From Candidatus Latescibacterota bacterium (lineage in GTDB: Bacteria; Latescibacterota; UBA2968; UBA8231), in the NCBI GenBank assembly GCA_965215195.1, contig CBDCDC010000002.1, positions 2,784,001-2,848,000 of the forward strand: a DNA stretch of 64,000 nt. Direction: 5' to 3'. The notes beneath the pieces are model-generated. The model did no database searches. It had not been told where the DNA came from and worked only from the letters and a program-made list of their open reading frames with translations. Of this stretch, positions 1 through 64,000 are shown piece after piece. The position numbers and the translations under genes are program-made. Numbering within the stretch: the first letter of the stretch is position 1; every line of letters begins with the position of its first letter.

Positions 1-1
1 A

Positions 2-586
2 GACCAGCTAAACATTTTGCGGATCGACAAATTCGACGCGCTCTTCCTCCACGACCCGCACGAGATAGAGCCGACCCTCGAAGCGGGTGGTGCGCTCGAA
101 GGGCTGGAACGGGTGCGCCAGCAGGGTGCCGTTGACTTCATCGGCTATGGCATGAGGCCCCACGACTTTCACCGCGCGCACATTGCTTCGGGCCGCACCG
201 ACGCCATGCTGTGCTTCAGCGACTACAACTTGCTCCGGCAGAGCGCAGCCGACGCGATCCTGCCCGCGGCTGTGGCCGCCGACCTCGGAGTACTCAACGG
301 CTGGTCGATCATGCGCGGCTGGCTGACGGGTGTGCCGGTGGAGTGCTTTATACCGCGCGACAAGTGGGGCGAGGACCAGCAGCGGGCCGAGGCCATGCGC
401 TTGTGGTGCGGCGAGCAGGGCATCGACATGCTGGAGCTGACGCTGCAATTTTGCCTGCGCGAGGAACGAATCCACGGCAACCCAATCGGCTCGCTGAACA
501 TTGAGCAGCTAGAGCGGAACGTCGCGGCCGCCATGGCCACTGTCGCGGACGAAACCATGGCCGCATTCAGGGCCGCGGCACTTTGA
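2..586 (+). CDS. Aldo/keto reductase (5' truncated by window edge)
   Basis: Frame open from base 2; AKR-like motifs DALFLHDP, GAVDFIGYG, YNLLRQ, GSLNIEQLERNV. Confidence 0.8.
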   Translation, partial: DQLNILRIDKFDALFLHDPHEIEPTLEAGGALEGLERVRQQGAVDFIGYGMRPHDFHRAHIASGRTDAMLCFSDYNLLRQSAADAILPAAVAADLGVLNGWSIMRGWLTGVPVECFIPRDKWGEDQQRAEAMRLWCGEQGIDMLELTLQFCLREERIHGNPIGSLNIEQLERNVAAAMATVADETMAAFRAAAL

Positions 587-604
587 ACGGGAGAAACCAC
601 GCGC

Positions 605-1375
605 ATGGGCGCTGCTGAAGCGTACTACGCACAGACGATGGAACTGTTGCAACGTCTGCGCGACACGCAAATGGACTCTATAGACCGAGCCGCCGAAATC
701 TGCACGGAGAGCATTGCCAACGGCGGGCTGGTCTTTCTCTTTGGGGCCGGGCACTCGCGGATGATGTGCGAGGAAATGACGCCGCGCCAAGGGTGTTTCG
801 TGGGCTTCTTTGCGTTGGTCGAGCTCGCGGTATCGACGCATGCGTCGATCGTCGGCACCAACGGGCTGCGCGGGCCACTCTTTTTGGAGAAGTGCGAAGG
901 CTACGCCGAGGAGATTCTCCAAGGGTTCGATTTCGGGCCGCACGACGCCTTTATCTTGATCTCGACGAGCGGCATTCGGCCCCTGATCGTGGAGATGGCC
1001 ATGGGCGCTAGGGCGCGGGGCTTGCCCGTAATCGCCATGCTGTCGAAGCCGCACGGCGACCAGTCGCCGCCAGCGCACTCCTCGGGCAAGAAGCTAATGG
1101 AGCTGGCCGACGTCGTCCTCGACAATCAATGTCCGCCCGGGGACTGCGTACTCGAGCTAGAGGGCTTGGAGTGGCGGACCGGGCCGGTATCAACGGTGAC
1201 CGGCGCGATGATGATGAATATGCTGCGCTGCGAGGTGGCCGAGCGGTTGCTGGCGCGGGGGATAAAGCCGGAGCTATTGCCGAGCCATCAGTTTGTGGGC
1301 AATGCAAGTGCAGAAGAGCAGCTAGAGCGATTTTACGAGGGCTACCGCAAGAGCCTCAAGCATTTGTACATGTAG
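605..1375 (+). CDS. SIS-domain sugar isomerase-like protein
   Basis: VFLFGAGHS and ILISTSG motifs of SIS proteins. Confidence 0.85.
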   Translation: MGAAEAYYAQTMELLQRLRDTQMDSIDRAAEICTESIANGGLVFLFGAGHSRMMCEEMTPRQGCFVGFFALVELAVSTHASIVGTNGLRGPLFLEKCEGYAEEILQGFDFGPHDAFILISTSGIRPLIVEMAMGARARGLPVIAMLSKPHGDQSPPAHSSGKKLMELADVVLDNQCPPGDCVLELEGLEWRTGPVSTVTGAMMMNMLRCEVAERLLARGIKPELLPSHQFVGNASAEEQLERFYEGYRKSLKHLYM

Positions 1376-1404
1376 GGGCGTCCCTTGTGGACGCTGCCCC
1401 TACA
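1371..1404. repeat. GTAG-type REP-like palindrome
   Basis: TGTAGGGGC(1371-1379)...GCCCCTACA(1396-1404) inverted repeat; related GTAG(G/A)GGCG motifs at 22475 and 49359. Confidence 0.5.
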
Positions 1405-1483
1405 ATATGCGTTCCGCCAGCCAACGTCTGACGCCCCTTGTGGGCACCCCGTCCCCATCGCCCCGATTCCAATTCACTAACCT

Positions 1484-2245
1484 ATGGGCACTCTCGAAAA
1501 CAAGGTTTGTCTAATTACCGGCTCTACCGGCATCGCCGAGGCCACGGCTCTCCACGCAGCCGAGGAAGGGGCCAAGGTCTTTGTCGCCTCGCGCACGGAA
1601 GATCATTGTAGGGCACTCGCCGAGAAATTGGGTGCCCAAGGGGCATATCGAGCAGCCGATCTGACGCAGCCGGAACAGGTCGCCGAGGCCGTGCGGGTCT
1701 GCGTGGACCAGTGGGGGCGGATCGATGGGTTGTTCAATGTGGCCGGGATCAGCGGGCGGCGCTTTGGCGATGGGCCGCTGCACGAGTGTACAGAGGAAGG
1801 GTGGGACGCGACGTTGGACGCCAACGCCAAGAGCGTGTTTTTGGTGTGCCGCGCCGTGCTGCAACAGATGTTGGCGCAAAAACGGGGGGCGATTCTCAAC
1901 ATGGCTAGTGTGTTGGCCTTTGCGCCGCAGCGGAGGTTTTTTGCTTCGCACGCCTATGCGGCCAGCAAGGGGGCGATTGTGTCGCTGAGCAAGGCTATGG
2001 CCAGCTACTACGCGCCGCACGGGATTCGGGTCAATGCCATTGCGCCGGCGCTGGTTGAGACGCCCATGAGCCAGCGGGCCGGAGCAAGCGCAGAGATCAT
2101 GGCGTTTATGCGCGACAAGCAGCCGCTCGGGGCGATGATGAGCGCGGCGGACGTGGCGGGGATGGCGGTCTTTTTGCTAGGGGAGCGAGCGCGGGCCATT
2201 ACCGGAACCGTGGTGACAGTAGATGCCGGTTGGTGCGTGAGCTAA
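1484..2245 (+). CDS. Short-chain dehydrogenase/reductase
   Basis: ITGSTGIA Rossmann motif, NVAG, YAASK catalytic motif, IRVNAIAP. Confidence 0.92.
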   Translation: MGTLENKVCLITGSTGIAEATALHAAEEGAKVFVASRTEDHCRALAEKLGAQGAYRAADLTQPEQVAEAVRVCVDQWGRIDGLFNVAGISGRRFGDGPLHECTEEGWDATLDANAKSVFLVCRAVLQQMLAQKRGAILNMASVLAFAPQRRFFASHAYAASKGAIVSLSKAMASYYAPHGIRVNAIAPALVETPMSQRAGASAEIMAFMRDKQPLGAMMSAADVAGMAVFLLGERARAITGTVVTVDAGWCVS

Positions 2246-2259
2246 CGCAAGGAGGACGC

Positions 2260-3237
2260 ATGAAAGAATACGTCATCGGCTTTGACGTGGGCGGCACTCG
2301 GGTCAAAAGCGGCGCGGTGACTCGGCGCGGGCGGATGCTGGCACCGGGCATCAACCCGTCGGGGTTTGCGCTGGGCATGGGCAATTTGCTCAAGACGCTG
2401 CAAGGAGAATGCGTGCGGATTGCCAAGCGGCTAGGCGGCGAGCCCCAGGCCATTGGCTTGGGCTTTCCCGGGGCCGTGGATCCCGAGGTCGGCGTGGTGT
2501 ACATGCCGGGGAAGATCAAGGGGCTGGAAGGCTATCCCATTGTCAAGCGGCTGGCCAAGGCCACGGGGATTCCAGTCGTCGCCGACAACGACGGCCGCGT
2601 CTCCATCTATGCCGAGCGGCACTACGGCCTAGCGCGGGATGTGGACTGGGCGGCTACCATCACCATCGGCACGGGCGTCGGGTCCGGGGTTTTGCTCGAC
2701 GGCAAAATTCTGCGCGACCCGCATCTCCAGTTCGGGACGCAGATGAGTCATATCGTCATGCAGGCCCTCGGCGGGCGGCTGTGCCTGACCAACGCGCGGG
2801 GCACGGCCGAGATGATGTGCTCGGCCACGGCCCTGACTCAGCAGGTGCGGGACGGGCTGGCGCGCGGCATTCCCTCGGTCTTGAGCGACCAGTACTTTAA
2901 GGATCCCAGCTCGATTGACTTCAAGGCCGCGATCCGCGGCGTGGTGCGCCAAGACCGGCTCTGCATGGACGAACTGGAACACTGGACCCGCAACTTGGGC
3001 TGGCTGCTGGTGAGCGCGGTACACGTGTATGCTCCCCAGCGGATCATCCTCAGCGGCGGAGCGACCCATGCGGCCGAGCACTTTCTCGAGCCGCTGCAAA
3101 AGCAAGTGAACGAACATTTATTTCGCTATCCAGCGGGTGCCGGCGTGCCAATTGTGCTGTCCAAGCTGCGCGACCACGCCGGCGTTTTGGGGACAGCGGC
3201 AATTGCTTGGGAAAAGGTGGATGGAGAAAAGACGTGA
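2260..3237 (+). CDS. ROK family sugar kinase
   Basis: IGFDVGGT, GFPG, DND, TIGTGVGSG motifs; GGAGG RBS before ATG 2260. Confidence 0.9.
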   Translation: MKEYVIGFDVGGTRVKSGAVTRRGRMLAPGINPSGFALGMGNLLKTLQGECVRIAKRLGGEPQAIGLGFPGAVDPEVGVVYMPGKIKGLEGYPIVKRLAKATGIPVVADNDGRVSIYAERHYGLARDVDWAATITIGTGVGSGVLLDGKILRDPHLQFGTQMSHIVMQALGGRLCLTNARGTAEMMCSATALTQQVRDGLARGIPSVLSDQYFKDPSSIDFKAAIRGVVRQDRLCMDELEHWTRNLGWLLVSAVHVYAPQRIILSGGATHAAEHFLEPLQKQVNEHLFRYPAGAGVPIVLSKLRDHAGVLGTAAIAWEKVDGEKT

Positions 3238-4274
3238 AAGAACAACCTCTGCGCACCACCGTCATCGGTTCCTACCCCTTCCCGAGCTGGCTCGAACACG
3301 CGGCTGAGCACCTCAATGCCTTCGGCCCAGACGATATTGCCGAGATGCAGGACGACGCGGTCGTTGCCGCGCTCGGCGACCAAGTGCGCGCCGGGTTGGA
3401 CGTTGTCACCGACGGCGAGCAAACCCGCTTTGATTTTAACCTTTCCTTTTACGGCTACATAGAAGGCATCGCTCTAGAGTCCGCGCCGCCGCGGCGCTTT
3501 GGTCCCCCGGCTCACGACCAGCGCGGGCGTCACGCAATCACTGGTGTGCTGCAAGCGCCGCACGGCTTGGGCGCGGTGGAGGAGTTTGCGCGGCTCAAGC
3601 GGCTGGCGCCAGCAGGGCCGACGCTCAAGGCGAGTGTGCCGGGGCCTTATACGTTGAGCGGCCGCTTGTTGCCCAACGACCAGTACCCGGACCGCTGGGC
3701 CGTGACCGAGGCCCTATTGCCGATTGTGCGGCGCGAGTTGGAGGCGCTCTGTGCGGCGGGTTGCACGGAGCTGACTGTTGATGAGCCGTCGATGAGTTGC
3801 TATGCCCACCGCGAGGACCCAGTGCGCTTTGTGGATATCTTCAACCGCACGGTCGAATCCGTCGTCGGACAGTGTCGGCTCTCGACCCACCTGTGCTTTG
3901 GCAACTACAAGGGCCGCGCCGTGGGGCTGCGCCGCTACGCGCCCATGTTCCCGGCGTTCTTGGACATGCAGGTCGATGAGATGCACGTCGAGATGGCCAG
4001 CCGCGAGTTCGCCGAACTGGAGATCATCGGCCCGATTGCCGCAAAGATGGATGTGGCGGTCGGGATCGTCGACGTCAAGAGCTACTACATTGAAACCGTA
4101 GAGGACATTGCGGCGCGGGTGGAGGCGTGCTTGGAGTATGCCCCGGCTGACAAGCTCTCTTTCGCGCCCGATTGTGGGCTGAGCCAAACGGCGCGCTGGG
4201 CCGCGAAGCAGAAGCTGGAGAACATGGTAGCTGGGGTGCGCGCCGCGCGGGAGAAGCGGGGGTATGCGCCGTAG
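3234..4274 (+). CDS. Cobalamin-independent methionine synthase II family protein
   Basis: TTVIGSYP, TDGEQTR, VDEP, HLCFGN, PDCGL; GTGA overlap with ROK stop. Confidence 0.88.
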   Translation: MKEQPLRTTVIGSYPFPSWLEHAAEHLNAFGPDDIAEMQDDAVVAALGDQVRAGLDVVTDGEQTRFDFNLSFYGYIEGIALESAPPRRFGPPAHDQRGRHAITGVLQAPHGLGAVEEFARLKRLAPAGPTLKASVPGPYTLSGRLLPNDQYPDRWAVTEALLPIVRRELEALCAAGCTELTVDEPSMSCYAHREDPVRFVDIFNRTVESVVGQCRLSTHLCFGNYKGRAVGLRRYAPMFPAFLDMQVDEMHVEMASREFAELEIIGPIAAKMDVAVGIVDVKSYYIETVEDIAARVEACLEYAPADKLSFAPDCGLSQTARWAAKQKLENMVAGVRAAREKRGYAP

Positions 4275-4400
4275 GCAGGAATCGGCGGCCAATTACAAGC
4301 ATTCTGGCGCGAGGGCGGACCCGCCCACACGCCGTGCGCGGCGTCGGCAGACGATGCGAATCGCAGGGTGGCGAGTGGGCGATATGGAGAAGCGGGAGGC

Positions 4401-5207
4401 CTAAGGCTTATGATCCGTATCGACGGGTGCTTCGTCGTTGTCTAGGAAGCGCTCGGTGGTATTGTGGGTCGCCGGGCTGGTGCGGAAATCGGCGATCCAA
4501 GGCTGGCGGAAATAGGCCTGCTTGTCGCGCGGCAGGCTGTGCAGCACCACCGGGGGGATCTTCAGCCGGTGCCAGTGGGTGGCCAAATGCGAATAGGCGT
4601 GGAGGATGGCGACGCGCGGGGTGTCGCGGCACCACACCGGGCCGGCGTGGCACAAGTTCTCGGTAAAAAAAATTGCGCTGCCGGCCGGGCAGGCATACGT
4701 GGTGAGGAAGGGACTGCGCTTGCCTGCTTCCAGCGACAGATGGTCCTCGTGGATGGGAAATTCCGACTTGTGGCTGCCGATCAAGAAATGGGTGCTCTGG
4801 TCTTCTAGGGCAATATCGGTCAATTCAAAAATAACCCGCACCATGCCGGCGTGGATGCGCCCGTTTTTCACCCGGTAGCCAAAAATGGGATCGGCTTGAC
4901 TGGGGCCGCCCCCGTGTAGCGGGCCGTGCTCCTCGCCCTTTTTGCGCCACGCGCAGCCACAGCCTTCCAGCCGGATATCCGGTCCGATTACTTCCCGAAT
5001 TACATCGACTACTTGGGGATGGTCAATCAGCACACTGGCCGGGCCGCCGGGCACGTCGCGCTGCTCGGGCGGCAGCGATTGGGGGTCGTGTTTGATGCGG
5101 TCGATCTGATCGACGATAGCGGCGACTTGGGTTGGCTCTAAGATGGCGGGGCGCACCAAAAAGCCGGTGAGGTCAAAGCGGAAGCGTTCTTCTGCGGTCA
5201 TGGCCAT
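4401..5207 (-). CDS. Phytanoyl-CoA dioxygenase (PhyH) family protein
   Basis: EERFRFDLTGFL start, LHGG, IGSHKS, FFTENLCHA. Confidence 0.82.
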   Translation of the reverse strand: MAMTAEERFRFDLTGFLVRPAILEPTQVAAIVDQIDRIKHDPQSLPPEQRDVPGGPASVLIDHPQVVDVIREVIGPDIRLEGCGCAWRKKGEEHGPLHGGGPSQADPIFGYRVKNGRIHAGMVRVIFELTDIALEDQSTHFLIGSHKSEFPIHEDHLSLEAGKRSPFLTTYACPAGSAIFFTENLCHAGPVWCRDTPRVAILHAYSHLATHWHRLKIPPVVLHSLPRDKQAYFRQPWIADFRTSPATHNTTERFLDNDEAPVDTDHKP

Positions 5208-5284
5208 GGGATATCTCCGAGGGAAGCGTTTTTCTGGTGGGTTTAGGAAACGGCCCGGTCTTGTGAAGCCGCGGACCGCCAGCC

Positions 5285-6418
5285 TCAGTTGACCCCCTGC
5301 ATGAGGCGTTGGGTGATGGAGCCTTCCTGGGTCAGGGCATAGACGATCACGTTGACCGCCATCTGATTGTAGCGCGGGTTGCTGCCCCAGCCTACGTTGT
5401 CGATGCCGACCATGCGGCCGCGGATGAAGTACCCATTGACGATGTCCCTCCAGTCAACTAGGCCCCCAGTACCGCCTTTCAAAGCGAAAAAGGCATTGAA
5501 AATGGGATGATCCAAGGGCAGGCGTTCTCTCCAGAAATCATACCCATCTACTAAGCCGCCGTACTTTACCAAGGCTTCGCGATGGTAACCTCCCATAACA
5601 AAGCCCCCGGACAGCATATAGCGGGCATAGTTTTCCATTTCGCTCTCGTTGAGGGATCCTTGGGGGATGAGAATGGGCAGTTCGAGTAGGCGTCTGTCGT
5701 CGTAAGTAATAGTGCCGATAAACTCGGCTGCGAGTCCGGTGTACTCGTTAATAACGTCGCACAGGGCCTCAATTGAGCGCAGATTCAAATTGCTGTAGCC
5801 CTGCAGTTGATCGGTAACGGCGCGGGCCGAAAGCACATGGGCTATTTTGATGAAGCCTTTGACCGCTTGGGGATCGCCGGGGTTTTGGATGACCATGGCC
5901 CGGTAGCGGCCGGTATCCATGCTGTTGACATCGAGCATCTCCAAGGCCATGTCGATTTTGTGCTCCGGCATCCGCGTGCTGGTCACCGAGGCGGAGACGA
6001 GCTTGGGCTCGAGCACGAGGCTGTTCGTGGTGCTAGCGGCAATCGGCTTGAACAAGCGAATGCCCGAGTTGCCGACGTGGCTGGAAATCAACGAGCGGAC
6101 GTTGAAGTTGGTCGTGGCCTGCACTTGATCGAGGCGGGCGGCGGCCAAGTGGACTTGGCGGCGGGCTAGCTGGCGCTTGGGCTTGGGGATTTTGCGCAGT
6201 TCTAAGGGCTTGGTCAGGCGGGGTTCGCGCTTGATGAATTTGGTGCTGAGAGGCCGAGGGGCTTTGGTCTCTACTTGCTGGAAGGGGTTGAGGGCGACGA
6301 AGACCAACGCGAGGCCAACGGCCAGCGCCAAGGACAGGAGTAACCCTCGGCGTTGGCGAGCGACCAACTCGGCGAGCTCAAAACCGGAAGCGGGAGAATT
6401 AAAGCGGGAAGAACTCAT
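5285..6418 (-). CDS. Membrane-anchored DUF4159-like protein
   Basis: N-terminal TM helix; C-terminal ARYMLSGGF, LPLDHPIFNAFF, MAVNVIVYALT; AGGAGG RBS before ATG 6418. Confidence 0.65.
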   Translation of the reverse strand: MSSSRFNSPASGFELAELVARQRRGLLLSLALAVGLALVFVALNPFQQVETKAPRPLSTKFIKREPRLTKPLELRKIPKPKRQLARRQVHLAAARLDQVQATTNFNVRSLISSHVGNSGIRLFKPIAASTTNSLVLEPKLVSASVTSTRMPEHKIDMALEMLDVNSMDTGRYRAMVIQNPGDPQAVKGFIKIAHVLSARAVTDQLQGYSNLNLRSIEALCDVINEYTGLAAEFIGTITYDDRRLLELPILIPQGSLNESEMENYARYMLSGGFVMGGYHREALVKYGGLVDGYDFWRERLPLDHPIFNAFFALKGGTGGLVDWRDIVNGYFIRGRMVGIDNVGWGSNPRYNQMAVNVIVYALTQEGSITQRLMQGVN

Positions 6419-6480
6419 CGCGCCCTCCTGAGTGGAAGCCAACAAATCGGTGCTCAAGATACCCCAATCCACTGCTGCAA

Positions 6481-6645
6481 TCAAGCTGGTGAACGAGCGG
6501 GGATTGCCCGGCTCGGGTTAAAAAAGACCTTTTGGCCGCGTTCGAGAAAGATAGGCCCTTGGACCGGATATTCGGCTGCGACATCCATGGCAAAGACCAG
6601 CAATTGGTCATCCGTCGAGCTCGGCACGTAGAGGTAGTAGCTCAT
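6481..6645 (-). pseudogene. 54-aa remnant, probably an internally deleted lactonase-type beta-propeller gene
   Basis: MSYYLYVPSSTDDQLLVFAMD...AEYPV; GAAGG RBS upstream. Confidence 0.4.
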
Positions 6646-6729
6646 GGTGTGATAGCCTTCTCTTAGTTAGGTTTGCGGTGAACTATGCAGCGCAGCCGGC
6701 CGGACCAACGTAACGCGCTGGAGGAAATT

Positions 6730-8298
6730 ATGACAGAGCAAATGGCCGCGCCCAACTACGGCATTATGTACAACTGGGACGGTGCGCCCCACGGCTACAG
6801 CGAGTACCCCCAATCGCTGGCGCAGTTCCTCGACAAGGTGTACGCGCCGTTGGCGGATACTCAGGTGGGGGCTTTGTGCTGGTGCGTGGGCGTCCACGAG
6901 GTGCCTTGGCCGTCGCAGCAATTGGATGTGGTAGGAGCATCGACCGAGCGGCGCTACGATTCCGTGCAGACTATGCGCCACACCGAAAACATCCGCGCCT
7001 TTTTCGAGCGGGGGGACGATTTGTACGGGGCGCTGGTGCAGCGCGGGCGCGATCTGGGCATGGCGGTGCTGCCGTCGCTGCGCATGAACGACAACCACTT
7101 CTGGGATTTGCGCCCGGGCGATCTGGGCGGCTTGCAACGGGCCGAGCTGACGCCGCTGCGGCAGCAGCACCCGGAGTGGCTTTTGGGCGAGGAGCAGGCA
7201 CCGGGCTGGGCTTCGACTTCGTGGAATATGGCCATCCCCCAAGTGCGGGCGTACCTCTTGCAGCGCGTCGTCGAAGCCTGCAGCTTGGCCGATTGGGACG
7301 GCGTCGAATTGGATTGGCAGCGGCACGCCTTTCACTTGCCAGCCGACGATGCGTACCGCCTGCGCTACGTTTTGACCGATCTCATGCGGGCCGTGCGGGC
7401 GCAGACCGCCCAGATCGCCCAAGAGCGAGGGCGGCCCTTTCACGTGGCCGTGCGGGTGGCCACGACCTTTGAAGCCTGCCGCCGCATTGGCTACGATGTC
7501 GAGACTTGGGTGCGAGATGGCTTGTGCGACGTGGTTATCAGCGGCGGCAATTCCGGGACCGATGTAGGGGCCGAGGTCGAGCGGTTTGTCGAGTTGTGCC
7601 GTCCCCACGGCGTGCGCTTCTACGCTGGCTTTGACTCGGACGGGCGGCAGCAAGCGCGGCGGCTGCGGCCCCACCGGGCGTGGCGGGTGGATTGGTTCCG
7701 CGGCTTGGCCCAAGACCAGCTAGCGCGCGGGGCGGACGGGGTGTACGCGTTCAACTGGCACGGCCATGCCCAGACGCACCGACCATTGCTCACCACGATG
7801 GGGTCGGCAGCAACGCTGACCGGCCTAGACAAAGTGTACACCGCCCTGCACCGCAGCATTGGCCCCAAGACCGGCAACCGGGTGGATGCCGAGCGCGACG
7901 ATCGCCTGTACGGCGAGGTTCCGGTGACGCTGTATCCCACCTCAACGGACAGTGGGCCGGTCTTCCACGTCCGCGTCGCCGACGAGGTCGAGACCGAGGG
8001 CCCGTTGGCTGCCGCCGAGTTGCAGATCGAAATGGCCCACTGGTCGCCTGCCGATCAGATCGAAGTGATGTTGGACGGGGTCGCGTTGCCAGTGCCAGTG
8101 GTGCGCGATGCCGCGGCCGAAGATGCGGCCGATCCGAGCGATGTGTCGGAGAACGCTTGGCTTTGCTGGCGCTTGACCGCGGCCCAAGTGGGGCGCGGCG
8201 TCCGCCAAGTGCGGCTGCGTCTGCTGGAGCGGGATGCGCGGCTGCGGGTGCCCTTGCGGGTTGAGCAAGTGGAAATCTATTTGCAGTACCGCCGATAG
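6730..8298 (+). CDS. Glycoside hydrolase-like TIM-barrel protein (GHL10/DUF187-like)
   Basis: MYNWDG, SLRMND, HPEWLL, WDGVELDW, GADGVYAFN; GGAGG RBS. Confidence 0.65.
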   Translation: MTEQMAAPNYGIMYNWDGAPHGYSEYPQSLAQFLDKVYAPLADTQVGALCWCVGVHEVPWPSQQLDVVGASTERRYDSVQTMRHTENIRAFFERGDDLYGALVQRGRDLGMAVLPSLRMNDNHFWDLRPGDLGGLQRAELTPLRQQHPEWLLGEEQAPGWASTSWNMAIPQVRAYLLQRVVEACSLADWDGVELDWQRHAFHLPADDAYRLRYVLTDLMRAVRAQTAQIAQERGRPFHVAVRVATTFEACRRIGYDVETWVRDGLCDVVISGGNSGTDVGAEVERFVELCRPHGVRFYAGFDSDGRQQARRLRPHRAWRVDWFRGLAQDQLARGADGVYAFNWHGHAQTHRPLLTTMGSAATLTGLDKVYTALHRSIGPKTGNRVDAERDDRLYGEVPVTLYPTSTDSGPVFHVRVADEVETEGPLAAAELQIEMAHWSPADQIEVMLDGVALPVPVVRDAAAEDAADPSDVSENAWLCWRLTAAQVGRGVRQVRLRLLERDARLRVPLRVEQVEIYLQYRR

Positions 8299-8310
8299 TC
8301 TGTCGCCTTA

Positions 8311-8373
8311 CTACACGACACCAGCCCTCAGCCTGCCAAGGATCGAGGGCATCTTGCCCTCGGCGAGGGCGGG
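8311..8373. repeat. Degenerate partial copy of the MITE/REP element found at 49419 and 59419
   Basis: TACACGACA (part of TIR) followed by GGATCGAGGGCATCTTGCCCTCGGCGAGGGCGGG. Confidence 0.6.
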
Positions 8374-8386
8374 GAAAGAGAAAATT

Positions 8387-8620
8387 ATGAAAAAGATTGA
8401 GACTGAGACGGACGACGAACTTCGTCCGGAGTACGATTTGAAGAGTTTACGGGTGAGAAAGGTTGGCCCTAAGCGGAAGAACTTCAGGGGACGATCGGTC
8501 CATTTGGAACCAGATGTCGCTGAGATTTTTCCGGATTCTGAGTCCGTGAACGAGGCACTGCGGTTTTTAATTCGAGTGACCCAAGAACATAAACCTGCAC
8601 TCACCAGCGCACCGCAATAG
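8387..8620 (+). CDS. BrnA-like antitoxin (orphan)
   Basis: DELRPEYDL...VHLEPDVAEIFPDSESVNEALRFLI pattern. Confidence 0.7.
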   Translation: MKKIETETDDELRPEYDLKSLRVRKVGPKRKNFRGRSVHLEPDVAEIFPDSESVNEALRFLIRVTQEHKPALTSAPQ

Positions 8621-8658
8621 AGGTGGTCGGGGCATACCCGAAACTTTGAGGAGGCGTC

Positions 8659-9915
8659 GTGAAAGTCACGGAGATAGAAGTACGCGAAATCAGCCTAGAG
8701 TACCAAGACTGGATCGCCTATCCGGTCAGCCATTACCAAGGCGTGACCCGGCGCACGGTGTACGTGGCCCACACCGATACCGGGCTGATCGGCCTAGGCG
8801 AGAGCGGCCGCACCGAGCCGCGGGAAGTAATCGACCAGTACCTAGGCAGTAATCCCTTCGAGTGGATGGGCGACGAAGTCTCCCTCGGGCTGGGCACGGC
8901 CATGTACGATTTGATGGGTCAGGCCGCAGGAGTGCCGGTGTACAAGCTCTTCGGCCAGAAGTACCGCTCGTGGGTGCCGGTGGGCAGTTGGACCGTGTCG
9001 AGCGCTCCCAGCCACATGGCCGAGGCCGTGGAGCGCTACGCCGCCCAAGGCTACACTTGGCTCAAGTTCCACTTGTCGCCCTTTGAGAACGTCTTCGACC
9101 AGACCGAGGCCATGCAGGCCGCGGCCCCGCCCGGCTTCAAGATCCACTACGATTTTACCGGCGGCGGCACCAATGACCACATACCGGATCTGCTGGCTAG
9201 GTTGGCCCAATATCCCATTGCCGGCTGCTTTGAAGATTCGCTCAATGCCGGCGACACCTTGGCGTCGATTGACTTGCGCCGGCGCATTCCCCTGCCCATC
9301 GTGCGCCACCAAGCGCCGCTGAACGCCACGTACGAGGTGCTGATGGGGGCGGGAGACGTGTACATGCGCGGCCACCAGAAAATTGGCGAGGCGATCCGCG
9401 CCGCGGGCCTGTTCGCCGCTGGCAATATACCGTTTATGTTGCAAAACGTGGGCGGCGCGATCACCCGAGCCATGGTTTGCCACATGATGGCGGCCTTTCC
9501 CTCCGCCACCTTCCACTTTATCGACAGCAGCGAAATTCTCAAGGACGAAGTGGTGCGCGAGTGCCTAGAGCCGATCAATGGGCTTATTCGAGTGCCGGAA
9601 AAGCCGGGCTTGGGCCTGACTCTGGACCGCGGCGAGTTGGAACGGCTAACGAACCGGGAATTGCCGCCCGTCGAACCGTGGATCGTCAAATCGCAATTCG
9701 CCAATGGGACGCGCATGTACAATAGATACGACCCTCTGACGACGCGCCATTTCCTGATTCGGCCCGACTGGACCCGCGGCGGGCTGCCCCATAGCTACGC
9801 CGCGCCCATTGAGACCGAGTACTGGGACGACGACGGCACGCCCGAATTCGCCCGGATGATGGCGCGGTTGGTGGACGAGGGAACGGTATTGGAGGAAGGT
9901 TTTGCGGCCGGTTAG
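8659..9915 (+). CDS. Mandelate racemase/muconate lactonizing enzyme family protein
   Basis: GLIGLGE, AMYDLMGQAAGVPVYKLFG, KFH, PEKPGLG. Confidence 0.88.
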   Translation: MKVTEIEVREISLEYQDWIAYPVSHYQGVTRRTVYVAHTDTGLIGLGESGRTEPREVIDQYLGSNPFEWMGDEVSLGLGTAMYDLMGQAAGVPVYKLFGQKYRSWVPVGSWTVSSAPSHMAEAVERYAAQGYTWLKFHLSPFENVFDQTEAMQAAAPPGFKIHYDFTGGGTNDHIPDLLARLAQYPIAGCFEDSLNAGDTLASIDLRRRIPLPIVRHQAPLNATYEVLMGAGDVYMRGHQKIGEAIRAAGLFAAGNIPFMLQNVGGAITRAMVCHMMAAFPSATFHFIDSSEILKDEVVRECLEPINGLIRVPEKPGLGLTLDRGELERLTNRELPPVEPWIVKSQFANGTRMYNRYDPLTTRHFLIRPDWTRGGLPHSYAAPIETEYWDDDGTPEFARMMARLVDEGTVLEEGFAAG

Positions 9916-9919
9916 TTCC

Positions 9920-12271
9920 ATGCTGGGAATAGCTATATCCGCCGTTTTGGTCGTGGGACTGGCCCCGCCGGCGCACACCCAAATCTACATCGGTCTGTTG
10001 CTTGATTTTGCGGCCGAGGCAACCCATGCCGAAAGTGAGTTGGCCCTCCTGCAGGAAGAGATCCACAAGGTGCTAGGAGCTGATACGTCGGTCCATTTCC
10101 TCCCTGAGCATCTGCGTTTTACGGCCGGGCGTGCGGATCGAGCAGCAGCCGACTATCAGTCCCTAGCCGACGATCCGGCCGTTGATTTGATCATTGCCGC
10201 TGGGGCGGTGAGCGCCGCGATGCTGGCTGGGCGGGACGCCCTGCCCAAGCCGACGATCGCCGTGGGGATATTGGATGTGGACTTGCAGAAGATGCCCTTG
10301 GCCGAGCCGGGCGTCTCCGGGGTACACAATTTTACCTATGTCCTCAGTGCCCATTCGCTACAAAAGGACTTGGCGGCGTTCCACCGCATCTATCCTTTTG
10401 CACATCTGGCCGTCATCGTCAGTGAAGACCTGAAAGGCGATCTGGACTACGAGGGTTTCTTCGCTCGCCTCGCGGCCCCGTACGGGGCTCGGGTGGAGGC
10501 GGTCTTTTGGGACAAGGAGGCGCCCCTCCCCGCGCTGAGCGACGCGGTCGACGCGGTCTATTTGGCGATGGTCTTTGAGCGCCGACCCGAAGCGATCGCC
10601 CCGCTGGCCGCAGCCCTCGCCGAGCGCAAGCTGCCTTCCTTTGCCATGAGCCGGCCCTATGTGGATGCGGGGATGATGGCCTGTATCGGCGACGAGAACG
10701 GTCGCGAGCAGATTTTCCGCAAGCTGGCCCTCATCGTCGAAGGTATCGTCTTAGGAGAAGAACTGGCGGCGATGCCCGTGCGGCTCAACTTCGACGAGCA
10801 ATTGGTGCTCAATACCTCAGTTGTCCAACGAATCGGTCTTGACCTTTCCTTTGAAACGCTGTTTTCCGCTCGCTTTCTCGCGGCCGACGAACCCGCTACT
10901 GATCGCCTCTTGAGTTTGCAGGACGTTGTCGTGGAGGGCCTGCAGAGCAACCTCGACCTCCGCATCGAGAAGCGCAATGTCGAGCTAATTGGCGAGGATA
11001 TTCGCCGCGCCAAGTCGTCGCTCTTGCCCACCGTAGAGGCCGCGGCGACCGTGGTGCAGATCGACCCGCAAGTCGCCGAGCTCGCCTTGGGTCGGCAGCC
11101 CGAGCGCACCGGCGCAGGAACGGGTACTTTGCAGCAGGTGGTATTTTCCGAGCAGGTCTTGGCCAACATCAAAATTCAACAGTACCTCGCCGAGGCCGCC
11201 CGCCACCAAGCCGACCTCGTGGCGCTGGACGTGGTGCTGAATTTGTCCACGGCCTATTTCGATATCCTGCTGGCCAAGACCGGGGTGCGCATCCAAGAGG
11301 AAAATCTCGAGGCCTCGCGCCGCAACCTCGAGATCGCCCGCACCCGCCACGCGGTGGGCTATGCCGGCGTGGCCGATGTCTTCCGCTGGGAGAGCGAAGT
11401 GGCCCGGGCCACCCAAGCCTCAATTGAGGCGTTCAATGCCCTCTACTTGGCCAAAGTGCAACTCAATCGCTTGCTCAACCGGGCGGCTATCGACGAGGAC
11501 TTCGAGGTGGTGGACGCCCGTCTTTCCGACGAACTCTTCGGCCGCTTTGACCCCACCCGCATCGGCCGCTTGATCGACAATCCCCGCGACTTGGAGGTTC
11601 TGACCGACTTTCTCGTCGCAGAGGCCCTGCAAAACATGCCTTCGCTCAAACAGCTAGCGGCCAATGTAAAAGCGGTCGAACGCCAGCAGCGGATGAATCG
11701 CCGGCTGTACTACCTGCCTACCGTAGCTTTGCGCGGACAGGCCGACTACACCTTTTGGCGCACTGGCAAGGGGGTGCCGCGGCCGACCGCCGACCACCGC
11801 GACGCCACCTGGAACTTGGCGCTCACCTTTTCCTACCCTCTCTTTCAGGGCCACCAGCGCAAGATCGCCCTCGATCAGACCGCGATCCAACAGCAGCAAC
11901 TCCGCCTTCAGGAAGAGCGTTTGCGCCAGCAACTCTCCCAAGCCGTACAGATCCGCATGACTAACTTGGTGTCCAAGCGCACCAACATACGCTTTGCCGA
12001 GGTGGCGGCGGCAAGTGCCCAAAAGAACTTTGAACTGGTGCAAGACGCCTATCAAAAGGGCCAACTCGAAATCGCCCAACTGGTAGATGCCCAACGAGCC
12101 GCCCTTTCTGCTCGCGAGGCCGAGGCCGGGGCCGTTTATGAATACTTGGTCAGCTATCTGCGGCTGGAAAACAGCATTGGCGCCTACACCATGCTCATGA
12201 CCCCGGAGGAGCAGGAGGCCTTTAGCGGGCGCTTGACGGCCTTCTTCTCCCAAAAATCAAGCGCACCATGA
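9920..12271 (+). CDS. TolC-family outer membrane protein with N-terminal periplasmic-binding-like domain
   Basis: Signal peptide; about 320-aa N-domain; LSLQDVVVEGLQSNLDL followed by two OEP repeats. Confidence 0.8.
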   Translation: MLGIAISAVLVVGLAPPAHTQIYIGLLLDFAAEATHAESELALLQEEIHKVLGADTSVHFLPEHLRFTAGRADRAAADYQSLADDPAVDLIIAAGAVSAAMLAGRDALPKPTIAVGILDVDLQKMPLAEPGVSGVHNFTYVLSAHSLQKDLAAFHRIYPFAHLAVIVSEDLKGDLDYEGFFARLAAPYGARVEAVFWDKEAPLPALSDAVDAVYLAMVFERRPEAIAPLAAALAERKLPSFAMSRPYVDAGMMACIGDENGREQIFRKLALIVEGIVLGEELAAMPVRLNFDEQLVLNTSVVQRIGLDLSFETLFSARFLAADEPATDRLLSLQDVVVEGLQSNLDLRIEKRNVELIGEDIRRAKSSLLPTVEAAATVVQIDPQVAELALGRQPERTGAGTGTLQQVVFSEQVLANIKIQQYLAEAARHQADLVALDVVLNLSTAYFDILLAKTGVRIQEENLEASRRNLEIARTRHAVGYAGVADVFRWESEVARATQASIEAFNALYLAKVQLNRLLNRAAIDEDFEVVDARLSDELFGRFDPTRIGRLIDNPRDLEVLTDFLVAEALQNMPSLKQLAANVKAVERQQRMNRRLYYLPTVALRGQADYTFWRTGKGVPRPTADHRDATWNLALTFSYPLFQGHQRKIALDQTAIQQQQLRLQEERLRQQLSQAVQIRMTNLVSKRTNIRFAEVAAASAQKNFELVQDAYQKGQLEIAQLVDAQRAALSAREAEAGAVYEYLVSYLRLENSIGAYTMLMTPEEQEAFSGRLTAFFSQKSSAP

Positions 12272-13437
12272 AGCGAGGTACTATGCCAAAGCGGAATTTC
12301 GCCGCGGTTTCACAACGCCCTTTGGGCGTCGCCGGCTGCTGCGGGCGCTTTGCCCACGCTGTTGTCGGTATGGCCCCGCTGCTGGCGCTGGGCCTAGGGA
12401 TTGGCTGCGGCTCCGAAGCGGAGGTTGCTGAACCCGCCATTCGCCCGGTAAAATACGCCGCAGTCCGTCCCGCCAGCGCCGTCCAGAGCCAGCGTTTTGC
12501 CGGCACCGCCAAAGCCGGCATCGAAGCGAGGCTCAGCTTTAGAGCGGGGGGGCTCATCGAATCGATCAATGTAAAGGTGGGCGACCCAGTCCAAGCGGGC
12601 CAGCGCATTGCCGCGCTCGATAGCCGGGATGCGGTCCTCGCGTATGAACGGGCTAGGGCCGCGCTGGAAAACGCCCGGGTGCAAAAGGCCAATGCCCAGT
12701 CCAACCTCATTCGCGTGCGCCAGCTCTACCAAGTCAACAACGTCTCCTTGGCCGAGTACGAACAAGCCAAAAACGGTTTTGCCTCGGCTACTTCGAGCTA
12801 CGAATCGGCCCAGAAGAGTTTGGATTTGCAGGAGCGCCAGTTGGGATATAACGAGATATACGCCCCGGTCGCGGGCATAGTCAGCGCGGTCCACAACGAG
12901 GTCAACGAAGTGGTCCAGGCCGGTGCGCCCCTGATAGAGCTCAGTGCGGGAGACGATATCGAAATGGAGGTGGGCGTACCCGAGGGCTATATTGCGCAAA
13001 TCCAGATCGGCGATCGGGTGCGCGTGCGCTTTTCAGCCCTGCCCGGTCGGGACTTTGCGGCCGAGGTGCGCGAGACCGCCTATGCGCTCAACGCTTCGAG
13101 CACGTATCCCGTCATCGTGCGCCTCGAAGCCCCCGCCCCCTCCATCAGGCCCGGCATGGCCGGCGAGGTGGAGTTTCGCTTTGGCATCCGCGGGCCATTG
13201 GACCCGCTCGTAGTGCCCGTCAAAGCGGTAGGGGAAGACACCCAAGGTCCATTTGTCTTTGTCATAGACGAGGTCGACAAGGGCATGGGCACCGTCCACA
13301 GACGGCCGATCCGCATCGGCAAACTGTTGGCGGACGGTTTTGTCGTGGAAGAAGGGCTCGCCGACCGGGAATTGGTCGCTACGGCGGGCCTCAGATCGCT
13401 CTTAAATGGAATGAAAGTGCGCCTTTTGCAGGAGTGA
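12268..13437 (+). CDS. RND efflux membrane fusion protein
   Basis: LSFRAGGLIESINVKVGD, IYAPVAGIV, IRPGM; possible lipobox LGIGC. Confidence 0.92.
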   Translation: MKRGTMPKRNFAAVSQRPLGVAGCCGRFAHAVVGMAPLLALGLGIGCGSEAEVAEPAIRPVKYAAVRPASAVQSQRFAGTAKAGIEARLSFRAGGLIESINVKVGDPVQAGQRIAALDSRDAVLAYERARAALENARVQKANAQSNLIRVRQLYQVNNVSLAEYEQAKNGFASATSSYESAQKSLDLQERQLGYNEIYAPVAGIVSAVHNEVNEVVQAGAPLIELSAGDDIEMEVGVPEGYIAQIQIGDRVRVRFSALPGRDFAAEVRETAYALNASSTYPVIVRLEAPAPSIRPGMAGEVEFRFGIRGPLDPLVVPVKAVGEDTQGPFVFVIDEVDKGMGTVHRRPIRIGKLLADGFVVEEGLADRELVATAGLRSLLNGMKVRLLQE

Positions 13438-13453
13438 ACCAGCGACGCAATTT

Positions 13454-16400
13454 ATGAATCTCACCAAGATTGCCCTAGAAAACAACCGCGTCACCATCAT
13501 GGCCTTGCTGATGGTTCTGGCGCTGGGGGTGGCGAGCTATCAAACGATGCCGCGCGATAGCATGCCGCCCTACACGGTGCGCACCGCCTCGGTGGTGACC
13601 CGTTTTCCCGGCGTCGGGCCCGAGCGGGTTGAGGCCCTGATTACTGGCAAAATCGAAGAAGTGGCTCAAGAGTTGCCCGAGTTGAAAACCGTCACCAGTA
13701 CGTCGCAAAGCGGGCTATCGGTCGTTTCGCTACAGCTAAAGCAAGAAGTTCCCCCAACCGAACTCCAAGCCGTATGGGACCGATTGCGCCGCAAGCTCGA
13801 GACCATCCACTCAGATCTGCCCGAAGGGATCCACGGGCCCACGGTCAAGGACGATGGACTCGGGGTGGTGTACGGCATTGTGATCGGCCTGATAGGCGAT
13901 GGCTTCACTTTTGCCGAACTCGAGACGTACGCCCAAGACCTGCGCGACGACTTAATCAAGCTAGCCGACGCTTCCGAGGTAAAAATAAGCGGCACTCAGG
14001 AGGAGCAGATCTATCTGGAGTTCAACAACGCCCGCCTGGCCGAGCTGGGCCTTTCCGCCCATATGATCAAGAACAACATCGCCAGTACCAATATCGTCTT
14101 TTCCGGTGGCGAGGTCAGTTTGGAGGACGAGCGCGTAGTGGTCGAACCGACCGGCAGTTACGCCGACTTGGAAGAGCTGGGGCGGACCTTGGTGTCGGTG
14201 GGCAAGGGCGGGAGCGTTTACCTCGGCGATATTACCCGCATTGTACGAGCCTACAAGACCCCCCGACAGCGACTGGTCAGAATCAACGGTCAGCCGGGCT
14301 TGGCGCTCTCGGTGGCGCTCAGCAAAGGGGCCAATATCGTCAAGCTGGGCAAGGAAATCGACCAGTTGCTCGCCAGCCACCAAGCGCGGCTACCCTTGGG
14401 TATAACCTTTAACAGGGCCGCTTCTCAGGATTTTGAGGTGGAGCAATCCGTCGCCGACTTCACCCGCAATCTCCTGCAAAGCGTCGTTGTCGTCCTTTTA
14501 TCCATGCTGCTCTTTTTGGGGCTGCGCACCGGCTTGGTAGTGGCCAGCCTCATCCCCATGGCCATCGTTGCGACCCTTTTTGTCCTGAGCCTGCTCGATC
14601 TCGGTCTCAACCAAGTGTCGCTGGCGGCGCTGATCATGGCCTTGGGCATGTTGGTGGATAATGCCATTGTGGTGTCCGAAGCAATCGCGGTCAAGATGGA
14701 AAAGGGTGCCACCGCCAAAGAGGCCGCCATGGCAGCGACTGGGGAACTGACCGTTCCTCTCCTCGTCTCTTCGCTGACCACTTCAGCCGCTTTCTTGTGC
14801 TTCTTCTTGGCCGAATCGATCATGGGCGAGGTCGTCGGGCCGCTTTTCAGTGTGATTTCCATAGCCCTGCTGTCCTCTTGGTTGCTCTCCCTGACGATGG
14901 TCGCGCTGTTGGCAGTAGCTTTCATCAAGGTAAAACAGATCCCGGCAAAAAGAACCTTCTTTGAGCGCTTCAACAGCTATTACAAAAGCTGGCTCCTGCA
15001 AGCCCTCGAGCGGCCCTATTCCTTTACGGCCGGCATCGTCGGCTTGTTTGTAAGCTCCCTTTTAGGCTTTGGCTTGCTGCCTTTTATCTTTTTTCCCGAC
15101 AGCGAACGCAACTTGGTCACGGTGGATCTGAATTGGCCCTTGGGCACCAAGTTTGAGACGACATCTGCGCGGGTAAAACAGCTCGAGTCGCATATTGCGG
15201 ATAGCCTCCTCGTAGGCGCACAACGGCAGCGCGGGGTAGTGGACTGGTCGACTTTTGTCGGCGCGGGACCGCCTTCCTACGACTTGGGTTATCAGGCGGG
15301 CGAAGCCAAGTCGAGCTATGCGCACATGTTGCTCAACACCAGTGCGGGCGCAGACAACGAGTGGGTGATCAGCCGCTTGAATGCGTTTTGCTTTGCTGCC
15401 TTTCCCGACGCCGAAATACGGATTGCAAAATTGGCCGGCGGCGGGGGCGGCGGCGGTGCAGATGTGGAGGTGCGAGTCGTGGGGGCCGATCCAGACGAGT
15501 TGTTCGGCATTGCCGAGCGCATCAAGCAAAAACTCAACGAGATGGCCGGTGTACACAATATCGGCGATGATTGGGGGCCTAAAATCAAAAAAGTCGCCAT
15601 TGACATCGACCAGTCCAAGGCCCAGCGCGCCGGCCTGACCAATCAGGATATTGCCCTTTCGCTGCAGACTGCGCTCACCGGGTTTGATATGGGCGCTTTC
15701 CGCGAGGGCGACCAAAGTATTCCCATTGTCCTGCGCAACGAAAGCAGCGAGGACCTCGATGTGCGCCAGCTAGAGAGTATCAACATCTACGCCCAAGGTT
15801 GGGGCAATAATGTGCCTCTGGGACAAGTGGCGCACATTCTGCCTCAGTGGCAATTCGCCAAGATCAAACGGCGCGATCTGTACCGCACCTTGACCGTGAG
15901 TTGCGATGTCAAAAGCGGCTTTACGGCGCAGGATATCACCGACGCGCTCGTACCCTATCTCGAGGAAGCCAGCCAATCTTGGAAGCCGGGTTATGGCTAC
16001 GAATTGGGCGGCGAATCCGAGCAAAGTGCCGAGGCCATGGGCGCGGTCGCCGCCAAGTTGCCCCTATCCGGCTTTATCATCTTGGCGCTATTGATCGTCC
16101 AGTTCAACTCCTTCCGCAAGACCTTCATCGTCCTGAGCACCATTCCCCTCGGTCTGATCGGAGTCGTAGTCGGCTTGCTCGTCTTCCGCTCGTTCTTCGG
16201 TTTCTTCGCCTTTCTCGGCTTGATCTCGCTGGCCGGTATTGTCATCAACAACGCCATTGTGCTTCTGGACCGCATACAAATCGAACTGGATCAGTTCGGG
16301 CGGCCCCCCATGGAGGCCATCGTGGCCGCGGCGCAGCAGCGTTTTCGCCCCATTCTACTCACCACGTGTACGACGACGCTGGGGCTCATTCCCCTCTATT

Positions 16401-16519
16401 TGGGCGGCGGGCTGATGTGGGAGCCCATGGCGGTGGCCATTATGTCGGGTTTGCTTTTTGCTACGGTGATCACCTTGTTCTTCGTGCCGGTGCTCTACAA
16501 AATTCTCTTTGCAGTCTGA
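13454..16519 (+). CDS. RND efflux permease (AcrB/AcrD/AcrF family)
   Basis: 1021 aa; GMLVDNAIVVSE, GIVINNAIVLLD, RFRPILLT. Confidence 0.95.
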   Translation: MNLTKIALENNRVTIMALLMVLALGVASYQTMPRDSMPPYTVRTASVVTRFPGVGPERVEALITGKIEEVAQELPELKTVTSTSQSGLSVVSLQLKQEVPPTELQAVWDRLRRKLETIHSDLPEGIHGPTVKDDGLGVVYGIVIGLIGDGFTFAELETYAQDLRDDLIKLADASEVKISGTQEEQIYLEFNNARLAELGLSAHMIKNNIASTNIVFSGGEVSLEDERVVVEPTGSYADLEELGRTLVSVGKGGSVYLGDITRIVRAYKTPRQRLVRINGQPGLALSVALSKGANIVKLGKEIDQLLASHQARLPLGITFNRAASQDFEVEQSVADFTRNLLQSVVVVLLSMLLFLGLRTGLVVASLIPMAIVATLFVLSLLDLGLNQVSLAALIMALGMLVDNAIVVSEAIAVKMEKGATAKEAAMAATGELTVPLLVSSLTTSAAFLCFFLAESIMGEVVGPLFSVISIALLSSWLLSLTMVALLAVAFIKVKQIPAKRTFFERFNSYYKSWLLQALERPYSFTAGIVGLFVSSLLGFGLLPFIFFPDSERNLVTVDLNWPLGTKFETTSARVKQLESHIADSLLVGAQRQRGVVDWSTFVGAGPPSYDLGYQAGEAKSSYAHMLLNTSAGADNEWVISRLNAFCFAAFPDAEIRIAKLAGGGGGGGADVEVRVVGADPDELFGIAERIKQKLNEMAGVHNIGDDWGPKIKKVAIDIDQSKAQRAGLTNQDIALSLQTALTGFDMGAFREGDQSIPIVLRNESSEDLDVRQLESINIYAQGWGNNVPLGQVAHILPQWQFAKIKRRDLYRTLTVSCDVKSGFTAQDITDALVPYLEEASQSWKPGYGYELGGESEQSAEAMGAVAAKLPLSGFIILALLIVQFNSFRKTFIVLSTIPLGLIGVVVGLLVFRSFFGFFAFLGLISLAGIVINNAIVLLDRIQIELDQFGRPPMEAIVAAAQQRFRPILLTTCTTTLGLIPLYLGGGLMWEPMAVAIMSGLLFATVITLFFVPVLYKILFAV

Positions 16520-16626
16520 AGCGGGCGAGTTGCGAGAGAAGAATGGAAAAGAGCAGGCCGCGAGTTTTTCGCAAAAGGACGCCTCGTACGAAGCGCCTGC
16601 TGAAAACCGCATCAGTTCCACCCGAC

Positions 16627-16652
16627 GACGGCCCTAATCTGGGCTGTTTTTT
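16627..16652 (+). terminator. Putative intrinsic terminator after RND operon
   Basis: GACGGCCC-taatct-GGGCTGTT hairpin followed by a T run. Confidence 0.45.
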
Positions 16653-16693
16653 GTAGATTTTCAAAGTCGGGCTAAAGAGCTCAACGAGGAAAA

Positions 16694-18247
16694 ATGCGCT
16701 TCTTCAATACCGCCGGTCCCATCAAGCCCGCCCGCCACTACTGCATCCCGCCGCTGGAACGCTTGGACCTGAACGAGGTGCTCGCCCTCATCCGAGACGA
16801 GAAGTACTTCGTTCTGCACGCCCCCCGGCAGACGGGCAAGACCTCCGGCCTGCTGGCCCTGCGCGACCTGCTCAACGCCGAGGGTGCCTACCGCTGCGTG
16901 TACGTCAATGTCGAGGGCGGGCAAGCCCTGCGCGAAGAGGTGGAACCGGCGATGCGGGTCATTCTGGGCGAGTTTGCGTCCCGGGCGCGTTCTATGGGCG
17001 ACGAGTTCTTGCCCAAGGTCTGGTCCAACATTCTCGCCGAGTACGGGCCGGGTGCTTTGGGCGAGGCGTTGACGCGCTGGGCGGAGGCCGACCCTAAACC
17101 GCTGGTTCTGCTCATTGACGAGATCGACGCACTCGTCGGCGACACGCTGCTGTCGGTGCTGCGGCAGTTGCGGGCTGGCTATGACCGCCGGCCGGAGGGC
17201 TTTCCGCAGAGTGTGATCCTCTGCGGGGTGCGCGACGTGCATTCCAAGTCGGCCAACGCCGTCATCTTGGGCGGTAGCGCGTTCAACATCAAGTCGCGCT
17301 CCCTGCGTTTGGACGACTTCTCGCCGGACGAGGTGCATGCCCTGCTCGCCCAGCACACCGAAGAGACCGGGCAGGCGTTCACGCCCGAAGCACTAAAAAC
17401 GATTTGGAGTCAGACCCAAGGGCAGCCGTGGCTGGTCAACGCCTTGGCGGATCAAACTTGCTTCCGAGATGGGGCCGCGGCGCGGCGCGCCCCGGTCACC
17501 GCCGACGCCATCCTCGAAGCCCGCGAGCAACTCATCCTGCGCCGGGAGACGCACCTCGACCAGTTGACCGACAAACTCAAGGAAGACCGCGTCCGGCGCA
17601 TAGTTGAGCCGCTGTTGAGTGGCAGTGCGGAACGCCACTTCATTGACCGCGATTTGGAGTACGTGCGCGATCTCGGCCTCGTCGCCCAAGACCTGCCATA
17701 CCGCATTGCCAATCCCATCTACGCCGAGGTCATCCCCCGCGAGCTGACGTGGGTCGTTCAAGGGGAGTTTGAGCTGGAAACGGCTTGGTACGTCGAGGCC
17801 GACGGCCGCCTAAACGTCGGAAAGCTGATGGCGGCGTTCCAAGCGTTCTTCCGCGAGCATTCCGAGCACTGGGTAACGCGGTTCCAATACCAAGAGGCTG
17901 GCCCGCAGTTGCTGTTGCAGGCATTCTTGCAGCGCATCGTCAACACCGGAGGGCGCATTGAGCGGGAGTACGGTTTGGGTCGGATGCGTACCGACCTGCT
18001 GATCGTCTGGCCGCAGGGGGAGGAGACGCGCAAGATCGTGATTGAGTGCAAGGTGCTGCACAAGAGTTTGGAGCAGACCATCGCCGAGGGGTTGGAGCAG
18101 ACCGCTGGGTACATGGATCGGTGTGCGGCCGAGGCGGGTCATTTGGTGATATTCGACCGTCGGGCGGGTCGGCGTTGGGAGGACAAGGTGTTCCGGGATC
18201 GTCGGGCGTCGACCAGCGGGATTGAGATCGACCTTTGGGGGATGTGA
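16694..18247 (+). CDS. AAA ATPase with C-terminal PD-(D/E)XK nuclease-like domain
   Basis: MRFFNTAGP, APRQTGKT Walker A, LLIDEID Walker B, RTDL...IECK. Confidence 0.85.
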   Translation: MRFFNTAGPIKPARHYCIPPLERLDLNEVLALIRDEKYFVLHAPRQTGKTSGLLALRDLLNAEGAYRCVYVNVEGGQALREEVEPAMRVILGEFASRARSMGDEFLPKVWSNILAEYGPGALGEALTRWAEADPKPLVLLIDEIDALVGDTLLSVLRQLRAGYDRRPEGFPQSVILCGVRDVHSKSANAVILGGSAFNIKSRSLRLDDFSPDEVHALLAQHTEETGQAFTPEALKTIWSQTQGQPWLVNALADQTCFRDGAAARRAPVTADAILEAREQLILRRETHLDQLTDKLKEDRVRRIVEPLLSGSAERHFIDRDLEYVRDLGLVAQDLPYRIANPIYAEVIPRELTWVVQGEFELETAWYVEADGRLNVGKLMAAFQAFFREHSEHWVTRFQYQEAGPQLLLQAFLQRIVNTGGRIEREYGLGRMRTDLLIVWPQGEETRKIVIECKVLHKSLEQTIAEGLEQTAGYMDRCAAEAGHLVIFDRRAGRRWEDKVFRDRRASTSGIEIDLWGM

Positions 18248-18428
18248 GGGCATGCGGTTAGAGCGCGTGTGGCGTTTGACTTTCTGCGCGAAAATATCTT
18301 GAATACCAAGTTGCTCTCAGCACCCTAGCGTCTTCTACGGACAAACTGCGCGTTTCGCTGGGTAGCCCGCTTGGTTGCCCAACCTAGGGACTGTCGAACC
18401 AAAAACCAACTAAAAGGAGGATTGTGTT

Positions 18429-19265
18429 ATGAGCGAGTCGAGAAGCGATGCTAGATATACGATGGGGCGTACCGAGGAGGAGGAGGAGCGTCTGATTCAG
18501 CAGTCGCAACTATACGACGCGGTGACGCGGCGCTTTCTCAAAGAAGCGGGCCTCAGCAGCGGGATGAAGGTGCTCGATATTGGCAGCGGTGCCGGGGATG
18601 TAGCCCTGACAGCCGCTGAGTTGGTCGGGCCAAAAGGCACTGTCGTGGGCGTGGATGTAAATCCGGCGATTCTCGAAACGGCGCAGGCACGGGCGCAGAA
18701 AGCCGGGTTTACCAACGTCAAATTCATGGCCGGGGACGCCCGTGCGCTGGACCTCGGAAACGACTTTGACGCCCTGATCGGCCGACTCGTTCTCATGTAC
18801 ATGGCCGATCCCGCCGACGCCCTGAAACAGCTAGCGACCCGCCTGCGCCCGGGGGGGATCGCGGCCTTTCAGGAGGCTGATTTCACCCCCTATCGACAGA
18901 TGTATCATCCACAGACGCCCCTCGCGAACAAGCTGATCGATTGGGCTCTCGGAGTGTTCGAGCATTCCGGGGCGCACATCGGCATGGGCTTTGACCTGTA
19001 TCGCACTTTCGTCGAGGCTGGTTTGCCCGAGCCGTACATGCACTTTGAGTCTCCGGTTGGCGGGCCAGAGTCGTGGGCCGGGTATCAACTCGTTGTCAAC
19101 AGCTTTCGCAGCATGCTCCCGCTCATAGAAGAGTACGGGCTTGCAACGGCCGAAGAGGTTGATGTGGAAACCCTCGCCGAGCGGATTCGGCGAGAAGTGG
19201 TGACGGCAAAACGGCCGTTCGCTCTGCCGCCCCATGTAACCGCCTGGGCACAGCTTGCGAGCTGA
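18429..19265 (+). CDS. Class I SAM-dependent methyltransferase
   Basis: VLDIGSGAG, VVGVD, LRPGG; AAGGAGG RBS. Confidence 0.9.
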   Translation: MSESRSDARYTMGRTEEEEERLIQQSQLYDAVTRRFLKEAGLSSGMKVLDIGSGAGDVALTAAELVGPKGTVVGVDVNPAILETAQARAQKAGFTNVKFMAGDARALDLGNDFDALIGRLVLMYMADPADALKQLATRLRPGGIAAFQEADFTPYRQMYHPQTPLANKLIDWALGVFEHSGAHIGMGFDLYRTFVEAGLPEPYMHFESPVGGPESWAGYQLVVNSFRSMLPLIEEYGLATAEEVDVETLAERIRREVVTAKRPFALPPHVTAWAQLAS

Positions 19266-19352
19266 GCAGCGGGCGCAAAACCCCTAACGGCCGGCGTCAT
19301 AACCTTCTGTTTCTTCTTGCGTTGTCGTCTAACGGAGCGAGGAGTGGATACA

Positions 19353-20429
19353 ATGAGCAAGTGGAAAATTGCCGGAATCAACTTCGACCATCTACACATG
19401 GGCGACAACTTGCGCATGGCCTTTGAGCACGCAGACGCCGAGATCGTCGGCATTTGCGACGAGCAGCCCGAGCGCATGGAGCAGGCGTGCGAGGATTTCG
19501 CCATTCCGCCCGACCGGGTTTTCAGGGACTACCGGGCGTGTTTGGAAAAGACCCAGCCGGACATCGTCCTCCTCTGCCCGGCCACGGCCGAACACGGCGA
19601 GTGGACCGAAAAGGTCGCGCCTTTCGGCGTTCACATCATCGTGGAAAAACCCTTTGCCGCCACCCTCGCCGAGGCGGACCGGATGCAGCGGGCCATGGCG
19701 GGGACGGGCAAAGTGTTGGCGATCAACTGGCCGCTAGCTTGGTATCCACCGCACCGCACGGCGCAACGGCTCATCGCCGCAGGCGAGATCGGCGAGGTGA
19801 TCGAAGTCCACTACTACGACGGCAACCGCGGGCCGCTGTGGCACCTCGCCGACAAAGTGGAGCGCACGGCCGACGTGGTCGAGCGCGAAAAGCCCGCGAG
19901 TTGGTTTTACAAAAAGGCGGCGGGCGGCGGCTCCCTGCTGGACTACTTAGGGTACGGCACCACCTTGGGCACTTGGTACATGGACGGCCGGGCACCAATT
20001 GAGGTGACGGCCACTGTAGATCAGCCCCAAGGGCTCGAAGTAGATGAGCACTGCATTGCGGTGGCGCGCTACGAGCGGGGCCTGTCAAAATTCGAGACGC
20101 GCTGGGGCACCTTTACCGACCCTTGGACCCTGCAACCCCAGCCCAAGTGCGGCTTCGTCATCGTCGGCAGCGAGGGCACGATTAGCTCCTACGACTACGA
20201 GGAGGTAATCCGCGTGCAGACGCGGGCGCAGCCAGCAGCCGAGGAACGGCCGGTAGATGTGCTCGAACCGCCCTTCCAGAATCCCGTTCAGTACGCGATT
20301 CACTGCATCGAAGAGGGCCAACCCATTGAGGGGCCGCTGTCGCCAGCCCTGTGTCGCATCGGCCAGCAGATCGTCGATACCGCCTATCAGAGTGCCGTGC
20401 AGAAGCGCACGGTATCCCTGATTCAATAG
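19353..20429 (+). CDS. Gfo/Idh/MocA oxidoreductase
   Basis: HIIVEKP, GGGSLLDY. Confidence 0.88.
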   Translation: MSKWKIAGINFDHLHMGDNLRMAFEHADAEIVGICDEQPERMEQACEDFAIPPDRVFRDYRACLEKTQPDIVLLCPATAEHGEWTEKVAPFGVHIIVEKPFAATLAEADRMQRAMAGTGKVLAINWPLAWYPPHRTAQRLIAAGEIGEVIEVHYYDGNRGPLWHLADKVERTADVVEREKPASWFYKKAAGGGSLLDYLGYGTTLGTWYMDGRAPIEVTATVDQPQGLEVDEHCIAVARYERGLSKFETRWGTFTDPWTLQPQPKCGFVIVGSEGTISSYDYEEVIRVQTRAQPAAEERPVDVLEPPFQNPVQYAIHCIEEGQPIEGPLSPALCRIGQQIVDTAYQSAVQKRTVSLIQ

Positions 20430-20431
20430 CT

Positions 20432-21550
20432 ATGGCAGAAAGCCAAGACAGCGGCTACGGCCGCGGCGAAACCGGATCAAAAGCCGCAGTAGCAGCCCCG
20501 GACTTGCCCTACCAGCCGCGCGATCCGGTGACCTATCGTCCGCAGATCGGCTTGATTGGCTGCGGCGGCATCTCCGAGATGCACTTGCGCGCCTATAAAA
20601 ACGCCGGTTATGAGGTCGCGGCCCTGTGCAGCCGCGATCGGGGGCGCGTCAAGCAGCGGCGGCGGGAATTCTATCCGGCGGCCGACACCTACCTCGACTA
20701 TCGGGACCTGCTCGCCCGCGCCGACATCGAAGTGGTGGACATCACTCCCCACCCCAAGGAGCGGCTGCCGATCCTCGAAGCGGCCCTTGACGCTGGCAAA
20801 CACGTCTTGAGCCAGAAGCCTTTTGTGCTCGACTTGGACGTGGGCGAGGCACTCATTGCACGGGCCGAGCGGCGCGGCGTACAACTGGCCGTCAATCAGA
20901 ATGGCCGCTGGGCACCGCATTTTAGCTACATGCGCCACGCGGTGGCCGCTGGCTTGGTCGGCCAAGTGCAAAGCGTTGAGTTCGCCGTGCATTGGGACCA
21001 CAACTGGATCGCCGGCTCTGCCTTTGACGCGGTGGAAGATCTGGTGCTCTACGACTTTGGGATGCACTGGTTTGATATGGCGGCGGTGCTCTTAGGGCGC
21101 GAGAAGCCGCAACAGGTCCACGCCTCGGCCCGGCACGCAGCCGGTCAGGAAGCCAAGCCGCCGCTTTTGGCCCAAGCGGCGATTGAGTGCGCGGGGGCGC
21201 AGGCGACGATCTTCTTTAACGGCAGCACCCGCCAAGGACAACAGGATCGCACCTATCTCGTCGGCACGGAGGGCGCCATAGGGGCCAGCGGCGTGGATCT
21301 GACGGCGCAGGAAGTCGCGCTATATACCGCAGCGGGCGTGGCCCGGCCGCAGCTTGTGGGGACGTGGTTTGAGCAGGGATTCCACGGGACCATGGGCGAG
21401 CTGCTCTGCGCTGTCGAGGAGGGCCGCGAACCCAACAACAGCGCCCGCGCCAATCTCGCGAGTTTGGCGCTGTGCTTTGCGGCCGTGGCCAGCGCCCACC
21501 GCGGCGAGCCCGTGGTGCCGGGAGCGGTGCGGCGGCTGCCCGGCCCGTAG
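20432..21550 (+). CDS. Gfo/Idh/MocA oxidoreductase
   Basis: IGLIGCGGI, GKHVLSQKP, DFGMHWFD. Confidence 0.88.
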   Translation: MAESQDSGYGRGETGSKAAVAAPDLPYQPRDPVTYRPQIGLIGCGGISEMHLRAYKNAGYEVAALCSRDRGRVKQRRREFYPAADTYLDYRDLLARADIEVVDITPHPKERLPILEAALDAGKHVLSQKPFVLDLDVGEALIARAERRGVQLAVNQNGRWAPHFSYMRHAVAAGLVGQVQSVEFAVHWDHNWIAGSAFDAVEDLVLYDFGMHWFDMAAVLLGREKPQQVHASARHAAGQEAKPPLLAQAAIECAGAQATIFFNGSTRQGQQDRTYLVGTEGAIGASGVDLTAQEVALYTAAGVARPQLVGTWFEQGFHGTMGELLCAVEEGREPNNSARANLASLALCFAAVASAHRGEPVVPGAVRRLPGP

Positions 21551-21601
21551 GGAACAAGCTGTTTTCCCTACCGCCAGACGGCAATTCCTTGGAGGTTTTC
21601 T

Positions 21602-22450
21602 ATGGATTCAACCTGCCTGCAATACACCTTGACCGAGGAGGAGAGCCGCCGCTTTGCCGAGGACGGCTTCTTCATCGTCCGCGATGTGCTGCCCTTGGAT
21701 TTAGTAGATAAGCTCATCCCGGTCGTCGATCGCCTCGATGCCGAGTACCGGCTGCAAAAGGGGCTAGAAAAGCACCAGATGCACAACTTGTTCGACTTTA
21801 TCGGCAAAGATGCACTCTTTCTGGAATTGCTTGACTGGCCCAAGACATTCGCCAAGGTTTTTGGGATTTTGGGCTGGCATATCCAGCTTTACCACTCGCA
21901 TTTGATCGTTACTCCGCCTTTAGACGGCGTCGTGCCCCAACGCAAGCGGCTGGGCTGGCACCAAGACAGCGGGCGGCTCAACATCGACTTGGAGACTCAG
22001 CCCCGGCCGAGGGTCTCGCTCAAGGTGGCGTATTTTCTCACGGACTGCACCCAGACCCATCGCGGCAACTTCCACGCCGTACCCGGCTCGCACCTGAAAA
22101 ACGAGCTAAAAATGCCAGCGGACGAGGACTTGGACCCAGCGGGCGCAAGGCCGATCCAAGTGGCAGCCGGGGACGCGGTGTTTTTTGACCGGCGAATCTG
22201 GCATGCAGCCGGCCACAACTTCTCGCCCGACGCACGCAAGGCCCTGTTTTACGGCTATAGCTACCGCTGGTTGCGGCCACGCGACGACATGACGGTAGAG
22301 CACCTGCTGGACCGCTGCGATCCGATCCGGCAGCAGCTACTTGGTGCCGGCCCGAGCGGCGGGCACGGCTACACCTCGCCAAAAGAAGAAGACGTGCCCC
22401 TGAGAGCGTGGATTCGCGAGCATTTGGGTGAAGAAGCAGTGGTGCAATAA
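21602..22450 (+). CDS. PhyH-family dioxygenase
   Basis: WHQD, VPGSH, AGDAVFFDRRIWHA. Confidence 0.88.
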   Translation: MDSTCLQYTLTEEESRRFAEDGFFIVRDVLPLDLVDKLIPVVDRLDAEYRLQKGLEKHQMHNLFDFIGKDALFLELLDWPKTFAKVFGILGWHIQLYHSHLIVTPPLDGVVPQRKRLGWHQDSGRLNIDLETQPRPRVSLKVAYFLTDCTQTHRGNFHAVPGSHLKNELKMPADEDLDPAGARPIQVAAGDAVFFDRRIWHAAGHNFSPDARKALFYGYSYRWLRPRDDMTVEHLLDRCDPIRQQLLGAGPSGGHGYTSPKEEDVPLRAWIREHLGEEAVVQ

Positions 22451-22496
22451 ACTAGAAGTTATCTCGTCATTTACGTAGGGGCGACCCTTGTTTCGA

Positions 22497-25400
22497 CTAA
22501 CCCACCGGCAGTCCGACAAAGAGCCGGCTGGACACGCTGCTCAGCGGCTCAACTTCGCCGCGCTCGGCCGCCCTAGCAAAGACTACGCCCGGCTGCGCGG
22601 CCCGAGCGGCCCGGCCCAAGACGTGATAATCGGCCCGGCCGGGCTGTTGGGCCGCTTCCCGCGCCTCGCTCCAGCCCTCGTTGGTGGCGGCCAGACCCCA
22701 CAAGGCACGCGGTGCCCGCACCTTGGCCTCCTCCACCGACAGGCCATCGCGCCAACAACCGCGCTGGGCGAACAAACTACCATCTTCCCGACAGATCAGC
22801 CCACCACCCACGTATTGGATCACCTGCTGTTGGTTGCCTCGCGCCCCCGATAGCGTCAACAGGGCTAGGGGCCCCAAGTCGTTGTCGGCGAAATCGGCCT
22901 GCTGGTAGAAAGCCGCCACTAACTCGTCGCTGTACATTTGCCACTCGTCCCCATGGACCTCTTTGGGTTGCTCTGGCCACTCCTTGCCCGAACCGAGGAA
23001 GGGGTTGAAGGAGGCCCCTGACTGCTTGCAGACCTCAAAGCCGCGCCGCGTCAGCCGGTCGAGTACATCCAGCGCTCGCTCCAAACCCTCGCGCTGCAGC
23101 ACCTGAGCGAGCAAGCGATTGAGATCGCGCTTGGTGAACAGCCGGCTGCCATCCACCGCCATTCCGGTCAGCCCCTCCACTTCGGCACGGCCTTCCTCCG
23201 TGCGACACAGCCGCGCCAAGCCCCATGTCATGCCGTGATAGTTGTCGGCCACGTAACGCCAGACATCCGCATCGCGCTGGATGTGTCCGGCCACCGACAG
23301 CGCGGTCTCGGCTTCGGCCTGGGCTTCCTCGGTGAGGGGCAAAAACACCTCGATGGAGTCGCCGTCGAAATCTAGCTCCATTAGTCGGCAAACGCGCGGA
23401 TGGACGCGCACTGCGGCCCCGGCCAAGCGCTGCGGGCGAAAGGCCACCACTGCGGTGGACATTGGGCCTTCGTCAACCAGCATCCGCTGGGCGCTGTACA
23501 GCAGCACCCACGAGCGCGCCATGATCGCGTCCAGAGCCTCAGTCGCCCGGGCCGAGCACCGCACCACTTCGTCGGCGCGACCTATCTCCCGCTCCACCTG
23601 AGGCCCGAACAAAGCCCAAGCCATTTCTTCGGGCAGGCCCACTTGGTCGAGATTCAGCTCAAATCCCGAGACGAGCGCGGCCCGGCCGCTAAACAGCGGT
23701 CTGGCCCGGAAGTGAAGGTGGTCCGGGCGCAACAACGCGGCGAAAAAATCCGCCACCCGCTGGGCCACTCGGGCCATTGCCGGTCCGACTAGGGGCTCCG
23801 GGGCCTCGCTGTCAACGACGCGCTGCAAGCGCGTATTGGCTTCGACCAAATCCTCGAAGCAGCCTCGGATTGGGTCGAACTCGGTTTCCGCGGGCAAAGC
23901 GACGGGAGCGCCCACCGTCCCCACTTGGCGTCCCGGAGCCCACGGGTGCGGCACGGGCTGGGCTAGGGTCAGCCCCTCGGGCTCGGCAAAGGAGAAGCGC
24001 AACGTTGCACTCGCTAACTCGGCTCGTATCCCGGCCATACCCAACAACTGCTGTAACAAGGCAAAGCGCGGGGATGGTGGGGGAGACGGGGATATTGGGC
24101 CAGAGGTCAAGTGCTGGCCCAGCGCATGGGCGTCGGCCCGCTCGGCCGCGGCCGTGTTGAACAAAGCGTGGATATTGGCTACGGCCCCGGCCTCGCACAA
24201 CGCTCCGTAGGCCATCATGTCGAGCTCTGGTCCGCCGACTCCTGCGACCGCAGTTTCCAAGCGCTCGGCCGCGGTGTGGGTGCGGCCCCAGTACACCCAA
24301 CCCACAGTGCTGCGATAGGGCAGCTTTGCGCCTTGGAGGGTCAGTTGCTCCATGCCGTCTCGGGGCAGTCCCGCCGCCGCCAGACGCGCTTTTAACGTCT
24401 CTTCGCTGGGTGCTCGAAAAGGCGGCACCACGGCCGGAGTCCCTTCGGCTTGGGCGAGGCGGCCCATGACTGCCTCGCGCTGTTGGCCGAAATTGAGCCG
24501 CGAGATCATACTGGTAGGACTGAAAATGAGTTCTAGCGGTGCCCCATCGGGCAACTGCGGCATATCGGCGTCGGGCAGGATGCGCGTCACCACCCCTTTG
24601 GCGCCGTGGCGGTTGCTCATGCGGTCGCCCACTCCCACTGCGGCGGGAAAATCCATCCGCGCCGCGGCCGATTCGCTGATGACCAAGCCATCCTCAAACG
24701 TGTCTCCGTCCCACATGATGAAGGCGGTCAGCAGATTGTAGCCACCCCAAAAGTCGGGGGCTTCGGGCTCGTACCCGGTCTGTACTAGGGCTGGCTCGGG
24801 TTTGTTGCCCTTGGAGGCCAAGCGCTGATCGTACTGCTGGCGGAACCAGCCCGTGGAGTGGACCGGTGCCCCTGTAGCGGCCGCGCTCGTCCACTGGCGC
24901 ATCATATTGACGCCCATCAGGGCGCGATTGGTATCGTCGTGTTCGAGGAAGGGGACCATGGAGGCCGAAAAACCCAAAATGCTGTCGGGCGCTGGGTCGA
25001 TCCGTTCGAGCTTGCCGTCGCGGATGCGGGCCCCGCGGGCGACTTCGAGTACGCGGCCGATATTGGGTCCCTCGGGGGTGCAGTAGGGGCATACTAGGCC
25101 GTATTGGCTGTAGGGGAAAACGTCTTGGCTGTCAAAAGACGCGACGACCAGCCGCCGCAGATGGGTATAGCGGTCGAGCCAGTTGGTCGCCTGTAGGTAC
25201 TGCGAGGTTTCCTCCAAGTGGAAGTCGCGCATCCAAGCGTCTAGCGGCAGCCAGTTGTGCACCAAGTCGCCGTCCCAAGCCAACTGCTCGGGGGCCGCCT
25301 CCAACCTCTGGTCAATAAAATCGCAGAGCTGCTCGCCCACGCACAGAATTCGCGCTTGCTCGAGCTCGCGCCGGTCGGGATAGGGGACCACGATCCGGTA

Positions 25401-25637
25401 GTTGCCCTCAATGCGGAAAAGGCCATCGCGGTCGGGCCGCGGCAGGTCGCGGTACTCAACCTCGACCGAGGCGTCGCCGAGTCCCAAGCTCAGTTTAATG
25501 GAAAAAGTATAAGGGCCCTGTTGTTCGACTTGATAGTCGGCCAGCGGCAGGCGCTTACCCAAGAGCCGGGGCAGTCGCTGGTGGACGAAAAGGTCAAAGG
25601 ACTCCCTGTGCCAAGGTACGTCGAGATTCAATGTCAT
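22497..25637 (-). CDS. Miniaturised single-chain RNA polymerase beta-beta' fusion-like protein (1046 aa)
   Basis: Collinear RpoB motifs (SQYLQATNWLDRYTHLRR, YGLVCPYCTPEGPNIG, PFLEHDDTNRALMGVNMMRQ, FEDG, GDRMSNRHGAKG, SRLNFGQ) then RpoC motifs (SGRAAL..GLPEEMA, VHPRVC..DFDGD..VFLPLTEEAQAEA, SGARGN). Confidence 0.93.
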   Translation of the reverse strand: MTLNLDVPWHRESFDLFVHQRLPRLLGKRLPLADYQVEQQGPYTFSIKLSLGLGDASVEVEYRDLPRPDRDGLFRIEGNYRIVVPYPDRRELEQARILCVGEQLCDFIDQRLEAAPEQLAWDGDLVHNWLPLDAWMRDFHLEETSQYLQATNWLDRYTHLRRLVVASFDSQDVFPYSQYGLVCPYCTPEGPNIGRVLEVARGARIRDGKLERIDPAPDSILGFSASMVPFLEHDDTNRALMGVNMMRQWTSAAATGAPVHSTGWFRQQYDQRLASKGNKPEPALVQTGYEPEAPDFWGGYNLLTAFIMWDGDTFEDGLVISESAAARMDFPAAVGVGDRMSNRHGAKGVVTRILPDADMPQLPDGAPLELIFSPTSMISRLNFGQQREAVMGRLAQAEGTPAVVPPFRAPSEETLKARLAAAGLPRDGMEQLTLQGAKLPYRSTVGWVYWGRTHTAAERLETAVAGVGGPELDMMAYGALCEAGAVANIHALFNTAAAERADAHALGQHLTSGPISPSPPPSPRFALLQQLLGMAGIRAELASATLRFSFAEPEGLTLAQPVPHPWAPGRQVGTVGAPVALPAETEFDPIRGCFEDLVEANTRLQRVVDSEAPEPLVGPAMARVAQRVADFFAALLRPDHLHFRARPLFSGRAALVSGFELNLDQVGLPEEMAWALFGPQVEREIGRADEVVRCSARATEALDAIMARSWVLLYSAQRMLVDEGPMSTAVVAFRPQRLAGAAVRVHPRVCRLMELDFDGDSIEVFLPLTEEAQAEAETALSVAGHIQRDADVWRYVADNYHGMTWGLARLCRTEEGRAEVEGLTGMAVDGSRLFTKRDLNRLLAQVLQREGLERALDVLDRLTRRGFEVCKQSGASFNPFLGSGKEWPEQPKEVHGDEWQMYSDELVAAFYQQADFADNDLGPLALLTLSGARGNQQQVIQYVGGGLICREDGSLFAQRGCWRDGLSVEEAKVRAPRALWGLAATNEGWSEAREAAQQPGRADYHVLGRAARAAQPGVVFARAAERGEVEPLSSVSSRLFVGLPVG

Positions 25638-26258
25638 TCGCGTTCCTCCGGGTTATTAATAGCCTGCCAGGCTCGTGCGATCTGGCGGCGGCCGTGGTGC
25701 AGACGCGACTTTACAGTGCCTTCGGGAATGCCCAGTCGCTCGGCCGCGTCCCGCACTTCGACTTGGGCGTCGTAGATCAGACGGAAAACTTCGCGCTTGT
25801 CCTCGGACAACTCTTGTACTTGTCGCCGCAGCCAGCGCTGCTGGTCAGCCCATTCCACTTGGGCGTCGGGGTGCTCAGACGCAGCCTCAATCATCCACTC
25901 GGGCACTTGCTGCAATCATCCACTCGGGCACTTGCTGCGCCTCCTGCTGCACGGTTTCAGACAGCATTTCCAGCCGCTGCTCCCGCCGCCGCCGCACGGT
26001 GCGCAGGTGCGTCAGGGAAAGATGAGTGGCAATGCGGAACAGCCAGTTAGCCGCAGAGCCTCGACCGCTCCATTGGCCGGCCCGGTTCCACACTCGCAAG
26101 AAAACCTCCTGCACTACATCGTTAGCACTCGCATCGTCGCGGACGATGCAGCGCACGCGGTGGTGGACCTGCGCCCGATAGCGCTCAAAGAACTGCTCGA
26201 ATGCGCGTGCATCGCGTTCTTTTATTCGCGCTATGAGTTGTGGGTCCGGTATCTGCAT
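25634..26258 (-). pseudogene. ECF sigma-70 factor, frameshifted by a 25-bp tandem duplication (199 aa if one copy is removed)
   Basis: Region 2 (DVVQEVFLRVW...WLFRIA) in ORF 25887-26258; region 4 (AAERLGIPEGTVKSRLHHGR) in ORF 25634-25915; ATGA overlap with the RNAP-like gene. Confidence 0.9.
25888..25937. repeat. Exact 25-bp tandem duplication
   Basis: CAATCATCCACTCGGGCACTTGCTG at 25888-25912 and 25913-25937. Confidence 0.97.
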
Positions 26259-26277
26259 TGAGGCCCTCTGCAGATAA

Positions 26278-26304
26278 AGACGCCGCCCGGAAGGCATAGG
26301 TTCA
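26278..26304 (-). promoter_or_regulatory. Candidate ECF-type (autoregulatory) promoter
   Basis: TGAACC-N16-CGTCT on the minus strand, 19 nt upstream of the sigma ATG. Confidence 0.6.
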
Positions 26305-26418
26305 AGGACGAAGGTGAAAAAGCCCGCAAACCGCATTGGAGGCTGGCTTTGACTCACTAGTCGAGGGCGGTATCTTACCACCCATCGCCTCGGTGCTCTT
26401 GCGCCAGATCGAGACCCC

Positions 26419-26589
26419 ATGCGCCTAGGGCCAGCCCAACTCGACCAGTTTCACTGCGATGGCTACATCATCGTCCCCGACCTGTTCACTGCCTTAGCGG
26501 CGATGGAACAGGTTTTCTACGGCCAATCCTTCCAGTTGGAGCACACCCTACCCGGCATTGACACAGGCCCCTATCGCGATGAACGTTGA
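26419..26589 (+). pseudogene. Internally deleted PhyH-family remnant (56 aa)
   Basis: MRLGPAQLDQFHCDGYIIVPDLF is a PhyH-type N-terminus; catalytic core absent. Confidence 0.6.
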
Positions 26590-26628
26590 AAGACGGCCAA
26601 CTGCGGCCCGAGAGGCTATTTCCCAGCT

Positions 26629-27528
26629 ATGATTCCGACTATCACCCTGCGACAAAAAGTAATAGAAGGGGGCCAAAAAGGCCCCAACCTGCTGCTCTTG
26701 GGCGGCGTCCACGGCGACGAGTTCGAGTCTATGGCGGCCATCCGCCGCCTGCTGGACCACCTCGACCCAGCGGCCTTGCGGGGCCGCCTCACGGCCATCC
26801 CGGTAGTCAACGAAGCCGCCTATTGGCGCGGCCAGCGCACGGCCGAAGACGGGCTGGACTTGGCCCGCACCTGCCCGGGCCGGGCCGATGGCTCAATCAC
26901 CGAGCGCACGGCTCACGCCGTCAGCGAGGAAATCCGCCGGGCCGACTATCTCATCGACCTGCACAGCGGCGGGTTGGTCATGGAATTCTACCCGACCGCG
27001 GGGTACACCCTGCATCCCGATAAAGCCATCCTCAATGTGCAACGGCGCATGGCCCGAGCACTGAATATGCCCATCATCTGGGGCACCTCGGCCCGACTTG
27101 ACGGACGCACGCTTTCAGTGGCCCGCGACGCCAATGTGCCGGCCATGTACGCCGAGTGGATGGGCGGTGGCACATGCGACCCTCGAGGGGTGGATGCTTA
27201 TTTTGCGGGCTGCTTGAACGTCTTGGCCGAACTGGGCATGATCGACCGCACCTTGCCGCCCCGGCGCACCGAGTACACCGTGGAGGACGACCGCGACAAT
27301 GCTGGCCATGTGCAGCTCAATTACCCGGCGCCCTTTGCCGGTTATTTTGAGCCCCAAGTAACACTGAAAGCGCTCGTGCAACCGGGCGACGCGATCGGCA
27401 CGGTGGTCGATCCTCTGGGGCAGCGGCGCGAGGAAGTGGTATCGACCGAGGCGGGCTTGATCCTGTGTCTGCGGGTCTTCAACCGCGTCCACCAAGGGGA
27501 CAGCTTGGCCGCGGTTTTGGAACTATGA
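26629..27528 (+). CDS. Succinylglutamate desuccinylase/aspartoacylase (M14) family protein
   Basis: GGVHGDE, IPVVN, DLAR, IDLHSG. Confidence 0.88.
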   Translation: MIPTITLRQKVIEGGQKGPNLLLLGGVHGDEFESMAAIRRLLDHLDPAALRGRLTAIPVVNEAAYWRGQRTAEDGLDLARTCPGRADGSITERTAHAVSEEIRRADYLIDLHSGGLVMEFYPTAGYTLHPDKAILNVQRRMARALNMPIIWGTSARLDGRTLSVARDANVPAMYAEWMGGGTCDPRGVDAYFAGCLNVLAELGMIDRTLPPRRTEYTVEDDRDNAGHVQLNYPAPFAGYFEPQVTLKALVQPGDAIGTVVDPLGQRREEVVSTEAGLILCLRVFNRVHQGDSLAAVLEL

Positions 27529-27752
27529 CCCCCTTTTCCGCGCCGCTGGACTCGCGCCGTTTCCAGTCCGCGCTACTGCTTCTTTTAGGCCCCCTATTCA
27601 TCGGGGTTTCCTTCGCTCTTATGCTGCGCCGGGTGGAACCTGTGACCACCTTGTTTTATTTGTGCGCTTGGTGCTTACACGATTGGCCTGAGCATCTTCC
27701 TGAACTCAAGCGCATGGGCAAGCGTTGGTCTCTCATTGAGACGGAGCACTAA
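27525..27752 (+). pseudogene. Short membrane-protein fragment
   Basis: ATGA-coupled to upstream gene; hydrophobic N-terminus then an unrelated-looking tail. Confidence 0.3.
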
Positions 27753-27913
27753 ACCAAGACTGCGCCACAACGTACATTACTGTTGCGTACTAAGGCCGAG
27801 GAGTAACACATGTTTCGAGTAACAACAGATGGCCACTGCGATTCCCTGCGGCCATTTGAAAACGTTGGGCTGCCATAAATGCTGCCTCACGCGACGCGAA
27901 ACTTTGAGCGATT

Positions 27914-28459
27914 GTGCGACACTTGCTGCTGATTAGACATTGTCAATCCGCGGGACAAGATCCGGATGCGACACTAACAGAGATTGGGCAAAAACAGGCG
28001 GAAGCACTCGCTAGGTTTTTATCCGACTACCCGATAGACGTGATCGTCTCCAGCTCTTACACGCGGGCACAACAAAGCATTGAACCGTTTGCTGCCACAG
28101 TGGGATTGCCTGTTCACTTGGATCACCGCCTAATTGAACGGATGCTTTCCGGGAGTCCGATTGACAATTGGCGCGAGGTGATCCGCGACTCATTCGGCGA
28201 CTTGGAGTTGCGGATGCCGGGAGGCGAGTCGGCACGCGAAGTGTTGGACCGCGGCTGGGCTGCGATAAGCGAGCTACTCAACGGTGGTCACCGGTTCCCA
28301 ATTGCGATAACCCATGGCAACCTCTTGAGTCTGATCCTGAACTCACTGGACCCTAATTTCGGCTACGCTCGATGGGAGTCTCTGTCGAACCCAGACGTAT
28401 TCGCACTCAAAGAAGCCGACGATGGGCGATTGGTATTCGAGAGACTCTGGTCTGAATAG
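27914..28459 (+). CDS. Histidine phosphatase family protein
   Basis: LIRHC, SSSYTRA, PGGES, ITHG. Confidence 0.88.
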   Translation: MRHLLLIRHCQSAGQDPDATLTEIGQKQAEALARFLSDYPIDVIVSSSYTRAQQSIEPFAATVGLPVHLDHRLIERMLSGSPIDNWREVIRDSFGDLELRMPGGESAREVLDRGWAAISELLNGGHRFPIAITHGNLLSLILNSLDPNFGYARWESLSNPDVFALKEADDGRLVFERLWSE

Positions 28460-28613
28460 GCACCGGCCGCTTAATGACAAGGAGCGACAAACTTACCCGA
28501 TCCTTGCAGTCGTTCATCGCCTTGACTTTACTACAATACAATCATCGCGGTCTGCGTCGTCTCTCTAGACACGGGCTGACGCAGACGCAACCGATGGCGA
28601 AAGGAGATTTCTA

Positions 28614-29105
28614 ATGGCCATTATCAATGAACTTCTCGCAAACAACGCCCGCTATGCCGACCACTTCGACAAGGGTGCTCTCCCCCTGCCTCCAAGGCTG
28701 CACCTAGCGGTGGTGGCCTGCATGGACGCGCGCATCGACACGCACAGCCTGCTGGGGATCGCGGAAGGGGACGCGCACGTGATTCGGAATGCGGGCGGCG
28801 TGATAACCGACGACGCGATTCGTTCGCTGACGATCTCGCAGCGGCTGTTGGGCACGACTTCGATCATGCTCATCCACCACACGGATTGCGGTATGCTGAC
28901 GTTCCGCGACGACGACGTGAAGGACACAATCGTGGCTGATACCGGCATCCGCCCGGCCTTCGCCTTGGAGGCGTTCGGTGATCTCGAAGAGGACGTACGG
29001 CAGTCGATGGCCCGCATTCAGGCTAGCCCGTTTATTCCGCACAAGGACGATGTGCGGGGATTTGTCTATGACTGCGCCACCGGAAAGCTGAACGAAGTCA
29101 CCTGA
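28614..29105 (+). CDS. Beta-class carbonic anhydrase
   Basis: CMDAR, IRNAGG, HHTDCG; AAGGAG RBS. Confidence 0.93.
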   Translation: MAIINELLANNARYADHFDKGALPLPPRLHLAVVACMDARIDTHSLLGIAEGDAHVIRNAGGVITDDAIRSLTISQRLLGTTSIMLIHHTDCGMLTFRDDDVKDTIVADTGIRPAFALEAFGDLEEDVRQSMARIQASPFIPHKDDVRGFVYDCATGKLNEVT

Positions 29106-29207
29106 TCCCAAGCCGAATGCCTGAAATTTTACACGATTGGCCTGAGCGCATTGATTTGCCAATAACCTTAGTACCAGACAGTGATCTTTGAGGTCGGACA
29201 CTGGTTA

Positions 29208-30044
29208 TTACGCGACGGCCATCTTGTTGCAATCCAGCGAAAACATGAGCGGCAAACTGCGATCTGGAATCTCCCAGTAACCATCGGTGCGCTGAACCAT
29301 ACACGCGAACTTGCGAAAACCGCCGTAGGGAAACTCCTCTAAGCCGTGGATCGCCAGACCAGCAGACCCAGCCGCTGTGACAAATTCGCCCAGATGGTGA
29401 GACCACTGGTAGGTAGTTTTGTTCACCAGACGACCTCCTTCTCCTGTGTAAGCTCTCGCTAATTTTTCGACCGTGCATAGTTCGGGTGTCTCATCGTGGA
29501 AATAGCTGTCGTTGAGGGACAAGGAGCCGCTCGCGGCGTCACAATCAATCATGTCGAGCACTGGATGCCCGTCGACGACGAAAACCCGGCCAGCGGGCTT
29601 TAACATGGTGCTCGCAACCGAAAACCACCGCTGGAGATCCGGTATCCAACAAAACACGCCGTGGGAAGCAAAAACCAGATCGAATGATTGGCGCTCCAAG
29701 ACATCGCCCACAGAGTACACATTAGCACAGTGGAACTCGGCACTCAGCCCCGTCTCTTCGGCCAGTTGGCGTGCTTTCTCAATGGCGGTGTCGGAAAAGT
29801 CCACCCCGGTCACGATCCCACCCATTCTGCTGAGGGAAAGGGAATCGAGGCCAAAGTGGCATTGCAGATGGAGAATTCGCTTTCCGGCGACATTGCCAAG
29901 CGCTCTTACCTCGACGGGTCCCAACGTGCAGCGGCCGTCGAGAAATCCTTGCACATCGTAAAACTTCGTCCCGACGTGGAATCCGACCCTTTCGTTCCAA
30001 TTCTCGCGATTGGCGCGAAAGTAGGTTTCGTCAAGGGGCTTCAA
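29208..30044 (-). CDS. Class I SAM-dependent methyltransferase (start uncertain: TTG 30044 or GTG 30065)
   Basis: NRENWNER, ILHLQCHFG, GVDFS, LKPAG. Confidence 0.85.
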   Translation of the reverse strand: MKPLDETYFRANRENWNERVGFHVGTKFYDVQGFLDGRCTLGPVEVRALGNVAGKRILHLQCHFGLDSLSLSRMGGIVTGVDFSDTAIEKARQLAEETGLSAEFHCANVYSVGDVLERQSFDLVFASHGVFCWIPDLQRWFSVASTMLKPAGRVFVVDGHPVLDMIDCDAASGSLSLNDSYFHDETPELCTVEKLARAYTGEGGRLVNKTTYQWSHHLGEFVTAAGSAGLAIHGLEEFPYGGFRKFACMVQRTDGYWEIPDRSLPLMFSLDCNKMAVA

Positions 30045-30066
30045 TGTCCTGTATTCCCCGACCACT

Positions 30067-31038
30067 TTAGGCACAGACAGCCGCGTCGGCGCTCCAGCGG
30101 TTGAAGGGGGTGTGCGCCTCTTGCGCCAGCCGGTCGCGGGTATCGCGCCAGAGCTTTTCCCACGCCACTGGATCGCGCAAGACGCTTGCTGGGTTGGCTG
30201 TGCTGCGGGCGACAAAGCCGGGGAAGAGGTCGCGGCCCGTGGGCTGGCCGATTGGATTATAGCGCAAGTCAAAGCTCCAGCGCACGTCGTCGCTGTTGTT
30301 GGTCAGCGAGCCGTGGATGGTGTGTTGAGTGAGGAAGAGCACGTCGCCGGGCTGCATGGGCACCGGCAGTGCCGCGTCCATATCCATAAACAGCTCGGGT
30401 ATCCACAGCCCCCCCGGCCCTCCCGGGCAGTGCGTTTGCAGCCCCCGGCGGTGACTGCGGGGCATAATCTGCAAACAGCCATTTTCGAGCGTCGCCTCAT
30501 TGAGCGGAAACCACACCGTTAGGACCTCTGAGTCGTCGGCTTCGGGCAGGACCACGCCGTTGTCTTGGTGCCAGTTGGTGGCGCTGACCAGTGCTTGGCC
30601 GTTGTGGTTTTTGGGCACTAGGCGCTCGGGCGGCTTGAGGCGCACGTGCTGGACCGGGTTGGACCAAATCTCCGGGCCGACGATGGATTCGACCGCGTCG
30701 AGGAGGTCGGGGTTGGTAATGCAGCGAAAAACGGCTGGCCCGGCCCAGAAGGGGGTGTCGGCCTCAATGCCGGTCTGGGGCAGGGAGAAGTCGAAGTACT
30801 GGGCGTGGATTTGGCCGCTATCGACGACGATTTGCGTCAGGCGCTTGCCAAAGGGCAGGTCGTCGTACGCGGATGCGATCTGGCCGGCTTGGTAGAGTTC
30901 ACGAGCCAGCTTGTCGAGGACGCCGTGGTATTCGTCGATAATGGGCTGGATGACCTTGTCCGCGTCAAGCATCCCTCTCATTAGCAAGTAGCCTTCTTCG
31001 TCAAAGTGTGCGAGTTGTTGGTCCGTCAAGCGTGGCAT
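30067..31038 (-). CDS. PhyH-family dioxygenase
   Basis: WHQD, TVWFPL, PGDVLFL..HTIHGS, RWSFDLRY; GGAGGA RBS. Confidence 0.88.
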   Translation of the reverse strand: MPRLTDQQLAHFDEEGYLLMRGMLDADKVIQPIIDEYHGVLDKLARELYQAGQIASAYDDLPFGKRLTQIVVDSGQIHAQYFDFSLPQTGIEADTPFWAGPAVFRCITNPDLLDAVESIVGPEIWSNPVQHVRLKPPERLVPKNHNGQALVSATNWHQDNGVVLPEADDSEVLTVWFPLNEATLENGCLQIMPRSHRRGLQTHCPGGPGGLWIPELFMDMDAALPVPMQPGDVLFLTQHTIHGSLTNNSDDVRWSFDLRYNPIGQPTGRDLFPGFVARSTANPASVLRDPVAWEKLWRDTRDRLAQEAHTPFNRWSADAAVCA

Positions 31039-31247
31039 ATGCTTTCCTCCGTGGGTTGCAGAATTCAATCTGCGCTTGAATATGTCGCGGTGAAACTGCT
31101 CTGTCATGCGGAGCCTTTTGGCTGCGCTCAAGGTGAACGCCGCGCAGCAGAGTCGAAGAATAATGATTGCGGACTGCTGCGCGATATTGTCAAGAGGTGA
31201 ATATATGGAAAGGAGGATCGGCGCTTAGTTGTCGCGTCGCAATGTCT

Positions 31248-32183
31248 ATGGAATTTCCCAAACTCGACCAAGCCCTGCGCCTGAAGCACTTGATGCCGCC
31301 GACGAGCAAGGTGCAGATGGTGCTCGACACCGATACGTACAACGAGATCGACGATCAGTTCGCAGTGGTCCAGGCCCTGCTCTCGCCCGACCAGCTCGCG
31401 GTTGAGGCGATCTACGCGGCCCCTTTCTACAACAGTCGTTCGTCCGGGCCGGGCGACGGCATGGAGAAGAGCTACGCGGAAATCCTGCGGCTATTGGAGC
31501 GGTTGGATGTTGCGCCGGAGGGCTTGGTGTTCCGGGGAGCGACGGATGTGCTGCGGGACGACGCGCCCCAAGAAAGCGCGGCGGTCGATGACCTGATCGC
31601 CAAGGCTCAAACCGCCATCGGCCCGCTCTATGTGGTGGCCATCGGCGCGCTCACCAACGTGGCCTCGGCTATTTTGCAAGAGCCCTCCGTAATTGAGCGA
31701 ATCGTCGTAGTCTGGCTCGGCGGCCACGCGCACTACTGGCCGACGGCTCGCGAATTCAACCTCCAAGGCGATGTCCCAGCCGCGCAGATAGTCTTCGACA
31801 GCGGCGTGCCCTTCGTCCAGATTCCATGCCACCCAGTGGCCTCGCACCTGCTGACGACGCGGGCGGAGCTGGAGCACTTCGTCAAGGGGCGGGGAGCAAT
31901 TGGCGACTATCTGGTCGACATCTTCACGGCCTATTCGCAAAACCACTTCGCCTCTTCCAAGGTGATTTGGGACATGTCGGCGGTCGCTTGGCTGCTCGAC
32001 GCATCGTGGGTGCCGACCGACGTGGTGCATAGCCCGCTGTTGACCGATCAGCAGACTTGGAGCCACGATCCGTCGCGGCACTTTATGCGAGTGGCGCGGA
32101 CGGTGCGGCGCGACGCGATTTTCGGGGATTTGTTTGCGAAACTGGAGCGGCTTCTTTCGCCTGCCGACAGGCGTATTGAATAA
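31248..32183 (+). CDS. Nucleoside hydrolase family protein
   Basis: LDTDTYNEIDD, IGALTNVA, WLGG, EFN. Confidence 0.88.
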   Translation: MEFPKLDQALRLKHLMPPTSKVQMVLDTDTYNEIDDQFAVVQALLSPDQLAVEAIYAAPFYNSRSSGPGDGMEKSYAEILRLLERLDVAPEGLVFRGATDVLRDDAPQESAAVDDLIAKAQTAIGPLYVVAIGALTNVASAILQEPSVIERIVVVWLGGHAHYWPTAREFNLQGDVPAAQIVFDSGVPFVQIPCHPVASHLLTTRAELEHFVKGRGAIGDYLVDIFTAYSQNHFASSKVIWDMSAVAWLLDASWVPTDVVHSPLLTDQQTWSHDPSRHFMRVARTVRRDAIFGDLFAKLERLLSPADRRIE

Positions 32184-32319
32184 CTGCATCGCTAATTTCT
32201 GCTATAACGGCAAGGGGTGCCGCTATGCGACTGTAGAGTTGGGGCAATAGGTGGAGATGAGATATACCGGCGAGGGCGATTAACGGACCGCTGTCCGCGA
32301 CCAAGAGCCGTTCACGCAT
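32083..32319 (-). pseudogene. DUF3368-type PIN toxin with large internal deletion
   Basis: LVADSGPLIALAGISHLHLLPQLY..PLAVIAEI joined to a C-terminal-like SDAVIQYACRQAKE; overlaps the upstream antitoxin stop. Confidence 0.6.
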
Positions 32320-32800
32320 TCTTGAATTCGGCGTCTAGTTGATCTTGGTCTGGATCGACTACGGCAACGTTCAGTTGGCTCGCTTTCAGCAGAAATTCAG
32401 GCTTTTGCATCCCACTCATTTCAGCCGCTTTGCCAGCGGATATGCGGCGAAGTTCAAAGAGCTTCAAGGCGAGTAGGAACCGAGCTTCGCTCTCGAACTC
32501 CTCTGGCTCTAATCCCAGTAATAGCCCTTTGCGCACGGCCTTGATTGCAGCCTCAACAGCAGCGGCAGATAGTTGGTCCGTACCCGCCTTTGTGGACGTT
32601 TGCTGCACGGCGTTGACAGCAGCTAGGGCGCGGGCGCTGCGCAAGGTGTCGAGCGATTTTTCCAGCAATTCTTCCGATGTCGCCGCCAGCAAGGCGATTG
32701 GCTTGCCATTGGAAGTGATTACCATCTCTCGCTCCTGCGCGAGTTCCTTCCAGATAGCAGCCGATTTCCCGCGCAATTCGCGGACTGAAACAAAGCGCAT
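32312..32800 (-). CDS. Chimeric antitoxin: Phd/YefM N-terminal part fused to UPF0175 domain
   Basis: MRFVSVRELR..VITSNGKPIALL (Phd); LALKLFELRRISAGKAAEMSGM (UPF0175). Confidence 0.75.
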   Translation of the reverse strand: MRFVSVRELRGKSAAIWKELAQEREMVITSNGKPIALLAATSEELLEKSLDTLRSARALAAVNAVQQTSTKAGTDQLSAAAVEAAIKAVRKGLLLGLEPEEFESEARFLLALKLFELRRISAGKAAEMSGMQKPEFLLKASQLNVAVVDPDQDQLDAEFKNA

Positions 32801-32812
32801 AAAAAACTCCTT

Positions 32813-32852
32813 GTGTACATGATAGTGTACACGTCTATAAACTGCCTGTCAA
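32813..32852 (-). promoter_or_regulatory. Sigma70 promoter overlapped by paired TGTACA palindromes (YefM-type operator)
   Basis: TTGACA(32852-32847)-17 bp-TACACT(32829-32824); TGTACA at 32814-32819 and 32826-32831. Confidence 0.75.
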
Positions 32853-32890
32853 TCATTGCGCCGGAGCGAGTCGATTAGTAGCATACCTCC

Positions 32891-35350
32891 ATGGCCACCG
32901 TCGTCCTCACCGAAAAGCCCAGCGTGGCGCGCGATATTGCCCGGGTCCTAGGGGCCACCAAGCGCGGCCAAGGCTATCTCAAAGGCAACGGCTATATCGT
33001 CACCTATGCACTAGGGCATCTCGTGCAGTTCGCCGAGCCAGATGATTACGGCCCGCCTTGGAACAGCCGTTGGTCCTTTGCCCAGTTGCCGATGATACCG
33101 GAGCAGTGGAAGCTCAAGACAGCGCGCTCAACCTCCGACCAGTACCAAATCGTCAAAAAATTGCTCAACAGCCCGCAGACCGAGCGCGTCATTTGCGCTA
33201 CGGACGCCGGGCGCGAGGGCGAGCACATCTTTCGCCTGATCTACGAGCACGCCCGCTGCAAAAAGCCGTTTCGCCGGCTGTGGGTTTCGAGCCTGACCGA
33301 CGAGGCCATTCGGGGCGGCTTCCGCGCCTTGCAGGAGGGAGCGGCTTTCGATCACCTCGCGGCGGCCGCGCGGGCGCGGGGCCAAGCCGACTGGCTGATG
33401 GGCATGAACCTGACCCGCGCCTATACCGTCCACAACAAGGCGCTCTGCACCATCGGCCGGGTGCAGACGCCGACCCTGTCCATGGTGGTCAAGCGCGATG
33501 CGGCGATTGCCAGTTTTGTAAAGGCGTACTTTTACGAGTTGGTGGCCCAGCTAAAAGAGGGCTTTGCCGCCAAGTACTGCAAAGACGGCCAGACGCGCAT
33601 TGACAAAAAGGAGGAGGCCGAGCGCCTGCATCGCCAGCTCAGCCCCAACAAGGTCGGCACCGTCCGCAAAATTGACAAAAAAATCAAAAGACGCCGGCCA
33701 CCCGCCCTCTACGACCTCAACAACCTCCAGCGCGACGCCAACCGCTGCTTTGGCTTTACCGCAGCGCAAACCCTCGAACGCGCCCAAGCCCTGTACGAAA
33801 CCCACAAGCTCATCACGTACCCGCGCACCGAGAGCCGCCACATCTCCGAGGACATGGTGCCCAAGCTGCCCGGCATCCTAGAAAAGCTAGCGCACCCGCA
33901 GGCAGCGGCTGCGCTGGCGCGCCTGCGCGGCGGGCACCGGCTCGGCCGGGCCTATGTCGATCGCACCAAGCTGACCGATCACCACGCCATCATTCCCACC
34001 GGACAACAGCCCGCCCCCAACCTTGGACCGGACTTACAGAAGGTGTACGACTTGGTGGTGGCGCGCTTTGTCGGCGTCTTCCTGCCCGACCAAGTGGTCG
34101 AGGAGACGACCGTCTTGCTCGACATCGGCGGTGCCGACTTTGTGGCCAAAGGGTCTGTCGTCTTAGAAGCGGGCTGGACGGTGGTAGCCATGCGGCCAAA
34201 GGGCAAAGAAAAGGAAGAAGACGACCAGCGGGCGCTCCCGCCGTTGCAACAAGGCCAGCAAGTTCACGTAATGCGCATGGATGTGGTCGAGAAGGAAACC
34301 CAGCCGCCGCGGCCGTACACAGACGCCACGCTTTTGGCGGCCATGAAGAACGCCGGCCGCGAAATCGAGGACGACGAGCTAGCCGCAGCCATGAAGGAAT
34401 CGGGGCTGGGCACGCCGGCCACGCGGGCCGAAACCATTGAAAAGCTGATTCGCACCGGCTATGTAGCCCGCGACCGCAAGGCGATCACCGCGACCGAGAA
34501 GGGCAAAGCACTGGTGAGTTTGGTAGCCGAACCGCTGCGCAGCCCGGAGCTGACGGCCGAATGGGAGCAGCAGCTCAAGGAAGTCGAGGAAGGGCAGCGG
34601 CCGGTGGCGGGGTTTTACGAAGGGATCGCCGACTTGGTGAGGTCGGTGGTGCCCAAGGTCCAACAGGGGCCGGCACTTTCGCCCGAGCAAGCGGCGCAGG
34701 CACAAGGGAAGCAGAGGGGCAAGGGTAAGGGCCGCGGCAAGGTGTTGGGGCCTTGTCCCAAGTGCAAAGAGGGCCAAGTAGCAGAAAACGCCAAAGCGTA
34801 CGGATGCAGCCGCTACCGGGAGGGCTGCAACTTTACTATCTGGAAGACGGTGGCGCGCAAGCGGCTGAGCGAAAAGCAGGCGCAGTTGTTGATGGCCAAC
34901 GGCCGCACCGAAAAGATGCAGGGCTTTATCTCCAAGGCCGGCAAGAAGTTTGCGGCGCGGCTCAAATTCGACGAGGAGTTCAAGGTCGTCTTTGAGTTTG
35001 ACGAGCGGCCGCGCAATGGCTCCGCAAGGTCGGAGGGACGCCCCCCGCCTCAGAAGAAACCGCCAGAGAAGATTGCCTCCCTCACCTGCCCCAAGTGTCG
35101 GCAAGGCCAAATCATCGAGGGCCAGCGCGGCTTTGGCTGCAATCGCTATCGCGAGGGGTGCAACTTTGTGGTGTGGAAGGAAATGGCGGGCAAGAAGCTA
35201 ACGGAACGGCAGATACAGACCTTGATCGCCAAAGGCAAAACCGGAGTTATCAAGGGCTTCAAGAGCAAAAAGGGCGGCAAGTTCGACGCGCGATTGAAGT
35301 TAGGGCCGGAGTGCAAGGCCGCGTTTGATTTTCCCGCTGACGTGCGCTGA
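32891..35350 (+). CDS. topB: DNA topoisomerase III with C-terminal Zn-ribbon and repeat domains
   Basis: EKPSVA, ATDAGREGE, GRVQTPTL, ITYPRT, GLGTPATR, CPKC repeats. Confidence 0.93.
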   Translation: MATVVLTEKPSVARDIARVLGATKRGQGYLKGNGYIVTYALGHLVQFAEPDDYGPPWNSRWSFAQLPMIPEQWKLKTARSTSDQYQIVKKLLNSPQTERVICATDAGREGEHIFRLIYEHARCKKPFRRLWVSSLTDEAIRGGFRALQEGAAFDHLAAAARARGQADWLMGMNLTRAYTVHNKALCTIGRVQTPTLSMVVKRDAAIASFVKAYFYELVAQLKEGFAAKYCKDGQTRIDKKEEAERLHRQLSPNKVGTVRKIDKKIKRRRPPALYDLNNLQRDANRCFGFTAAQTLERAQALYETHKLITYPRTESRHISEDMVPKLPGILEKLAHPQAAAALARLRGGHRLGRAYVDRTKLTDHHAIIPTGQQPAPNLGPDLQKVYDLVVARFVGVFLPDQVVEETTVLLDIGGADFVAKGSVVLEAGWTVVAMRPKGKEKEEDDQRALPPLQQGQQVHVMRMDVVEKETQPPRPYTDATLLAAMKNAGREIEDDELAAAMKESGLGTPATRAETIEKLIRTGYVARDRKAITATEKGKALVSLVAEPLRSPELTAEWEQQLKEVEEGQRPVAGFYEGIADLVRSVVPKVQQGPALSPEQAAQAQGKQRGKGKGRGKVLGPCPKCKEGQVAENAKAYGCSRYREGCNFTIWKTVARKRLSEKQAQLLMANGRTEKMQGFISKAGKKFAARLKFDEEFKVVFEFDERPRNGSARSEGRPPPQKKPPEKIASLTCPKCRQGQIIEGQRGFGCNRYREGCNFVVWKEMAGKKLTERQIQTLIAKGKTGVIKGFKSKKGGKFDARLKLGPECKAAFDFPADVR

Positions 35351-35351
35351 C

Positions 35352-35930
35352 ATGGCCCTCCAACGCTGCCCGTGGCTGGACCTCGACAAACCCGATTACG
35401 TCGCGTATCACGACCGCGAGTGGGGAGTTCCGGTCCACGACGACCGCAAGCACTTTGAGTTTCTCACCCTCGAATCCGCCCAAGCCGGCCTCAGTTGGTA
35501 CACCGTCCTCCGCAAGCGCGCCAACTACCGCAAAGCCTTCGCCGAATTTGATCCGGCCGAGGTCGCTCGCTTTAGCGCGGCCAAGGTCGAACAGATGCTG
35601 CAAGACCCCGGGCTGATTCGCAATCGCCGCAAAATCGGCGCGGCCGTGGAAAACGCGCGGCGCTTCCTCGCCGTGCAGGACGAATTTGGCAGCTTCGACG
35701 CCTATATCTGGCGCTTTGTCGATGGCAGGCCCATAGTCAACGAGTTTCGCACCCTCGCCGATTTACCGGCCACCAGCCGCGAATCCGACGCCCTGAGCAA
35801 AGACCTCAAAAGCCGCGGCTTCAAGTTCATCGGCTCAACCATCATCTACGCCCACATGCAGGCCACCGGCATGGTCAACGACCACGTCCTCGACTGCTTC
35901 CGCCGCGGCCAAATCCTCGGCGCAGGATAG
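35352..35930 (+). CDS. tag: DNA-3-methyladenine glycosylase I
   Basis: RCPW, YHDREWGVP, QAGLSW, GMVNDH..C. Confidence 0.95.
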   Translation: MALQRCPWLDLDKPDYVAYHDREWGVPVHDDRKHFEFLTLESAQAGLSWYTVLRKRANYRKAFAEFDPAEVARFSAAKVEQMLQDPGLIRNRRKIGAAVENARRFLAVQDEFGSFDAYIWRFVDGRPIVNEFRTLADLPATSRESDALSKDLKSRGFKFIGSTIIYAHMQATGMVNDHVLDCFRRGQILGAG

Positions 35931-35940
35931 GAGAGTTCCC

Positions 35941-36176
35941 ATGCTCAACAACGAACAATACCAGTACTTTCAGACCTTTGGCTTCGTCATCCTGCGCCAA
36001 TTTTTCTCCGCCGCCGAAATGCCACCTTGAGCGCAGAGTTTGAAACGGGCCGCGTATGCACATCGCCCCTTTGACGGCTGCCGATGGGGCCGAGTACGCC
36101 AATCACTCGCAGCCCCTTGCGCCAACGCTGGATCGAGCGATTGGACGCCCTCGGATTCCTGCATCCGGCGGCCTGA
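35941..36176 (+). pseudogene. Frameshifted, internally deleted PhyH-family remnant
   Basis: GGAGAG RBS; MLNNEQYQYFQTFGFVILRQFF; out-of-frame tail RQRWIERLDALGFLHPAA*. Confidence 0.6.
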
Positions 36177-36258
36177 GCCTCGGGCGCAAAATTGCCAAAC
36201 TAGCGCGGCTTGCGTACCGTTCCCGATCCGCCCCTTTTACCCCACCAAGGAGCCTCTC

Positions 36259-37245
36259 ATGCACGTGGGCACCCAGCAGTTCAACACATCGGACGAAGAC
36301 CTCGAATACCTAGCCCGCCACGGGGTCTTCAACAAGAACGAAAACTTCATCGCGTTTCACCGCGAATATGGTTGGGACGTCGAAGAGTTGGTCGCCAAGA
36401 AGGAAAAGTGCGCTCGCTTCGGCATCGCCATGGAAATGGTCGCCCTGCCCATGGCCCAGTTCAACATCAACGGCGAGAGCGTACCCAACTTCATGATGGG
36501 CAACTACGAAGAGGGCGATAAGGAGATTGAGCTGGTCGTCAACATGGTGCGGCAAGCGGCTGAAGCCGGCATTCCAGCCATCAAATACTACCTCTGCGCC
36601 CTCGAAAACCAGCGCACCGAGAGCACCCCCCCGGGCCGCGGCGGCTCCATTTACAGCACTTGGGACCTCGCAAAGGCCGACGCTGATACGCCGCGCTACG
36701 ACCAACCGGTCACCGCAGAGGAAAACTGGCGTCGCATCACGTACTTCTTGGAAAGGGTCATCCCGGTCGCCACCGAGTGCAAGGTCCGCATGGCCTGCCA
36801 CCCCTGCGACCCGTGGCTGCCGCCCGGCTTTAAGGGCGTCGATCGCGTGATGGGCGGCTTTGAGGGCTTCAAGCAGTTTATCGAGATCTGCCCCAGCCCC
36901 TATCACGGCGTCAATCTCTGCTTGGGCTGCATGGCCGAAAGCGTCGATGACCCGCTCAACGAGGTCCCCGAAATCATCCGCTACTTAGGCTCGCGCAACA
37001 AAATTTTCCTCTGCCACTTCCGCAACATCGTCGGCAAGCGCAACAAGTTCCAAGAGGTCTGGCCGGATGAGGGGGTGATGAACATGCACCGCAACATGCA
37101 GGCCCTCAAAGAAGTGGGCTATCAGCACATGTGCGTCCCGGATCACGCGCCCGGGCACAAGGATCCCCACAGTATGCGCCAGGCTTGGGCCTATGAATTT
37201 GGCTATATACAGGCCATGATTCAGGCGGTGATGGACGAGAATTGA
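36259..37245 (+). CDS. Mannonate dehydratase (UxuA)-like protein
   Basis: YFLERVIPVA, ACHPCDP, CHFRN, PDH; AAGGAG RBS. Confidence 0.8.
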   Translation: MHVGTQQFNTSDEDLEYLARHGVFNKNENFIAFHREYGWDVEELVAKKEKCARFGIAMEMVALPMAQFNINGESVPNFMMGNYEEGDKEIELVVNMVRQAAEAGIPAIKYYLCALENQRTESTPPGRGGSIYSTWDLAKADADTPRYDQPVTAEENWRRITYFLERVIPVATECKVRMACHPCDPWLPPGFKGVDRVMGGFEGFKQFIEICPSPYHGVNLCLGCMAESVDDPLNEVPEIIRYLGSRNKIFLCHFRNIVGKRNKFQEVWPDEGVMNMHRNMQALKEVGYQHMCVPDHAPGHKDPHSMRQAWAYEFGYIQAMIQAVMDEN

Positions 37246-37306
37246 GCGCGTACGTGCCACATTTTCCGGCAAGGGGCCACGGGTGGCCTCTTGCCGAGCG
37301 CACTAG

Positions 37307-38140
37307 GTGCCCATGAGCACCGCCCATCCGCTGCGCGACATTGAGCGCATCAACGGGCCGCCCGGCCCGTATCTCGAAGCAATCGGCACTGTCTTCGCCG
37401 TCTTCGGCGCACCCACCCAAGACTCCGGCAATGTCTCCTATGGCGTGCAGGTCGGCGGCGAGCGCTTCTTCGTCAAAACCACCGATCCCGAGGCCGAGGT
37501 CTTCGGCGACCACGCGACCCGCGTGGCATTGCTGTACAATGCGGCTCGGCTCAGGCGTACCTGTGATCATCCGACCTTGCCAGTTCTGCATGGCATCGTC
37601 GAAACCGCGCACGGCCCGGCGCTCGTGTACGACTGGGTTGATGGCGAGTGCCTATACGGTGGACGCGCCGATCCGCAATCGGCGCATCGGCGATTTTGCC
37701 ACCTGCCCGCCGAAGCCATTTTGGCCATGCTCGACGCGATCTACGATTTGCACGTCCGGCTCGTCCAACACGGGTGGATTGCCGTGGATTTCTACGACGG
37801 CTGCCTGATGTACGACTTTGAGCGCCGAGCAGCGCACGTCGTGGATCTCGACATGTATCACTTCGGGGCGTTCACCAATCAGATGGGGCGGATGTTTGGC
37901 TCAACGCGCTTTATGGCTCCAGAGGAATTTGAGCGCGGCGCGCTAATCGACGAGCGCACGACCGTCTTTGCCATGGGCCGCGCCGCAATCGCATTCCTCG
38001 GCGACAACATCGGCGGTGCTGTGGGGGGGGTCGTGCAGTGCGCCTGTCGCGAGGAGCGCGAAGCGCGTTACGGTTCTATGGAGGAGTTTCGCGCTGCTTG
38101 GCAGCAGGCGCGGCGGCTAGGGCGCGGCTGTACCCTTTAG
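37307..38140 (+). CDS. Ser/Thr protein kinase-like protein
   Basis: FFVK, VDFYDG, VVDLD, GSTRFMAPEE. Confidence 0.75.
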   Translation: MPMSTAHPLRDIERINGPPGPYLEAIGTVFAVFGAPTQDSGNVSYGVQVGGERFFVKTTDPEAEVFGDHATRVALLYNAARLRRTCDHPTLPVLHGIVETAHGPALVYDWVDGECLYGGRADPQSAHRRFCHLPAEAILAMLDAIYDLHVRLVQHGWIAVDFYDGCLMYDFERRAAHVVDLDMYHFGAFTNQMGRMFGSTRFMAPEEFERGALIDERTTVFAMGRAAIAFLGDNIGGAVGGVVQCACREEREARYGSMEEFRAAWQQARRLGRGCTL

Positions 38141-38258
38141 GTGCCAACGCCGTAGCGCCTAGTTCCCACTCTGCACTTCAACATCCTTACCAACCTCAGA
38201 GCACATCCCCGTTGGCACGGTTCTTGTTTCTTTTTTTGTCTCAACAGAAAGGAACCGC

Positions 38259-39785
38259 ATGCCCTCCACTGTCCTCTCAGCCGCCACGCTCGGGATTGAC
38301 GCGTACCCGATCCACGTCGAAGTCGATACTGACCGCAGCTTGCCGACCTTCACAGTCGTCGGCCTGCCCGACTCCGCAGTGCGCGAAAGTAAGGAGCGCG
38401 TCTTAGCGGCCATCAAAAACGCTGGCTATCAGTGGCCGCGCCGCAAAATTACCATCAATCTCGCACCGGCCGACCGCAAGAAGGAAGGCTCGGCTTTCGA
38501 CCTGCCCATAGCCGTCGGCGTCTTGGCGGCCTCCCAACAGATCAAGCCCGTGTGCCTCGCCGAGTTCGCGCTCTTGGGCGAGCTGTCGCTCAACGGCAGC
38601 GTGCGCCCGGTCCACGGCATGCTTTCTATGGCCACGTCCCTGCACCAGCAGGGCCTCTATGGCATGATCGTGCCGACGCAAAACGCCCGCGAGGCCGCCA
38701 TTGCCAATGGGCCGCTCGTCTATGGCGTCAGTTCGCTGAGCGAAGCGCTGGCCATTTTGACCGGCGATGCGCACCAACGGCCCTATGAATTGAACGTGGA
38801 GGAGGTGTTTCGCAGCAATGCCAACTACGGGGTTGACTTTGCGGAAGTGCGCGGCCAAGATCACGCCAAGCGCGCCCTCGAAGTCGCCGCCAGCGGAGGG
38901 CACAATTTGCTCATGGTCGGCCCGCCCGGCTCGGGCAAGACCATGCTCGCCCGCCGCCTGCCCACGATCCTCCCGGCACCAACCCTGCAAGAAGCGCTCG
39001 CCACCACCAAAATTCATTCGGTCGCCGGCATCCTTCCCATAGGCCAAGCCCTAGTCGCCACCCGGCCCTTCCGCGCTCCGCATCACACCATCTCGGACGC
39101 CGGCCTCATCGGCGGCGGTGCGTACCCCCGCCCGGGCGAGGTGTCGCTCTCCCACCACGGCGTGCTCTTTCTCGACGAGCTGCCCGAGTTTCGCCGCAAC
39201 GTCGTCGAAGCCCTGCGCCAGCCACTTGAAGACCACACAGTCACCATCACGCGGGCGCAGATCGCGCTCGCCTATCCAGCGGATTTTACCCTCGTCGCGG
39301 CGATGAATCCCTGCCCCTGCGGCTATCTTGCGGACCCCCGTCGCACCTGCACCTGCTCTCCGGCAGCAATCCGCCGCTATCGCGCGCGCGTTTCCGGGCC
39401 GCTCCTCGATCGCATCGACATCCACATTGAAGTGCCAGCCCTCGCCTACGACGACTTGGCCAACAAACAAGGCGGCGAAGACTCAGCGCAAATCCGCCAG
39501 CGCGTCAACGCCGCCCGCCAGCGGCAACTCGACCGCTTTGCCGGCGAGCTATTCTGCAACGCTCAGATGAGTACGCGGCACATCCGCCGCCACTGTGCGC
39601 TCGACGCCGCCGGGCAGGCCCTCCTCGAAAAGGCCATGGCCCGCCTCGGTCTCTCGGCCCGGGCCTACGACCGCATCCTCAAAGTTGCCCGCACCATAGC
39701 CGACTTGGCCGACGCCCCGATCCAGTCGCAGCACTTAGCGGAAGCCATACAATATCGGGCACTGGATCGCAGCATCCTTCAGTAG
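38259..39785 (+). CDS. comM: YifB/ComM Mg-chelatase-like AAA+ ATPase
   Basis: VGLPD, GPPGSGKT, PFRAPHH, LFLDE, AAMNPCPCG, SGPLLDRID. Confidence 0.92.
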   Translation: MPSTVLSAATLGIDAYPIHVEVDTDRSLPTFTVVGLPDSAVRESKERVLAAIKNAGYQWPRRKITINLAPADRKKEGSAFDLPIAVGVLAASQQIKPVCLAEFALLGELSLNGSVRPVHGMLSMATSLHQQGLYGMIVPTQNAREAAIANGPLVYGVSSLSEALAILTGDAHQRPYELNVEEVFRSNANYGVDFAEVRGQDHAKRALEVAASGGHNLLMVGPPGSGKTMLARRLPTILPAPTLQEALATTKIHSVAGILPIGQALVATRPFRAPHHTISDAGLIGGGAYPRPGEVSLSHHGVLFLDELPEFRRNVVEALRQPLEDHTVTITRAQIALAYPADFTLVAAMNPCPCGYLADPRRTCTCSPAAIRRYRARVSGPLLDRIDIHIEVPALAYDDLANKQGGEDSAQIRQRVNAARQRQLDRFAGELFCNAQMSTRHIRRHCALDAAGQALLEKAMARLGLSARAYDRILKVARTIADLADAPIQSQHLAEAIQYRALDRSILQ

Positions 39786-39885
39786 CTGGGAACCCAGCGG
39801 AGGCCCGCACACCCAACGTAGCGCATTAAGTTCCCGCGCTTCATATTCCTGTATCGCCGTTTCCACCCCTAAGAAGGAACCGATC

Positions 39886-40815
39886 ATGGCCTCTAGTCCC
39901 GACCCGCGAATCCCCTGGTACACCCCGGTCGGCGCGGTAACAGTAGAAAAGCATACCCCGGACAAACTGCACCAAGGCAAGGTGCTGGCCGCTGTCCAAG
40001 CCCACGCGGATGATATTCCCCTCTTCTGCGCCGGTCTCGTCGCCAAGCTCATCGCCGAAGGCTACACCGCCTATTTGATCCAGACCACCAACGACGAGAA
40101 GTGCGGACCGGGCACGATGGGCGAGACTATCCTCCAAAACGAGCGCGAAGTCGAAGTGCTAGCCGGAGAGTTGGGCTTCAAACAGGTCATCCACCTCGGC
40201 TACCGCAATCACTTCCTCGACGAAGCCGCCCCCACCGAGCTGAGGGCCCGACTGGTCTTTCTGATCCGCGCCCTCAAAATCGACACCATCACCACCTTTA
40301 GCCCTTGGGGCCACTGGGAGGAAAACCCGGATCACTACATCACTGGCCAAGCGGTCGAAGCGGCGCGCTGGATGGCCGGCATGGGCAAGGATTACCCCGA
40401 ACAACTAGCTTGCGGCCTCCAGCCTCACTCGGTCAAAGACCTCTATTACTGGACCTGCCGCCCGGGCCAGCCCTACAACACGGTCGTCGATATAGCTCCT
40501 CATCTCGACGCAAAGGTCGCCGCCATGAGTGCCAACAAGGCCCAAGGGCCGGCGGGTGCCCACGGCCGCCGCCTCAAGGAACGGCTGGCGCACCAAGGCA
40601 AGCACCTGCCCGCCTTGGGCGGCAGCGACGAGGAGGCCGACCGCCAGTACATCCGCCTCTTTGGCTTGCAAGAGTACCAGCGCCTCGGTGCACCCTACGG
40701 CTTGGACTACGCCGAGGCGTTCTACTACATGCCGCCCGGCGGCACCTTTACCGGCGCGATGAGCCCAGCGGAGATCGAGCACTACATCGAAGAGCACGCC
40801 GAGGACTTGGGCTGA
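39886..40815 (+). CDS. PIG-L/LmbE family deacetylase
   Basis: AHADD, ENPDH, YAEAF. Confidence 0.85.
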   Translation: MASSPDPRIPWYTPVGAVTVEKHTPDKLHQGKVLAAVQAHADDIPLFCAGLVAKLIAEGYTAYLIQTTNDEKCGPGTMGETILQNEREVEVLAGELGFKQVIHLGYRNHFLDEAAPTELRARLVFLIRALKIDTITTFSPWGHWEENPDHYITGQAVEAARWMAGMGKDYPEQLACGLQPHSVKDLYYWTCRPGQPYNTVVDIAPHLDAKVAAMSANKAQGPAGAHGRRLKERLAHQGKHLPALGGSDEEADRQYIRLFGLQEYQRLGAPYGLDYAEAFYYMPPGGTFTGAMSPAEIEHYIEEHAEDLG

Positions 40816-40925
40816 GAAGCGTCGGATTGCGCTGTTGCGGAACAGAGCCTGAAAGACAGCGAGAAATTTACAATTCAATGGGGATTCCTTTAATTTGCCG
40901 CACAAACGGATTGGGAGAAGCCGCG

Positions 40926-41810
40926 ATGAAACTCACGACGGAACAGATCGCAGAATTCAACACCCGCGGCGTCATCATCGCCCGCGGGGTGCTTACCCAC
41001 GACGATTTGCAGTCGGTGATCGACGAGCTATCGGCGTGGATTGACGCACGGGCGCGGACGCTGTATGAGGCGGGCGAAATAGCAGACCTGCACGAGGACG
41101 CCCGGTTTGCCACGCGCTACGGCTTGCTGTTCAAACAGTGCCCGGACATCGGGCGCGGAATGGACATTATGCACTATCGGGGCCGGGCCATGTTCGCATT
41201 CCTCCGCAATGAAAACTTGCTCGACCTCCTCGAGTCCCTCCTGGGTCCCGAGCTGACTTGCAACCCCATCCAGCACTTGCGGGCCAAGCCGCCGCAAGCC
41301 TACGAAAACCGCGATGGCCCTTCCTTCCACAACGCGCCCTGGCACCAAGACGCCGGCGTGATGATGCCGGAAGCCGAAGGCTCGGACGTGGTCACCTGCT
41401 GGTTGCCTTTGGCCGCAGCCACGGTAGAGACCGGCTGCATGGAGGTCTTGCCCGGGCTCGTCGAAACCGGCTATCTCCGGCATTTGGCGGCTGGCGGCAC
41501 CACCATCGCCCCCGAGGCCATGCCCCACGTTGAACCCATCCCCTTGGAGTGCAAGCGCGGCGATGTGGTGCTCATGAGCCGCTTTACGCCCCATCGCTCC
41601 ACCCCCAATTACTCCGATCAGTGCCGTTGGTCGCTGGACCTGCGCTACCAGCCCACCGGCGAGCACACCGGCCGCACCGGCCACCCGGACTTTGTGGCGC
41701 GCTCCCGCCGCGATCCGTCCAGCGAACTGACCGACTACGAGGAATGGTGCCGCCTGTGGATGGACGCCTTTGAGCATCCCCGCGGCGTGGTCGCGCACCG
41801 CGGCGAATAG
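40926..41810 (+). CDS. PhyH-family dioxygenase
   Basis: WHQD, TCWLPL, GDVVLM..TPHRS, RWSLDLRY. Confidence 0.88.
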   Translation: MKLTTEQIAEFNTRGVIIARGVLTHDDLQSVIDELSAWIDARARTLYEAGEIADLHEDARFATRYGLLFKQCPDIGRGMDIMHYRGRAMFAFLRNENLLDLLESLLGPELTCNPIQHLRAKPPQAYENRDGPSFHNAPWHQDAGVMMPEAEGSDVVTCWLPLAAATVETGCMEVLPGLVETGYLRHLAAGGTTIAPEAMPHVEPIPLECKRGDVVLMSRFTPHRSTPNYSDQCRWSLDLRYQPTGEHTGRTGHPDFVARSRRDPSSELTDYEEWCRLWMDAFEHPRGVVAHRGE

Positions 41811-42041
41811 AAGAAGTGACCTATTCGACATGGGCATCCGGGCAAACTGTATTTGAGCACTTTGCAGTGGACAGGCGTTATCAGGTATCAGAGACGTATT
41901 GGCCGAGATGCTTACAATGACGCGGGTAAAGTGGCCTATTGTTAAAATACCTTGAAAGGCAATGCCGCGGATGCCACAGAAACGCATTGCTATATATGAA
42001 GCGTCTATAATCCATGATCTATCTGTGAAAGGAGTCGTTGC

Positions 42042-42731
42042 ATGACACAAAGTAAAACGCGTAGCAACAGGGGAAATGAGCCGAGCGTCGAGCTCGTCGA
42101 GCTCTCCGTTGTTTTGGCCGCAAATGCAAACAATCCATCCATCTTAGATCTCAATTTCTTGCAGTACAACGAAATCGTGAATCCAGCTTGGCAGGTACAA
42201 GGTTCCCCCGTCTTGAGTCCAGCTCTTGCCCAAGTGTCATTTGAGGGCGGACTTACCGTGACCGCTGACCTAAAACGCGTCATCTTTGAGCAAAAAACCG
42301 GAGGCAAATTGGTCGCATCAGAAGCGGCGAAACGCTATCTTCGACAGGTCCCGCATGTTCCTTATACCGCCATCGGCATCAATCCCAAGTTCTTTCTGCG
42401 CTCAACGGGAGAGCATCTGCCGCTTATGGAGAGTGTAGTGAGCGATCAAGGCACTTGGATGTCGTTCAAGGATGTAGTGCCGACAGTTCAACTGAAATTG
42501 ACCTATGGCTACGAAACAAGGACTATTTCCCTTGATGTTATCCAGCTTGAACAAACGACAGATGACCCGCCGTTCTCTGGGATACTGTTCCAAGCGAATG
42601 TCCATCGTGATGTGGATGGACCGAACGCACAAGCCCGTAACAAGCGCATCCGGTCTATTTTGGACAGGTGGGAAGACGATCTAGAGGATATTCGTCAGTT
42701 GAGTAAGGTTCTGTCAGGAGGGATGAAATGA
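42042..42731 (+). CDS. Hypothetical protein (TIGR04255-like, tentative)
   Basis: AAGGAG RBS; SVVLA..NNPSIL, PYTAIGIN, FQANVHRD; lower GC than flanks. Confidence 0.55.
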   Translation: MTQSKTRSNRGNEPSVELVELSVVLAANANNPSILDLNFLQYNEIVNPAWQVQGSPVLSPALAQVSFEGGLTVTADLKRVIFEQKTGGKLVASEAAKRYLRQVPHVPYTAIGINPKFFLRSTGEHLPLMESVVSDQGTWMSFKDVVPTVQLKLTYGYETRTISLDVIQLEQTTDDPPFSGILFQANVHRDVDGPNAQARNKRIRSILDRWEDDLEDIRQLSKVLSGGMK

Positions 42732-43600
42732 CTGCGGTCCTCGGTGAATCTAGGCCGATCACATATTACTGGGACGAACCCGTATCGCCAACGGCTGTAG
42801 ATCCTACTCCAGTCATACCGCCGGAGCCTCCTGCGAAAGATGATTCGGCAGACGTGGGATACTCAGAGTGGAGTAGAGCAGAAGAACATTCCTCTACGAG
42901 CCAGATTGCGGAACGTTTTTCCGGGGCGTTTCCTGCTGCCTTATTCGGTCTTGAGCCGATCAACGACGAGGCGAGGGAAGAGAGCTCACCGGAATCGCCC
43001 GAAACGGTCTTACAGAACATCTTCGATATTCTCAAACGGCATTACAATACTCATCCCATGTCGGCGTATGTATCTCCGTATGTATCTTCAACGTGGAATG
43101 AGGGAGGAAATCACCACGTCTGGTTTGAAGTACACCAGATTGCGGAACGTTTTTCCGGGGCGTTTCCTGCTGCCTTATTCGGTCTTGAGCCGATCAACGA
43201 CGAGGCGAAGGAAGAGAGCTTACCCGCTCTGCTCGCCAATGCCCTGCGCGATCTTCAAGAGATCAACGACGAGGCCGACGAAGAAGGAATTGAGCCACCT
43301 TCTGAACCGGCCATTGCTAACGCGGATCGTCTGATACGAGCAATCTATGACATATTGCCGCGTCAGTATCTGGTGGAACTCCTGCCAGAGGGGGTTATTG
43401 CTATCACTGTTCCCGGTGGGTTGTCGTGCCCGTTGGGCACGGTGAAGCGGCGTTCAGTTATGTTGTTGTGCGAATCTGACGGCGGAGCATTGTGCTCTGT
43501 CAACATGAACGGCGAACACCGACGCAAACGGTATTCAAACGCGAACCAACTGCCGGATAGATTTCTGCGTGAAGCCTTGAGTGAACTGGGGCGGGAGTAA
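42728..43600 (+). CDS. Acidic hypothetical protein with internal 28-aa repeat
   Basis: ATGA overlap with upstream gene; QIAERFSGAFPAALFGLEPINDEA(R/K)EES twice. Confidence 0.6.
   Translation: MTAVLGESRPITYYWDEPVSPTAVDPTPVIPPEPPAKDDSADVGYSEWSRAEEHSSTSQIAERFSGAFPAALFGLEPINDEAREESSPESPETVLQNIFDILKRHYNTHPMSAYVSPYVSSTWNEGGNHHVWFEVHQIAERFSGAFPAALFGLEPINDEAKEESLPALLANALRDLQEINDEADEEGIEPPSEPAIANADRLIRAIYDILPRQYLVELLPEGVIAITVPGGLSCPLGTVKRRSVMLLCESDGGALCSVNMNGEHRRKRYSNANQLPDRFLREALSELGRE
42901..43220. repeat. 86-bp direct repeats (1 mismatch), 234 bp apart
   Basis: 42901-42986 and 43135-43220. Confidence 0.95.
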
Positions 43601-43614
43601 ATCGGTTGGCTCGC

Positions 43615-44052
43615 ATGAGCCTCCCTCAGAGCATATCTCCGAACGAGACTTTGGGGCGAGGCGTATTTTCAAGCAGACAGGCACGTCAAGCTAAAAATGG
43701 GATAGTTCCCCGCCGTGCATTTCTCGAACGACGAGGGGAAGTGAATATCTCCGTTGACCGGCTTGATTTCGCGGAACCCGAAGAGGCGGCGACGCTTGGC
43801 GACAGTGTAGCAGTTGGCCGTAGTGTAGGCCGTAACGTCACATTTTATGGCTGGGCCGTCATTGTCGCTGCAGACGCCGGAAGCAATGGACGGCGGGTGG
43901 TTGCCACTCCATTATCCGACAATCCATACCATACAGACATTATCTTGCCCGACTCCGCAGCAGAGGACCGCGACGAACAGATTCGTCACGCCCAAGAGCT
44001 GGCGGATGCGTCCCACTGGCGCGAGCGCCCGGACTCCACGAAATTGCATTAA
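43615..44052 (+). CDS. Hypothetical protein, possible ART-like toxin (alternative start TTG 43606)
   Basis: LGR..F, AFL, ISVDR, NPYHTDI pattern. Confidence 0.5.
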   Translation: MSLPQSISPNETLGRGVFSSRQARQAKNGIVPRRAFLERRGEVNISVDRLDFAEPEEAATLGDSVAVGRSVGRNVTFYGWAVIVAADAGSNGRRVVATPLSDNPYHTDIILPDSAAEDRDEQIRHAQELADASHWRERPDSTKLH

Positions 44053-44093
44053 CTCACTCTGGCTGCCACAGCGAACCGAAAGACAGGTGCAAA

Positions 44094-46034
44094 GTGGACC
44101 TAGACGAACTGCTGCGCGACGTGGACCTAGACGAAATGTTGCGCCTCTACGACGAGGCGGCTGAAGAATTGATGCAAGTCGCCAGAAGCGACGGCCACTT
44201 CGCCGGCCGCGACCCGGGCGAAATCACTTGGCCGGCGGGCAACGATCTCGACGCGCTCACGCGCCGCGCCGCGCTGATCGACACCATTCACGAGGGCATC
44301 CCCCCGCTCCGCGACAAGCGCCTGCAAGAGGCTTATGACCACTACGAGCGCGTTGGCCCGGCGTACCACCAAGCGAACCGCCTCTACCTAGCAACGCGCC
44401 AGCACTTCGTCGAACTGGGGCGCGGCGACGCGCTCGACTTCCGCGCACTCTACCAATCGGTCTATCTACACGCCCTAGGCCGCGACAACCCCTACACCCT
44501 CGACGAAGGCGAGGCCGCCCTCGTCAAGCTGCGGGTCGCCCGCGTACCCCTGTCCCACGCCCACGCGGTCGCCGAGAAGCTACAAGCCGGTGCAGCGCAA
44601 AAAGAGCCCGCGACCGACGCGGCAGACGATCCGCGCTTGGCCGAGCACTACGCCTGCGAAATCGACGGAGTGCGCCACGCCGGGACTCTGAGCGACCTAC
44701 TTGGCGAGGTTGCCGAGCGCGTCGTCGATTACCTCGCGGCTGGCGAGCACTTCGCCATTCGCTTCAACACCTATAGCAACTTCATCTATCTCGGTATATC
44801 GGTGTGGAAGGCCATCACGGACGCCGACGTGCTCTTGGCGCGCATTGAGGGCCGGGTGCGCGTCCAATGGCAGCAAAAGCTGGGCAAGTTGGTCCTGCTA
44901 GGTAAGGCCATGCTGCTCAAGTTCCTCCAAGCCCATTCCGAAGACCCCGCCCAGATCAAGCCGCGGGAATTTTGGTACGGCCAAGAGTATAGCTATCTGA
45001 CCCGCGACATGATCGACCTGACGCGCCGCTTAGTCGGCCACGTCAACCGACTGGCGAGCCGGGTGCGCGGGGGGGTTGATCCGGTGGTCCTGCCGCCCCT
45101 GCTCGCCGGCAAGGCCAAGGGCCGCTTTCTCGAATACCAGCACGTCGGGCGAGGCCAGACCCTCGGCTCGTGGCACCGCCGGGTGCGCCTCTTGCGCTGG
45201 GCTTTGCTCTACTATCGCACTGGACGCAAAAAAATGAGCCTGCTAGCGGCTCAGCTCCCAGAAGCAGAGCGCCTCAAAGCCGCCAGTGCCCAAAGCAGCG
45301 AATGGGGGAGGGAATCGCTGGACATTTTCGGCATTGAACTGGCCATCAGCGCCGATCCGCTCTTCGCTGCCACTGCCCGCGACCTCGACCTAGCCAACAA
45401 ACAGGAGAAGGTCCTTTTTCTTCCCACGCACCGCAGCCTCTTCGACCATCCGGTGATGAGCAGCCTGCTCCACGACCCCCGCTTCCTCGAGCTGATGGGC
45501 TGGCGCGAACCGCCCGCGCCCGTGAGCCTCGCCCGCGCCCGCCTCACCGAACCCGCAACCCTGCGCATTGGCGGCCGCTCTTTTTCTCTGATTGGCTTTA
45601 CTACCGAGGAAGTTGACAACATGATGGAGGCCGTTGACGGGCACGTCCTTATGACCCGCTCGGCCGACACGAGCAATCCCACGCGCCGCTTTGCCAAGCT
45701 CCTCGCCGAGCGGCCGGGCGTCGTCTATGGCGAGGGCACCACCGCCGCCTTTGAGCCTCAGTGCCTGCCCATGCAGCACGCGCTCTTTGCTTACCTGCCG
45801 CCCGACGTAATCATCGTGCCGCTGGCGTTGCGCGGCATCCACTCGCTGTGGCCCAAGTGCCCCCGCGGCAATCTCGACATCGGCAGCGGCCGGGTCGAAG
45901 TGGTGGTTTGTCCGCCGATGCTCGGCGAAACCACGCTCCTGCCGCGCAAGCGCGCCCTGCGCACCCAGCTAGAGCCGGCGACGCTCTTCCAAGCCGTACA
46001 CATCGCACGGCTTTTTAATCCGGAACCGAGCTAG
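44094..46034 (+). CDS. Protein with C-terminal PlsC-type acyltransferase domain
   Basis: PTHRSLFD (HxxxxD), YGEGT, IVPLALRG. Confidence 0.7.
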   Translation: MDLDELLRDVDLDEMLRLYDEAAEELMQVARSDGHFAGRDPGEITWPAGNDLDALTRRAALIDTIHEGIPPLRDKRLQEAYDHYERVGPAYHQANRLYLATRQHFVELGRGDALDFRALYQSVYLHALGRDNPYTLDEGEAALVKLRVARVPLSHAHAVAEKLQAGAAQKEPATDAADDPRLAEHYACEIDGVRHAGTLSDLLGEVAERVVDYLAAGEHFAIRFNTYSNFIYLGISVWKAITDADVLLARIEGRVRVQWQQKLGKLVLLGKAMLLKFLQAHSEDPAQIKPREFWYGQEYSYLTRDMIDLTRRLVGHVNRLASRVRGGVDPVVLPPLLAGKAKGRFLEYQHVGRGQTLGSWHRRVRLLRWALLYYRTGRKKMSLLAAQLPEAERLKAASAQSSEWGRESLDIFGIELAISADPLFAATARDLDLANKQEKVLFLPTHRSLFDHPVMSSLLHDPRFLELMGWREPPAPVSLARARLTEPATLRIGGRSFSLIGFTTEEVDNMMEAVDGHVLMTRSADTSNPTRRFAKLLAERPGVVYGEGTTAAFEPQCLPMQHALFAYLPPDVIIVPLALRGIHSLWPKCPRGNLDIGSGRVEVVVCPPMLGETTLLPRKRALRTQLEPATLFQAVHIARLFNPEPS

Positions 46035-46085
46035 GGGATCCAGTAGAATTGAGAACGCGGCAACCCTTAATAAGGAAATTGAGCC

Positions 46086-48986
46086 GTGCCCCAAACCAGC
46101 GAAATCGCCTTCAACGTCCGGCTGTTGGATGTGCTGCGGACCAAGCATCCGCGTTGGCGCGAGCACACCGGCGTGGAGCAACAGGGCGTCCTCCGCGAGG
46201 AAGCACTGCGGCCGGACATCGTCATTCGCCCGCCGGGCGGCATTCCGCTCGTCTTGGAGACGGAGTTTATGCCGGCGCGCAGCGTCGAAGCGGATGCCCA
46301 AGCTCGCTTGGGGCAATTCTTGCAGTACAATGGCGATCGGATCGAGCAGACTATCGCCGTCCAGATCCCACGGGAACTGAGCCAAGTGCCACAGGCGGAC
46401 TTGGAGCAGCATATCGAGGCTGCCGAGTTCCGCTACTGCACGTATTCGCTGCAAGAAGCGGATACAACTGTGCGTTGGCCGGCCACAGGTTGGCTCGCCG
46501 GTAGTGTTGAGGATCTCGCTAGCTGTATTGAAAATGTCTCGCTGTCCGAGCGACTGCTCGCCGAGGGAACGCATATTCTGGAGCAGAGTATTGGCGAGGC
46601 TGCCGGTAAGTTGCGCGAAACGGCTGGCATCCATGCGCTGGAGAATATGGCGCAGTCTCTTCACCAAGAGGACGGCGAGCAAACCTCGCGCATGGCCATG
46701 GCCATCGTCGCCAACGCGCTCGTTTTTCACACCGCTATCGTGGAAGCGCACCGGATTGCCACCATTGACCAATTGCGCATTCCGGGGCGCAACGACGTCA
46801 GCAAGGGTCGTTTGCTCGAATGCTGGCAGCATATCCTCGATACCATCAACTATTATCCGATCTTCCGCATTGCCTCCGATTTGCTGCTGCCGATTCCCGA
46901 CGGTACGGCGAATGCTGTTCTCAATCGCCTTGCTCAGGCGGCCAGCGACTTAGCGGGGTTGGGGGCTACCACCTTGCACGACCTCTCCGGGCGCATGTTC
47001 CAACGGCTCATCGCCGACCGCAAGTTCCTCGCCACGTTCTATACGTTGCCCACCTCGGCGGCCTTGCTCGGGGAGTTGGCGGTGGCTCGTTTGGACGCGG
47101 AAACGGATTGGTCCGACCCGGACGCTCTCACGAGTCTCCGAGTCGCCGACTTGGCCTGTGGTACGGGTGCGCTGCTTTCAGCGGCGTACCGCGCTCTAGC
47201 GGTGCGCTACCGGCGGAGCGGCGGCGACGATCAGGCGCTGCATCAGCAGATGATGGAGCAAGCCCTTATCGCGGCGGACATCATGCCGGCGGCCACGCAC
47301 CTTACCGCGTCCATGCTGTCGAGTGCCCATCCGGGCACGACTTTTGGCCGCACCTGCGTCCACACATTGCCGTACGGACAGCAGAGTCAGGAAAAGCGGC
47401 ATACGATGGCGTTGGGGGCGCTCGATCTGATTGAAGAGGACGCCGCGCCGTCGCTGTTTGGGACCGGCGTCCACGTGGCGCACGGCACGGGCGCGGATGT
47501 GGAAACCGAGGGGAGCCAAGACATGATTCTCCCCCGCGAAACGGCCGATTTGGTGATTATGAATCCGCCGTTTACGCGACCGACGAATCACGAGAAGGCT
47601 GAGGTGCCAGTGCCGTCGTTTGCTGGGTTGGGAAGGACCGAAGATGAGCAGCAGGCTATGGCCAAGCGACTAGCCGAGATACGTCAGCGGTTGGCTAATC
47701 CGGCTGGACACGGCAACGCCGGGCTGGCCTCCAACTTCATTGATCTCGCCCACGTCAAGACCGAACCGGGCGGCGTCCTCGCCTTGGTGCTACCGGCGTC
47801 GTGTGTGAGCGGGGCTTCTTGGGGGGACGCCCGCCGCTTGCTGGAACGCGAGTACAAGGATTTGGCCGTGCTGACCATTGCGGCACACGGCGATACCGAC
47901 CGGGCGTTTTCAGCGGATACGGGGATGGCCGAAGCGCTTGTGTTGGCCACCAAGTGCCGTGCCGGACAAGAGGGATGCGGGAAAACGCTGTTCGTCAATC
48001 TTCACCACCGGCCACATAGCCTCGCGGAAGCCTTCGAGATGGCGCGGGCGGTGCGCCGTCTCTCGCCTCAAGCTCGGCAAGGACGACTTTGCGTGGGAGA
48101 CCACGAGACCGTCGGCACGTACATCCGGGCACCGCTGAGTCAGGGAGGCTGCGCGGCCCTGCGCGAAACCACGCTCGCCGACGCTGCCCTTGGACTATTA
48201 AAAAAAATGCTCCGGTTGCCGCGAGGATACGCTGCGACGCTGGCGACGACTCGTCTTGGGAACCTTGGCGAGAAGGGGCTACTCCACCGCGACATCTCCG
48301 GGAGAAACAGCAACGGCACTCCGCGCGGGCCGTTTGAAATCATCCCCATTCAGGGCGTACCGCAGTATCCGGTGTTGTGGGGACACAACGCCGAGCGCGA
48401 ACGGAGCCTCGTCGTCCCGCCCGATAGCGAGGGCGAGGTGCGCCCCGGCTGCGACGCCCGCGCCGTATCCGTCTGGAATCGAACGGCTTCTCGGCTGCAC
48501 TTCAACCTCGATTTTCAGATTAACTCGCAGAGCCTTACCGCCTGCCTCACGCCGACCAAAGCGATTGGCGGTACAGCGTGGCCCAATTTCATCCCGGAGC
48601 GCGACGAGTGGACCCTACCTCTCGTCCTGTGGTCCAATACGACATTGGGACTCCTCGCCTTCTGGTGGATCGGAACTCGACAGCAGCAGGGCCGAGCACG
48701 ACTCACGATCACTCAGTTGCCTCGCCTGACGGTCTTGGACCCGCGCACTCTGAGCAAGGATCAGCTAGCCCAAGCCGAGAACATCTTTGAGCGATTCAAG
48801 GACGCGGCGTTCCTACCGGCCAACGAGGCGTATCGGGACGACGCTCGCCAAGCCCTCGACCGCGCCGTCTTAGTGGACCTGTTGAAGTTTCCCGAAGCAC
48901 TCCTTGAACCGCTCGCCATTTTGCGCGACCAATGGTGCGCCGAGCCGAGCGTCCACGGGGGTAAGAAGACGCGGATTGACGCTTAG
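46086..48986 (+). CDS. Type IIG-like restriction-modification fusion (nuclease + N6-adenine MTase + TRD)
   Basis: RPDIVI..LETE nuclease-like motif, FYT, DLACGTG, IMNPPF. Confidence 0.82.
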   Translation: MPQTSEIAFNVRLLDVLRTKHPRWREHTGVEQQGVLREEALRPDIVIRPPGGIPLVLETEFMPARSVEADAQARLGQFLQYNGDRIEQTIAVQIPRELSQVPQADLEQHIEAAEFRYCTYSLQEADTTVRWPATGWLAGSVEDLASCIENVSLSERLLAEGTHILEQSIGEAAGKLRETAGIHALENMAQSLHQEDGEQTSRMAMAIVANALVFHTAIVEAHRIATIDQLRIPGRNDVSKGRLLECWQHILDTINYYPIFRIASDLLLPIPDGTANAVLNRLAQAASDLAGLGATTLHDLSGRMFQRLIADRKFLATFYTLPTSAALLGELAVARLDAETDWSDPDALTSLRVADLACGTGALLSAAYRALAVRYRRSGGDDQALHQQMMEQALIAADIMPAATHLTASMLSSAHPGTTFGRTCVHTLPYGQQSQEKRHTMALGALDLIEEDAAPSLFGTGVHVAHGTGADVETEGSQDMILPRETADLVIMNPPFTRPTNHEKAEVPVPSFAGLGRTEDEQQAMAKRLAEIRQRLANPAGHGNAGLASNFIDLAHVKTEPGGVLALVLPASCVSGASWGDARRLLEREYKDLAVLTIAAHGDTDRAFSADTGMAEALVLATKCRAGQEGCGKTLFVNLHHRPHSLAEAFEMARAVRRLSPQARQGRLCVGDHETVGTYIRAPLSQGGCAALRETTLADAALGLLKKMLRLPRGYAATLATTRLGNLGEKGLLHRDISGRNSNGTPRGPFEIIPIQGVPQYPVLWGHNAERERSLVVPPDSEGEVRPGCDARAVSVWNRTASRLHFNLDFQINSQSLTACLTPTKAIGGTAWPNFIPERDEWTLPLVLWSNTTLGLLAFWWIGTRQQQGRARLTITQLPRLTVLDPRTLSKDQLAQAENIFERFKDAAFLPANEAYRDDARQALDRAVLVDLLKFPEALLEPLAILRDQWCAEPSVHGGKKTRIDA

Positions 48987-49418
48987 CTCAGATGCCGCGT
49001 ATTAAGGAAAACCGCGCTCAAGCAGGTTGCTATTCGAGACCAACGAAGTTTTGATGGTTGGAGGAAGATCGTATGACCAAAACTGCACGAGACCCGGGAT
49101 TAGACCCGACCTTTCTTGGTGGTACGGCAGCTTCGTCGTATCATCTGTCGGAATCATTAGATTGGTCGAGTCTGTCAGCGCAGATGAAAAACCGAGTAGT
49201 TCTTGTTCCCGCCCACATGCAAACACTGACGAACCTCGAATCACACAAAGAAAAGAGAATGGTGCGCCAAGCCTAGCATCTACGGTGACAGGCAACCACA
49301 GGACGGGCAACCCCCTGTGGTTACTCTACCATCGGGCGCGACCAATGGGATGCCGTTTGTAGAGGCGAACCTATGTGTTCGCCCGTTGGGGTGGGGCGCA
49401 TGAATTAAATACACGGGC

Positions 49419-49541
49419 CTAAGTACACGACACCCATAACTTGTCGTTGATGGCGATGAGTCCGGGATCGAGGGCGTCCCGCCCTCGACGAGGGCAAGAT
49501 GCCCTCGATCCGAAAGTAAGGCCCTACTGTCGTGTACTTAG
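49419..49541. mobile_element. 123-bp MITE
   Basis: 14-bp TIRs CTAAGTACACGACA/TGTCGTGTACTTAG; flanking 8-bp direct repeat ACACGGGC. Confidence 0.88.
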
Positions 49542-49548
49542 ACACGGG

Positions 49549-52500
49549 CTAAAAGAGCGACATCTGCTCGGCCCCCCGTCGGCGCGGCATGGCCACCTCC
49601 TCGCGCACGAGCAACCGAGCGGGAATCTCGCCCACAAACGGCGATAGCGCACATTGCACCCGCTCGCCATAGCGCTGGCGGCTGCGCACCCGCAGCAACA
49701 CCAACTCCTCTTCCGCTCGCGTCATGCCCACGTAAAAGAGCCGCCGCTCCTCGGCTAAGTCGGCGTCCCGCTCGCGGAAGGGGACGAGTTCGTCCTCCAC
49801 TCCGCAGATAAATACCACTGGAAACTCCAAGCCCTTGGCCGCGTGCAAGGTCATCAGCGCAACGGCCTCCGGGCCTTGGGGGCCGCCTCGCTCCTCGTAG
49901 TCGGCCTCCGCGCCTAGGAGCACGGTCTCCAAAAGCTGCGCGAGCGTTCCGGCCGCGTCTCCTACTCGGGCCAAGTGCTGCAAGTCCTCGTCCTCCAGGT
50001 CGCCGAACTCGGCCTGCCAGCGGCGCACCCAAGCACCCGCCCCCTCCTGCGCGGCCCATTGCCTGTACTCTGCTATCCGCGCCTCTAGCGCCTCAATCTG
50101 GTCTTGGGCCGCGGCCGACAGTTCCCCCCGTCGCACTTGGCGCAAAATGTGCGGCTCCGCGCCCATGGCCTCTAGCGCCTGCCAGCGGCGCACGTCCTCT
50201 TGCGAGATCGAGGCGTAGCGGGCAAACGCCAACGCGGCCCGCACGGCCGGCGCTTGCAGAAAGCCCTTCTGCCCGACGAGCCGGTAGGGCAGGCCCTCCT
50301 TGCGGAAGCACTCCTCTAGCACCCGGCCCTGTTGGCCGGTGCGGAAGAGCACGGCAAAGTCGGCGAAGCTGCGTGTGCCCTCTGCGCCAGCATCGGTTTG
50401 CACCATATCGGTGCCGCCGACCATGCGGGCAATCTCTCGCACCACTGCAATGCCCTCGGCCGTCTCGCCCGGCACCTCGATGAGGCGGATTCGCACCTTT
50501 CCCGGACGCATGGCTGCGAGTTCAATGGGCTCGCGCCCGGGATTGTGGCTGATGACGGCAGCAGCGGCCTCGACAATGTGCCCCTGTGAGCGATAATTCG
50601 CGCCTAGATGGAAGAGCTGCGTGCCCGAGAAGCGGTCGCGCAAGTGGGCGAAGTGGACGGGCGACGCACCGCGGAAGCTGTAGATCGCTTGATCGGGATC
50701 GCCGATGGCCATCAGGCCCGCGCCTTCGCCCGCCAACTGGAGGACCAACCTATACTGTGCGGCGTTGAGATCTTGAAACTCGTCTATTAGCAGATAGGGG
50801 AAACGCGCTCGCACCTGTTCCCGCACGGCTGCATCCGCTTCTAAAAGGCGCAGCAAATCCAAGAGAATGTCGTCGTAGTCGCAGGCCCCGTACGCGTGTA
50901 GGGCCGCCTGATAGGCGTCGTAGTGCGGTCGCCACGCCTCGGCCACCTCATCCGGCCCTTGCGCGGCAGCCTTGGCCAGCGAGATGGCTCGACTGGCGGC
51001 GACCGGCCCCGGCAAATTGGCGTCTGTTAGTGCCCCTTCCAACACCCGGCGCGCTTCCACCTCGTCGAGCACCAGCTTTGGCTCGCAGCCCAACTGGCGC
51101 AAGAGCGACAACGCCACGCGGTGGAAGGTCCCCACCTGCATCGCGCCCAGCCCGGACTCACCGCCCAACAACGCGCTCAGCCGCTGCCGCATTTGTCCAG
51201 CCGCCCGGCGGGTAAAGGTAATAGCCATAATTTGCCCCGGGTCCACGCCGCTTGCGACCAGCCGGGCAATGCGCCGCGTCAGCACCCGGGTCTTGCCCGA
51301 CCCTGGCCCGGCCACGACCACCAAAGGCCCCCCTGCGGCTTCTTCGACTTGCCGCTGTGCAGGGTCAAGCGCGTCTGCGTCCTGTTCCGCCGGTGAGGTG
51401 CTAGCGGGCCTTGGCGACGGCACCGCTGAAACGTGGACTTCCTCAGCCATCTTAGCAGCCGCCGGTCCCAAGTCGAACAGCGCACCTTGCCCTTTTAAGC
51501 GCGTCCGCTCCTCCTCGCTGAACACGCTGATCGCGCCGTATTCCCCGTCGTGGCCGGGGTAGATTTCGACTTCGCCGCAGCGCATCCGGCGTACGCCCTC
51601 GGCCACCAACGGCCCGGCGCAGCTTTCAATCGCAGCGCATCCGGCGCGGCGCAATACTTCGAGTTCTGGACCCAACTCGGCCAAGAGCCGGTCGTACACG
51701 GCGCGGACTTTTTTGCTCTTGGGTCCAACGCCCACCGCGGCGCCGATCACTTCGTCGAGTGGGATCAAGTACTCGTAGGGCGGGGCAACATCCGGGCGAA
51801 ACCCCTCCGGGCGATCGGCCAGCCGCTCCACTCGGTGCAAAACCCCCACCGTCAGCTTGCGTCCACACACCGGGCAGATTCCCGCGGCGGCCAGCGTTTG
51901 CGCCGGCTTGTAGCACACCGCGCACTTGCGATGTCCGTCGTAGTGGTATTTGCCTTCTTCGGGGTAGAACTCCAAGGTGCCCAAAAAGCGCGCTGGGTCG
52001 CGGTCTTTGAGTGCAGAGTAGATGCCCGGATACGAGCACTCGGTGTCAAAGCACGTGGCCTCGCGGGCCAGTTTTTGTGGAGAGTGGGCGTCGGAATTGG
52101 ATACGATCGCATAGCGGTCGAGAGCCGACAGCCGCCAGTTCATCGGCGGGTCTGAGGACAGGCCGGTCTCCACCGCGAAGATGTGCGGCAGCAGATCTTC
52201 GTAGCACTCCTCCAACGAGTCAAAGCCCGAAGAGGCCCCCAACGCGGCAAAGTGCGGCGTCCATATATGGGCCGGGACGAAGAGCGCGTTTTCGTCGGTT
52301 TCGAGACAGATCTCCAAAAGATCGCGGCTGTCCAGCCCCAAGATGGGCCGGCCATCGGACTGCAAGTTGCCAATGGCACCGAGGCGGTGGTTGAGTTGAG
52401 CGGCGGATTCGAAGGTGGGCAAGATGACGACGTGGTGGATCTTGCGGGTCTTGTCGCCCTTCTTGTAGATGGTGCTGATTTCCACCGAAAGCATGAAGCG

Positions 52501-52758
52501 CACTTCCCGACGACAGCGCTCGGGCAGTTCTCGTTCCACCGCTTCGCGCCAAGCGGCTTTGAGCTGGTACAGGCCCTCTTCGGCCGGTTCGAGTTGCTCT
52601 GACAGCTCGGCAAACCACGCTGGATGCGTGTAGTCCCCGGTGCCGACCACGTCGACGCCCTTGAGCGCCGACCACTTGTGCAAGTTGGAGGGGTTGAGGT
52701 CGCGGCTGGTTGCTCGCGCAAAACGCGAGTGCAGATGTACGTCGATTGTGAACTGCAT
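49549..52758 (-). CDS. PHP/endonuclease Q-like domain fused to UvrD/Rep helicase
   Basis: DVHLHSRF, PAHIWTP, SNSDAHS, CPVCG; AGPGSGKT, IDEFQD, GDPDQAIYSFRGA, TLHAAKGLEF. Confidence 0.9.
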   Translation of the reverse strand: MQFTIDVHLHSRFARATSRDLNPSNLHKWSALKGVDVVGTGDYTHPAWFAELSEQLEPAEEGLYQLKAAWREAVERELPERCRREVRFMLSVEISTIYKKGDKTRKIHHVVILPTFESAAQLNHRLGAIGNLQSDGRPILGLDSRDLLEICLETDENALFVPAHIWTPHFAALGASSGFDSLEECYEDLLPHIFAVETGLSSDPPMNWRLSALDRYAIVSNSDAHSPQKLAREATCFDTECSYPGIYSALKDRDPARFLGTLEFYPEEGKYHYDGHRKCAVCYKPAQTLAAAGICPVCGRKLTVGVLHRVERLADRPEGFRPDVAPPYEYLIPLDEVIGAAVGVGPKSKKVRAVYDRLLAELGPELEVLRRAGCAAIESCAGPLVAEGVRRMRCGEVEIYPGHDGEYGAISVFSEEERTRLKGQGALFDLGPAAAKMAEEVHVSAVPSPRPASTSPAEQDADALDPAQRQVEEAAGGPLVVVAGPGSGKTRVLTRRIARLVASGVDPGQIMAITFTRRAAGQMRQRLSALLGGESGLGAMQVGTFHRVALSLLRQLGCEPKLVLDEVEARRVLEGALTDANLPGPVAASRAISLAKAAAQGPDEVAEAWRPHYDAYQAALHAYGACDYDDILLDLLRLLEADAAVREQVRARFPYLLIDEFQDLNAAQYRLVLQLAGEGAGLMAIGDPDQAIYSFRGASPVHFAHLRDRFSGTQLFHLGANYRSQGHIVEAAAAVISHNPGREPIELAAMRPGKVRIRLIEVPGETAEGIAVVREIARMVGGTDMVQTDAGAEGTRSFADFAVLFRTGQQGRVLEECFRKEGLPYRLVGQKGFLQAPAVRAALAFARYASISQEDVRRWQALEAMGAEPHILRQVRRGELSAAAQDQIEALEARIAEYRQWAAQEGAGAWVRRWQAEFGDLEDEDLQHLARVGDAAGTLAQLLETVLLGAEADYEERGGPQGPEAVALMTLHAAKGLEFPVVFICGVEDELVPFRERDADLAEERRLFYVGMTRAEEELVLLRVRSRQRYGERVQCALSPFVGEIPARLLVREEVAMPRRRGAEQMSLF

Positions 52759-53009
52759 GGTTGGTCTCTGTGTTGGAGGGGAATAGGTCGCGAGGAATAG
52801 CAATCCGCTGATTGCCCGCGTTGCAGGGCCATAGTATACTAGAATTTCCTATGGCCGACAGCCAGACTTAGGCGATGCCTTCTGGCAGAGCTGTGATTCG
52901 ATCCACCAGTGTGTCAACAAAACCGTCGCCTTGGCCGAGGGCGGAAGACCTCAGTAAAGGTTGTAGAAGTCTTCGGCAACGACACTGTGACGATTGTGGA
53001 GGTAGCATT

Positions 53010-54194
53010 ATGAGCGGGCCTATTTCCGTCAATTCCCAAGTTTTGCGCTGGGCGCGTACCAGCTTGGGTCTATCGCAGGAAGAAGTGGCTCAGCGCATGA
53101 ACAAGAAGGTTAGAGAGGTTGATACTTGGGAACGCGGCGAGACGTCTCCAACATATATTCAGTTGGAAACGCTGGCATACAAGATATATAAACGCCCTAT
53201 CGCATTGTTCTTCTTTCCCGAGGTGCCAGAAGAGGAAGCCATAGAGCAAGAGTTTCGCACCTTGCCAGAGGACGAATTGCTGCACATCTCGCCATGGATG
53301 CGTTACCTATTCCGCAAGGCAAGAGTACTACAACTCAATCTCGCCGAACTGTATGGCGATGTGAATCCAGCAAAACGCAAGGTGTTGCACGATCTTGATT
53401 TTGCCCCCTCTGTTGCCGCTACCGATATGGCGGAGCAAGTCCGTACTTATCTGGGCATTGAACTCGCTCAACAACAGGCATGGAGAAATACAGAGGACGC
53501 TCTCAAACGTTGGCGGGAAGTGCTGGAGGAGTGCGGAGTTTTTGTTTTTAAGGATACCTTCAATCCGCCAAGGAGGATGGGTACGGGCGATAGCCCCTTT
53601 TCTGGTTTCTGCTTGTACGACCCAGATTTTCCGATCATCTACGTCAACAACAACAACGCTAAATCCCGTCAGATTTTCACCTTGTTCCACGAACTGGCTC
53701 ATCTGCTGATGGACACTGGTGGGATAGATACGCGGCAGGACAACTACATTGAGCACATGACCGGCGACAATCGGCGCATAGAAGTGCTCTGCAATCTGTT
53801 TGCCGCTGAGTTTCTGGTCCCCTCCCGTGATTTCGAAGCGCGTTTGGCAGGCGTTTCTATTGACGATCGCGCTATTGAAAATTGGGCTAGTCTGTACTGC
53901 GTTAGTCGCGAAACCATTCTGCGTCGCCTGCTCGACCAAGGACGAGTGCGTCAACAGGATTACGAACAGAAGGTACAGCAATGGTCAATGGAGCAAACGG
54001 GAAGTAGGGGTATGGGCGGTAATTACTATCTGACTAAGGGAGCGTATCTGGGTGAACGGTACATTGAAATGGTGTTTAGCCATTACCACCAAGGGCACAT
54101 TTCGGTGGAGCAGGCCGCCGACTATCTAGGTGTAGGGACGAAGAATGTTCCTAAAATTGAGGAATGGCTCTTCAATCAGGGAACAAGGGCATGA
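53010..54194 (+). CDS. XRE HTH + ImmA/IrrE (M78) metallopeptidase
   Basis: LRWARTSLGLSQEEVA HTH; FTLFHELAH; GGAGG RBS. Confidence 0.9.
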   Translation: MSGPISVNSQVLRWARTSLGLSQEEVAQRMNKKVREVDTWERGETSPTYIQLETLAYKIYKRPIALFFFPEVPEEEAIEQEFRTLPEDELLHISPWMRYLFRKARVLQLNLAELYGDVNPAKRKVLHDLDFAPSVAATDMAEQVRTYLGIELAQQQAWRNTEDALKRWREVLEECGVFVFKDTFNPPRRMGTGDSPFSGFCLYDPDFPIIYVNNNNAKSRQIFTLFHELAHLLMDTGGIDTRQDNYIEHMTGDNRRIEVLCNLFAAEFLVPSRDFEARLAGVSIDDRAIENWASLYCVSRETILRRLLDQGRVRQQDYEQKVQQWSMEQTGSRGMGGNYYLTKGAYLGERYIEMVFSHYHQGHISVEQAADYLGVGTKNVPKIEEWLFNQGTRA

Positions 54195-54297
54195 CAGTCT
54201 ATGTGTTGCCGCAAAAATCCCAAATGTTTGTGAGCATTTTGGGGTTGATTGTACTAATCTCGAAGCATTCATGGAACGGGAGAAATGGCGTTTTTAA
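54191..54297 (+). pseudogene. DUF4411-type PIN gene, almost entirely deleted
   Basis: ATGA-coupled MTVYVL start joined out of frame to KIPNVCEHFGVDCTNLEAFMEREKWRF*. Confidence 0.7.
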
Positions 54298-55190
54298 GCC
54301 TGCCCGACCCAGTTGGCAACCACGATCCCCACAGCCACCAACCCCATGCTGGCGAGCAGATAAGGCGATATGGCCTCGCCCAAGAGCGCGGCACTCAACA
54401 GCACACCCACCACCGGCGTTACAAAGCTGAAGCCTCCCAATCGCCCCGGCGAATGGTGTCGGAGCAGAAAGACGAGGATGACAAAACACAGCCCGGCGAC
54501 GGCAATGCCTTGGTAGAGCACGCCAGCGACGACCGGTCCGGTTAGGACGTACTCGGCTTCGGCCTCCAAGAGTGCGCTCCAAGCGGCGAACAGCGGCAGG
54601 CTCAGCACGGCCTGCCAGAACAGCACCTGATAGGGGTTAAGCCCCTGTACCAGCCGCTTGATCACCACCTGCCGCAAACCCAACAACAAGCCGCTGGCGG
54701 CCACCATGGCGTCGCCGAGCAGGTACCGCGTCTCGGCCAATGAAAGTGACTCCCCAAACAACAGCACCACGCCGGCAAACGAAATGACCAAGCCGATCCA
54801 CCGGCCCAAGCCCAAGCGGTCGCCGACGAGCAAGTGCGCGAAGAGCGCGGTGAAGAAGGGGTAGATATTGATCACCACCCCCGAGCGGCTGGCTGTGGTG
54901 TATTGAGTGCCGGCGTTCAGAAGCCATATTTGCAGGACGAAAAGCAGCGCCAAGCCGCCCAGCCCCTTCCATTCGCTGGAGGGTGTGCGCAGCCGAATAC
55001 CAGCAAAAAGTGCCCCGACCCATACGGTCAGAGCACCCAGTGCGAAACGCAAGCCCGCCATCGCCGCGGGCGGCACCCCATCGAGACCCATCTTGATCGC
55101 CACTGGATTGCCGCCCCACAGCACGGCGGTCACAAGGGCTAGGGCACCGGCCTTTAGTCCGACGGCCTCGTTGCGGATCTCGTCGGCCAA
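54294..55190 (-). CDS. DMT/EamA family transporter
   Basis: LWGGNPVAIK, about 10 hydrophobic segments, LLGEAIS. Confidence 0.9.
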   Translation of the reverse strand: MADEIRNEAVGLKAGALALVTAVLWGGNPVAIKMGLDGVPPAAMAGLRFALGALTVWVGALFAGIRLRTPSSEWKGLGGLALLFVLQIWLLNAGTQYTTASRSGVVINIYPFFTALFAHLLVGDRLGLGRWIGLVISFAGVVLLFGESLSLAETRYLLGDAMVAASGLLLGLRQVVIKRLVQGLNPYQVLFWQAVLSLPLFAAWSALLEAEAEYVLTGPVVAGVLYQGIAVAGLCFVILVFLLRHHSPGRLGGFSFVTPVVGVLLSAALLGEAISPYLLASMGLVAVGIVVANWVGQA

Positions 55191-55191
55191 C

Positions 55192-55833
55192 TCAGTCGAT
55201 GATTTCGGCCTTGACGATGTAATCTAGGTTGGGAAAGTTTTCTTTGAGATAGGCGTTGCCGCGCCCGGCGATCTGCCCTTGGTTTGGCTGCTGGCCGTAC
55301 TCGGCGTTGATCTGGTCAACTATTTCCATCCCTTCCACTATCTCGCCGAAGGGTGCAAAGTTCTGGCCATCAAGGCTACTATTGTCTCCCAAGTTGATAA
55401 AGAGCTGGGTCGTGCGCGTATTGGGCTGGTTGGTTTTGGCGTACGTGATCCGTCCGCGCGTATTGCTCTGCTTGACCGGGTCGTCGAGGATATTGGCCTG
55501 ACGCCAAACCGCGTCTAGCTCTGGATTGCCGCTCAGGCCCCACTGCACTACAAAGCCGGGCATCACGCGGAAGAAGCGCTGCTCGTCGTAGAAGCCGTTG
55601 CGGACCAAGTTGTAGAAGCGGTCGGCACCGCGCGGCGACCAGTCGCGCGTCACTTGGATGACCACCGAGCCGACGCTGGTCTCCAAGCGCACGGCGAATT
55701 CGTCGGGGGCCTGCTCGTTGAAGGCGTCTCCGGTAGGATCCATTAAGATCTCCTTGTTTGCTTGCCCACCTTGACCGCCGGTTCCACAGCCGAAAGCCCA
55801 AAGTGCGATGATTAGTAGTATGCTCTGCTTCAT
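55192..55833 (-). CDS. Cyclophilin-type peptidyl-prolyl isomerase (lipoprotein)
   Basis: Lipobox AFGC; FFRVMPGFVVQWG, TTQLFINL, PFGEIVEGM. Confidence 0.9.
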   Translation of the reverse strand: MKQSILLIIALWAFGCGTGGQGGQANKEILMDPTGDAFNEQAPDEFAVRLETSVGSVVIQVTRDWSPRGADRFYNLVRNGFYDEQRFFRVMPGFVVQWGLSGNPELDAVWRQANILDDPVKQSNTRGRITYAKTNQPNTRTTQLFINLGDNSSLDGQNFAPFGEIVEGMEIVDQINAEYGQQPNQGQIAGRGNAYLKENFPNLDYIVKAEIID

Positions 55834-55859
55834 TTTTTATGCCTTTTTGATTGGTGTGT

Positions 55860-58103
55860 TTATCGATCCAGCCCCCGCACGGCGGCGACGAGGGCCTCGG
55901 TCGTAATGCCGAAGTGCGCCCACGTTTCTAGATGGCCTTCTGACGGGGCCGTCGTCGGATCGGTAATGCCGATGTGCGCTGCCGGAATGCCCAAGTCGCT
56001 GGCGACGCCCGCCACCAATCCGGCGAAACCGCGTACGCCAGTGTTGGCTGCGCCGATCAGGCCGTCTTCTATGGTTACTACGCCCTTGGGATAGCGACCC
56101 ACCAGCTCTGCTAAGGCAGCGTCAGGTAGCGGTAGCCCGTTGATTATATGCACATCCACCGCGCCTTCGAGCTGCTCGGCCGCCTCGCCAGCGAGAAAAG
56201 CCGGCGCGCCAAAAGCCAAGATCGCCCGCTCGGCTCCGGGGAATGTGCGATAGGTCGTCAGCGGCTCCCAAGCATCGCCCGCCTCCCACAGCGGCCCCGA
56301 TCCATCTTGCTTTGCGAGGATGGGCAGGGAATCGCGCGGGATGCCGATGATGTGCCCTCCGTAGTGTGCCGCCATATCGCAGACAGCCAAAAACGCCGCC
56401 CGCGCATCGGCTGGTCCGTAGAAGCGGTGCAGATAGGGCAAATAGCTCAAGCCGACGTTGATCCACTCCAAGCCCCAACCCGAAAAGTGATCGCGCCCGG
56501 TGCAGGCCCCCACGTGCGAGACGTGGAAGGCCACGTTGAGACCCTCGTTGACGCCGGTGAGATTGCGCTGGTAACGCCAGACGTCAAAGCCCTCGCGGGC
56601 AATGCCCTCGTAAAAGGCGGCAAACGTCGATACCACATTGAACTGCGGACCCGGCCCGCTCATCGCCAACCCGTCGGTGATCAGACAAGCGGCTTGCTCC
56701 TCAATGCTCATCTCGAACTGGTGATTCGCGGCCAAAAAACTGCGCGCCTTCGCCAGCTTGGTTGAGGGGTCAAGGTCGCAGCTAACGACGAAGACGTCGT
56801 CGGGAAAGTGCGCGGCTACCGCTGCGTACGCAGTCTCGGACCCGGCGCGCGGGCTTTCGCTCGTGCCCACCGCGGGCAAGCTGACCTTTTCCCGCACATC
56901 CTGGGGCAGGACCAAGTTGCGGCTGCCCGGGGCGGGTCTGGCTCGGATCTCGACTCGGCGCTTCTCGTCTTGGCGCAGCGTCGCGAGGGTTTGGCACACG
57001 GCCGCTGTTTTTTGAAACATGGGGTTGCTCAGCACTTGCGCGGCGTCGCGCCCCTTCATGTGGCCATCGTGATGCCCTTCGCCGCCGGGTAGCTTGTTGA
57101 CCAAGAAGAGGCATTCGAGCATCGGCACTACGTCGCGGTAGCTCATCAGCGAGCCGGGAATCCAGATGCGGGTGCTGAGATCGACGCTGTGCTCGGCGGC
57201 AAAAGTGGCGACCTCGGAGCTAATGCCTAGACGCTCGCCAAAGTCGCCGAGGCGCTCGTGCGTTCCCGTGGGATAGATCAGGGCGGGCTGACCCTGCTGC
57301 GCCAGTTCGTAGCCTTCGACATAGGTCTCGTAGAGCGTCGCGGCGTCGTGCAGGGTCTCGATCTCGATGATTTCCACGCCCAGGGCCGCGACGATAGAGC
57401 GCGGATCCTTGTCCATAATGCCCTCGGTAGCGCCCGAAAGCTGGATGCCGTTGCGGTGCATGACAAAGGTGATGGGTGCTCCGTGGACGGCTGCGCCGTT
57501 GAAGCCGTTGAGCGCTTGGCCCGAAATGTAGCCGGCGTCGCCACAGTGGCAGAGGACCCAGCTGCCCTCGCCGAGTTTGGCTCGCTTGCCAAGGGCTTGG
57601 CCTACGGCCACCGGGATCATCACCCCCAAGCGCCCGCCGTTGAGTTGGGTGCCGCCCGGCAGCCAAGACACGTGACCGGGAACGTCGAGTCCGCGGCGAA
57701 AACCTTCGACGACGATCTCCTCATCGACAAAGCCGAGTGCCGCCAATGCTGCGTAGTAGCCCACAGAGGTGTGGGCGTGTTCGATGGTGTATTCGATGCG
57801 TTTGTAGTCGGTGATCGCCAAGGTCAGCAAGAGCGGCGGAATCAGCTCCAAGCCGCCGCCGAGGTGGTCCAGCTCGCCGATCGCGGCCAGCGACGCCAGC
57901 GAGCGAATCGCGATCTCAGCCGCCTCGATCTGCAAGCCCTCCAAAGCGGCGACTTGATCTGGGTGCAGCGCTTGTTGTTTGCCGATATCCACGGTGAGCG
58001 GCAAGACCGCGGAATGCACCTGCTCGCCTAGGTAGCGCACGCCGCCCAACAGCTTTTTGTTGCGCCGTCGTTGGCCTGCTTGCGCCGCTTCGATCCCCCG
58101 CAT
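55860..58103 (-). CDS. Transketolase-like ThDP-dependent enzyme
   Basis: DHLGGGL, HAH, PGH, GDAG...N, IEEQ, TFAAF, TIED. Confidence 0.8.
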   Translation of the reverse strand: MRGIEAAQAGQRRRNKKLLGGVRYLGEQVHSAVLPLTVDIGKQQALHPDQVAALEGLQIEAAEIAIRSLASLAAIGELDHLGGGLELIPPLLLTLAITDYKRIEYTIEHAHTSVGYYAALAALGFVDEEIVVEGFRRGLDVPGHVSWLPGGTQLNGGRLGVMIPVAVGQALGKRAKLGEGSWVLCHCGDAGYISGQALNGFNGAAVHGAPITFVMHRNGIQLSGATEGIMDKDPRSIVAALGVEIIEIETLHDAATLYETYVEGYELAQQGQPALIYPTGTHERLGDFGERLGISSEVATFAAEHSVDLSTRIWIPGSLMSYRDVVPMLECLFLVNKLPGGEGHHDGHMKGRDAAQVLSNPMFQKTAAVCQTLATLRQDEKRRVEIRARPAPGSRNLVLPQDVREKVSLPAVGTSESPRAGSETAYAAVAAHFPDDVFVVSCDLDPSTKLAKARSFLAANHQFEMSIEEQAACLITDGLAMSGPGPQFNVVSTFAAFYEGIAREGFDVWRYQRNLTGVNEGLNVAFHVSHVGACTGRDHFSGWGLEWINVGLSYLPYLHRFYGPADARAAFLAVCDMAAHYGGHIIGIPRDSLPILAKQDGSGPLWEAGDAWEPLTTYRTFPGAERAILAFGAPAFLAGEAAEQLEGAVDVHIINGLPLPDAALAELVGRYPKGVVTIEDGLIGAANTGVRGFAGLVAGVASDLGIPAAHIGITDPTTAPSEGHLETWAHFGITTEALVAAVRGLDR

Positions 58104-58178
58104 GTGGAACTCCTAAGTGCGTATTTTCAGTTGAGTAAAGGACAGTAAAAGTATAAACTTAGCACCGAAAGCGGGCAA

Positions 58179-59189
58179 TTAACGCGGCTTAAACTGCACT
58201 GCCAATTTCTCGGCCCACGCCTTGTTCGCGTCAATCGTGCGTCCGGCGTTGTGCGGCGTGTGGACCACGTTGTGCCGCCCCAGCAGGGGGTCGTCTAAGG
58301 GCAGCGGCTCTTGGTCCCACACGTCCGCCGCAAGGCTCAGTTCGTCGGCCATCACTCGTCGCCGGATTGCGTCGGTATCGCAGATTTTGGCCCGGGTCAC
58401 CAGCACCACTAGACAGCCCTTGGGCAGCGCGTCAATGTGCCCAGCCTCGACCAAGCCGCGCGTCGATTCCGTGAGCGGCACCATGGGCGCAAACACTTGG
58501 GCATCGGCGACTAGCTGCTCCAGATGGTATTCGCGGCGCGACCCGGCCCGGTGAAAGCACGGCTCCGCGGCAAACGGATCCCAAGCCGCCACGTCGGCTC
58601 CGAGCATTGAGGCGAAGCTGGCGTAGCGGCTGGCGATATTGCCGGCTCCGACGATCCGCACCCGCTTGCCGCACAGCGTGCCATTGGCAAAGGCCGGGTC
58701 GTCGCCAAACTGGTGCCCTCGCGCCCCGGCCCGGCCCTCGCCTGCGGGCGGCTCGTAGTCCCAAGGGTCTTGGCTTTGGATGATCGCTCGGTGCAACTGC
58801 GGAATTCGCCGCAGCCCGCACAGCGTCAATGCCAAGCCAAATTCCGCCACAGTCTGCGACCAAAACCCCTCGCTCGGATGGTCGTACACCGCGACGCCGG
58901 CCTCGGCCAAGTACTCGCTACAGCCCTCGCCTAGCCGCCGGCCATAAGACCCCTGAAAGGTCGCTTCCCGCAAGGCCGTAAAAAGCCGCAGGCACGTCAG
59001 GCTCACTGGCACTCCTAGCGTCGCCAACCGCGTCACGCGGCTCGGATCCTCCACGAGCTCGCCCAAGGGCCGCTCGTCTCCGTGCGCTAGGCGCGCAAAG
59101 TCCGCTTTGGGCCACAAGGTGCGGAAGTGGTCGGCGGCAAAGGGCCAAACTCCGTCAAAATCTGGATGAACGACGATCAAATCACACAT
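58179..59189 (-). CDS. D-2-hydroxyacid dehydrogenase family protein
   Basis: IVGAGNIA, PLTESTRG, ADVWDQEP, TPHNAG; GAGGAGG RBS. Confidence 0.88.
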   Translation of the reverse strand: MCDLIVVHPDFDGVWPFAADHFRTLWPKADFARLAHGDERPLGELVEDPSRVTRLATLGVPVSLTCLRLFTALREATFQGSYGRRLGEGCSEYLAEAGVAVYDHPSEGFWSQTVAEFGLALTLCGLRRIPQLHRAIIQSQDPWDYEPPAGEGRAGARGHQFGDDPAFANGTLCGKRVRIVGAGNIASRYASFASMLGADVAAWDPFAAEPCFHRAGSRREYHLEQLVADAQVFAPMVPLTESTRGLVEAGHIDALPKGCLVVLVTRAKICDTDAIRRRVMADELSLAADVWDQEPLPLDDPLLGRHNVVHTPHNAGRTIDANKAWAEKLAVQFKPR

Positions 59190-59418
59190 GGTATTCGCCC
59201 TCCTCACAAAAAAACGGGTTGCCGACTAGCCAGCGTCCTCCGCGCAAATTCTGATAGGGATGTTCGATCATTGGCTTCTCCTCGGTTGGGAAGTGGCCTC
59301 AAAATACGGGAGCACCTTGCGGGCGACAAGGGAAGGTCTCCGCCGAGGCGGTGTTGACGCGAAAAGTAAGTGGCCCTTTAATACAGGCCCGTGAAGCAAC
59401 AAATTTTAAGAACCCAGT

Positions 59419-59538
59419 CTAAGTACACGACAGTAGGGCCTTACCCTCGGATTGAGGGCATCTTGCCTTCGGTGAGGGCGGGACGCCCTCGATCCCGGAC
59501 TCATCGCCATCAACGACAATTATTGGTGTCGTACTTAG
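59419..59538. mobile_element. Second MITE copy, inverted relative to the copy at 49419
   Basis: CTAAGTACACGACA...TGTCGTACTTAG; flanking 9-bp direct repeat GAACCCAGT. Confidence 0.88.
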
Positions 59539-59572
59539 GAACCCAGTAATTAAAAATCGCCACAGGAGCCTG

Positions 59573-60727
59573 ATGAAAATCACCGATATCCGCACGCTGT
59601 CGCTCTCGCGCGCCCACGAGCCTGAGCGCCAGTGGTACAGCGCCACTTTCCACGTGCCCAAGGCCGACTGCTCAATTTGCATCGTCGAGACCGACGAGGG
59701 TTTGCAGGGCATTGCCGAGCCTTGTGCGTATGGGGTGCCGTCCGCCATCGCCGCTCGCATCGCCGAACTCAAGCCCAGTCTCATCGGCCGCGACCCCCGC
59801 GACGAGGACCTGACCCCGCACAACGAAGCCGTGCGCACCAATGACATTGCCAACGCCGGCCTCAACTGTGCGCTGTGGGATTTGCGCGGCAAGATCGCCG
59901 GCAAACCCACCGCCGACTTGCTCTGCGCGTCGGGGCAAGCCCCCCTGCGCCGCCTCCGCCTCTACGCTTCCTCGGGTGTGCGCTACGACTGGGACGACCA
60001 CCCCGAGTCGGTCGTCGAAGAGGCCATCGGCTACGCCGAAGAGGGCTTCACTGCCTACAAGATGCGCTTGGGCACTCATTGGGCCTGGTCGGGCGTCACC
60101 GTTGATCGCTTTCTCAAAATAGCGCGTCAAGTCCACGAGGCCGTGGGTGGGCGCATGGACCTAGCCCTCGACGGCAATTGCCGCCTCTCGATGGAGGAGG
60201 CCCTGCCCATTGCCGAGGCCCTCGACGAGATGGGCTGGGCTTGGTTTGAGGAGCCGGTCGAACGCGTACCCGCGGACTACGCCCGGCTCAACGAGGCCGT
60301 CTCCATGCCCATCACCGGCGGCGAGCCTTTTACCACGTGGGCGCAGTTCGAGCCTTTCATGGAGGTAGGGGGCTTCGGCATCGTCCAGCCCGACGCCGGC
60401 GTCTGTGGCATTGACCTCTGCATGGAGGTCGGCCACAGGGCTCACTTCGAGTACGGCGGCATACCCCTGATCCCGCACAACTGGCACAACGGCCTGATGA
60501 CGATGGCCAACGCCCACATGGTCGCGGCACTGCCTGCCCCGCGCCTAGTCGAGCTAAATATGAAGCAGGGGCCTCTACAGTGGGAGATCCTGCGCGAGAA
60601 ACCATTGATCGAAGACGGCCACTTGGCTCTGCCCGACGCCCCGGGCTTGGGCGTTGAACTGGCCGACGACCTCGAAGCGCGTTTCCCGTACATCGAAGGC
60701 TCTTGGGGCAATCCCGTACAGCGCTGA
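59573..60727 (+). CDS. Mandelate racemase/muconate lactonizing enzyme family protein
   Basis: ALWDLRGK, KMR, DGN, WFEEP, GE, QPD, PGLGVE. Confidence 0.9.
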   Translation: MKITDIRTLSLSRAHEPERQWYSATFHVPKADCSICIVETDEGLQGIAEPCAYGVPSAIAARIAELKPSLIGRDPRDEDLTPHNEAVRTNDIANAGLNCALWDLRGKIAGKPTADLLCASGQAPLRRLRLYASSGVRYDWDDHPESVVEEAIGYAEEGFTAYKMRLGTHWAWSGVTVDRFLKIARQVHEAVGGRMDLALDGNCRLSMEEALPIAEALDEMGWAWFEEPVERVPADYARLNEAVSMPITGGEPFTTWAQFEPFMEVGGFGIVQPDAGVCGIDLCMEVGHRAHFEYGGIPLIPHNWHNGLMTMANAHMVAALPAPRLVELNMKQGPLQWEILREKPLIEDGHLALPDAPGLGVELADDLEARFPYIEGSWGNPVQR

Positions 60728-60733
60728 GGACGT

Positions 60734-61564
60734 ATGATCACCGACCTCGAAAATTATCTCTTCGACCTGCGCGGCTACCTGCATTTAGACGGGGCACTTA
60801 CCGCCGGCGAGGTCAACGATCTCAACGCCTGCCTCGACGCCATCCCGCCGCTGGGGCCGGGCGACTGGTACGGCCACATCCACGCCCATACCTATGGCAC
60901 GATTGACGGCCTCAACTTGCAGCAGATCTACGAGGCCGGCGAGCCTTTTGAGCGGATGATCGACCATCCCGCTTGGATCGAGAAAGTGAAGCACTTCGTC
61001 GGCGGCGAAGGCACGTTCGACTACGCACACGGGCCGCTCTTTATCGACGAAAACTTTGCCAACTTCCGCCAATCCGGGGAGGCCATCGGCCTGCACTCCG
61101 GCGGCTATCCGCCCATCATGCGCAACCAATTCCGCTACCACGGCGGACGCTACATGTGCGGGCAAATCAACGTCCTCGTGGCACTCACGGACATTGGCCC
61201 GGGCGACGGCGGCACCATGCTGATCCCCGGCAGCCACAAGTCCAATTTCGCGCATCCCCACTTAGACCGGCATCGCATGCGGCCCGAAGGTGCCACCGTT
61301 GAGGGCATTGCCGGCGCGATCGAGTGCCACATGGCCCGAGGCGATGCCCTGCTCTTTGTCGATGGGCTTTCGCACGGCTCGGCCCGGCGCAAAAACGCGG
61401 GCACCCGCCGAATTTTCGTCTATCGCTACGGACCCTCTTGGGGCAACTTCCGCCACGGCTACCATCCCTCGGACGAGCTGTTGGTGCGCCTGACGCCCGA
61501 GCGGCGGCAGATGGTCTGGCCGCAGAGGCCCCGTCCCCAAGGACCGCAAAAAAAAGGGCTTTGA
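60734..61564 (+). CDS. PhyH-family dioxygenase
   Basis: YLFDLRGYL, LHSG, IPGSHKSN, GDALLF..LSHGS. Confidence 0.85.
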   Translation: MITDLENYLFDLRGYLHLDGALTAGEVNDLNACLDAIPPLGPGDWYGHIHAHTYGTIDGLNLQQIYEAGEPFERMIDHPAWIEKVKHFVGGEGTFDYAHGPLFIDENFANFRQSGEAIGLHSGGYPPIMRNQFRYHGGRYMCGQINVLVALTDIGPGDGGTMLIPGSHKSNFAHPHLDRHRMRPEGATVEGIAGAIECHMARGDALLFVDGLSHGSARRKNAGTRRIFVYRYGPSWGNFRHGYHPSDELLVRLTPERRQMVWPQRPRPQGPQKKGL

Positions 61565-61573
61565 GCAGATTCC

Positions 61574-62455
61574 ATGAAGGGCATCATTCTCGCCGGCGGC
61601 CGCGGTACGCGCCTTTACCCCCTGACCGCGGCCGCCTCCAAGACGATCTTGCCGATCTTCGACAAGCCGATGATTTACTACCCGCTCTCAGTGCTGATGC
61701 TGGCCGATATCCGCGAGATCCTCATCATCTCCAGCCCGGAGCACATCGGCCTCTACCGCCAGCTCTTCGGCGATGGCAAGCGGCTGGGGCTGAGCATTGA
61801 ATACGCGATCCAAGACCGGCCCGAGGGCGTGGCCCACGCCTTTGTCGTGGGGGCTGATTTCGCCGGCCGCGACCCCTGTGCCTTGATATTCGGCGACAAC
61901 TTCCTCTACGGACACGGCCTGACTGCGATTCTACAGCGCACCAGTCAACTGCGGGAGGGAGGATTGGTCTTTGCTTACTACGTAAAGGATCCCGAGCGCT
62001 ACGGGGTCGTGGAATTCGACGCCGCAGGCAACGCCATCAGCATTGAAGAGAAGCCGCAAAACCCCAAGTCCAACTACGCGGTCATCGGCCTTTACTTTTA
62101 CGATGGCGAGGTCAGCGACATCGTCCGCGGCCTCAAGCCCTCGGCCCGCGGCGAGCTGGAGATTACCGATGTCAACAACGAGTATCTGCGCCGCCAGCAG
62201 CTCAGGGTTGAGGTGTTGGGGCGGGGCTTTGCTTGGCTCGACACTGGCACGCACGAGAGCCTCTTAGAGGCCAGCAACTTCGTCCAAACCATTGAGCACC
62301 GGCAGGGGCTCAAAGTGGGCTGCGTCGAGGAAATAGCGTACCGCAAGGGCTACATTGGCGCGGAACAGCTCCTCCGCATCGCCAATTACTCCCCAGACAA
62401 TGCGTATTGCCTCTATTTGAAGCACCTCGTCGAACAGCCCGGGCCGACGTTCTAA
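61574..62455 (+). CDS. rfbA: Glucose-1-phosphate thymidylyltransferase
   Basis: KGIILAGGRGTRLYP, DKPMIYYPL, EEKP, SARGELEITD, WLDTGT. Confidence 0.95.
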   Translation: MKGIILAGGRGTRLYPLTAAASKTILPIFDKPMIYYPLSVLMLADIREILIISSPEHIGLYRQLFGDGKRLGLSIEYAIQDRPEGVAHAFVVGADFAGRDPCALIFGDNFLYGHGLTAILQRTSQLREGGLVFAYYVKDPERYGVVEFDAAGNAISIEEKPQNPKSNYAVIGLYFYDGEVSDIVRGLKPSARGELEITDVNNEYLRRQQLRVEVLGRGFAWLDTGTHESLLEASNFVQTIEHRQGLKVGCVEEIAYRKGYIGAEQLLRIANYSPDNAYCLYLKHLVEQPGPTF

Positions 62456-62663
62456 TTAAAGCTCTCTTGCCGTCTATGGAACGGCTGGGTCAGCTTAGTC
62501 AAGAGGCTTTCGGAGAGCAGCGGTTTATTGGTTATTCAGATATATGCTTATATTAAATCCAATGGTGTCCGCACTGGCTGTCCTCGATCAAAGACGGCCT
62601 GAGTGGGCCGCTTAGTACCCTAGCTATTTATGTTCTCAAATAAGTGAACTGAACTCGCTGGCC

Positions 62664-63512
62664 ATGAGACCTCTCGACGAATACATAAGACACCAGCTCA
62701 ATGATCATGCCGCTAAGATCGGCGACGTTCTCGATGCCGATGTGATGGCAGTCGCCAGTCCAATTCTCCCAGGCCTAGAAGTACGGGTTCGCCATGCAGT
62801 AGAACTGATTTCTCAACGTAGAGCTACTTTGGCAATTGTCCTTGAAACTAATGGCGGTATAGTTGAGGTCGTCGAGCGGATGGTTGACACTATTCGAAAC
62901 TATTACGACGAAGTTGTCTTCATAGTTCCGAATAGAGCAATGTCTGCGGGGACGCTCTTTGTCATGTCGGGAGACCGAATCCTTATGGACTTTTTCTCTT
63001 GCCTTGGGCCTATTGATCCACAAATCGAAGAAGATGGTAAGCTCGTACCGGCACTGGCATATTTGAATCAGTTCGAGCGACTGAATGAAAAGGCTCAGCA
63101 AGGAAACTTGACATCAGCAGAATACGCACTTCTCAGCAAGTTGGACCTCGGCGAGTTATACCAATTCGAGCAAGCAAGGGCACTTTCAATAGAGCTACTC
63201 GTAAAGTGGCTGTCGAGATACAAGTTCAAAAACTGGCTTCAAACAGAGACGAAAAAGGAACCTGTCACTCCTGAGATGAGAGAGACGAGAGCCAGAGAAA
63301 TTGCGGAGATCTTGAGCAAAAATGAACACTGGCATTCACATGGGAGAGGGATAAATATGAAAATTCTGACCGGTGAGCTAAATCTCAAAATTGAGGATTA
63401 TTCAGTGGAGCCAGAGCTAGGCCCCTTGATTAGGGAGTATCACGAATTGCTTCAAGACTACATGAACCGCGAACAAATCATCTCCTTCGTGCATACAGAG
63501 AAGTACTTCTAG
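62664..63512 (+). CDS. ClpP-class serine protease (SDH family)
   Basis: LETNGG, AMSAGT, LGPIDPQ, HSHGR; lower GC. Confidence 0.85.
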   Translation: MRPLDEYIRHQLNDHAAKIGDVLDADVMAVASPILPGLEVRVRHAVELISQRRATLAIVLETNGGIVEVVERMVDTIRNYYDEVVFIVPNRAMSAGTLFVMSGDRILMDFFSCLGPIDPQIEEDGKLVPALAYLNQFERLNEKAQQGNLTSAEYALLSKLDLGELYQFEQARALSIELLVKWLSRYKFKNWLQTETKKEPVTPEMRETRAREIAEILSKNEHWHSHGRGINMKILTGELNLKIEDYSVEPELGPLIREYHELLQDYMNREQIISFVHTEKYF

Positions 63513-63617
63513 ACTCGGATTTTGCCATTTCCGGCCCTTATCGGGCACTTCCCCTACACTGGGAGGAAATGACCAAAATTGAGTTGCCCTAACCCTAAGC
63601 TATAAGGATAAAATGGC

Positions 63618-63809
63618 ATGGCGAAACGAATCGGCAAACCTATGAAAAAAGCCGAGCTCCTTAAAACCAATCCGAAAATTGATCCAGTCCTAGTGGAGCG
63701 ATACGAGACGCTGGATTCCGAATTGCGTCGGCTGGGAATAGATACCAAGCCCAAGTTCAATATCGAGCCGCCGCTAGGCGGGGATCGCCTGCGCCTCTTC
63801 AACGAATAG
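63618..63809 (+). CDS. Small hypothetical protein
   Basis: AAGGA RBS; 63-aa ORF in the lower-GC segment. Confidence 0.45.
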   Translation: MAKRIGKPMKKAELLKTNPKIDPVLVERYETLDSELRRLGIDTKPKFNIEPPLGGDRLRLFNE

Positions 63810-63822
63810 GCCGCCTTACTAC

Positions 63823-64000
63823 ATGCCGATCCTTGCACTCCGTTTCAGCTACCACAACATCGCCGCCGGCCAAGGATTCGATCTGGCCTTCGTGGGCATG
63901 AGCATCGTCTTTACTGCCCTAGTATTGGTCAGCGTCTTTATCGCCATCTTGCCGAGGATCCTCGCCGCGATCCACCCCTATATTCCGCCGGCCCAACTGC
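63823..64000 (+). CDS. OadG-family (decarboxylase gamma chain) membrane protein, 3' truncated
   Basis: LAFVGMSIVFTALVLVSVFI TM motif followed by a Pro/Ala-rich segment. Confidence 0.6.
   Translation, partial: MPILALRFSYHNIAAGQGFDLAFVGMSIVFTALVLVSVFIAILPRILAAIHPYIPPAQL

Follow-up and report, generated by a model that had tools for sequence, protein, structure and literature searches.

Canonical bacterial RNA polymerase (RNAP) carries its β and β′ subunits on two chains of ∼ 2600 amino acids in total, encoded in an rplKAJL context, with conserved motifs in the order fork, NMxRQ, ED, RHGxKG, switch 2, DFDGD, SGARG and bridge helix. Bacterial holoenzymes all hold σ region 2 on the clamp coiled-coil, and ECF σ factors, which have regions 2 and 4, use GAAC/GTC-type promoters. 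ECF σ/anti-σ pairs form autoregulated operons with σ first and a coupled partner gene directly after. In the full-length RpoBC fusions of the types that NCBIfam models NF007172 and NF011417 describe (2839–2890 profile positions), β and β′ are joined head-to-tail, and the fusion replaces the cell's only rpoB and rpoC. Actinomycete rpoB duplicates are full-length β paralogues that assemble into a normal core; in Nonomuraea and others they give a second polymerase-subunit gene beside the housekeeping one. YonO of the Bacillus prophage SPβ, a single ∼ 100-kDa chain, has two barrels but no homology to the trigger loop, yet is a processive DNA-dependent RNAP that catalyses as efficiently as the multisubunit enzymes; its similarity to β/β′ is very distant, and no σ or other promoter factor is known for it (PMC5467207). 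The same paper discusses what flap, lid, zipper, rudder and lobe do in multisubunit RNAPs. Phage two-barrel RNAPs (phiKZ-type jumbo, crAss-like, P23-45 tape-measure-fused) are viral, reduced or rearranged β/β′ homologues that transcribe with fewer subunits than the cellular enzyme and are either multi-piece or fused to a virion protein. A review states that no σ factor was found in group 1 jumbo phages and that the flap binds σ in cellular enzymes (PMC7824862).

The locus described here lies in a window of 64,000 nucleotides from a Candidatus Latescibacterota bacterium (contig CBDCDC010000002.1, positions 2,784,001–2,848,000). It shares with canonical RNAP and its ECF σ factors the motif order, the clamp coiled-coil, σ regions 2 and 4 and the promoter type, but has one chain of 1046 amino acids (mini-RNAP) in place of two and lies apart from rplKAJL. 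Like the RpoBC fusions it runs β head-to-tail into β′, whereas it coexists in its genome with canonical rpoB and rpoC, a separate pair that an earlier note on this DNA had anticipated and that is located ∼ 840 kb from the window (C2:1964675–1972476). Unlike YonO, the mini-RNAP is plainly β/β′-derived, chromosomal and σ-linked; unlike the actinomycete duplicates, it is minimal, fused into one chain and accompanied by a σ of its own. The operon resembles an ECF σ/anti-σ pair, except that the partner is without an anti-σ domain and is a polymerase homologue five times the size of σ. Word searches of the literature found no published description of this arrangement, in agreement with the earlier note.

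Architecture of the mini-RNAP

All features given below lie on the minus strand. The mini-RNAP gene (22497..25637) is an uninterrupted 1046-aa ORF in the window DNA, as had been claimed, and Pfam models match it in the order RNA_pol_Rpb2_3 (aa 146–205, 4e-7), RNA_pol_Rpb2_6 (aa 335–452, 5e-29) and RNA_pol_Rpb1_2 (aa 729–780, 2e-11). This order, together with RHGAKG at 343–348, DFDGD at 756–760 and SGARG before a helix at 968–996, bears out the earlier reading of RpoB motifs running into RpoC motifs and the domain scan proposed with it. NCBIfam models cover the protein in part only and score far below their cut-offs: 157 bits against 801 for rpoB, 85 against 963 for rpoC, and 148 against 5372 and 137 against 4632 for the full-length rpoBC fusions. 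The family profile matches PDB chains of β at E 7.5e-73 and of β′ at 3.6e-48. AF2 predicts a compact structure with high confidence (mean pLDDT 91.7, pTM 0.89), and its closest PDB folds are bacterial and plastid β/β′ chains (8ras_C, 3.7e-22 versus 1.4e-17 in a viral fold library). Descent from the bacterial enzyme, proposed earlier, stands as a β/β′ origin but not as a recent derivation: with an identity of only 23–30% to the host's own β and β′, the family is an old one.

The β-derived half (aa 1–541, 24015..25637), delimited by residue conservation and by profile alignments to PDB β and the host's own RpoB, comprises a family-specific N-terminus (1–125), the fork segment, NMMRQ and FED motifs, a double-psi barrel with RHGAKG and a C-terminal anchor. 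It stops where canonical β stops, and the β′ half follows directly. Profile alignment gave no significant match of the N-terminal 125 amino acids to β (a single stretch, i-Evalue ∼ 500), while profile positions 330–544 align to residues 1015–1246 of the host RpoB reading (1251 aa). The fork domain (aa 146–205, 25023..25202) was placed by the Pfam match and by alignment to the canonical β fork segment, which corresponds to the rifampicin pocket; two of its residues (N152, R161) never vary, and two more (H159, R162) hardly do. The RHGAKG motif of the β barrel (aa 343–348, 24594..24611) holds basic catalytic residues. Among 65 aligned sequences, a set that reaches down to 44% identity, R343 and G345 are present in all, H344 in 63 and K347 in 58; E189 and G190 also occur in 65/65, R247 and Q248 in 64, N244 in 63 and D316 in 62.

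The β′-derived half (aa 542–1046, 22497..24014), assigned from profile and PDB alignments, alignment to the host's own β′ and the model, contains short N-terminal strands, the clamp coiled-coil, switch 2, the barrel, a helical domain, the SGARG loop, the bridge helix and a short tail. The clamp coiled-coil (aa 585–635, 23733..23885) aligns to the β′ clamp-helix stretch and is modelled as two long helices (585–609 and 614–635). Its signature residues N601, R603, P613, L616, L624 and L635 are nearly invariant, as are F649, S650 and G651 of switch 2. In the metal-binding DFDGD triad (aa 756–760, 23358..23372), located by residue conservation, D756, D758 and D760 are found in 60, 64 and 61 of the 65 sequences. 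The stretch from SGARG to the predicted bridge helix (aa 968–996 of the model, 22650..22736) aligns weakly to β′; the middle of the helix is not conserved, with pLDDT of 69–81 around residues 990–1000.

Deleted relative to canonical RNAP are the lobes, the flap, the zinc-binding domain, the rudder and the entire C-terminal half of β′, including the trigger loop and jaw. Some 8 residues replace the stretch that aligns to residues 763–1014 of host RpoB, the flap insert of the β barrel, and σ region 4 is for this reason without a known anchor on the mini-RNAP. In the alignment, the clamp helices are followed by a gap of ∼ 25 residues before switch 2 is reached, presumably the rudder, and the Cys cluster at residue 52 of host β′ is absent from the mini-RNAP. 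The clamp coiled-coil was retained while the elements adjoining it were deleted. Judged by its sequence, the chain appears to keep everything needed for holding a DNA–RNA hybrid and adding nucleotides.

The σ gene, its promoter and the linked family

In the window the σ gene is broken into two frames, 25887..26420 (region 2) and 25634..25915 (region 4). Alignment with 199-aa orthologues places the actual start at 26258; the 5′ part (25887..26258, region 2 and linker; Pfam Sigma70_r2, 2.4e-14) hits a premature stop caused by a duplication, and the 3′ part (25634..25915, region 4; Sigma70_r4_2, 5e-14) ends in a TGA (25634–25636) that overlaps the mini-RNAP start codon. The mini-RNAP gene is translationally coupled to σ. 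Both the ATGA overlap (25634–25637), which recurs in the window clade, Capsulimonas and Chloroflexia, and the gene's own ribosome-binding site, GGAGGA (25644..25649), 6 nt upstream of the start codon, can be read in the DNA as first reported. The +1 frameshift is due to a perfect 25-bp tandem duplication (two copies, 25889..25938) in the conserved linker motif. Orthologues carry a single copy in a single frame, and 25 bases are absent at this site in the contigs of 4/4 public runs; the break in the window is probably assembly-specific. The σ length is 199 amino acids in 17/17 loci, and P111 and W113 of the linker are nearly invariant among 70 sequences. Such a conserved linker motif is unusual for ECF σ factors and suggests a dedicated contact.

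A block conserved in the window and 17 close loci (26277..26304) consists of TGAAC (26300–26304), a 16-nt spacer and GCGTC (26279–26283), and ends ∼ 20 nt before the σ start; from its sequence we infer that it works as the operon promoter, of ECF type. The span of 22497–26304 given earlier contains the mini-RNAP gene, but its upper limit is the end of the promoter −35 element and not of a gene. The pattern TGAAC-N16-G[C/T]GTC stands upstream of σ in 30 of the 31 loci read. It is present in 12 of 14 distant loci and was not seen upstream of σ in L027 and L032; L021 has a GAGTC variant. A search of the own genome gave 52 matches, compared with 78 for the backwards control; the operon's own promoter, one of two matches to the strict form, is the only target found. 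In five other carrier genomes, 15 matches were found besides the five σ promoters, each inside an open frame of at least 150 aa. 

Full-length relatives of ∼ 1000–1070 aa, with identities down to 37–45%, occur in Latescibacterota, Poribacteria, Chloroflexota and Armatimonadota with the same architecture and the same deletions; the mini-RNAP is a conserved family and not a decaying copy. The σ gene lies directly upstream in 33/36 loci from at least four phyla, the conserved pair of an ECF σ and a ∼ 1050-aa protein that the earlier note had envisaged, and no third gene is conserved among the 15 loci compared. In 4/5 carrier genomes the σ orthologue occurs once, adjoining the mini gene, and in 4/4 genomes of the same genus without the mini gene no σ orthologue was found (E ≤ 1e-15). 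Two other genomes of the genus carry the mini gene without σ: in G143 (locus L012) it is intact, and in G146 (L018) its first 93 codons are gone too. Both genes are under purifying selection (median dN/dS 0.163, range 0.126–0.206, for the mini gene in 171 pairs of 19 coding sequences; 0.117 for σ in 136 pairs). Shared deletions, σ linkage, a dN/dS of 0.16 rather than ∼ 1 and a literature search that returned no prior account are each the reverse of what the earlier note had said would speak against its proposal. The flanking genes of the window are ordinary metabolic ones (PhyH, GFO/IDH/MocA, AstE/AspA, methyltransferases), with no phage genes or rplKAJL among them, as first observed. The divergent upstream PhyH-like gene is a 56-aa remnant.

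Possible roles of the two proteins

We propose, with a probability of roughly 0.4, that σ and mini-RNAP form a dedicated two-protein holoenzyme. The two-gene chromosomal module would be driven by the ECF-type promoter TGAAC-N16-GCGTC, gene 1 encoding the 199-aa ECF σ with regions 2 and 4 and gene 2 a trimmed β core joined head-to-tail to a trimmed β′. The products would assemble into a complex of ∼ 140 kDa with σ region 2 on the retained clamp helices, and this would transcribe from TGAAC/GTC-type promoters independently of the cell's main polymerase; YonO, which transcribes without trigger loop, lid, rudder or flap, would be the model for so reduced an enzyme. Anatomy, conservation, linkage, promoter motif and purifying selection are observed; that binding, catalysis and promoter use belong to the mini-RNAP rather than to the host core is what we infer. 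Complex prediction with mini-RNAP residues 1–800 and σ (both from L001; custom alignments) gave a median ipSAE of 0.49, compared with 0.00 for the best of three controls. The benchmark mark was reached by 58/80 solved complexes and 2/110 mismatched pairs, and passing values ≤ 0.60 comprised only 7/80 solved complexes plus both mismatches. At least 33% of contacts agreed between runs and partner pLDDT was at least 64; no interface was returned. The pass may reflect likeness to already solved σ–RNAP complexes, and the prediction weakly supports binding. Counting against a holoenzyme are the missing anchor for σ region 4, the unconserved middle of the bridge helix, the lack of targets other than the operon's own promoter, the σ-less mini genes of G143 and G146, the weak complex score, and the canonical promoter spacing and triad losses described below.

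The earlier note offered either a minimal RNAP with its own σ or an RNAP mimic partnering that σ, and these two explanations still lead after testing, although we regard the mimic as somewhat unlikely. On that account σ would use the normal core, and the mini protein, whose gene occupies the usual anti-σ position, would capture it on the clamp helices as a decoy or holding site and so close a feedback loop. Ligand or nucleic acid in the vestigial cleft might control release, with catalysis secondary or dispensable. The coupled position directly downstream of σ, the lack of any other conserved anti-σ candidate, the clamp helices kept amid deleted neighbours, the weak predicted binding and a motif found only at the operon's own promoter are all consistent with this. 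ECF promoter spacing is set by the flap–clamp geometry of the normal core; here it is canonical despite the loss of the flap, and the simpler explanation is therefore that σ acts on the host core. Moreover, 17/174 full-length members (∼ 10%) are without at least one triad aspartate (NDD 8, DDN 4; SDD, YDD, DAD, GSQ and GGL one each), the result of 8 changes by Fitch count on a midpoint-rooted tree, mostly isosteric D-to-N, and selection and σ linkage continue there. The Poribacteria clade with NFDGD retains σ and promoter at a dN/dS of 0.18–0.21; its selected function therefore does not need the canonical triad. However, all three aspartates are present in 157/174 members, and the near-invariance of the basic barrel residues, NMxRQ, ED and switch 2 at 40–50% identity is hard to reconcile with a pure binder. 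A chain of 1046 amino acids is also costly for binding a 199-aa σ, Pfam detects no anti-σ domain, and in G143 the mini gene is intact although the genome has no σ orthologue.

We think it unlikely that σ is a switch only, the host core and σ turning on an operon whose product is a σ-independent polymerase effector. Such an effector might copy single-stranded or damaged DNA without a promoter, prime synthesis, or use RNA templates as in the related RdRP branch. The conserved active-site core, the loss of all elements that handle promoter and exiting RNA (flap, zinc domain, rudder), the lack of a regulon beyond the operon and the σ-less G143 gene fit this reading. So does the variation at the position preceding the triad, occupied among the 65 sequences by N (32), E (17) or D (15); in canonical enzymes this residue presumably reads the sugar of the incoming NTP. 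Yet it leaves unexplained the retention and conservation of the clamp coiled-coil, the joint gain and loss of σ and mini gene and the conserved σ linker, and it names no input signal for σ; the triad losses under continued selection oppose any purely catalytic role.

That the mini-RNAP belongs to a mobile element, such as a phage or plasmid, integrated here by chance, is very improbable. The distribution is patchy (66/168 genomes of the phylum, 21/30 in the genus), and identities do not track taxonomy (44–47% to genera of the same family, 52% to another family, 40–45% to other phyla), a pattern that suggests transfer. Most of the single-chain two-barrel polymerases described so far are, moreover, viral. 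Against this, no phage or mobile genes were found among the window flanking genes tested or conserved in the 15 loci compared, PADLOC gave no match, PHROGs matched generic RNAP families only, carrier genomes have one chromosomal copy each in differing neighbourhoods, and the closest folds are cellular. A decaying paralogue or assembly artefact, to which the σ frameshift, the truncated PhyH-like gene and damaged relatives (the L018 deletion, frameshifts in L031 and L036) might point, is the least probable reading and runs counter to the conservation data: the window and 18 close loci have an intact mini frame, dN/dS is low, the architecture is the same across phyla, the fold is confidently predicted and the σ duplication is absent from the contigs of the public runs.

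If the proposed holoenzyme is correct, these bacteria would possess a second, minimal transcription machine beside the normal RNAP; if the mini protein is instead a mimic, it would be one that controls its σ.

The single-chain protein and its sigma gene

The mini gene (window 22497-25637, minus strand) is an uninterrupted 1046-aa frame in which the earlier note had recognized RpoB parts running into RpoC parts. Pfam bears this out: RNA_pol_Rpb2_3 (aa 146-205), RNA_pol_Rpb2_6 (aa 335-452, 5e-29) and RNA_pol_Rpb1_2 (aa 729-780, 2e-11) follow one another in that order along the protein. The ATG overlaps the TGA of the ECF sigma gene upstream (ATGA, 25634-25637, minus strand) and is preceded, 6 nt upstream, by GGAGGA; both features, noted earlier, are present in the DNA. 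The module lies among ordinary metabolic genes, and a terminator scan 3' of the mini-gene stop gave no convincing terminator. A separate canonical rpoB and rpoC, as had been anticipated, are adjacent at C2:1964675-1972476, ∼ 840 kb from the window in a genome of 6.13 Mb in two contigs, and score 1803 and 1765 bits. The mini protein shares the barrel motifs of canonical beta and beta' but scores far under the cut-offs of their models (157.2 bits against 801.15 for rpoB, TIGR02013; 84.7 bits against 963.5 for rpoC, TIGR02386). Nor is it a full-length RpoBC fusion, scoring 147.8 bits with NF007172 (cut-off 5372) and 137.3 bits with NF011417 (cut-off 4632).

A family profile built from 65 members was aligned to PDB chains, where it matched beta at 7.5e-73 and beta' at 3.6e-48, and to the beta and beta' of the same genome. 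In the beta half, profile positions 131-203 correspond to own beta 434-518 (the fork), 209-263 to 588-642, 286-321 to 727-762 and 330-544 to 1015-1246 (the barrel to the C-terminus). In the beta' half, 583-772 correspond to own beta' 248-473 (clamp helices, switch 2 and the barrel with the triad of DFDGD aspartates, D756, D758 and D760), 798-862 to 543-607 and 881-983 to 651-762 (the SGARG loop and bridge helix). The mini chain has no counterpart for most of own beta 1-433, for own beta 763-1014 (∼ 8 residues stand in its place), for most of own beta' 1-247 (Cys cluster at residue 52 included), for ∼ 25 residues after the clamp helices, or for own beta' 763-1351. By comparison with the E. coli and Thermus structures, we take these gaps to correspond in turn to the lobes, the flap, the zinc-binding domain together with the zipper and lid, the rudder, and the half of beta' that carries the trigger loop and jaw; all but the lobes are features that mark the canonical subunits. 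PMC7824862, a review, identifies the beta-barrel insert as the sigma-binding flap. Since the mini protein is only 23-30% identical to the host's own beta and beta', its gene is no recent copy of the host subunits.

AlphaFold2, run with the 65-sequence alignment, gave a compact model (mean pLDDT 91.7, pTM 0.89) in which two long helices occupy 585-635 and another, of 29 residues, spans 968-996. In fold comparison the model scores best with bacterial and plastid beta and beta' chains (3.7e-22 and weaker); viral matches are weaker than cellular ones, and no YonO-like protein was found among the top matches of either kind. Like YonO-type RNAPs, the mini protein carries both barrels on a single chain and lacks a trigger loop, but it clearly matches cellular beta and beta', which, as judged from these matches, sets it apart from the YonO/RdRP branch. 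YonO, a single-chain two-barrel enzyme without trigger-loop homology, is an efficient, processive RNAP (PMC5467207).

The sigma gene is split in the window into a region-2 frame (25887..26420, minus strand) and a region-4 frame (25634..25915, minus strand), with its true start at 26258 (minus strand). Pfam finds Sigma70_r2 and Sigma70_r4_2, that is regions 2 and 4 only, and the two halves score 51.2 and 46.1 bits with TIGR02937 (sigma70-ECF superfamily, cut-off 42.9). Unlike its orthologues, which are read in one frame and are 199 aa long in 17/17 close loci, the gene is interrupted by a frameshift from a perfect 25-bp tandem duplication (25889-25938). Exactly 25 bases are missing here in the contigs of all four public runs compared (three studies), and the nearest run contig differs from the window by two other letters over 1232 bases; the comparison rests on contigs, and the best-matching run may be the window's source sample. 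Because all four lack the 25 bases, the duplication does not characterize the lineage; it is either an error in this one assembly or a rare variant confined to it.

The window also differs from all four runs by one base each at 25556 and 25781; consensus errors in the assembly, or a rare strain behind it, may be the reason. Divergent from sigma lies a 56-aa remnant of a PhyH-like gene (26419-26589, plus strand), which consists of the first ∼ 39 and last ∼ 17 residues of a 318-aa protein encoded at a homologous locus (L001:4257-5213). This large internal in-frame deletion looks real, since the contigs of public runs X1 and X2 cross the region without a gap.

Distribution of the family and linkage to sigma

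The homologue search scored 8000 candidates, 1624 of them with E ≤ 0.001. The best 120 of these 1624 are nearly all 1000-1074 aa long, with 99-100% coverage and identities from 98% down to 43%; names were given for nine, 'hypothetical protein' in eight and an empty entry in one. Named records among the best 120 come from Latescibacteria, Gemmatimonadota-labelled, Hydrogenedentes, Chloroflexi and Armatimonadetes MAGs. An exhaustive search of 50%-identity representatives returned 325 proteins at E ≤ 1e-30, of which the first ∼ 140 are full-length members (∼ 945-1100 aa, 37-52% identity) or fragments; proteins of 2240-2309 aa come only after these, from 6e-57. No fused or longer form of 1832-5000 aa was found at E ≤ 1e-60, which is weak evidence, and there was no sigma-mini fusion among the best 120 or best 150 homologues. 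The ESM Atlas holds two clusters of the mini-protein type (73 and 135 members), mostly from Chloroflexota where taxa are recorded. It also holds further uncharacterized single-chain clusters with Rpb2_6 and Rpb1_2 (1221-1787 aa, feature scores 0.85-0.92, no taxa recorded), one with an automatic name that includes inorganic pyrophosphatase; these are leads only and hint that reduced polymerases are more varied than has been described.

Taking one genome per species, we recovered 36 loci, from Latescibacterota, Poribacteria, Anaerolineae, Chloroflexia, Capsulimonas and one other bacterium. At E ≤ 1e-80 the mini gene is found in 66/168 Latescibacterota genomes, in 19 of the 52 of high quality and in 21/30 genomes of the window's own genus; on these counts it is an accessory gene of patchy distribution. 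Mini-protein identities are discordant with taxonomy (44-47% between genera of the same family, 52% with another family, 40-45% with other phyla), which hints at horizontal transfer without proving it. One genome of the same class (G071, 8.4 Mb) has two separate matches, at C1:1427408-1430581 and C1:3369203-3371734, and the module may be duplicated there. In two Chloroflexia MAGs (L031 and L036) the match to the mini gene is spread over two or three frames; these frameshifts could be real decay or assembly indel errors.

The conserved pair of ECF sigma and ∼ 1050-aa protein that the earlier note proposed to look for is borne out by gene neighbourhoods: in 33/36 loci both window sigma halves match, in one frame, directly upstream of the mini gene. 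As for the other three, L012 (genome G143) lacks sigma but keeps an intact mini gene of 1047 aa, L018 (genome G146) has a deletion that takes most of sigma and the first 93 mini-gene codons, and at L034 the contig ends. G143 and G146 belong to the window's own genus. A single sigma orthologue, adjoining the mini gene, is present in four of the five carrier genomes tested, the fifth being the L018 genome. At E ≤ 1e-15 there is no sigma orthologue in the four same-genus genomes examined that have no mini gene, or elsewhere in G143 or G146. An all-against-all comparison of 15 loci revealed no third gene and no anti-sigma candidate common to the distant loci, only the sigma-mini pair.

Active site, promoter and sigma binding

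The reading we favour, with a probability of about 0.42, is that sigma and the mini protein form a dedicated holoenzyme. It would be a two-protein assembly of ∼ 140 kDa, a minimal single-chain beta-beta' core with a dedicated ECF sigma, and would initiate at a promoter class of its own with no need of alpha, omega, flap or trigger loop. This would explain why the clamp helices and the active site are kept, why the two genes co-occur so strictly and why they are translationally coupled; it must assume a new anchor for sigma region 4 and further target genes. Speculatively, the N-terminal helix of the mini protein, in which W9 and H10 are invariant, might stand in for the flap tip.

The catalytic motifs of both barrels are present in the window protein, RHGAKG at 343-348 and DFDGD at 756-760. 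Among the 65 members R343 and G345 are invariant, and D758 (64/65), D760 (61/65), D756 (60/65) and K347 (58/65) are nearly so, as are R247 and Q248 (64/65 each), N244 (63/65) and D316 (62/65). The residues of the fork, the segment of beta that we take to be the rifampicin-pocket region, and those of switch 2 are likewise nearly invariant. The catalytic set is intact in the window and in most members.

Binding of sigma would be expected from the clamp coiled-coil, which is kept and conserved and is the strongest indirect argument for it. The sigma linker motif is also conserved: P111 and W113 vary hardly at all among 70 sequences. A complex of the L001 sigma with L001 mini-protein residues 1-800 (the C-terminal 250 left out) was predicted from custom alignments. 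The median ipSAE was 0.49 (runs 0.53, 0.48 and 0.49; best of three controls 0.00), to be read against a mark reached by 58/80 solved complexes and 2/110 mismatched pairs, scores of ≤ 0.60 being those of only 7 of the 80 solved complexes and of both passing mismatches. Contact agreement between runs was at least 33% and partner pLDDT at least 64. The prediction weakly favours sigma-mini binding, and the model may have memorized solved sigma-RNAP complexes.

Upstream of sigma, the window and 17 close loci have a conserved TGAACC, a 15-nt spacer, GCGTC (GAGTC in one close locus) and then TTTA, the block ending ∼ 20 nt before the sigma start codon. Read by eye, TGAAC-N16-G[C/T]GTC lies upstream of sigma in 12/14 distant loci, with a GAGTC variant in L021; none was seen in the distant loci L027 and L032. 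We take this to be the classic ECF promoter layout, with a predicted transcription start ∼ 7 nt after GCGTC. The sigma agrees with ECF sigma factors both in having regions 2 and 4 only and in the GAAC and GTC boxes ∼ 16-17 nt apart at its own promoter, and we infer that the block is used as a promoter. In the window's own genome the loose motif has 52 matches against 78 for a backwards control. The strict motif has two, the operon's own promoter and C2:2621738, the latter apparently intragenic. Five other carrier genomes gave 15 matches outside sigma promoters, each inside an open frame of at least 150 aa, and five further matches that are sigma promoters. In these six genomes the operon promoter is the only well-placed copy found.

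A separate, ECF-like TGAAC-N16-GCGTC (G000:C2:4348827-4348852, in the window's own genome) is found in an AT-rich intergenic spacer, 96 nt from the gene downstream, which encodes a sigma-70-family protein of 281 aa. We rejected it as a target of sigma, since G133, a genome of the same genus that lacks the module, has almost the same block; in the alignment of this site two rows are in the wrong orientation and uninformative. Relatives that have the module and relatives that lack it both conserve the site, so it probably serves another ECF sigma.

Alternatively, the mini protein could be a polymerase mimic that holds its sigma, which we regard as less likely. The gene order, the canonical promoter geometry and the want of other targets would all follow, as would the tolerated losses in the triad. 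The triad is complete in 157/174 full-length members, and the loss of at least one aspartate in the other 17 argues against a purely catalytic role. The variants are NDD (eight members), DDN (four) and five other states, and a Fitch count on a midpoint-rooted FastTree gave eight changes. The D-to-N clades still have full-length, sigma-linked genes under purifying selection; the Poribacteria NFDGD loci keep sigma and promoter, with dN/dS of 0.18-0.21. The changes in L024, L025 and L035 (Poribacteria) and in the family proteins P0054, P0058, P0064 and P0068 are isosteric, D to N at the first or third aspartate, and two of these Poribacteria loci also have R to C in the NMxRQ motif. Pfam finds no anti-sigma domain in the mini protein, only Rpb2_3, Rpb2_6 and Rpb1_2. 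A mimic, however, leaves the near-invariant catalytic core unexplained.

Slightly less likely again is an effector polymerase that sigma merely switches on. It would account for the missing regulon and for the sigma-less L012, but not for the clamp helices. An origin in a mobile element is very improbable: no PADLOC 2.0 family matches the mini protein, the one marginal match (0.0011) being to sigma's helix-turn-helix, and PHROGs returns only generic RNAP and sigma families. On the same evidence we rejected a defence or phage assignment of the module. Decay or artefact is scarcely credible, as full-length homologues across phyla contradict the decaying paralogue that the earlier note had allowed for and dN/dS is not near 1 (0.163 for the mini gene, range 0.126-0.206, 171 pairs; median 0.117 for sigma in close loci).

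A possible second transcription machine beside the main enzyme

The holoenzyme reading makes the module a candidate two-barrel RNAP of bacterial origin that is chromosomal, minimal, single-chain and sigma-coupled. We found no published description of it, and none in which an ECF sigma accompanies a reduced beta-beta' fusion, in the literature searched, which lies mostly outside subscription journals. Any earlier mention would be likeliest in Iyer and Aravind 2012. The main text of the ECF re-classification (PMC7826278) mentions neither an RNAP beta or beta' subunit nor Latescibacteria; its neighbourhood supplements may bear on novelty.

A chromosomal, sigma-coupled core of 40% of normal size, found across phyla, would be a natural experiment on how far beta and beta' can be cut down and still fold. 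If active, it would show how much is needed to transcribe and to respond to a sigma factor, would bear on the way in which multisubunit RNAPs grew from a two-barrel core, and would offer synthetic biology a compact, sigma-programmable polymerase. Such an enzyme would be expected not to respond to many of the factors and drugs that depend on the domains it lacks. If the protein is instead a mimic holding sigma, it would be a sigma regulator of a new class, derived from the very polymerase. The repeated loss of catalytic aspartates under continued selection makes the family a good case of an enzyme becoming a binding protein. Bacteria are taught to have one RNAP core that swaps sigma factors; our tentative suggestion is that some free-living and sponge-associated bacteria possibly have a second, self-contained transcription machine, a natural minimal RNAP beside the main enzyme.

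Follow-up and report, generated by a model that had tools for sequence, protein, structure and literature searches.

A sigma-linked, single-chain mini RNA polymerase paralogue with an altered active site in Latescibacterota

A window of 64,000 nucleotides from Candidatus Latescibacterota bacterium (assembly GCA_965215195.1, contig CBDCDC010000002.1, positions 2,784,001 to 2,848,000) contains a gene for a protein that carries the catalytic DFDGD motif of RNA polymerase, but in which the surrounding residues that normally distinguish NTPs from dNTPs appear to be exchanged. This raises the question of what kind of protein is encoded at this locus and whether its active site has been remodelled, eroded or merely misread. 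A preliminary description, made from the sequence alone, had claimed that the Asp triad is kept while NADFDGD has become ELDFDGD and NRAPTLH has become YSAQRML, that the beta-side motifs FED, RHGAKG and SRLN are retained with GDK changed to GDR, and that no trigger loop follows the bridge-helix-like ALWGLAAT. From this it was inferred that Mg binding is likely retained, but that catalysis may be slow, of altered specificity (dNTP use, primer or short-RNA synthesis, nuclease) or absent. We found that what had been observed in the sequence is real, whereas the interpretation is only partly supported.

In order to verify the observation, we first examined the open reading frames. The only long ORF over the coordinates encodes a 1046-aa fusion of a trimmed RpoB-like half and a trimmed RpoC-like half. 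All motifs are present, including SRLN (residues 379-382) and ALWGLAAT (residues 978-985). The similarity to RNA polymerase is due to homology and not to chance, since Pfam gave RNA_pol_Rpb2_6 with an E-value of 5.4e-29, Rpb1_2 with 2.2e-11 and Rpb2_3 with 4.2e-7, and hhalign of the family profile against E. coli beta' gave a probability of 99.9 and an E-value of 9.1e-33. The E. coli numbering was checked against the K-12 rpoC and rpoB translations. The coordinates of all features are collected in Table 1.

Table 1 Features of the sigma and mini-core locus. Positions are those of the 64,000-nt window, residues those of the 1046-aa protein, and E. coli numbers refer to beta or beta' as indicated.
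Position	Strand	Residues	Feature
22497..25637	-	1-1046	Gene for the single-chain beta-beta' mini-core; 1-150, beta1/protrusion-like domain; about 150-545, beta-type fork, double-psi barrel and C-terminal part; 546-1046, beta'-type clamp, double-psi barrel, funnel, bridge helix and C-terminal clamp part
23358..23378	-	754-760	ELDFDGD (DFDGD, 756-760, at 23358-23372); D756/D758/D760 = beta' D460/D462/D464 (Mg-binding triad); E754 and L755 at the places of beta' N458 and A459
23460..23498	-	714-726	YSAQRML (714-720, at 23478-23498) in place of beta' N424-R425-A426-P427-T428-L429-H430, S715 at the place of R425; followed by the clade-specific insertion VDEGPM (721-726)
24594..24698	-	314-348	Beta-side active-site motifs FED (314-316, beta E813/D814 region) and GDRMSNRHGAKG (337-348; R339 = beta K1065, K347 = beta K1073)
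23733..23885	-	585-609 / 614-635	Helical hairpin aligned to the beta' clamp helices (E. coli 266-310), the usual docking site of sigma region 2; the rudder segment that follows in E. coli is deleted
22650..22736	-	968-996	Predicted bridge helix; the chain then runs straight into the C-terminal clamp part (1000-1046)
25634..26258	-		ECF sigma factor gene, split into a region-2 ORF (26258-25887) and a region-4 ORF (25915-25634); its stop overlaps the mini-core start codon (ATGA at 25634-25637)
25889..25938	-		Tandem duplication of 25 nt (2 x 25) that frameshifts the sigma gene
26279..26304	-		ECF-type promoter TGAAC-N15-GGCGTC, about 20 nt upstream of the sigma start codon

The assignment of E754 and of the Asp triad was the same in the alignments used, but the register at R425 differed between methods. 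The profile alignment places S715 at R425, whereas pairwise BLASTP and phmmer instead place E723 at this position. The residues standing at this motif are thus S715 and Q717 in the former and E723 and P725 in the latter case, with no Arg in either register. On the beta side, the acidic pair (E315-D316) and K347 are present, and R339 is a conservative change from K1065. These residues belong to the acidic pair and two basic residues of the beta-type barrel listed as Rpb2 D837, K979 and K987 in PMC2919709. They correspond to D814, K1065 and K1073 of E. coli.

In a next step, we assessed the overall architecture of the protein. An AlphaFold2 model was obtained with a pLDDT of 95.1 and a pTM of 0.93. 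In VIA-align comparisons of this model, residues 1-461 matched Rpb2/beta chains with Z-scores of 25-26 (rmsd 2.4-2.8, 400-477 residues aligned), residues 519-1046 matched M. tuberculosis beta' 4-1259 with a Z-score of 17.1 (rmsd 3.5 over 491 residues), and residues 5-150 matched the beta1 domain with Z-scores of 10-11. Foldseek gave E-values down to 5e-21. The predicted fold is closer to the cellular subunits than to QDE-1 (Z-score 9.8). The protein ends 50 residues after the predicted bridge helix and the profile alignment to beta' stops at beta' 789, so that there is no trigger-loop segment. The best local match of the tail is to E. coli beta' 935-965, at the trigger-loop tip, but it is not significant as it was reached by 12 of 200 shuffles. 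Residues 299-322 align to beta 797-820 and residues 337-399 to beta 1063-1125, so only 14 residues stand in for about 240 of E. coli beta, and only 20 residues separate the two beta-side motifs where E. coli beta has about 245. Accordingly, the flap, which serves in the canonical enzyme as dock of sigma region 4 and in RNA exit, is deleted. Most lobes are lacking as well. The clamp-helix assignment rests on the secondary structure of the model, on hhalign and on a local alignment score with z = 3.1, which was reached by 2 of 200 shuffles.

The protein was then compared with described enzymes. Canonical RpoB and RpoC gave the best sequence and fold matches and share with it both double-psi barrels, the motifs FED, GDx..RHGxKG and DFDGD, the fork region, the clamp helices, the bridge helix and the C-terminal clamp part, but they are two chains, of 1342 and 1407 aa in E. 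coli, and have the flap, rudder, trigger loop and lineage insertions that are missing here. The scores lie far below the curated equivalog cut-offs, with 157.2 against 801.15 bits for TIGR02013, 84.7 against 963.5 bits for TIGR02386 and 147.8 against 5372 bits for the fused RpoBC profile NF007172, and the genome has a complete canonical rpoB-rpoC pair elsewhere. Natural full-length RpoB-RpoC fusions of the Helicobacter and Wolbachia type (NF007172 and NF011417) have the same order, beta then beta', in one polypeptide, but these profiles are about 2840-2890 positions long and the proteins are taken to be the housekeeping enzyme, whereas the present protein is an accessory paralogue found in 29 of 101 genomes of the phylum searched. 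YonO of Bacillus prophage SPbeta is a single-chain two-barrel RNA polymerase of about 100 kDa with a Mg-binding Asp motif, without detectable trigger-loop homology and with only very distant homology to the multisubunit enzymes, for which no known sigma-type partner is named; it synthesises RNA as efficiently as the multisubunit enzyme and shows that such minimal enzymes can transcribe efficiently (PMC5467207). For the protein studied here, the similarity to beta and beta' is plain. Orf6 of the yeast cytoplasmic plasmid pGKL2 is a 982-aa trimmed Rpb2::Rpb1 fusion described from sequence (PMC2919709); it is of eukaryotic descent and plasmid-borne, and its promoter recognition is unrelated to sigma. 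A phage origin was rejected, since a scan of viral contigs with the family alignment revealed only distant RNA polymerase relatives, the best with an E-value of 1e-19 and 23% identity and none a family member, and PHROG hits were to unnamed and generic RNAP beta families. A known anti-phage defence system was likewise rejected, since a search of the PADLOC library of 2023 for defence proteins returned 0 families at E-values up to 1.

In order to see whether the exchanged residues are a property of the family, we aligned its members. That distant orthologues keep NADFDGD and NRxP had been named beforehand as an outcome that would speak for strain-specific drift. Distant orthologues, for example those of the Capsulimonas and Chloroflexia loci L030 and L031, do keep NADFDGD and xRAP, and the changes are not family-wide, yet this is not strain drift either but a derived state of one clade. 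All 49 sequences at least 70% identical to the window protein have E at the place of N458 and an intact Asp triad, and 10 of 11 clade representatives (80% de-duplicated) have no Arg at the place of R425. Of 103 representatives outside the clade, 94 keep the Arg, 100 keep the triad, and 63 have N, 29 D and 5 E at the place of N458. GDR is polymorphic even in the close group, with R in 21 and K in 28 of 49 sequences. The lack of a trigger loop is a property of the whole family and, as YonO illustrates, does not by itself imply slow catalysis. In deeper branches of the clade, the catalytic residues themselves are affected: the triad is intact in only 5 of 11 clade representatives (DDN in 4, SDD in 1 and YDD in 1), and K1073 is kept in 5 of 11 clade representatives against 99 of 103 outside. 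On a FastTree tree, for which branch supports were not considered, the lineage with the first Asp lost is sister to the subclade of the window, and the losses may be as few as two or three events. The gene is still under purifying selection, with a median dN/dS of 0.163 over 171 pairs of 19 intact orthologues, 0.18 over residues 721-780 and a highest value of 0.30 over residues 661-720, which hold the replaced motif.

The genomic context, which had been missed in the preliminary description, was analysed next. An ECF sigma gene lies directly upstream on the same strand in 33 of 36 loci from several phyla (33 of 35 loci that have upstream DNA), its stop overlapping the polymerase start. Sigma and mini-core are the only two genes shared by 13 of 13 diverse loci, the next real cluster occurring in 5 of 13, whereas clusters found in 10-12 loci were antisense shadow ORFs over the same two genes. 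The orthologous sigma factors are one intact ORF of about 199 aa and comprise regions 2 and 4; those of three loci (L001, L022 and L031) scored 96.4, 115.7 and 107.7 bits, respectively, on TIGR02937 against a cut-off of 42.9. In the window, the two frames created by the 25-nt duplication scored 52.4 and 43.8 bits. The duplication is polymorphic: independent contigs of three sequencing runs cover the sigma gene and the first 80 or so codons of the polymerase gene with one or two base differences, and the 25 nt are left out in contigs of two runs and present in a contig of the third. Contigs of a metatranscriptome run, about 90% alike, cover the sigma gene and run 215 nt into the polymerase gene, but as they come from a relative and DNA carry-over is not excluded, we do not count them as proof of expression. 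The ECF-type promoter motif, TGAAC-N15-GGYGTC, was present upstream of sigma in 17 of 18 sequences examined, across phyla. In the 6.13-Mb genome, the strict pattern gave 6 hits against 10 expected by composition, of which only the sigma's own site is convincing, and a PWM scan gave 28.5 bits for the own site, which was part of the training set, followed by 20.2 bits and a smooth tail. No second target can therefore be named, although weaker or differently spaced sites are not excluded. The arrangement resembles ECF sigma/anti-sigma operons, in that an ECF sigma behind its own promoter is co-transcribed, with overlapping codons, with one conserved partner gene. However, the partner is about 1000 aa long with a polymerase active site that is conserved in most of the family, and Pfam listed no anti-sigma domain but only three RNA polymerase domains at E-values up to 1, which does not exclude sigma binding through the clamp helices. 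No anti-sigma gene is conserved beside the sigma.

In order to assess whether the two proteins might interact, the complex of the cognate pair of locus L001, an intact pair of this clade, was predicted. The score was 0.36 (runs 0.33, 0.36 and 0.37) against a best control of 0.01, which is weak support. That mark is reached by 58 of 80 solved complexes and 2 of 110 mismatched pairs; at 0.60 or under, however, it is reached by only 7 of those 80 and by both mismatches. The runs agreed in at least 26% of contacts and the pLDDT of the partner was at least 65, but our own alignments were used, and solved sigma-beta' complexes could give a pass from the predictor's memory.

According to Makinen et al. 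2021 (PMC7862312), R425, N458 and trigger-loop Q929 are the three conserved contacts to the ribose 2'-OH, with R425 as the main sugar selector. The protein encoded in the window lacks all three, so that altered or weak substrate selection, as proposed in the preliminary description, is a fair inference. The loss of Mg-binding Asp residues and of the beta-side Lys in sister lineages, however, points towards dispensable catalysis rather than a new specificity. The protein is a paralogue of the cell's RNA polymerase and belongs to a widespread family that is canonical in its active site, so that the ancestral protein was most likely a real nucleotide polymerase working with, or under the control of, its sigma. 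Our tentative reading is that in the clade of the window, selection no longer maintains NTP-specific synthesis and the protein is kept for a job that rests mainly on binding, to its sigma and/or to nucleic acid; in the window's own subclade, Mg would still be bound and at most slow nucleotidyl transfer with poor sugar selection would remain. The anatomy, the substitutions, their spread across the family, the purifying selection and the linkage to sigma and promoter are established by our analysis, whereas Mg binding, the loss or weakening of catalysis and the binding of sigma are only inferred. Several points speak against this reading. In the 49 close sequences, every catalytic residue tested apart from the sugar readers and K1065 is kept (the triad, E813/D814, R1069, H1070 and K1073), as would be expected of an active enzyme, although this subclade spans only about 27% divergence. 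The clade representatives with broken triads are few. In the absence of a superposition on a substrate-bound RNAP, a compensating residue such as R718, conserved only in sequences at least 73% identical, cannot be excluded. In addition, a protein of 1046 aa is far larger than a sigma binder needs to be, the flap is absent, the promoter has the ordinary ECF geometry, which fits use by the host core enzyme, and sigma binding rests on gene linkage and a weak prediction only.

Among the alternatives, it is possible, though rather unlikely, that the sigma link is regulatory only, i.e. that the ECF sigma works with the host core RNA polymerase at its own promoter to switch on the operon and that the mini-core is the regulated effector and never touches sigma. 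The conserved promoter with the usual ECF -35/-10 layout and spacing, the missing flap, the complete canonical rpoB-rpoC pair and the lack of a second convincing site in the genome, by which the operon itself looks like the main target of the sigma, are in line with this view. On the other hand, the clamp-helix hairpin survives although the rudder beside it, the flap and the trigger loop were trimmed, the two genes are translationally coupled and never separated in 33 of 35 loci that have upstream DNA, no anti-sigma gene is conserved, and the complex prediction gave its weak support.

Slightly less likely is the reading of the preliminary description that the clade is an active polymerase with a pocket remodelled for another substrate, which would accept dNTPs or mixed substrates and act as a sigma-directed primer, short-RNA or DNA synthase. 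The absence of all three 2'-OH readers, the retention of the remaining catalytic residues in the close sequences, the clade-wide fixation of the changes next to a conserved insertion, which looks like remodelling rather than random decay, the dN/dS of 0.18 over the catalytic loop and the efficiency of YonO support it. Against it, sister lineages of the same clade have lost a Mg-ligand Asp (6 of 11 representatives) and K1073 (6 of 11), which no polymerase of any sugar specificity should tolerate, a Glu next to the triad adds negative charge near the triphosphate site, and dN/dS is highest over the replaced motif. A more far-reaching possibility, which is improbable but not excluded, is that the ECF sigma and the mini-core form a self-contained two-protein holoenzyme, which would be the smallest sigma-dependent cellular-type polymerase, starts at TGAAC-N15-GGYGTC promoters and, having shed every 2'-OH-reading residue in this clade, makes DNA or mixed primers by sigma-directed, promoter-specific deoxynucleotide synthesis. 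Strain-level drift in a decaying gene, an incipient pseudogene or sequencing error can be dismissed, despite the frameshifted sigma gene and the absence of the module from 4 of 6 other genomes of the same genus searched, since the same residues occur in all 49 close sequences from many assemblies, 19 of 19 ORFs are intact and full-length with a dN/dS of 0.16, the model is very confident, and the contigs of the three runs cover the sigma gene and the first 80 or so codons of the polymerase gene with one or two base differences plus, in two of them, the missing 25-nt repeat copy.

The family carries no name in the databases consulted, and literature searches, in which most subscription journals were not covered, revealed no paper on a sigma-linked fused beta-beta' paralogue. 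The main text of the ECF reclassification (PMC7826278), whose supplements list the neighbourhoods of the ECF groups and may bear on this, does not mention RpoB, RpoC or Rpb neighbours, and nothing relevant was found in the searched passages of PMC8195603, PMC8131849 and PMC4996933. The sugar-reading residues exchanged in this clade are described as universally conserved in multisubunit RNA polymerases (PMC7862312), and the Arg is also listed among eight residues invariant in all two-barrel RNA polymerases (PMC2919709), so that a natural, selected lineage that has replaced them is a ready-made test of those rules. The stripped-down core occurs in Latescibacterota, Poribacteria, Chloroflexota, Armatimonadota and others and could show the minimum of the cellular enzyme needed for sigma-dependent transcription. 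Alternatively, it could reveal a new kind of sigma regulator that mimics the core enzyme. Either outcome bears on how RNA polymerases evolved, and on compact orthogonal transcription parts.

In order to identify the gene that carries the altered catalytic motif, we first analyzed the ORFs of the region. The motif lies in the only long ORF, in which Pfam finds RNA_pol_Rpb2_3, Rpb2_6 (E 5.4e-29) and Rpb1_2 (E 2.2e-11), in that order. The NCBIfam models for rpoB, rpoC and fused rpoBC were also found, albeit all far under their cut-offs, with 157 against 801, 85 against 964 and 148 against 5372 bits, respectively. The protein is therefore a single chain made of a shortened RpoB-like half followed by a shortened RpoC-like half. 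Since the genome also has an ordinary rpoB-rpoC pair about 0.84 Mb away, scoring 1803 and 1765 bits, this gene is a paralogue. The features discussed below are collected in the following table.

Coordinates of the features of the mini-core gene, its sigma partner and the surrounding DNA
Feature	Position (window, unless a locus is named)	Strand	Residues of the 1046-aa protein
ORF of the single-chain mini-core (1046 aa)	22497-25637	-	1-1046
RNA_pol_Rpb2_3 domain			146-205
RNA_pol_Rpb2_6 domain			335-452
RNA_pol_Rpb1_2 domain			729-780
DFDGD	23358-23372	-	756-760
YSAQRML			714-720
Helical hairpin aligned with the beta' clamp helices			585-609 and 614-635
Bridge helix			968-996
25-nt tandem duplication in the ECF sigma gene	25889-25938	-	
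ECF-type promoter upstream of the sigma gene	26304-26279	-	
517-aa protein with AAA_22 and AAA_35 domains	16694-18247	+	
Region covered by metatranscriptome contigs of run X21	25421-26233		
Sigma remnant joined to the polymerase gene in locus L018	L018:5905-6001		

To check the residue numbering of the preliminary description, the rpoB and rpoC sequences of E. coli K-12 were used as references. Besides DFDGD and YSAQRML, the motifs FED, GDRMSNRHGAKG, SRLN and ALWGLAAT are all present. BLASTP puts E754 at beta' N458 and the three Asp at D460/D462/D464, and R339 and K347 at beta K1065 and K1073, respectively. For beta' R425, pairwise tools align E723, whereas the family profile (hhalign, probability 99.9) aligns Y714-S715-A716-Q717-R718-M719-L720 to N424-R425-A426-P427-T428-L429-H430 and treats VDEGPM as an insertion, which is exactly the register of the preliminary description. 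No Arg stands at that place in either register. The reported replacement of the NTP-selecting residues next to a retained Asp triad is confirmed.

The anatomy of the protein was assessed using an AlphaFold2 model built on 72 family sequences, which is very confident with pLDDT 95.1 and pTM 0.93. In this model, residues 1-461 superpose on second-largest subunits of cellular RNA polymerases at Z 25-26, residues 519-1046 superpose on M. tuberculosis beta' residues 4-1259 at Z 17.1, and residues 5-150 superpose on the beta1 domain, while QDE-1 reaches only Z 9.8. Only 14 residues replace the roughly 240 of E. coli beta between positions 820 and 1063, so the flap is gone. A helical hairpin aligns with the beta' clamp helices 266-310, and the rudder stretch after it is deleted. 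After the bridge helix, the chain ends at residue 1046 with a part that maps to the C-terminal end of beta'. There is no trigger loop, and a faint local likeness of the tail to the trigger-loop tip is not significant.

The protein has many full-length relatives of about 1000-1070 aa. A word-index search found 1624 proteins at E up to 0.001 among 8000 candidates; of the 120 rows listed, the 9 that carry a readable name all say 'hypothetical protein' and come from Latescibacteria, Gemmatimonadota, Hydrogenedentes, Chloroflexi and Armatimonadetes. An exhaustive search found 325 cluster representatives at E up to 1e-30, and genome contigs added Poribacteria, Anaerolineae, Chloroflexia and Capsulimonas. 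Within the phylum of the window the gene is patchy, as it is in 29 of 101 genomes searched, in 2 of 6 other genomes of the same genus and in 20 of 20 of another genus. No family member was found in viral contigs, and a search against PADLOC gave no match. Other ESM Atlas clusters of fused Rpb2_6 + Rpb1_2 proteins, with representatives of 1221-1787 aa and mostly labelled hypothetical, suggest further unnamed fused polymerase paralogues.

Next, we wanted to know if the change is family-wide. For this purpose, 174 full-length members were aligned and de-duplicated at 80% to 114 representatives. Among the 103 representatives outside the clade of the window, the triad is DxDxD in 100, the R425 place is Arg in 94, the N458 place is N in 63, D in 29 and E in 5, K1065 is Lys in 98 and K1073 is Lys in 99; the family consensus reads xRAP and NADFDGDQ. 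The change is therefore not family-wide. The clade of the window comprises sequences down to about 51% identity, which share WV(L/V)L(Y/H)(S/G/N)(A/G), an insertion of 6-12 residues, and ME(L/I/V/Q/R) before the triad. All 49 sequences at least 70% identical to the window protein have E754, the full triad, E813/D814, R1069, H1070 and K1073, while GDK against GDR is polymorphic among them, with K in 28 and R in 21. Among the 11 representatives of the clade, however, the triad is intact in only 5 (DDN 4, SDD 1, YDD 1), and K1073 is kept in only 5. In a FastTree tree of 37 of the 174 sequences, read without branch supports, the clade forms one group nested in the family, and the lineage lacking the first Asp is sister to the subclade of the window. 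Positions conserved outside the clade but changed inside it include the R425 place, the A459 place and the place of beta' R352. A separate clade of Poribacteria-type relatives (the family sequences P0087, P0092, P0093, P0095, P0098, P0111, P0114 and P0117, 8 of the 174) reads NANFDGD, with the first catalytic Asp replaced by Asn, while keeping the R425-type Arg, which is a second, independent departure from the catalytic signature. In addition, the whole triad is gone in the single family representatives P0125 and P0192, which have GFSAQ and GFGGL in place of DFDGD.

In order to test whether the gene is maintained, 19 intact orthologues were compared, namely the window and 18 of the 20 close loci; L017 and L018 were left out as truncated. 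Over 171 pairs, the median dN was 0.048, dS 0.29 and dN/dS 0.163, with a range of 0.126-0.206. The highest 60-residue window was 661-720 at 0.30, and residues 721-780 gave 0.18. These results show that the gene is maintained.

The ORF just upstream on the same strand has a Sigma70_r2 domain, and a second ORF in another frame carries the region-4 helix-turn-helix and ends in ATGA, overlapping the polymerase start codon. The split is caused by the 25-nt tandem duplication, which frameshifts the sigma gene, so that this strain is a natural sigma mutant with an intact polymerase gene. Contigs of public sequencing runs show that the duplication is a real polymorphism, since it is absent in runs X1 and X2 and present in run X3, all from one study, which may include the source sample. 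In 33 of 36 related loci (L001-L036), one intact ECF sigma gene of about 199 aa occupies this position, and it scores 96-116 bits on TIGR02937 against a cut-off of 42.9. Of the other three, L034 has no upstream DNA, and the close relatives L012 and L018 have lost the sigma gene: L012 has an intact polymerase gene but no sigma in its 15 kb, or within 6 kb on either side, and L018 keeps a 15-residue sigma remnant joined to a polymerase gene that lacks the first 93 codons and starts at residue 94. Among 13 diverse loci, sigma and mini-core are the only genes present in all 13; the AAA_22 and AAA_35 protein, which lies a few genes away in the window, is not conserved next to the module in other loci. 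Metatranscriptome contigs of run X21, about 90% alike, cover the sigma gene and bridge into the polymerase gene of a relative, which hints at co-transcription, although DNA carry-over is not excluded.

The DNA-reading parts of the sigma factor are nearly invariant across phyla. A matching ECF-type promoter, TGAAC-N15-GG(Y/A)GTC, lies just upstream of the sigma gene in 17 of 18 sequences examined, and is likewise conserved across phyla; only L027 showed no clear copy in the 250 nt searched. No second convincing copy was found in the window's own genome, which has at least 14 other complete ECF sigma genes. In order to address whether sigma may bind the mini-core, we considered the clamp-helix hairpin, the standard dock of sigma region 2, which is retained while its neighbours were trimmed. 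A complex prediction for the intact pair of locus L001, using mini-core residues 262-1051 plus sigma, gave weak support with a score of 0.36 against a best control of 0.01. At this level the method is more often wrong than right unless the pairing was already likely, and solved sigma-beta' complexes may prompt it. Binding is thus plausible, but not shown.

Beta' R425, N458 and the trigger-loop residue Q929 are the conserved contacts of the NTP 2'-OH, with R425 as the main determinant of selection against dNTPs (PMC7862312). The whole family lacks Q929, and the clade of the window lacks the other two as well. The same Arg is listed among eight residues shared by all two-barrel RNA polymerases (PMC2919709). 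Two readings fit these data: either catalysis stopped mattering, or the pocket was remodelled for other substrates. The repeated loss of Mg ligands and of K1073 in sister lineages, with the protein still conserved and still tied to sigma, tips us tentatively to the former for the clade; in this view, the subclade of the window may be an intermediate that still binds Mg. We consider remodelling less likely but retain it, because every other catalytic residue tested except the polymorphic K1065 is kept in 49 of 49 close sequences. Whereas the substitutions, their distribution and the linkage to sigma were observed directly, Mg binding, the state of catalysis and sigma binding are inferred. The preliminary description had proposed that Mg binding is likely retained while catalysis may be slow, of altered specificity or absent. 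This interpretation is partly supported: the alignment of orthologues, which had been named as a test, shows the change to be clade-specific, and loss of catalytic constraint is at least as likely as a new specificity.

The nearest known proteins and systems are the canonical beta and beta' subunits, full-length RpoBC fusions, YonO, which lacks trigger-loop homology yet is efficient (PMC5467207), the yeast plasmid Rpb2::Rpb1 fusion Orf6 (PMC2919709) and ECF sigma / anti-sigma operons. The protein described here fails the equivalog cut-offs and lacks the flap and the trigger loop. Searches of the literature, in which subscription journals were mostly not covered, and of the main text, without supplements, of the ECF reclassification paper (PMC7826278) gave no description of a sigma-linked fused beta-beta' family. 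For the family at large, the conserved active site argues for a true polymerase, which may be a minimal sigma-dependent holoenzyme, or an effector merely switched on by its sigma through the host enzyme. The wider finding is a widespread two-gene module of an ECF sigma and a single-chain mini-core, with one clade eroding its active site.

Follow-up and report, generated by a model that had tools for sequence, protein, structure and literature searches.

The window analysed here, a stretch of 64,000 nucleotides from a Candidatus Latescibacterota bacterium (assembly GCA_965215195.1, contig CBDCDC010000002.1), carries on its reverse strand a gene (22497..25637) whose open reading frame, translation, Pfam and NCBIfam profiles and AlphaFold (AF2) model mark its product as a fused and trimmed beta::beta' protein of 1046 aa, a mini RNA polymerase (RNAP). 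An ECF sigma gene, recognised from its Pfam domains and intact orthologues, lies directly upstream (25634..26258, reverse strand), and its TGA stop overlaps the ATG of the polymerase (ATGA), which confirms an earlier note on this DNA in placing the gene in coupling downstream of an ECF sigma. Ahead of the sigma gene, the sequence and its conservation point to an ECF-type promoter, TGAACC-N16-CGTCTT (26277..26304, reverse strand).

The sigma frame is broken in the window by two tandem copies of a 25-bp unit (25888..25937, reverse strand), seen in the sequence and by comparison with other assemblies. If one copy is discounted the gene encodes 199 aa, and the intact orthologues have 196-206 aa. 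Pfam reports Sigma70_r2 and Sigma70_r4_2, and no sigma domain other than these regions 2 and 4, both on the two pieces in the window and on the intact 199-aa orthologue from locus L018. The duplication is absent from every covering contig of all four other assemblies or runs, which come from three studies. The frameshift is private to this assembly, and the premise of the earlier note that the sigma had to be repaired falls away.

Architecture of the fused protein

Pfam detects the domains Rpb2_3, Rpb2_6 (5e-29) and Rpb1_2 (2e-11) in the polymerase frame. Against the NCBIfam profiles, the protein reaches 157.2 bits for rpoB (TIGR02013, cut-off 801) and 84.7 bits for rpoC (TIGR02386, cut-off 963.5), far below equivalog level in both cases, so that it does not count as an orthologue of either rpoB or rpoC. 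Archaeal profiles give 77-99 bits for B and 23 bits for A', as compared with 157 bits for bacterial rpoB and 85 for rpoC. The protein aligns to bacterial beta at E 1.7e-89 and to beta' at E 7.8e-57, and in its sequence it is clearly an RNAP of the bacterial type.

When the profile of the polymerase family was aligned to RpoB of E. coli MG1655 and to E. coli beta', the beta segments retained (E. coli numbering) were 118-148, 474-580, 650-707, 793-821 and 1054-1342, and those of beta' were 267-516, 575-640 and 712-794, with a weak match at 1322-1354. Both double-psi beta-barrels, the fork region, switch 2, the bridge helix and the clamp helices are kept, together with the C-terminal part of beta and the C-terminal motif of beta'; the beta lobe, flap, zinc finger, rudder, trigger loop and jaw are absent from the mapping. 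The order of fusion is beta then beta', and what is left of the two subunits amounts to roughly one third of their joint length, the 1342 and 1407 aa of E. coli beta and beta' being represented here by one chain of 1046 aa. Fusion in this order, with the loss of most peripheral modules, would have given rise to a single-chain, minimal two-barrel RNAP.

The AF2 model of the polymerase has a pLDDT of 92.7 and a pTM of 0.90, and the best PDB matches that Foldseek finds for it consist entirely of beta or beta' chains of RNAP (E values down to 4e-22). The bridge helix is predicted at residues 968-996 (22650..22736, reverse strand) from an AF2 helix and the alignment to beta' 712-794 (24.8 bits), and the C-terminus lies 50 residues past it. 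As regards a trigger loop, nothing in the polymerase aligns between about 810 and 1320 of E. coli beta'. The confidence of the model is lowest at residues 719-723 (pLDDT <50), where the window copy reads EGP and the family consensus is RAP, in a motif related to the NRAPTLHR segment of beta'.

In the place of the beta flap there is a DFPAA linker (residues 329-333; 24639..24653, reverse strand), located by alignment to E. coli beta and to 8i23_C, the beta chain of a Clostridium. Around the linker, the frame reads EDGLVISESAAARM-DFPAA-VGVGDRMSNRHGAKG (residues 315-348). E. coli beta 793-821 aligns just before this junction and 1054-1148 just after it, so that 822-1053 (232 residues) has no counterpart, and the removal of about 230 aa of flap described in the earlier note is borne out. 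This figure holds for E. coli numbering, which includes a lineage-specific insert. Against 8i23_C the gap is 794-928, about 135 residues. AF2 assigns pLDDT values of 94-97 over the junction (10-residue blocks 311-350).

The cysteines of the beta' zinc finger are also absent, as had been stated: there is no cysteine between polymerase residues 482 and 592. A segment that aligns weakly (-2.5 bits) to E. coli beta' 76-130 has the ...LAxPVPHPW motif and lacks the zinc-binding cysteines. Its PHPW (residues 563-566; 23940..23951, reverse strand), which this alignment suggests to be a remnant of the beta' N-terminal conserved motif, is held by nearly all of 54 homologues (H564 in 53, P565 and W566 in 54).

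The strong match to beta' begins at E. coli beta' 267, that is, at the clamp helices, and the domain 267-516 scores 133.8 bits. Alignment, AF2 and conservation place these helices at residues 585-635 (TEFDPIRGCFEDLVEANTRLQRVVDSEAPEPLVGPAMARVAQRVADFFAAL; 23733..23885, reverse strand), and the model shows two long helices, 585-609 and 614-635, so that the clamp coiled coil reported in the earlier note is indeed present. It survives although the adjoining rudder and all of beta' N-terminal to it, except the short PHPW remnant, are gone. The flap has been deleted and the clamp helices kept, as the earlier note reads the anatomy, but to call the trimming selective says too little: it is not specific to the flap, as most peripheral modules of both subunits have been lost. 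The deletions are in frame, as had been noted, and belong to a fixed architecture: more than 100 full-length homologue clusters, of about 1000-1070 aa, occur among the matches listed.

Catalytic centre and selection

Conservation was evaluated on a set of 54 diverse homologues with 34-90% identity and a mean column identity of 38%. In the beta half, E315-D316 (24690..24695, reverse strand) align to the ED within the NFEDS segment of E. coli beta, a pair with a putative role in binding Mg, and are found in 47/54 and 52/54 homologues, respectively. The beta active-site motif GDRMSNRHGAKG (residues 337-348; 24594..24629, reverse strand) corresponds in the alignments to the bacterial GDKMAGRHGNKG. 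Within this beta-type barrel motif (GDK..RHG.KG), G337, D338, R343 and G345 are present in 54/54 homologues and K347 in 47/54. In the beta' half, Pfam and the alignments locate the catalytic DFDGD of the double-psi beta-barrel at residues 756-760 (23358..23372, reverse strand), with D756 conserved in 49/54, D758 in 52/54 and D760 in 49/54; a few members of the family lack a catalytic Asp (five at D756, five at D760 and two at D758). The mean dN/dS is 0.16 (171 pairs from 19 close orthologues), and each region falls at 0.11-0.21. By this measure the whole polymerase, with the barrels and the bridge-helix end included, is under purifying selection.

These data bear on the proposal of the earlier note that the protein is a decoy anti-sigma, a mimic of the core whose catalysis would be irrelevant and which would sequester the ECF sigma through the clamp helices, away from the host core. 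Like ECF anti-sigma factors, the polymerase is encoded in coupling downstream of an ECF sigma, the usual position of an anti-sigma gene, and it has kept the clamp helices, and with them a surface that in canonical RNAP binds sigma region 2. In addition, there is no recognisable anti-sigma gene in the neighbourhood, and no anti-sigma domain was found in the neighbouring genes of the window. However, a sequestering decoy needs neither a conserved catalytic centre nor purifying selection on the whole protein. Here the active-site residues are found in 47 to 54 of 54 homologues across phyla, in a family in which mean column identity is just 38%, and selection acts on all regions, which argues against the decoy. 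Unlike anti-sigma factors, the polymerase has about 1000 residues, and 1046 aa would be very costly for a sequestering factor; Pfam shows RNAP domains alone in it and no anti-sigma domain. A pure decoy anti-sigma is unlikely, and we would give this explanation only a slight chance.

Clamp helices, sigma and promoter

In canonical RNAP, the clamp helices are the coiled coil on which sigma region 2 docks. The clamp motif A-N-x-R-L-x-R...P is conserved among the 54 homologues of the polymerase (A600 in 43, N601 in 42, R603 in 41, L604 in 42, P613 in 51 and L616 in 49), and the region 585-640 has a dN/dS of 0.20. The clamp segment is therefore conserved among orthologues, a point on which the earlier note had made its reading depend.

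The sigma and polymerase genes travel together. Sigma region 4 is found directly upstream of the polymerase in 33 of 36 loci (tblastn; records of Latescibacterota, Poribacteria, Chloroflexota and Armatimonadota). In a set of 168 genomes from the phylum, both genes occur in 62, the polymerase only in 4, the sigma only in 1 and neither in 101; thus, 62 of the 63 sigma-positive genomes also carry the polymerase, the exception being at a contig edge. Among the five genomes with one gene, two are at contig edges (including the one with sigma only) and two have truncated polymerase remnants (G136 and G146), which lack the sigma too. The complete genome G143 has an intact polymerase gene of 1047 aa and no sigma orthologue at E<=1e-25. 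Sigma and polymerase alone are common to distant loci, with no third conserved neighbour across them; the neighbour genes vary between loci and are metabolic, and no alpha or omega gene is linked to the polymerase. In one genus, an ABC exporter or an unknown 396-aa gene stands, variably, between the sigma and the polymerase.

The promoter is conserved as well. GAACY-N16-[ACT]GTC occurs upstream of sigma in 27 of 32 loci (19/19 close and 8/13 distant), as compared with a mean of about 0.015 loci per group after shuffling. It is made of an ordinary ECF-type GAAC -35 element, an ordinary spacing of 16 nt and a CGTC-like -10. In the whole genome (6.13 Mb) the strict form has a single site, that of its own operon, and a search for a regulon with the loose form TGAACY-N16-YGTC gave 30 sites in the genome, against about 38 expected from base composition. 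Three intergenic GAAC-N-CGTCTT sites resemble generic ECF promoters.

A complex of polymerase residues 262-1046 with the L018 sigma was predicted with an ipSAE of 0.50 (runs 0.48, 0.51 and 0.50), whereas the best of three controls gave 0.00, and the result was graded as weak support. Of 157 solved complexes, 116 attain the mark used, as do 2 of 215 mismatched pairs; scores at the mark but not above 0.60 correspond to 18 of the 157 solved complexes and to both mismatches that pass. The runs share at least 36% of their contacts, the partner has a pLDDT of at least 65, and no interface is given by the prediction. Since RNAP-sigma complexes have already been solved, the pass may reflect likeness to these and not binding.

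We see about an even chance, judging from sequence, that the 1046-aa protein is an active, sigma-using minimal RNA polymerase that works as a two-protein unit with the upstream ECF sigma. Polymerase and sigma would then form a self-contained transcription unit beside the normal RNAP of the host. The clamp helices that survive would be the docking place of sigma region 2, the sigma would read the GAAC / (C/T)GTC promoter, and through this promoter the operon would feed back on itself. We infer that the protein would polymerise RNA, that its clamp helices would be what sigma binds, and that the mini-polymerase holoenzyme, not the host RNAP with sigma, would fire the promoter.

Some observations do not fit this reading easily. 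The flap and the beta' zinc-finger region, on which sigma region 4 and the linker (with its conserved motif VPxWMI) dock in canonical RNAP, are missing, yet the -35 element and the spacing are normal, and E. coli RNAP that lacks the flap is not known to work at -35-dependent promoters. Moreover, G143 has a polymerase without sigma, no regulon was found in the genome search, a few members are without one catalytic Asp, and the window copy has EGP. The earlier note had suggested, as a second option, a holoenzyme with non-standard -35 recognition. The holoenzyme is favoured, with the weak complex prediction (0.50 vs 0.00) in its support; non-standard -35 recognition is so far unsupported, as the element is an ordinary GAAC with 16-nt spacing.

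Alternatively, the polymerase could be independent of sigma, like YonO of Bacillus, and the ECF sigma with the host core would be the switch of an operon in which the polymerase is cargo. The usual docking sites for sigma region 4 are gone, the host holoenzyme could read the promoter, which has the look of an ordinary ECF one, and the complex prediction is weak, all of which would be consistent with this possibility; the clamp helices, on the other hand, are the sole peripheral element of beta' that survived the trimming, and they are conserved. The retention of the polymerase without sigma in one genome (G143), as well as the cargo-like presence of other genes between sigma and polymerase in one genus, would also fit. 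Nevertheless, sigma is found without the polymerase at one contig edge only, with both genes in 62/63 sigma-positive genomes, both polymerase remnants (G136 and G146) have lost sigma too, and the stop-start overlap suggests stoichiometric co-production. There is a precedent in YonO, a single-chain two-barrel RNAP that acts alone (PMC5467207). On balance, we regard a sigma-independent polymerase as doubtful.

Distribution and known relatives

Within the phylum, the polymerase is present in 66 of 168 genomes and 16 of 49 genera, and in 21 of 30 genomes of its own genus (G000 excluded). Members also occur in records that bear the labels of other phyla, at least four in number. A total of 325 cluster representatives were recovered at E<1e-30, some of which are ordinary or giant fused beta/beta' proteins, and the source names of the family members are all 'hypothetical protein' among the matches listed. 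Elsewhere in the genome that contains the window, normal rpoB and rpoC are present as open frames (1271 and 1385 aa); the mini polymerase is therefore additional to the host enzyme.

A mobile-element origin was considered and rejected, as no full-length member was found on phage, plasmid or viral-contig records. Among the matching records, 0/32 of phages and 0/68 of plasmids cover at least 80% of the polymerase query. Viral contigs yielded 15 loci, none of which matches the full length of the polymerase or exceeds 34% identity, and the viral structures (BFVD) include none of the same compact build, with a query-normalised TM of at most 0.39.

The distribution is relevant to another possibility, namely that the enzyme has a different job and, active with or without sigma, makes something else than ordinary mRNA, such as an RNA-templated product, primers or short RNAs, for example in a stress or anti-phage response that would go on while the host RNAP is blocked. 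Its patchy occurrence (16/49 genera) would fit an accessory function, as would the fact that no regulon was found. However, the polymerase matched 0 families of defence-system profiles (PADLOC), no phage or plasmid record reached the coverage given above, the neighbour genes are variable and metabolic, and the elements that serve a DNA bubble (fork, switch 2 and clamp) have been kept. We consider such a role improbable.

Searches of openly available full texts found no description of an ECF-linked, trimmed beta::beta' fusion. The main text of the ECF re-classification paper (PMC7826278) does not mention RpoB, RpoC, Rpb or an RNAP subunit, and one of its supplementary files contains no Rpb1, Rpb2, PF00562 or PF00623, although other supplements might list such a neighbour. 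A review of non-canonical ECFs (PMC8999054) contains no such mention either. The polymerase, with its sigma, appears to be a second machinery for transcription, so far undescribed, that several phyla of uncultured bacteria possess.

We would tentatively consider it possible that this is the smallest sigma-dependent RNAP of the cellular type. It would be formed by a 115-kDa chain and a 22-kDa ECF sigma (masses from length), as a complete system orthogonal to the host that would read -35/-10 promoters without flap, zinc finger, lid, rudder or trigger loop. Sigma region 4 would then have to be held in a novel manner, and the system would amount to a natural experiment that defines the minimal set of modules for promoter-specific transcription. 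An active and sigma-dependent enzyme would show how far a bacterial RNAP can shrink and still start at promoters, and would offer a compact object for structural work on sigma docking and promoter melting. The two-gene transcription unit could also be a candidate orthogonal system for synthetic biology.

With the canonical bacterial RNAP and its ECF sigmas, the polymerase has in common both barrels, the catalytic motifs, the bridge helix, switch 2 and the clamp helices, and the operon shares with such systems a two-domain ECF sigma and a GAAC/CGTC-type promoter. YonO, from the Bacillus prophage SPbeta, is described in PMC5467207 as a single-chain two-barrel RNAP with no recognisable trigger loop, which synthesises RNA as efficiently as multisubunit RNAPs and shares with them only a few catalytic residues; so small an enzyme can thus be an efficient DNA-dependent RNAP. 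According to the same paper, the flap, lid, zipper, rudder and lobe each appear to be dispensable in vitro under mild conditions. YonO (about 100 kDa) and the polymerase are alike in having both barrels in one chain and no recognisable trigger loop, whereas the polymerase, unlike YonO, can be aligned to beta and beta' along the greater part of its sequence. Furthermore, YonO is encoded by a prophage, while the polymerase is linked to a sigma and occurs on no phage record at 80% coverage or more.

Another parallel is Orf6 of the yeast killer plasmid pGKL2, a Rpb2::Rpb1 fusion of 982 aa from which about half of the coding sequence has been deleted, and which PMC2919709 describes as not biochemically characterised. 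Orf6 resembles the polymerase in that the second-largest subunit is followed by the largest in a fusion of about 1000 aa, in another domain of life; unlike the polymerase, it descends from eukaryotic Rpb2 and Rpb1, lacks a sigma and is encoded by a linear plasmid of the cytoplasm. In evolution, the polymerase is a bacterial parallel to the killer-plasmid fusion and to YonO and, unlike both, comes clearly from the modern bacterial enzyme and still has a sigma beside it.

The full-length fused beta-beta' proteins of the PRK09603 and PRK14844 type, and the giant forms of viral contigs, have the same order, beta then beta'. These fusions of 2000-2900 aa are untrimmed. The polymerase scores 148 bits against the PRK09603 cut-off of 5372. 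The fused frames of 2007 and 2883 aa on viral contigs are 27-34% identical to the polymerase.

A single-chain polymerase of bacterial descent

Sequence comparison indicates that the mini polymerase is a two-barrel RNA polymerase (RNAP) that has been cut down to one chain but has kept its tie to a sigma factor. It is encoded by one ORF of 1046 codons spanning window 22497-25637 (-), in which Pfam recognises Rpb2 domain 3 (residues 146-205), Rpb2 domain 6 (residues 335-452, E 5e-29) and Rpb1 domain 2 (residues 729-780). Its top NCBIfam matches are bacterial rpoB, at 157 bits, and rpoC, at 85 bits, far short of the 801 and 963 bits that the equivalog cut-offs require, and the archaeal counterpart models score it much lower (77-99 and 23 bits). 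Because the bacterial models score best, yet so far under their cut-offs, the protein is of bacterial beta/beta' descent and an orthologue of neither rpoB nor rpoC. Ordinary rpoB and rpoC lie elsewhere in the window's genome, as open frames 1271 and 1385 aa long, and the mini polymerase gene is present there in one copy only.

A profile built from 54 diverse full-length homologues was aligned to RpoB and RpoC of E. coli MG1655. In beta, it matches residues 118-148, 474-580, 650-707, 793-821, 1054-1148 and 1177-1342 (the C-terminus). The flap deletion described in an earlier note is real, given that E. coli beta 822-1053 has no counterpart and that in the window's protein DFPAA spans the gap between ...ISESAAARM and VGVGDRM...; against a Clostridium beta chain, the absent piece is 794-928. 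In beta', residues 76-130 are weakly matched, with a LAxPVPHPW motif kept there. The zinc finger is gone, since residues 482-592 of the mini polymerase contain no cysteine, in line with the missing zinc-finger cysteines of the earlier note. The strong beta' match coincides in its start, E. coli residue 267, with the clamp helices, which had been read as retained, and runs to 516 via DFDGD, interrupted by a 25-residue gap at the rudder position in E. coli numbering. Further matches cover 575-640, 712-794 (bridge helix) and, weakly, 1322-1354, and nothing in the mini polymerase was aligned to about 810-1320 (trigger loop, its insert and jaw). All the sequence observations of the earlier note were therefore borne out, but the trimming that it called selective is not aimed at the flap: across beta and beta' the deletions are general. 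What stands out from the alignment is that the clamp helices survived them.

The AlphaFold model, made with the alignment of these 54 homologues as input, is confident (mean pLDDT 92.7, pTM 0.90), with two long helices at residues 585-609 and 614-635 and another at 968-996. The top PDB matches found by Foldseek were RNAP beta and beta' chains only.

In function, the nearest analogues are YonO and Orf6 of yeast killer plasmids. In extracts from PMC5467207, YonO is a single-chain two-barrel RNAP with no recognisable trigger loop that matches the multisubunit enzyme in its efficiency of RNA synthesis; there, the flap, lid, zipper, rudder and lobe each seem dispensable in vitro under mild conditions. 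Orf6, in extracts from PMC2919709, is an Rpb2::Rpb1 fusion of 982 aa that has lost about half of the coding sequence. Unlike YonO, the mini polymerase family can be aligned for most of its length with the beta and beta' of modern bacteria (against solved chains, E 1.7e-89 and 7.8e-57), and it differs from both in being chromosomal, in several bacterial phyla, and paired with a sigma. No record among 50,697 from phages or 72,556 from plasmids carried the family at ≥80% coverage; matches in viral contigs, at 15 loci, all fell short of the query's full length and stayed at or below 34% identity. Profiles of defence systems gave no match to the mini polymerase. Two IMG/VR viral contigs (L042 2666-8689 and L044 1718-10369) each encode one giant ORF, 2007 and 2883 aa long respectively, with matches to the beta as well as the beta' parts at 27-34% identity, and these represent a different, untrimmed fused form. 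No description of the family was found in the open-access full texts searched, mostly main texts, two ECF reviews or classifications included.

Spread and selection of the family

Among the matches listed, over 100 homologues are full-length, at about 1000-1070 aa, and are named 'hypothetical protein' where a source name is given and labelled as Latescibacteria, Gemmatimonadota, Hydrogenedentes, Chloroflexi and Armatimonadetes. When 1.84 billion cluster representatives were searched exhaustively, 325 matched at E<1e-30, which include, among the lower scorers, some ordinary or giant fused beta/beta'. We took 36 loci from species-representative genomes, all metagenome-assembled and including Poribacteria, Chloroflexia, Anaerolineae and Capsulimonas records. 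A single polymerase ORF of at least 1021 aa was found in 29 of the 32 loci uncut by a contig end. The other three frames are shortened (957 aa, L019 5019-7892; 905 aa, L035 4965-7682) or split (325+566 aa, L029 5372-8150), and could be decaying copies or assembly errors.

Among 19 close orthologues, dN/dS averaged 0.16 (171 pairs) and ranged from 0.11 to 0.21 across eight segments, with 0.20 in the clamp-helix segment. Catalytic positions are much better conserved than the mean column identity of 38% over the 54 diverse sequences: the beta' triad is kept in 49 (D756), 52 (D758) and 49 (D760), G337, D338, R343 and G345 in all 54, K347 and E315 in 47 each, and D316 in 52.

The dedicated sigma and its promoter

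An ECF sigma gene lies directly upstream (window 25634-26258 (-)), and its TGA stop overlaps the polymerase ATG. In the window, regions 2 and 4 fall on two overlapping frames because a 25-bp unit is tandemly duplicated at 25888-25937. The 25 bases were missing from every covering Logan contig, in four of four public runs from three studies, one of these contigs differing otherwise in just 2 places over 1132 bases. No other assembly thus shares the frameshift, which is most probably an error in this one. Once one of the two copies is left out, the sigma has 199 aa, and its orthologues are similar. In an alignment of 23 intact sigma ORFs (43-92% identity to the first sequence), a VPxWMI motif is conserved in the linker between regions 2 and 4 (columns about 113-120), and across phyla its P is invariant and its W nearly so. 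The motif may be where the sigma touches the polymerase. The spurious duplication falls exactly on this motif.

At the promoter site named in the earlier note, TGAACC-N16-CGTCTT was found upstream of the sigma (window 26304-26277). The sigma start has GAACY-N16-[ACT]GTC no more than 80 nt away in 19/19 close and 8/13 distant loci, and the -10 end lies 12-23 nt ahead of the start codon; in composition-preserving shuffles, on average about 0.015 loci per group had the motif. In form and spacing, this is a promoter of the ordinary ECF type. Its strict form is unique in the window's genome and its loose form no commoner there than composition predicts, so that this promoter search found no regulon beyond the sigma-polymerase operon.

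By tblastn, sigma region 4 stands immediately upstream of the polymerase in 33 of the 36 loci, one of the three misses having no DNA upstream of the polymerase, and 32 loci hold an intact sigma ORF. When all neighbouring ORFs were clustered, only the sigma and the polymerase were common to distant loci. The window's flanks (18429-22450 and 26629-30272) carry unrelated metabolic genes, for SAM methyltransferases, two GFO/IDH/MocA oxidoreductases, a PhyH dioxygenase (convergent with the polymerase gene), an AstE/AspA-type deacylase, a histidine phosphatase and a beta carbonic anhydrase, none of which is conserved beside the pair in distant loci. The polymerase (E<=1e-60) occurs in 66 and a sigma orthologue (E<=1e-25) in 63 of 168 genomes of the phylum, and the polymerase in 16 of its 49 genera; 62 genomes have both, 4 the polymerase only, 1 the sigma only and 101 neither, counts that are not independent, as the genomes are related. 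The sigma-only case (G156) is at a contig edge. Of the polymerase-only cases, G149 lies at the start of a contig, truncated remnants are all that G136 and G146 hold, and G143, a complete genome of the same genus, has an intact 1047-aa polymerase (L059 6100-9243) and no sigma orthologue. There, the gene next upstream encodes a carbonic anhydrase and is on the opposite strand, and the sigma looks to have been deleted along with two or three others.

How the pair may work

That the mini polymerase is an active polymerase is suggested by the conservation of its catalytic centre, by purifying selection and by the precedent of YonO; a product other than mRNA, or another role altogether, seems improbable. 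The upstream sigma would be its initiation factor, given that the clamp helices are retained and conserved, that co-occurrence and adjacency with a dedicated sigma are near-perfect, and that the two genes are translationally coupled. A sigma-using minimal polymerase is our leading reading, at about even odds. The main rival, a sigma-independent polymerase whose operon the sigma merely turns on through the host RNAP, is rather unlikely, and draws on the loss of the docking sites for sigma region 4, the ordinary sigma promoter and genome G143. The interpretation in the earlier note thus stands in part, as a polymerase that may use its sigma; its other half, a pure decoy anti-sigma, we judge very unlikely.

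Complex prediction, with polymerase residues 262-1046 and the sigma of a close orthologue (L018, the window's copy being broken), gives weak support to the pairing. The ipSAE was 0.50 (runs 0.48, 0.51 and 0.50; the score is given without an interface) and the best of three controls 0.00; the runs share at least 36% of contacts, with partner pLDDT of at least 65. Of 157 solved complexes, 116 reach the mark used, and of 215 mismatched pairs, 2 do; at 0.60 or below it is reached by only 18 of the 157 and both passing mismatches. The pass may also reflect mere likeness, since RNAP-sigma complexes are solved. If the sigma-using reading is true, the mini polymerase may be the smallest promoter-specific polymerase of cellular type.

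In one genus of the same class, an extra same-strand gene lies between sigma and polymerase, encoding a 597-aa ABC exporter in one genome (L057 3848-5641 (-)) and, in another, a 396-aa protein with no match in Pfam, PADLOC or PHROG (L058 1160-2350 (+)). These genes may be cargo of the sigma-driven operon.
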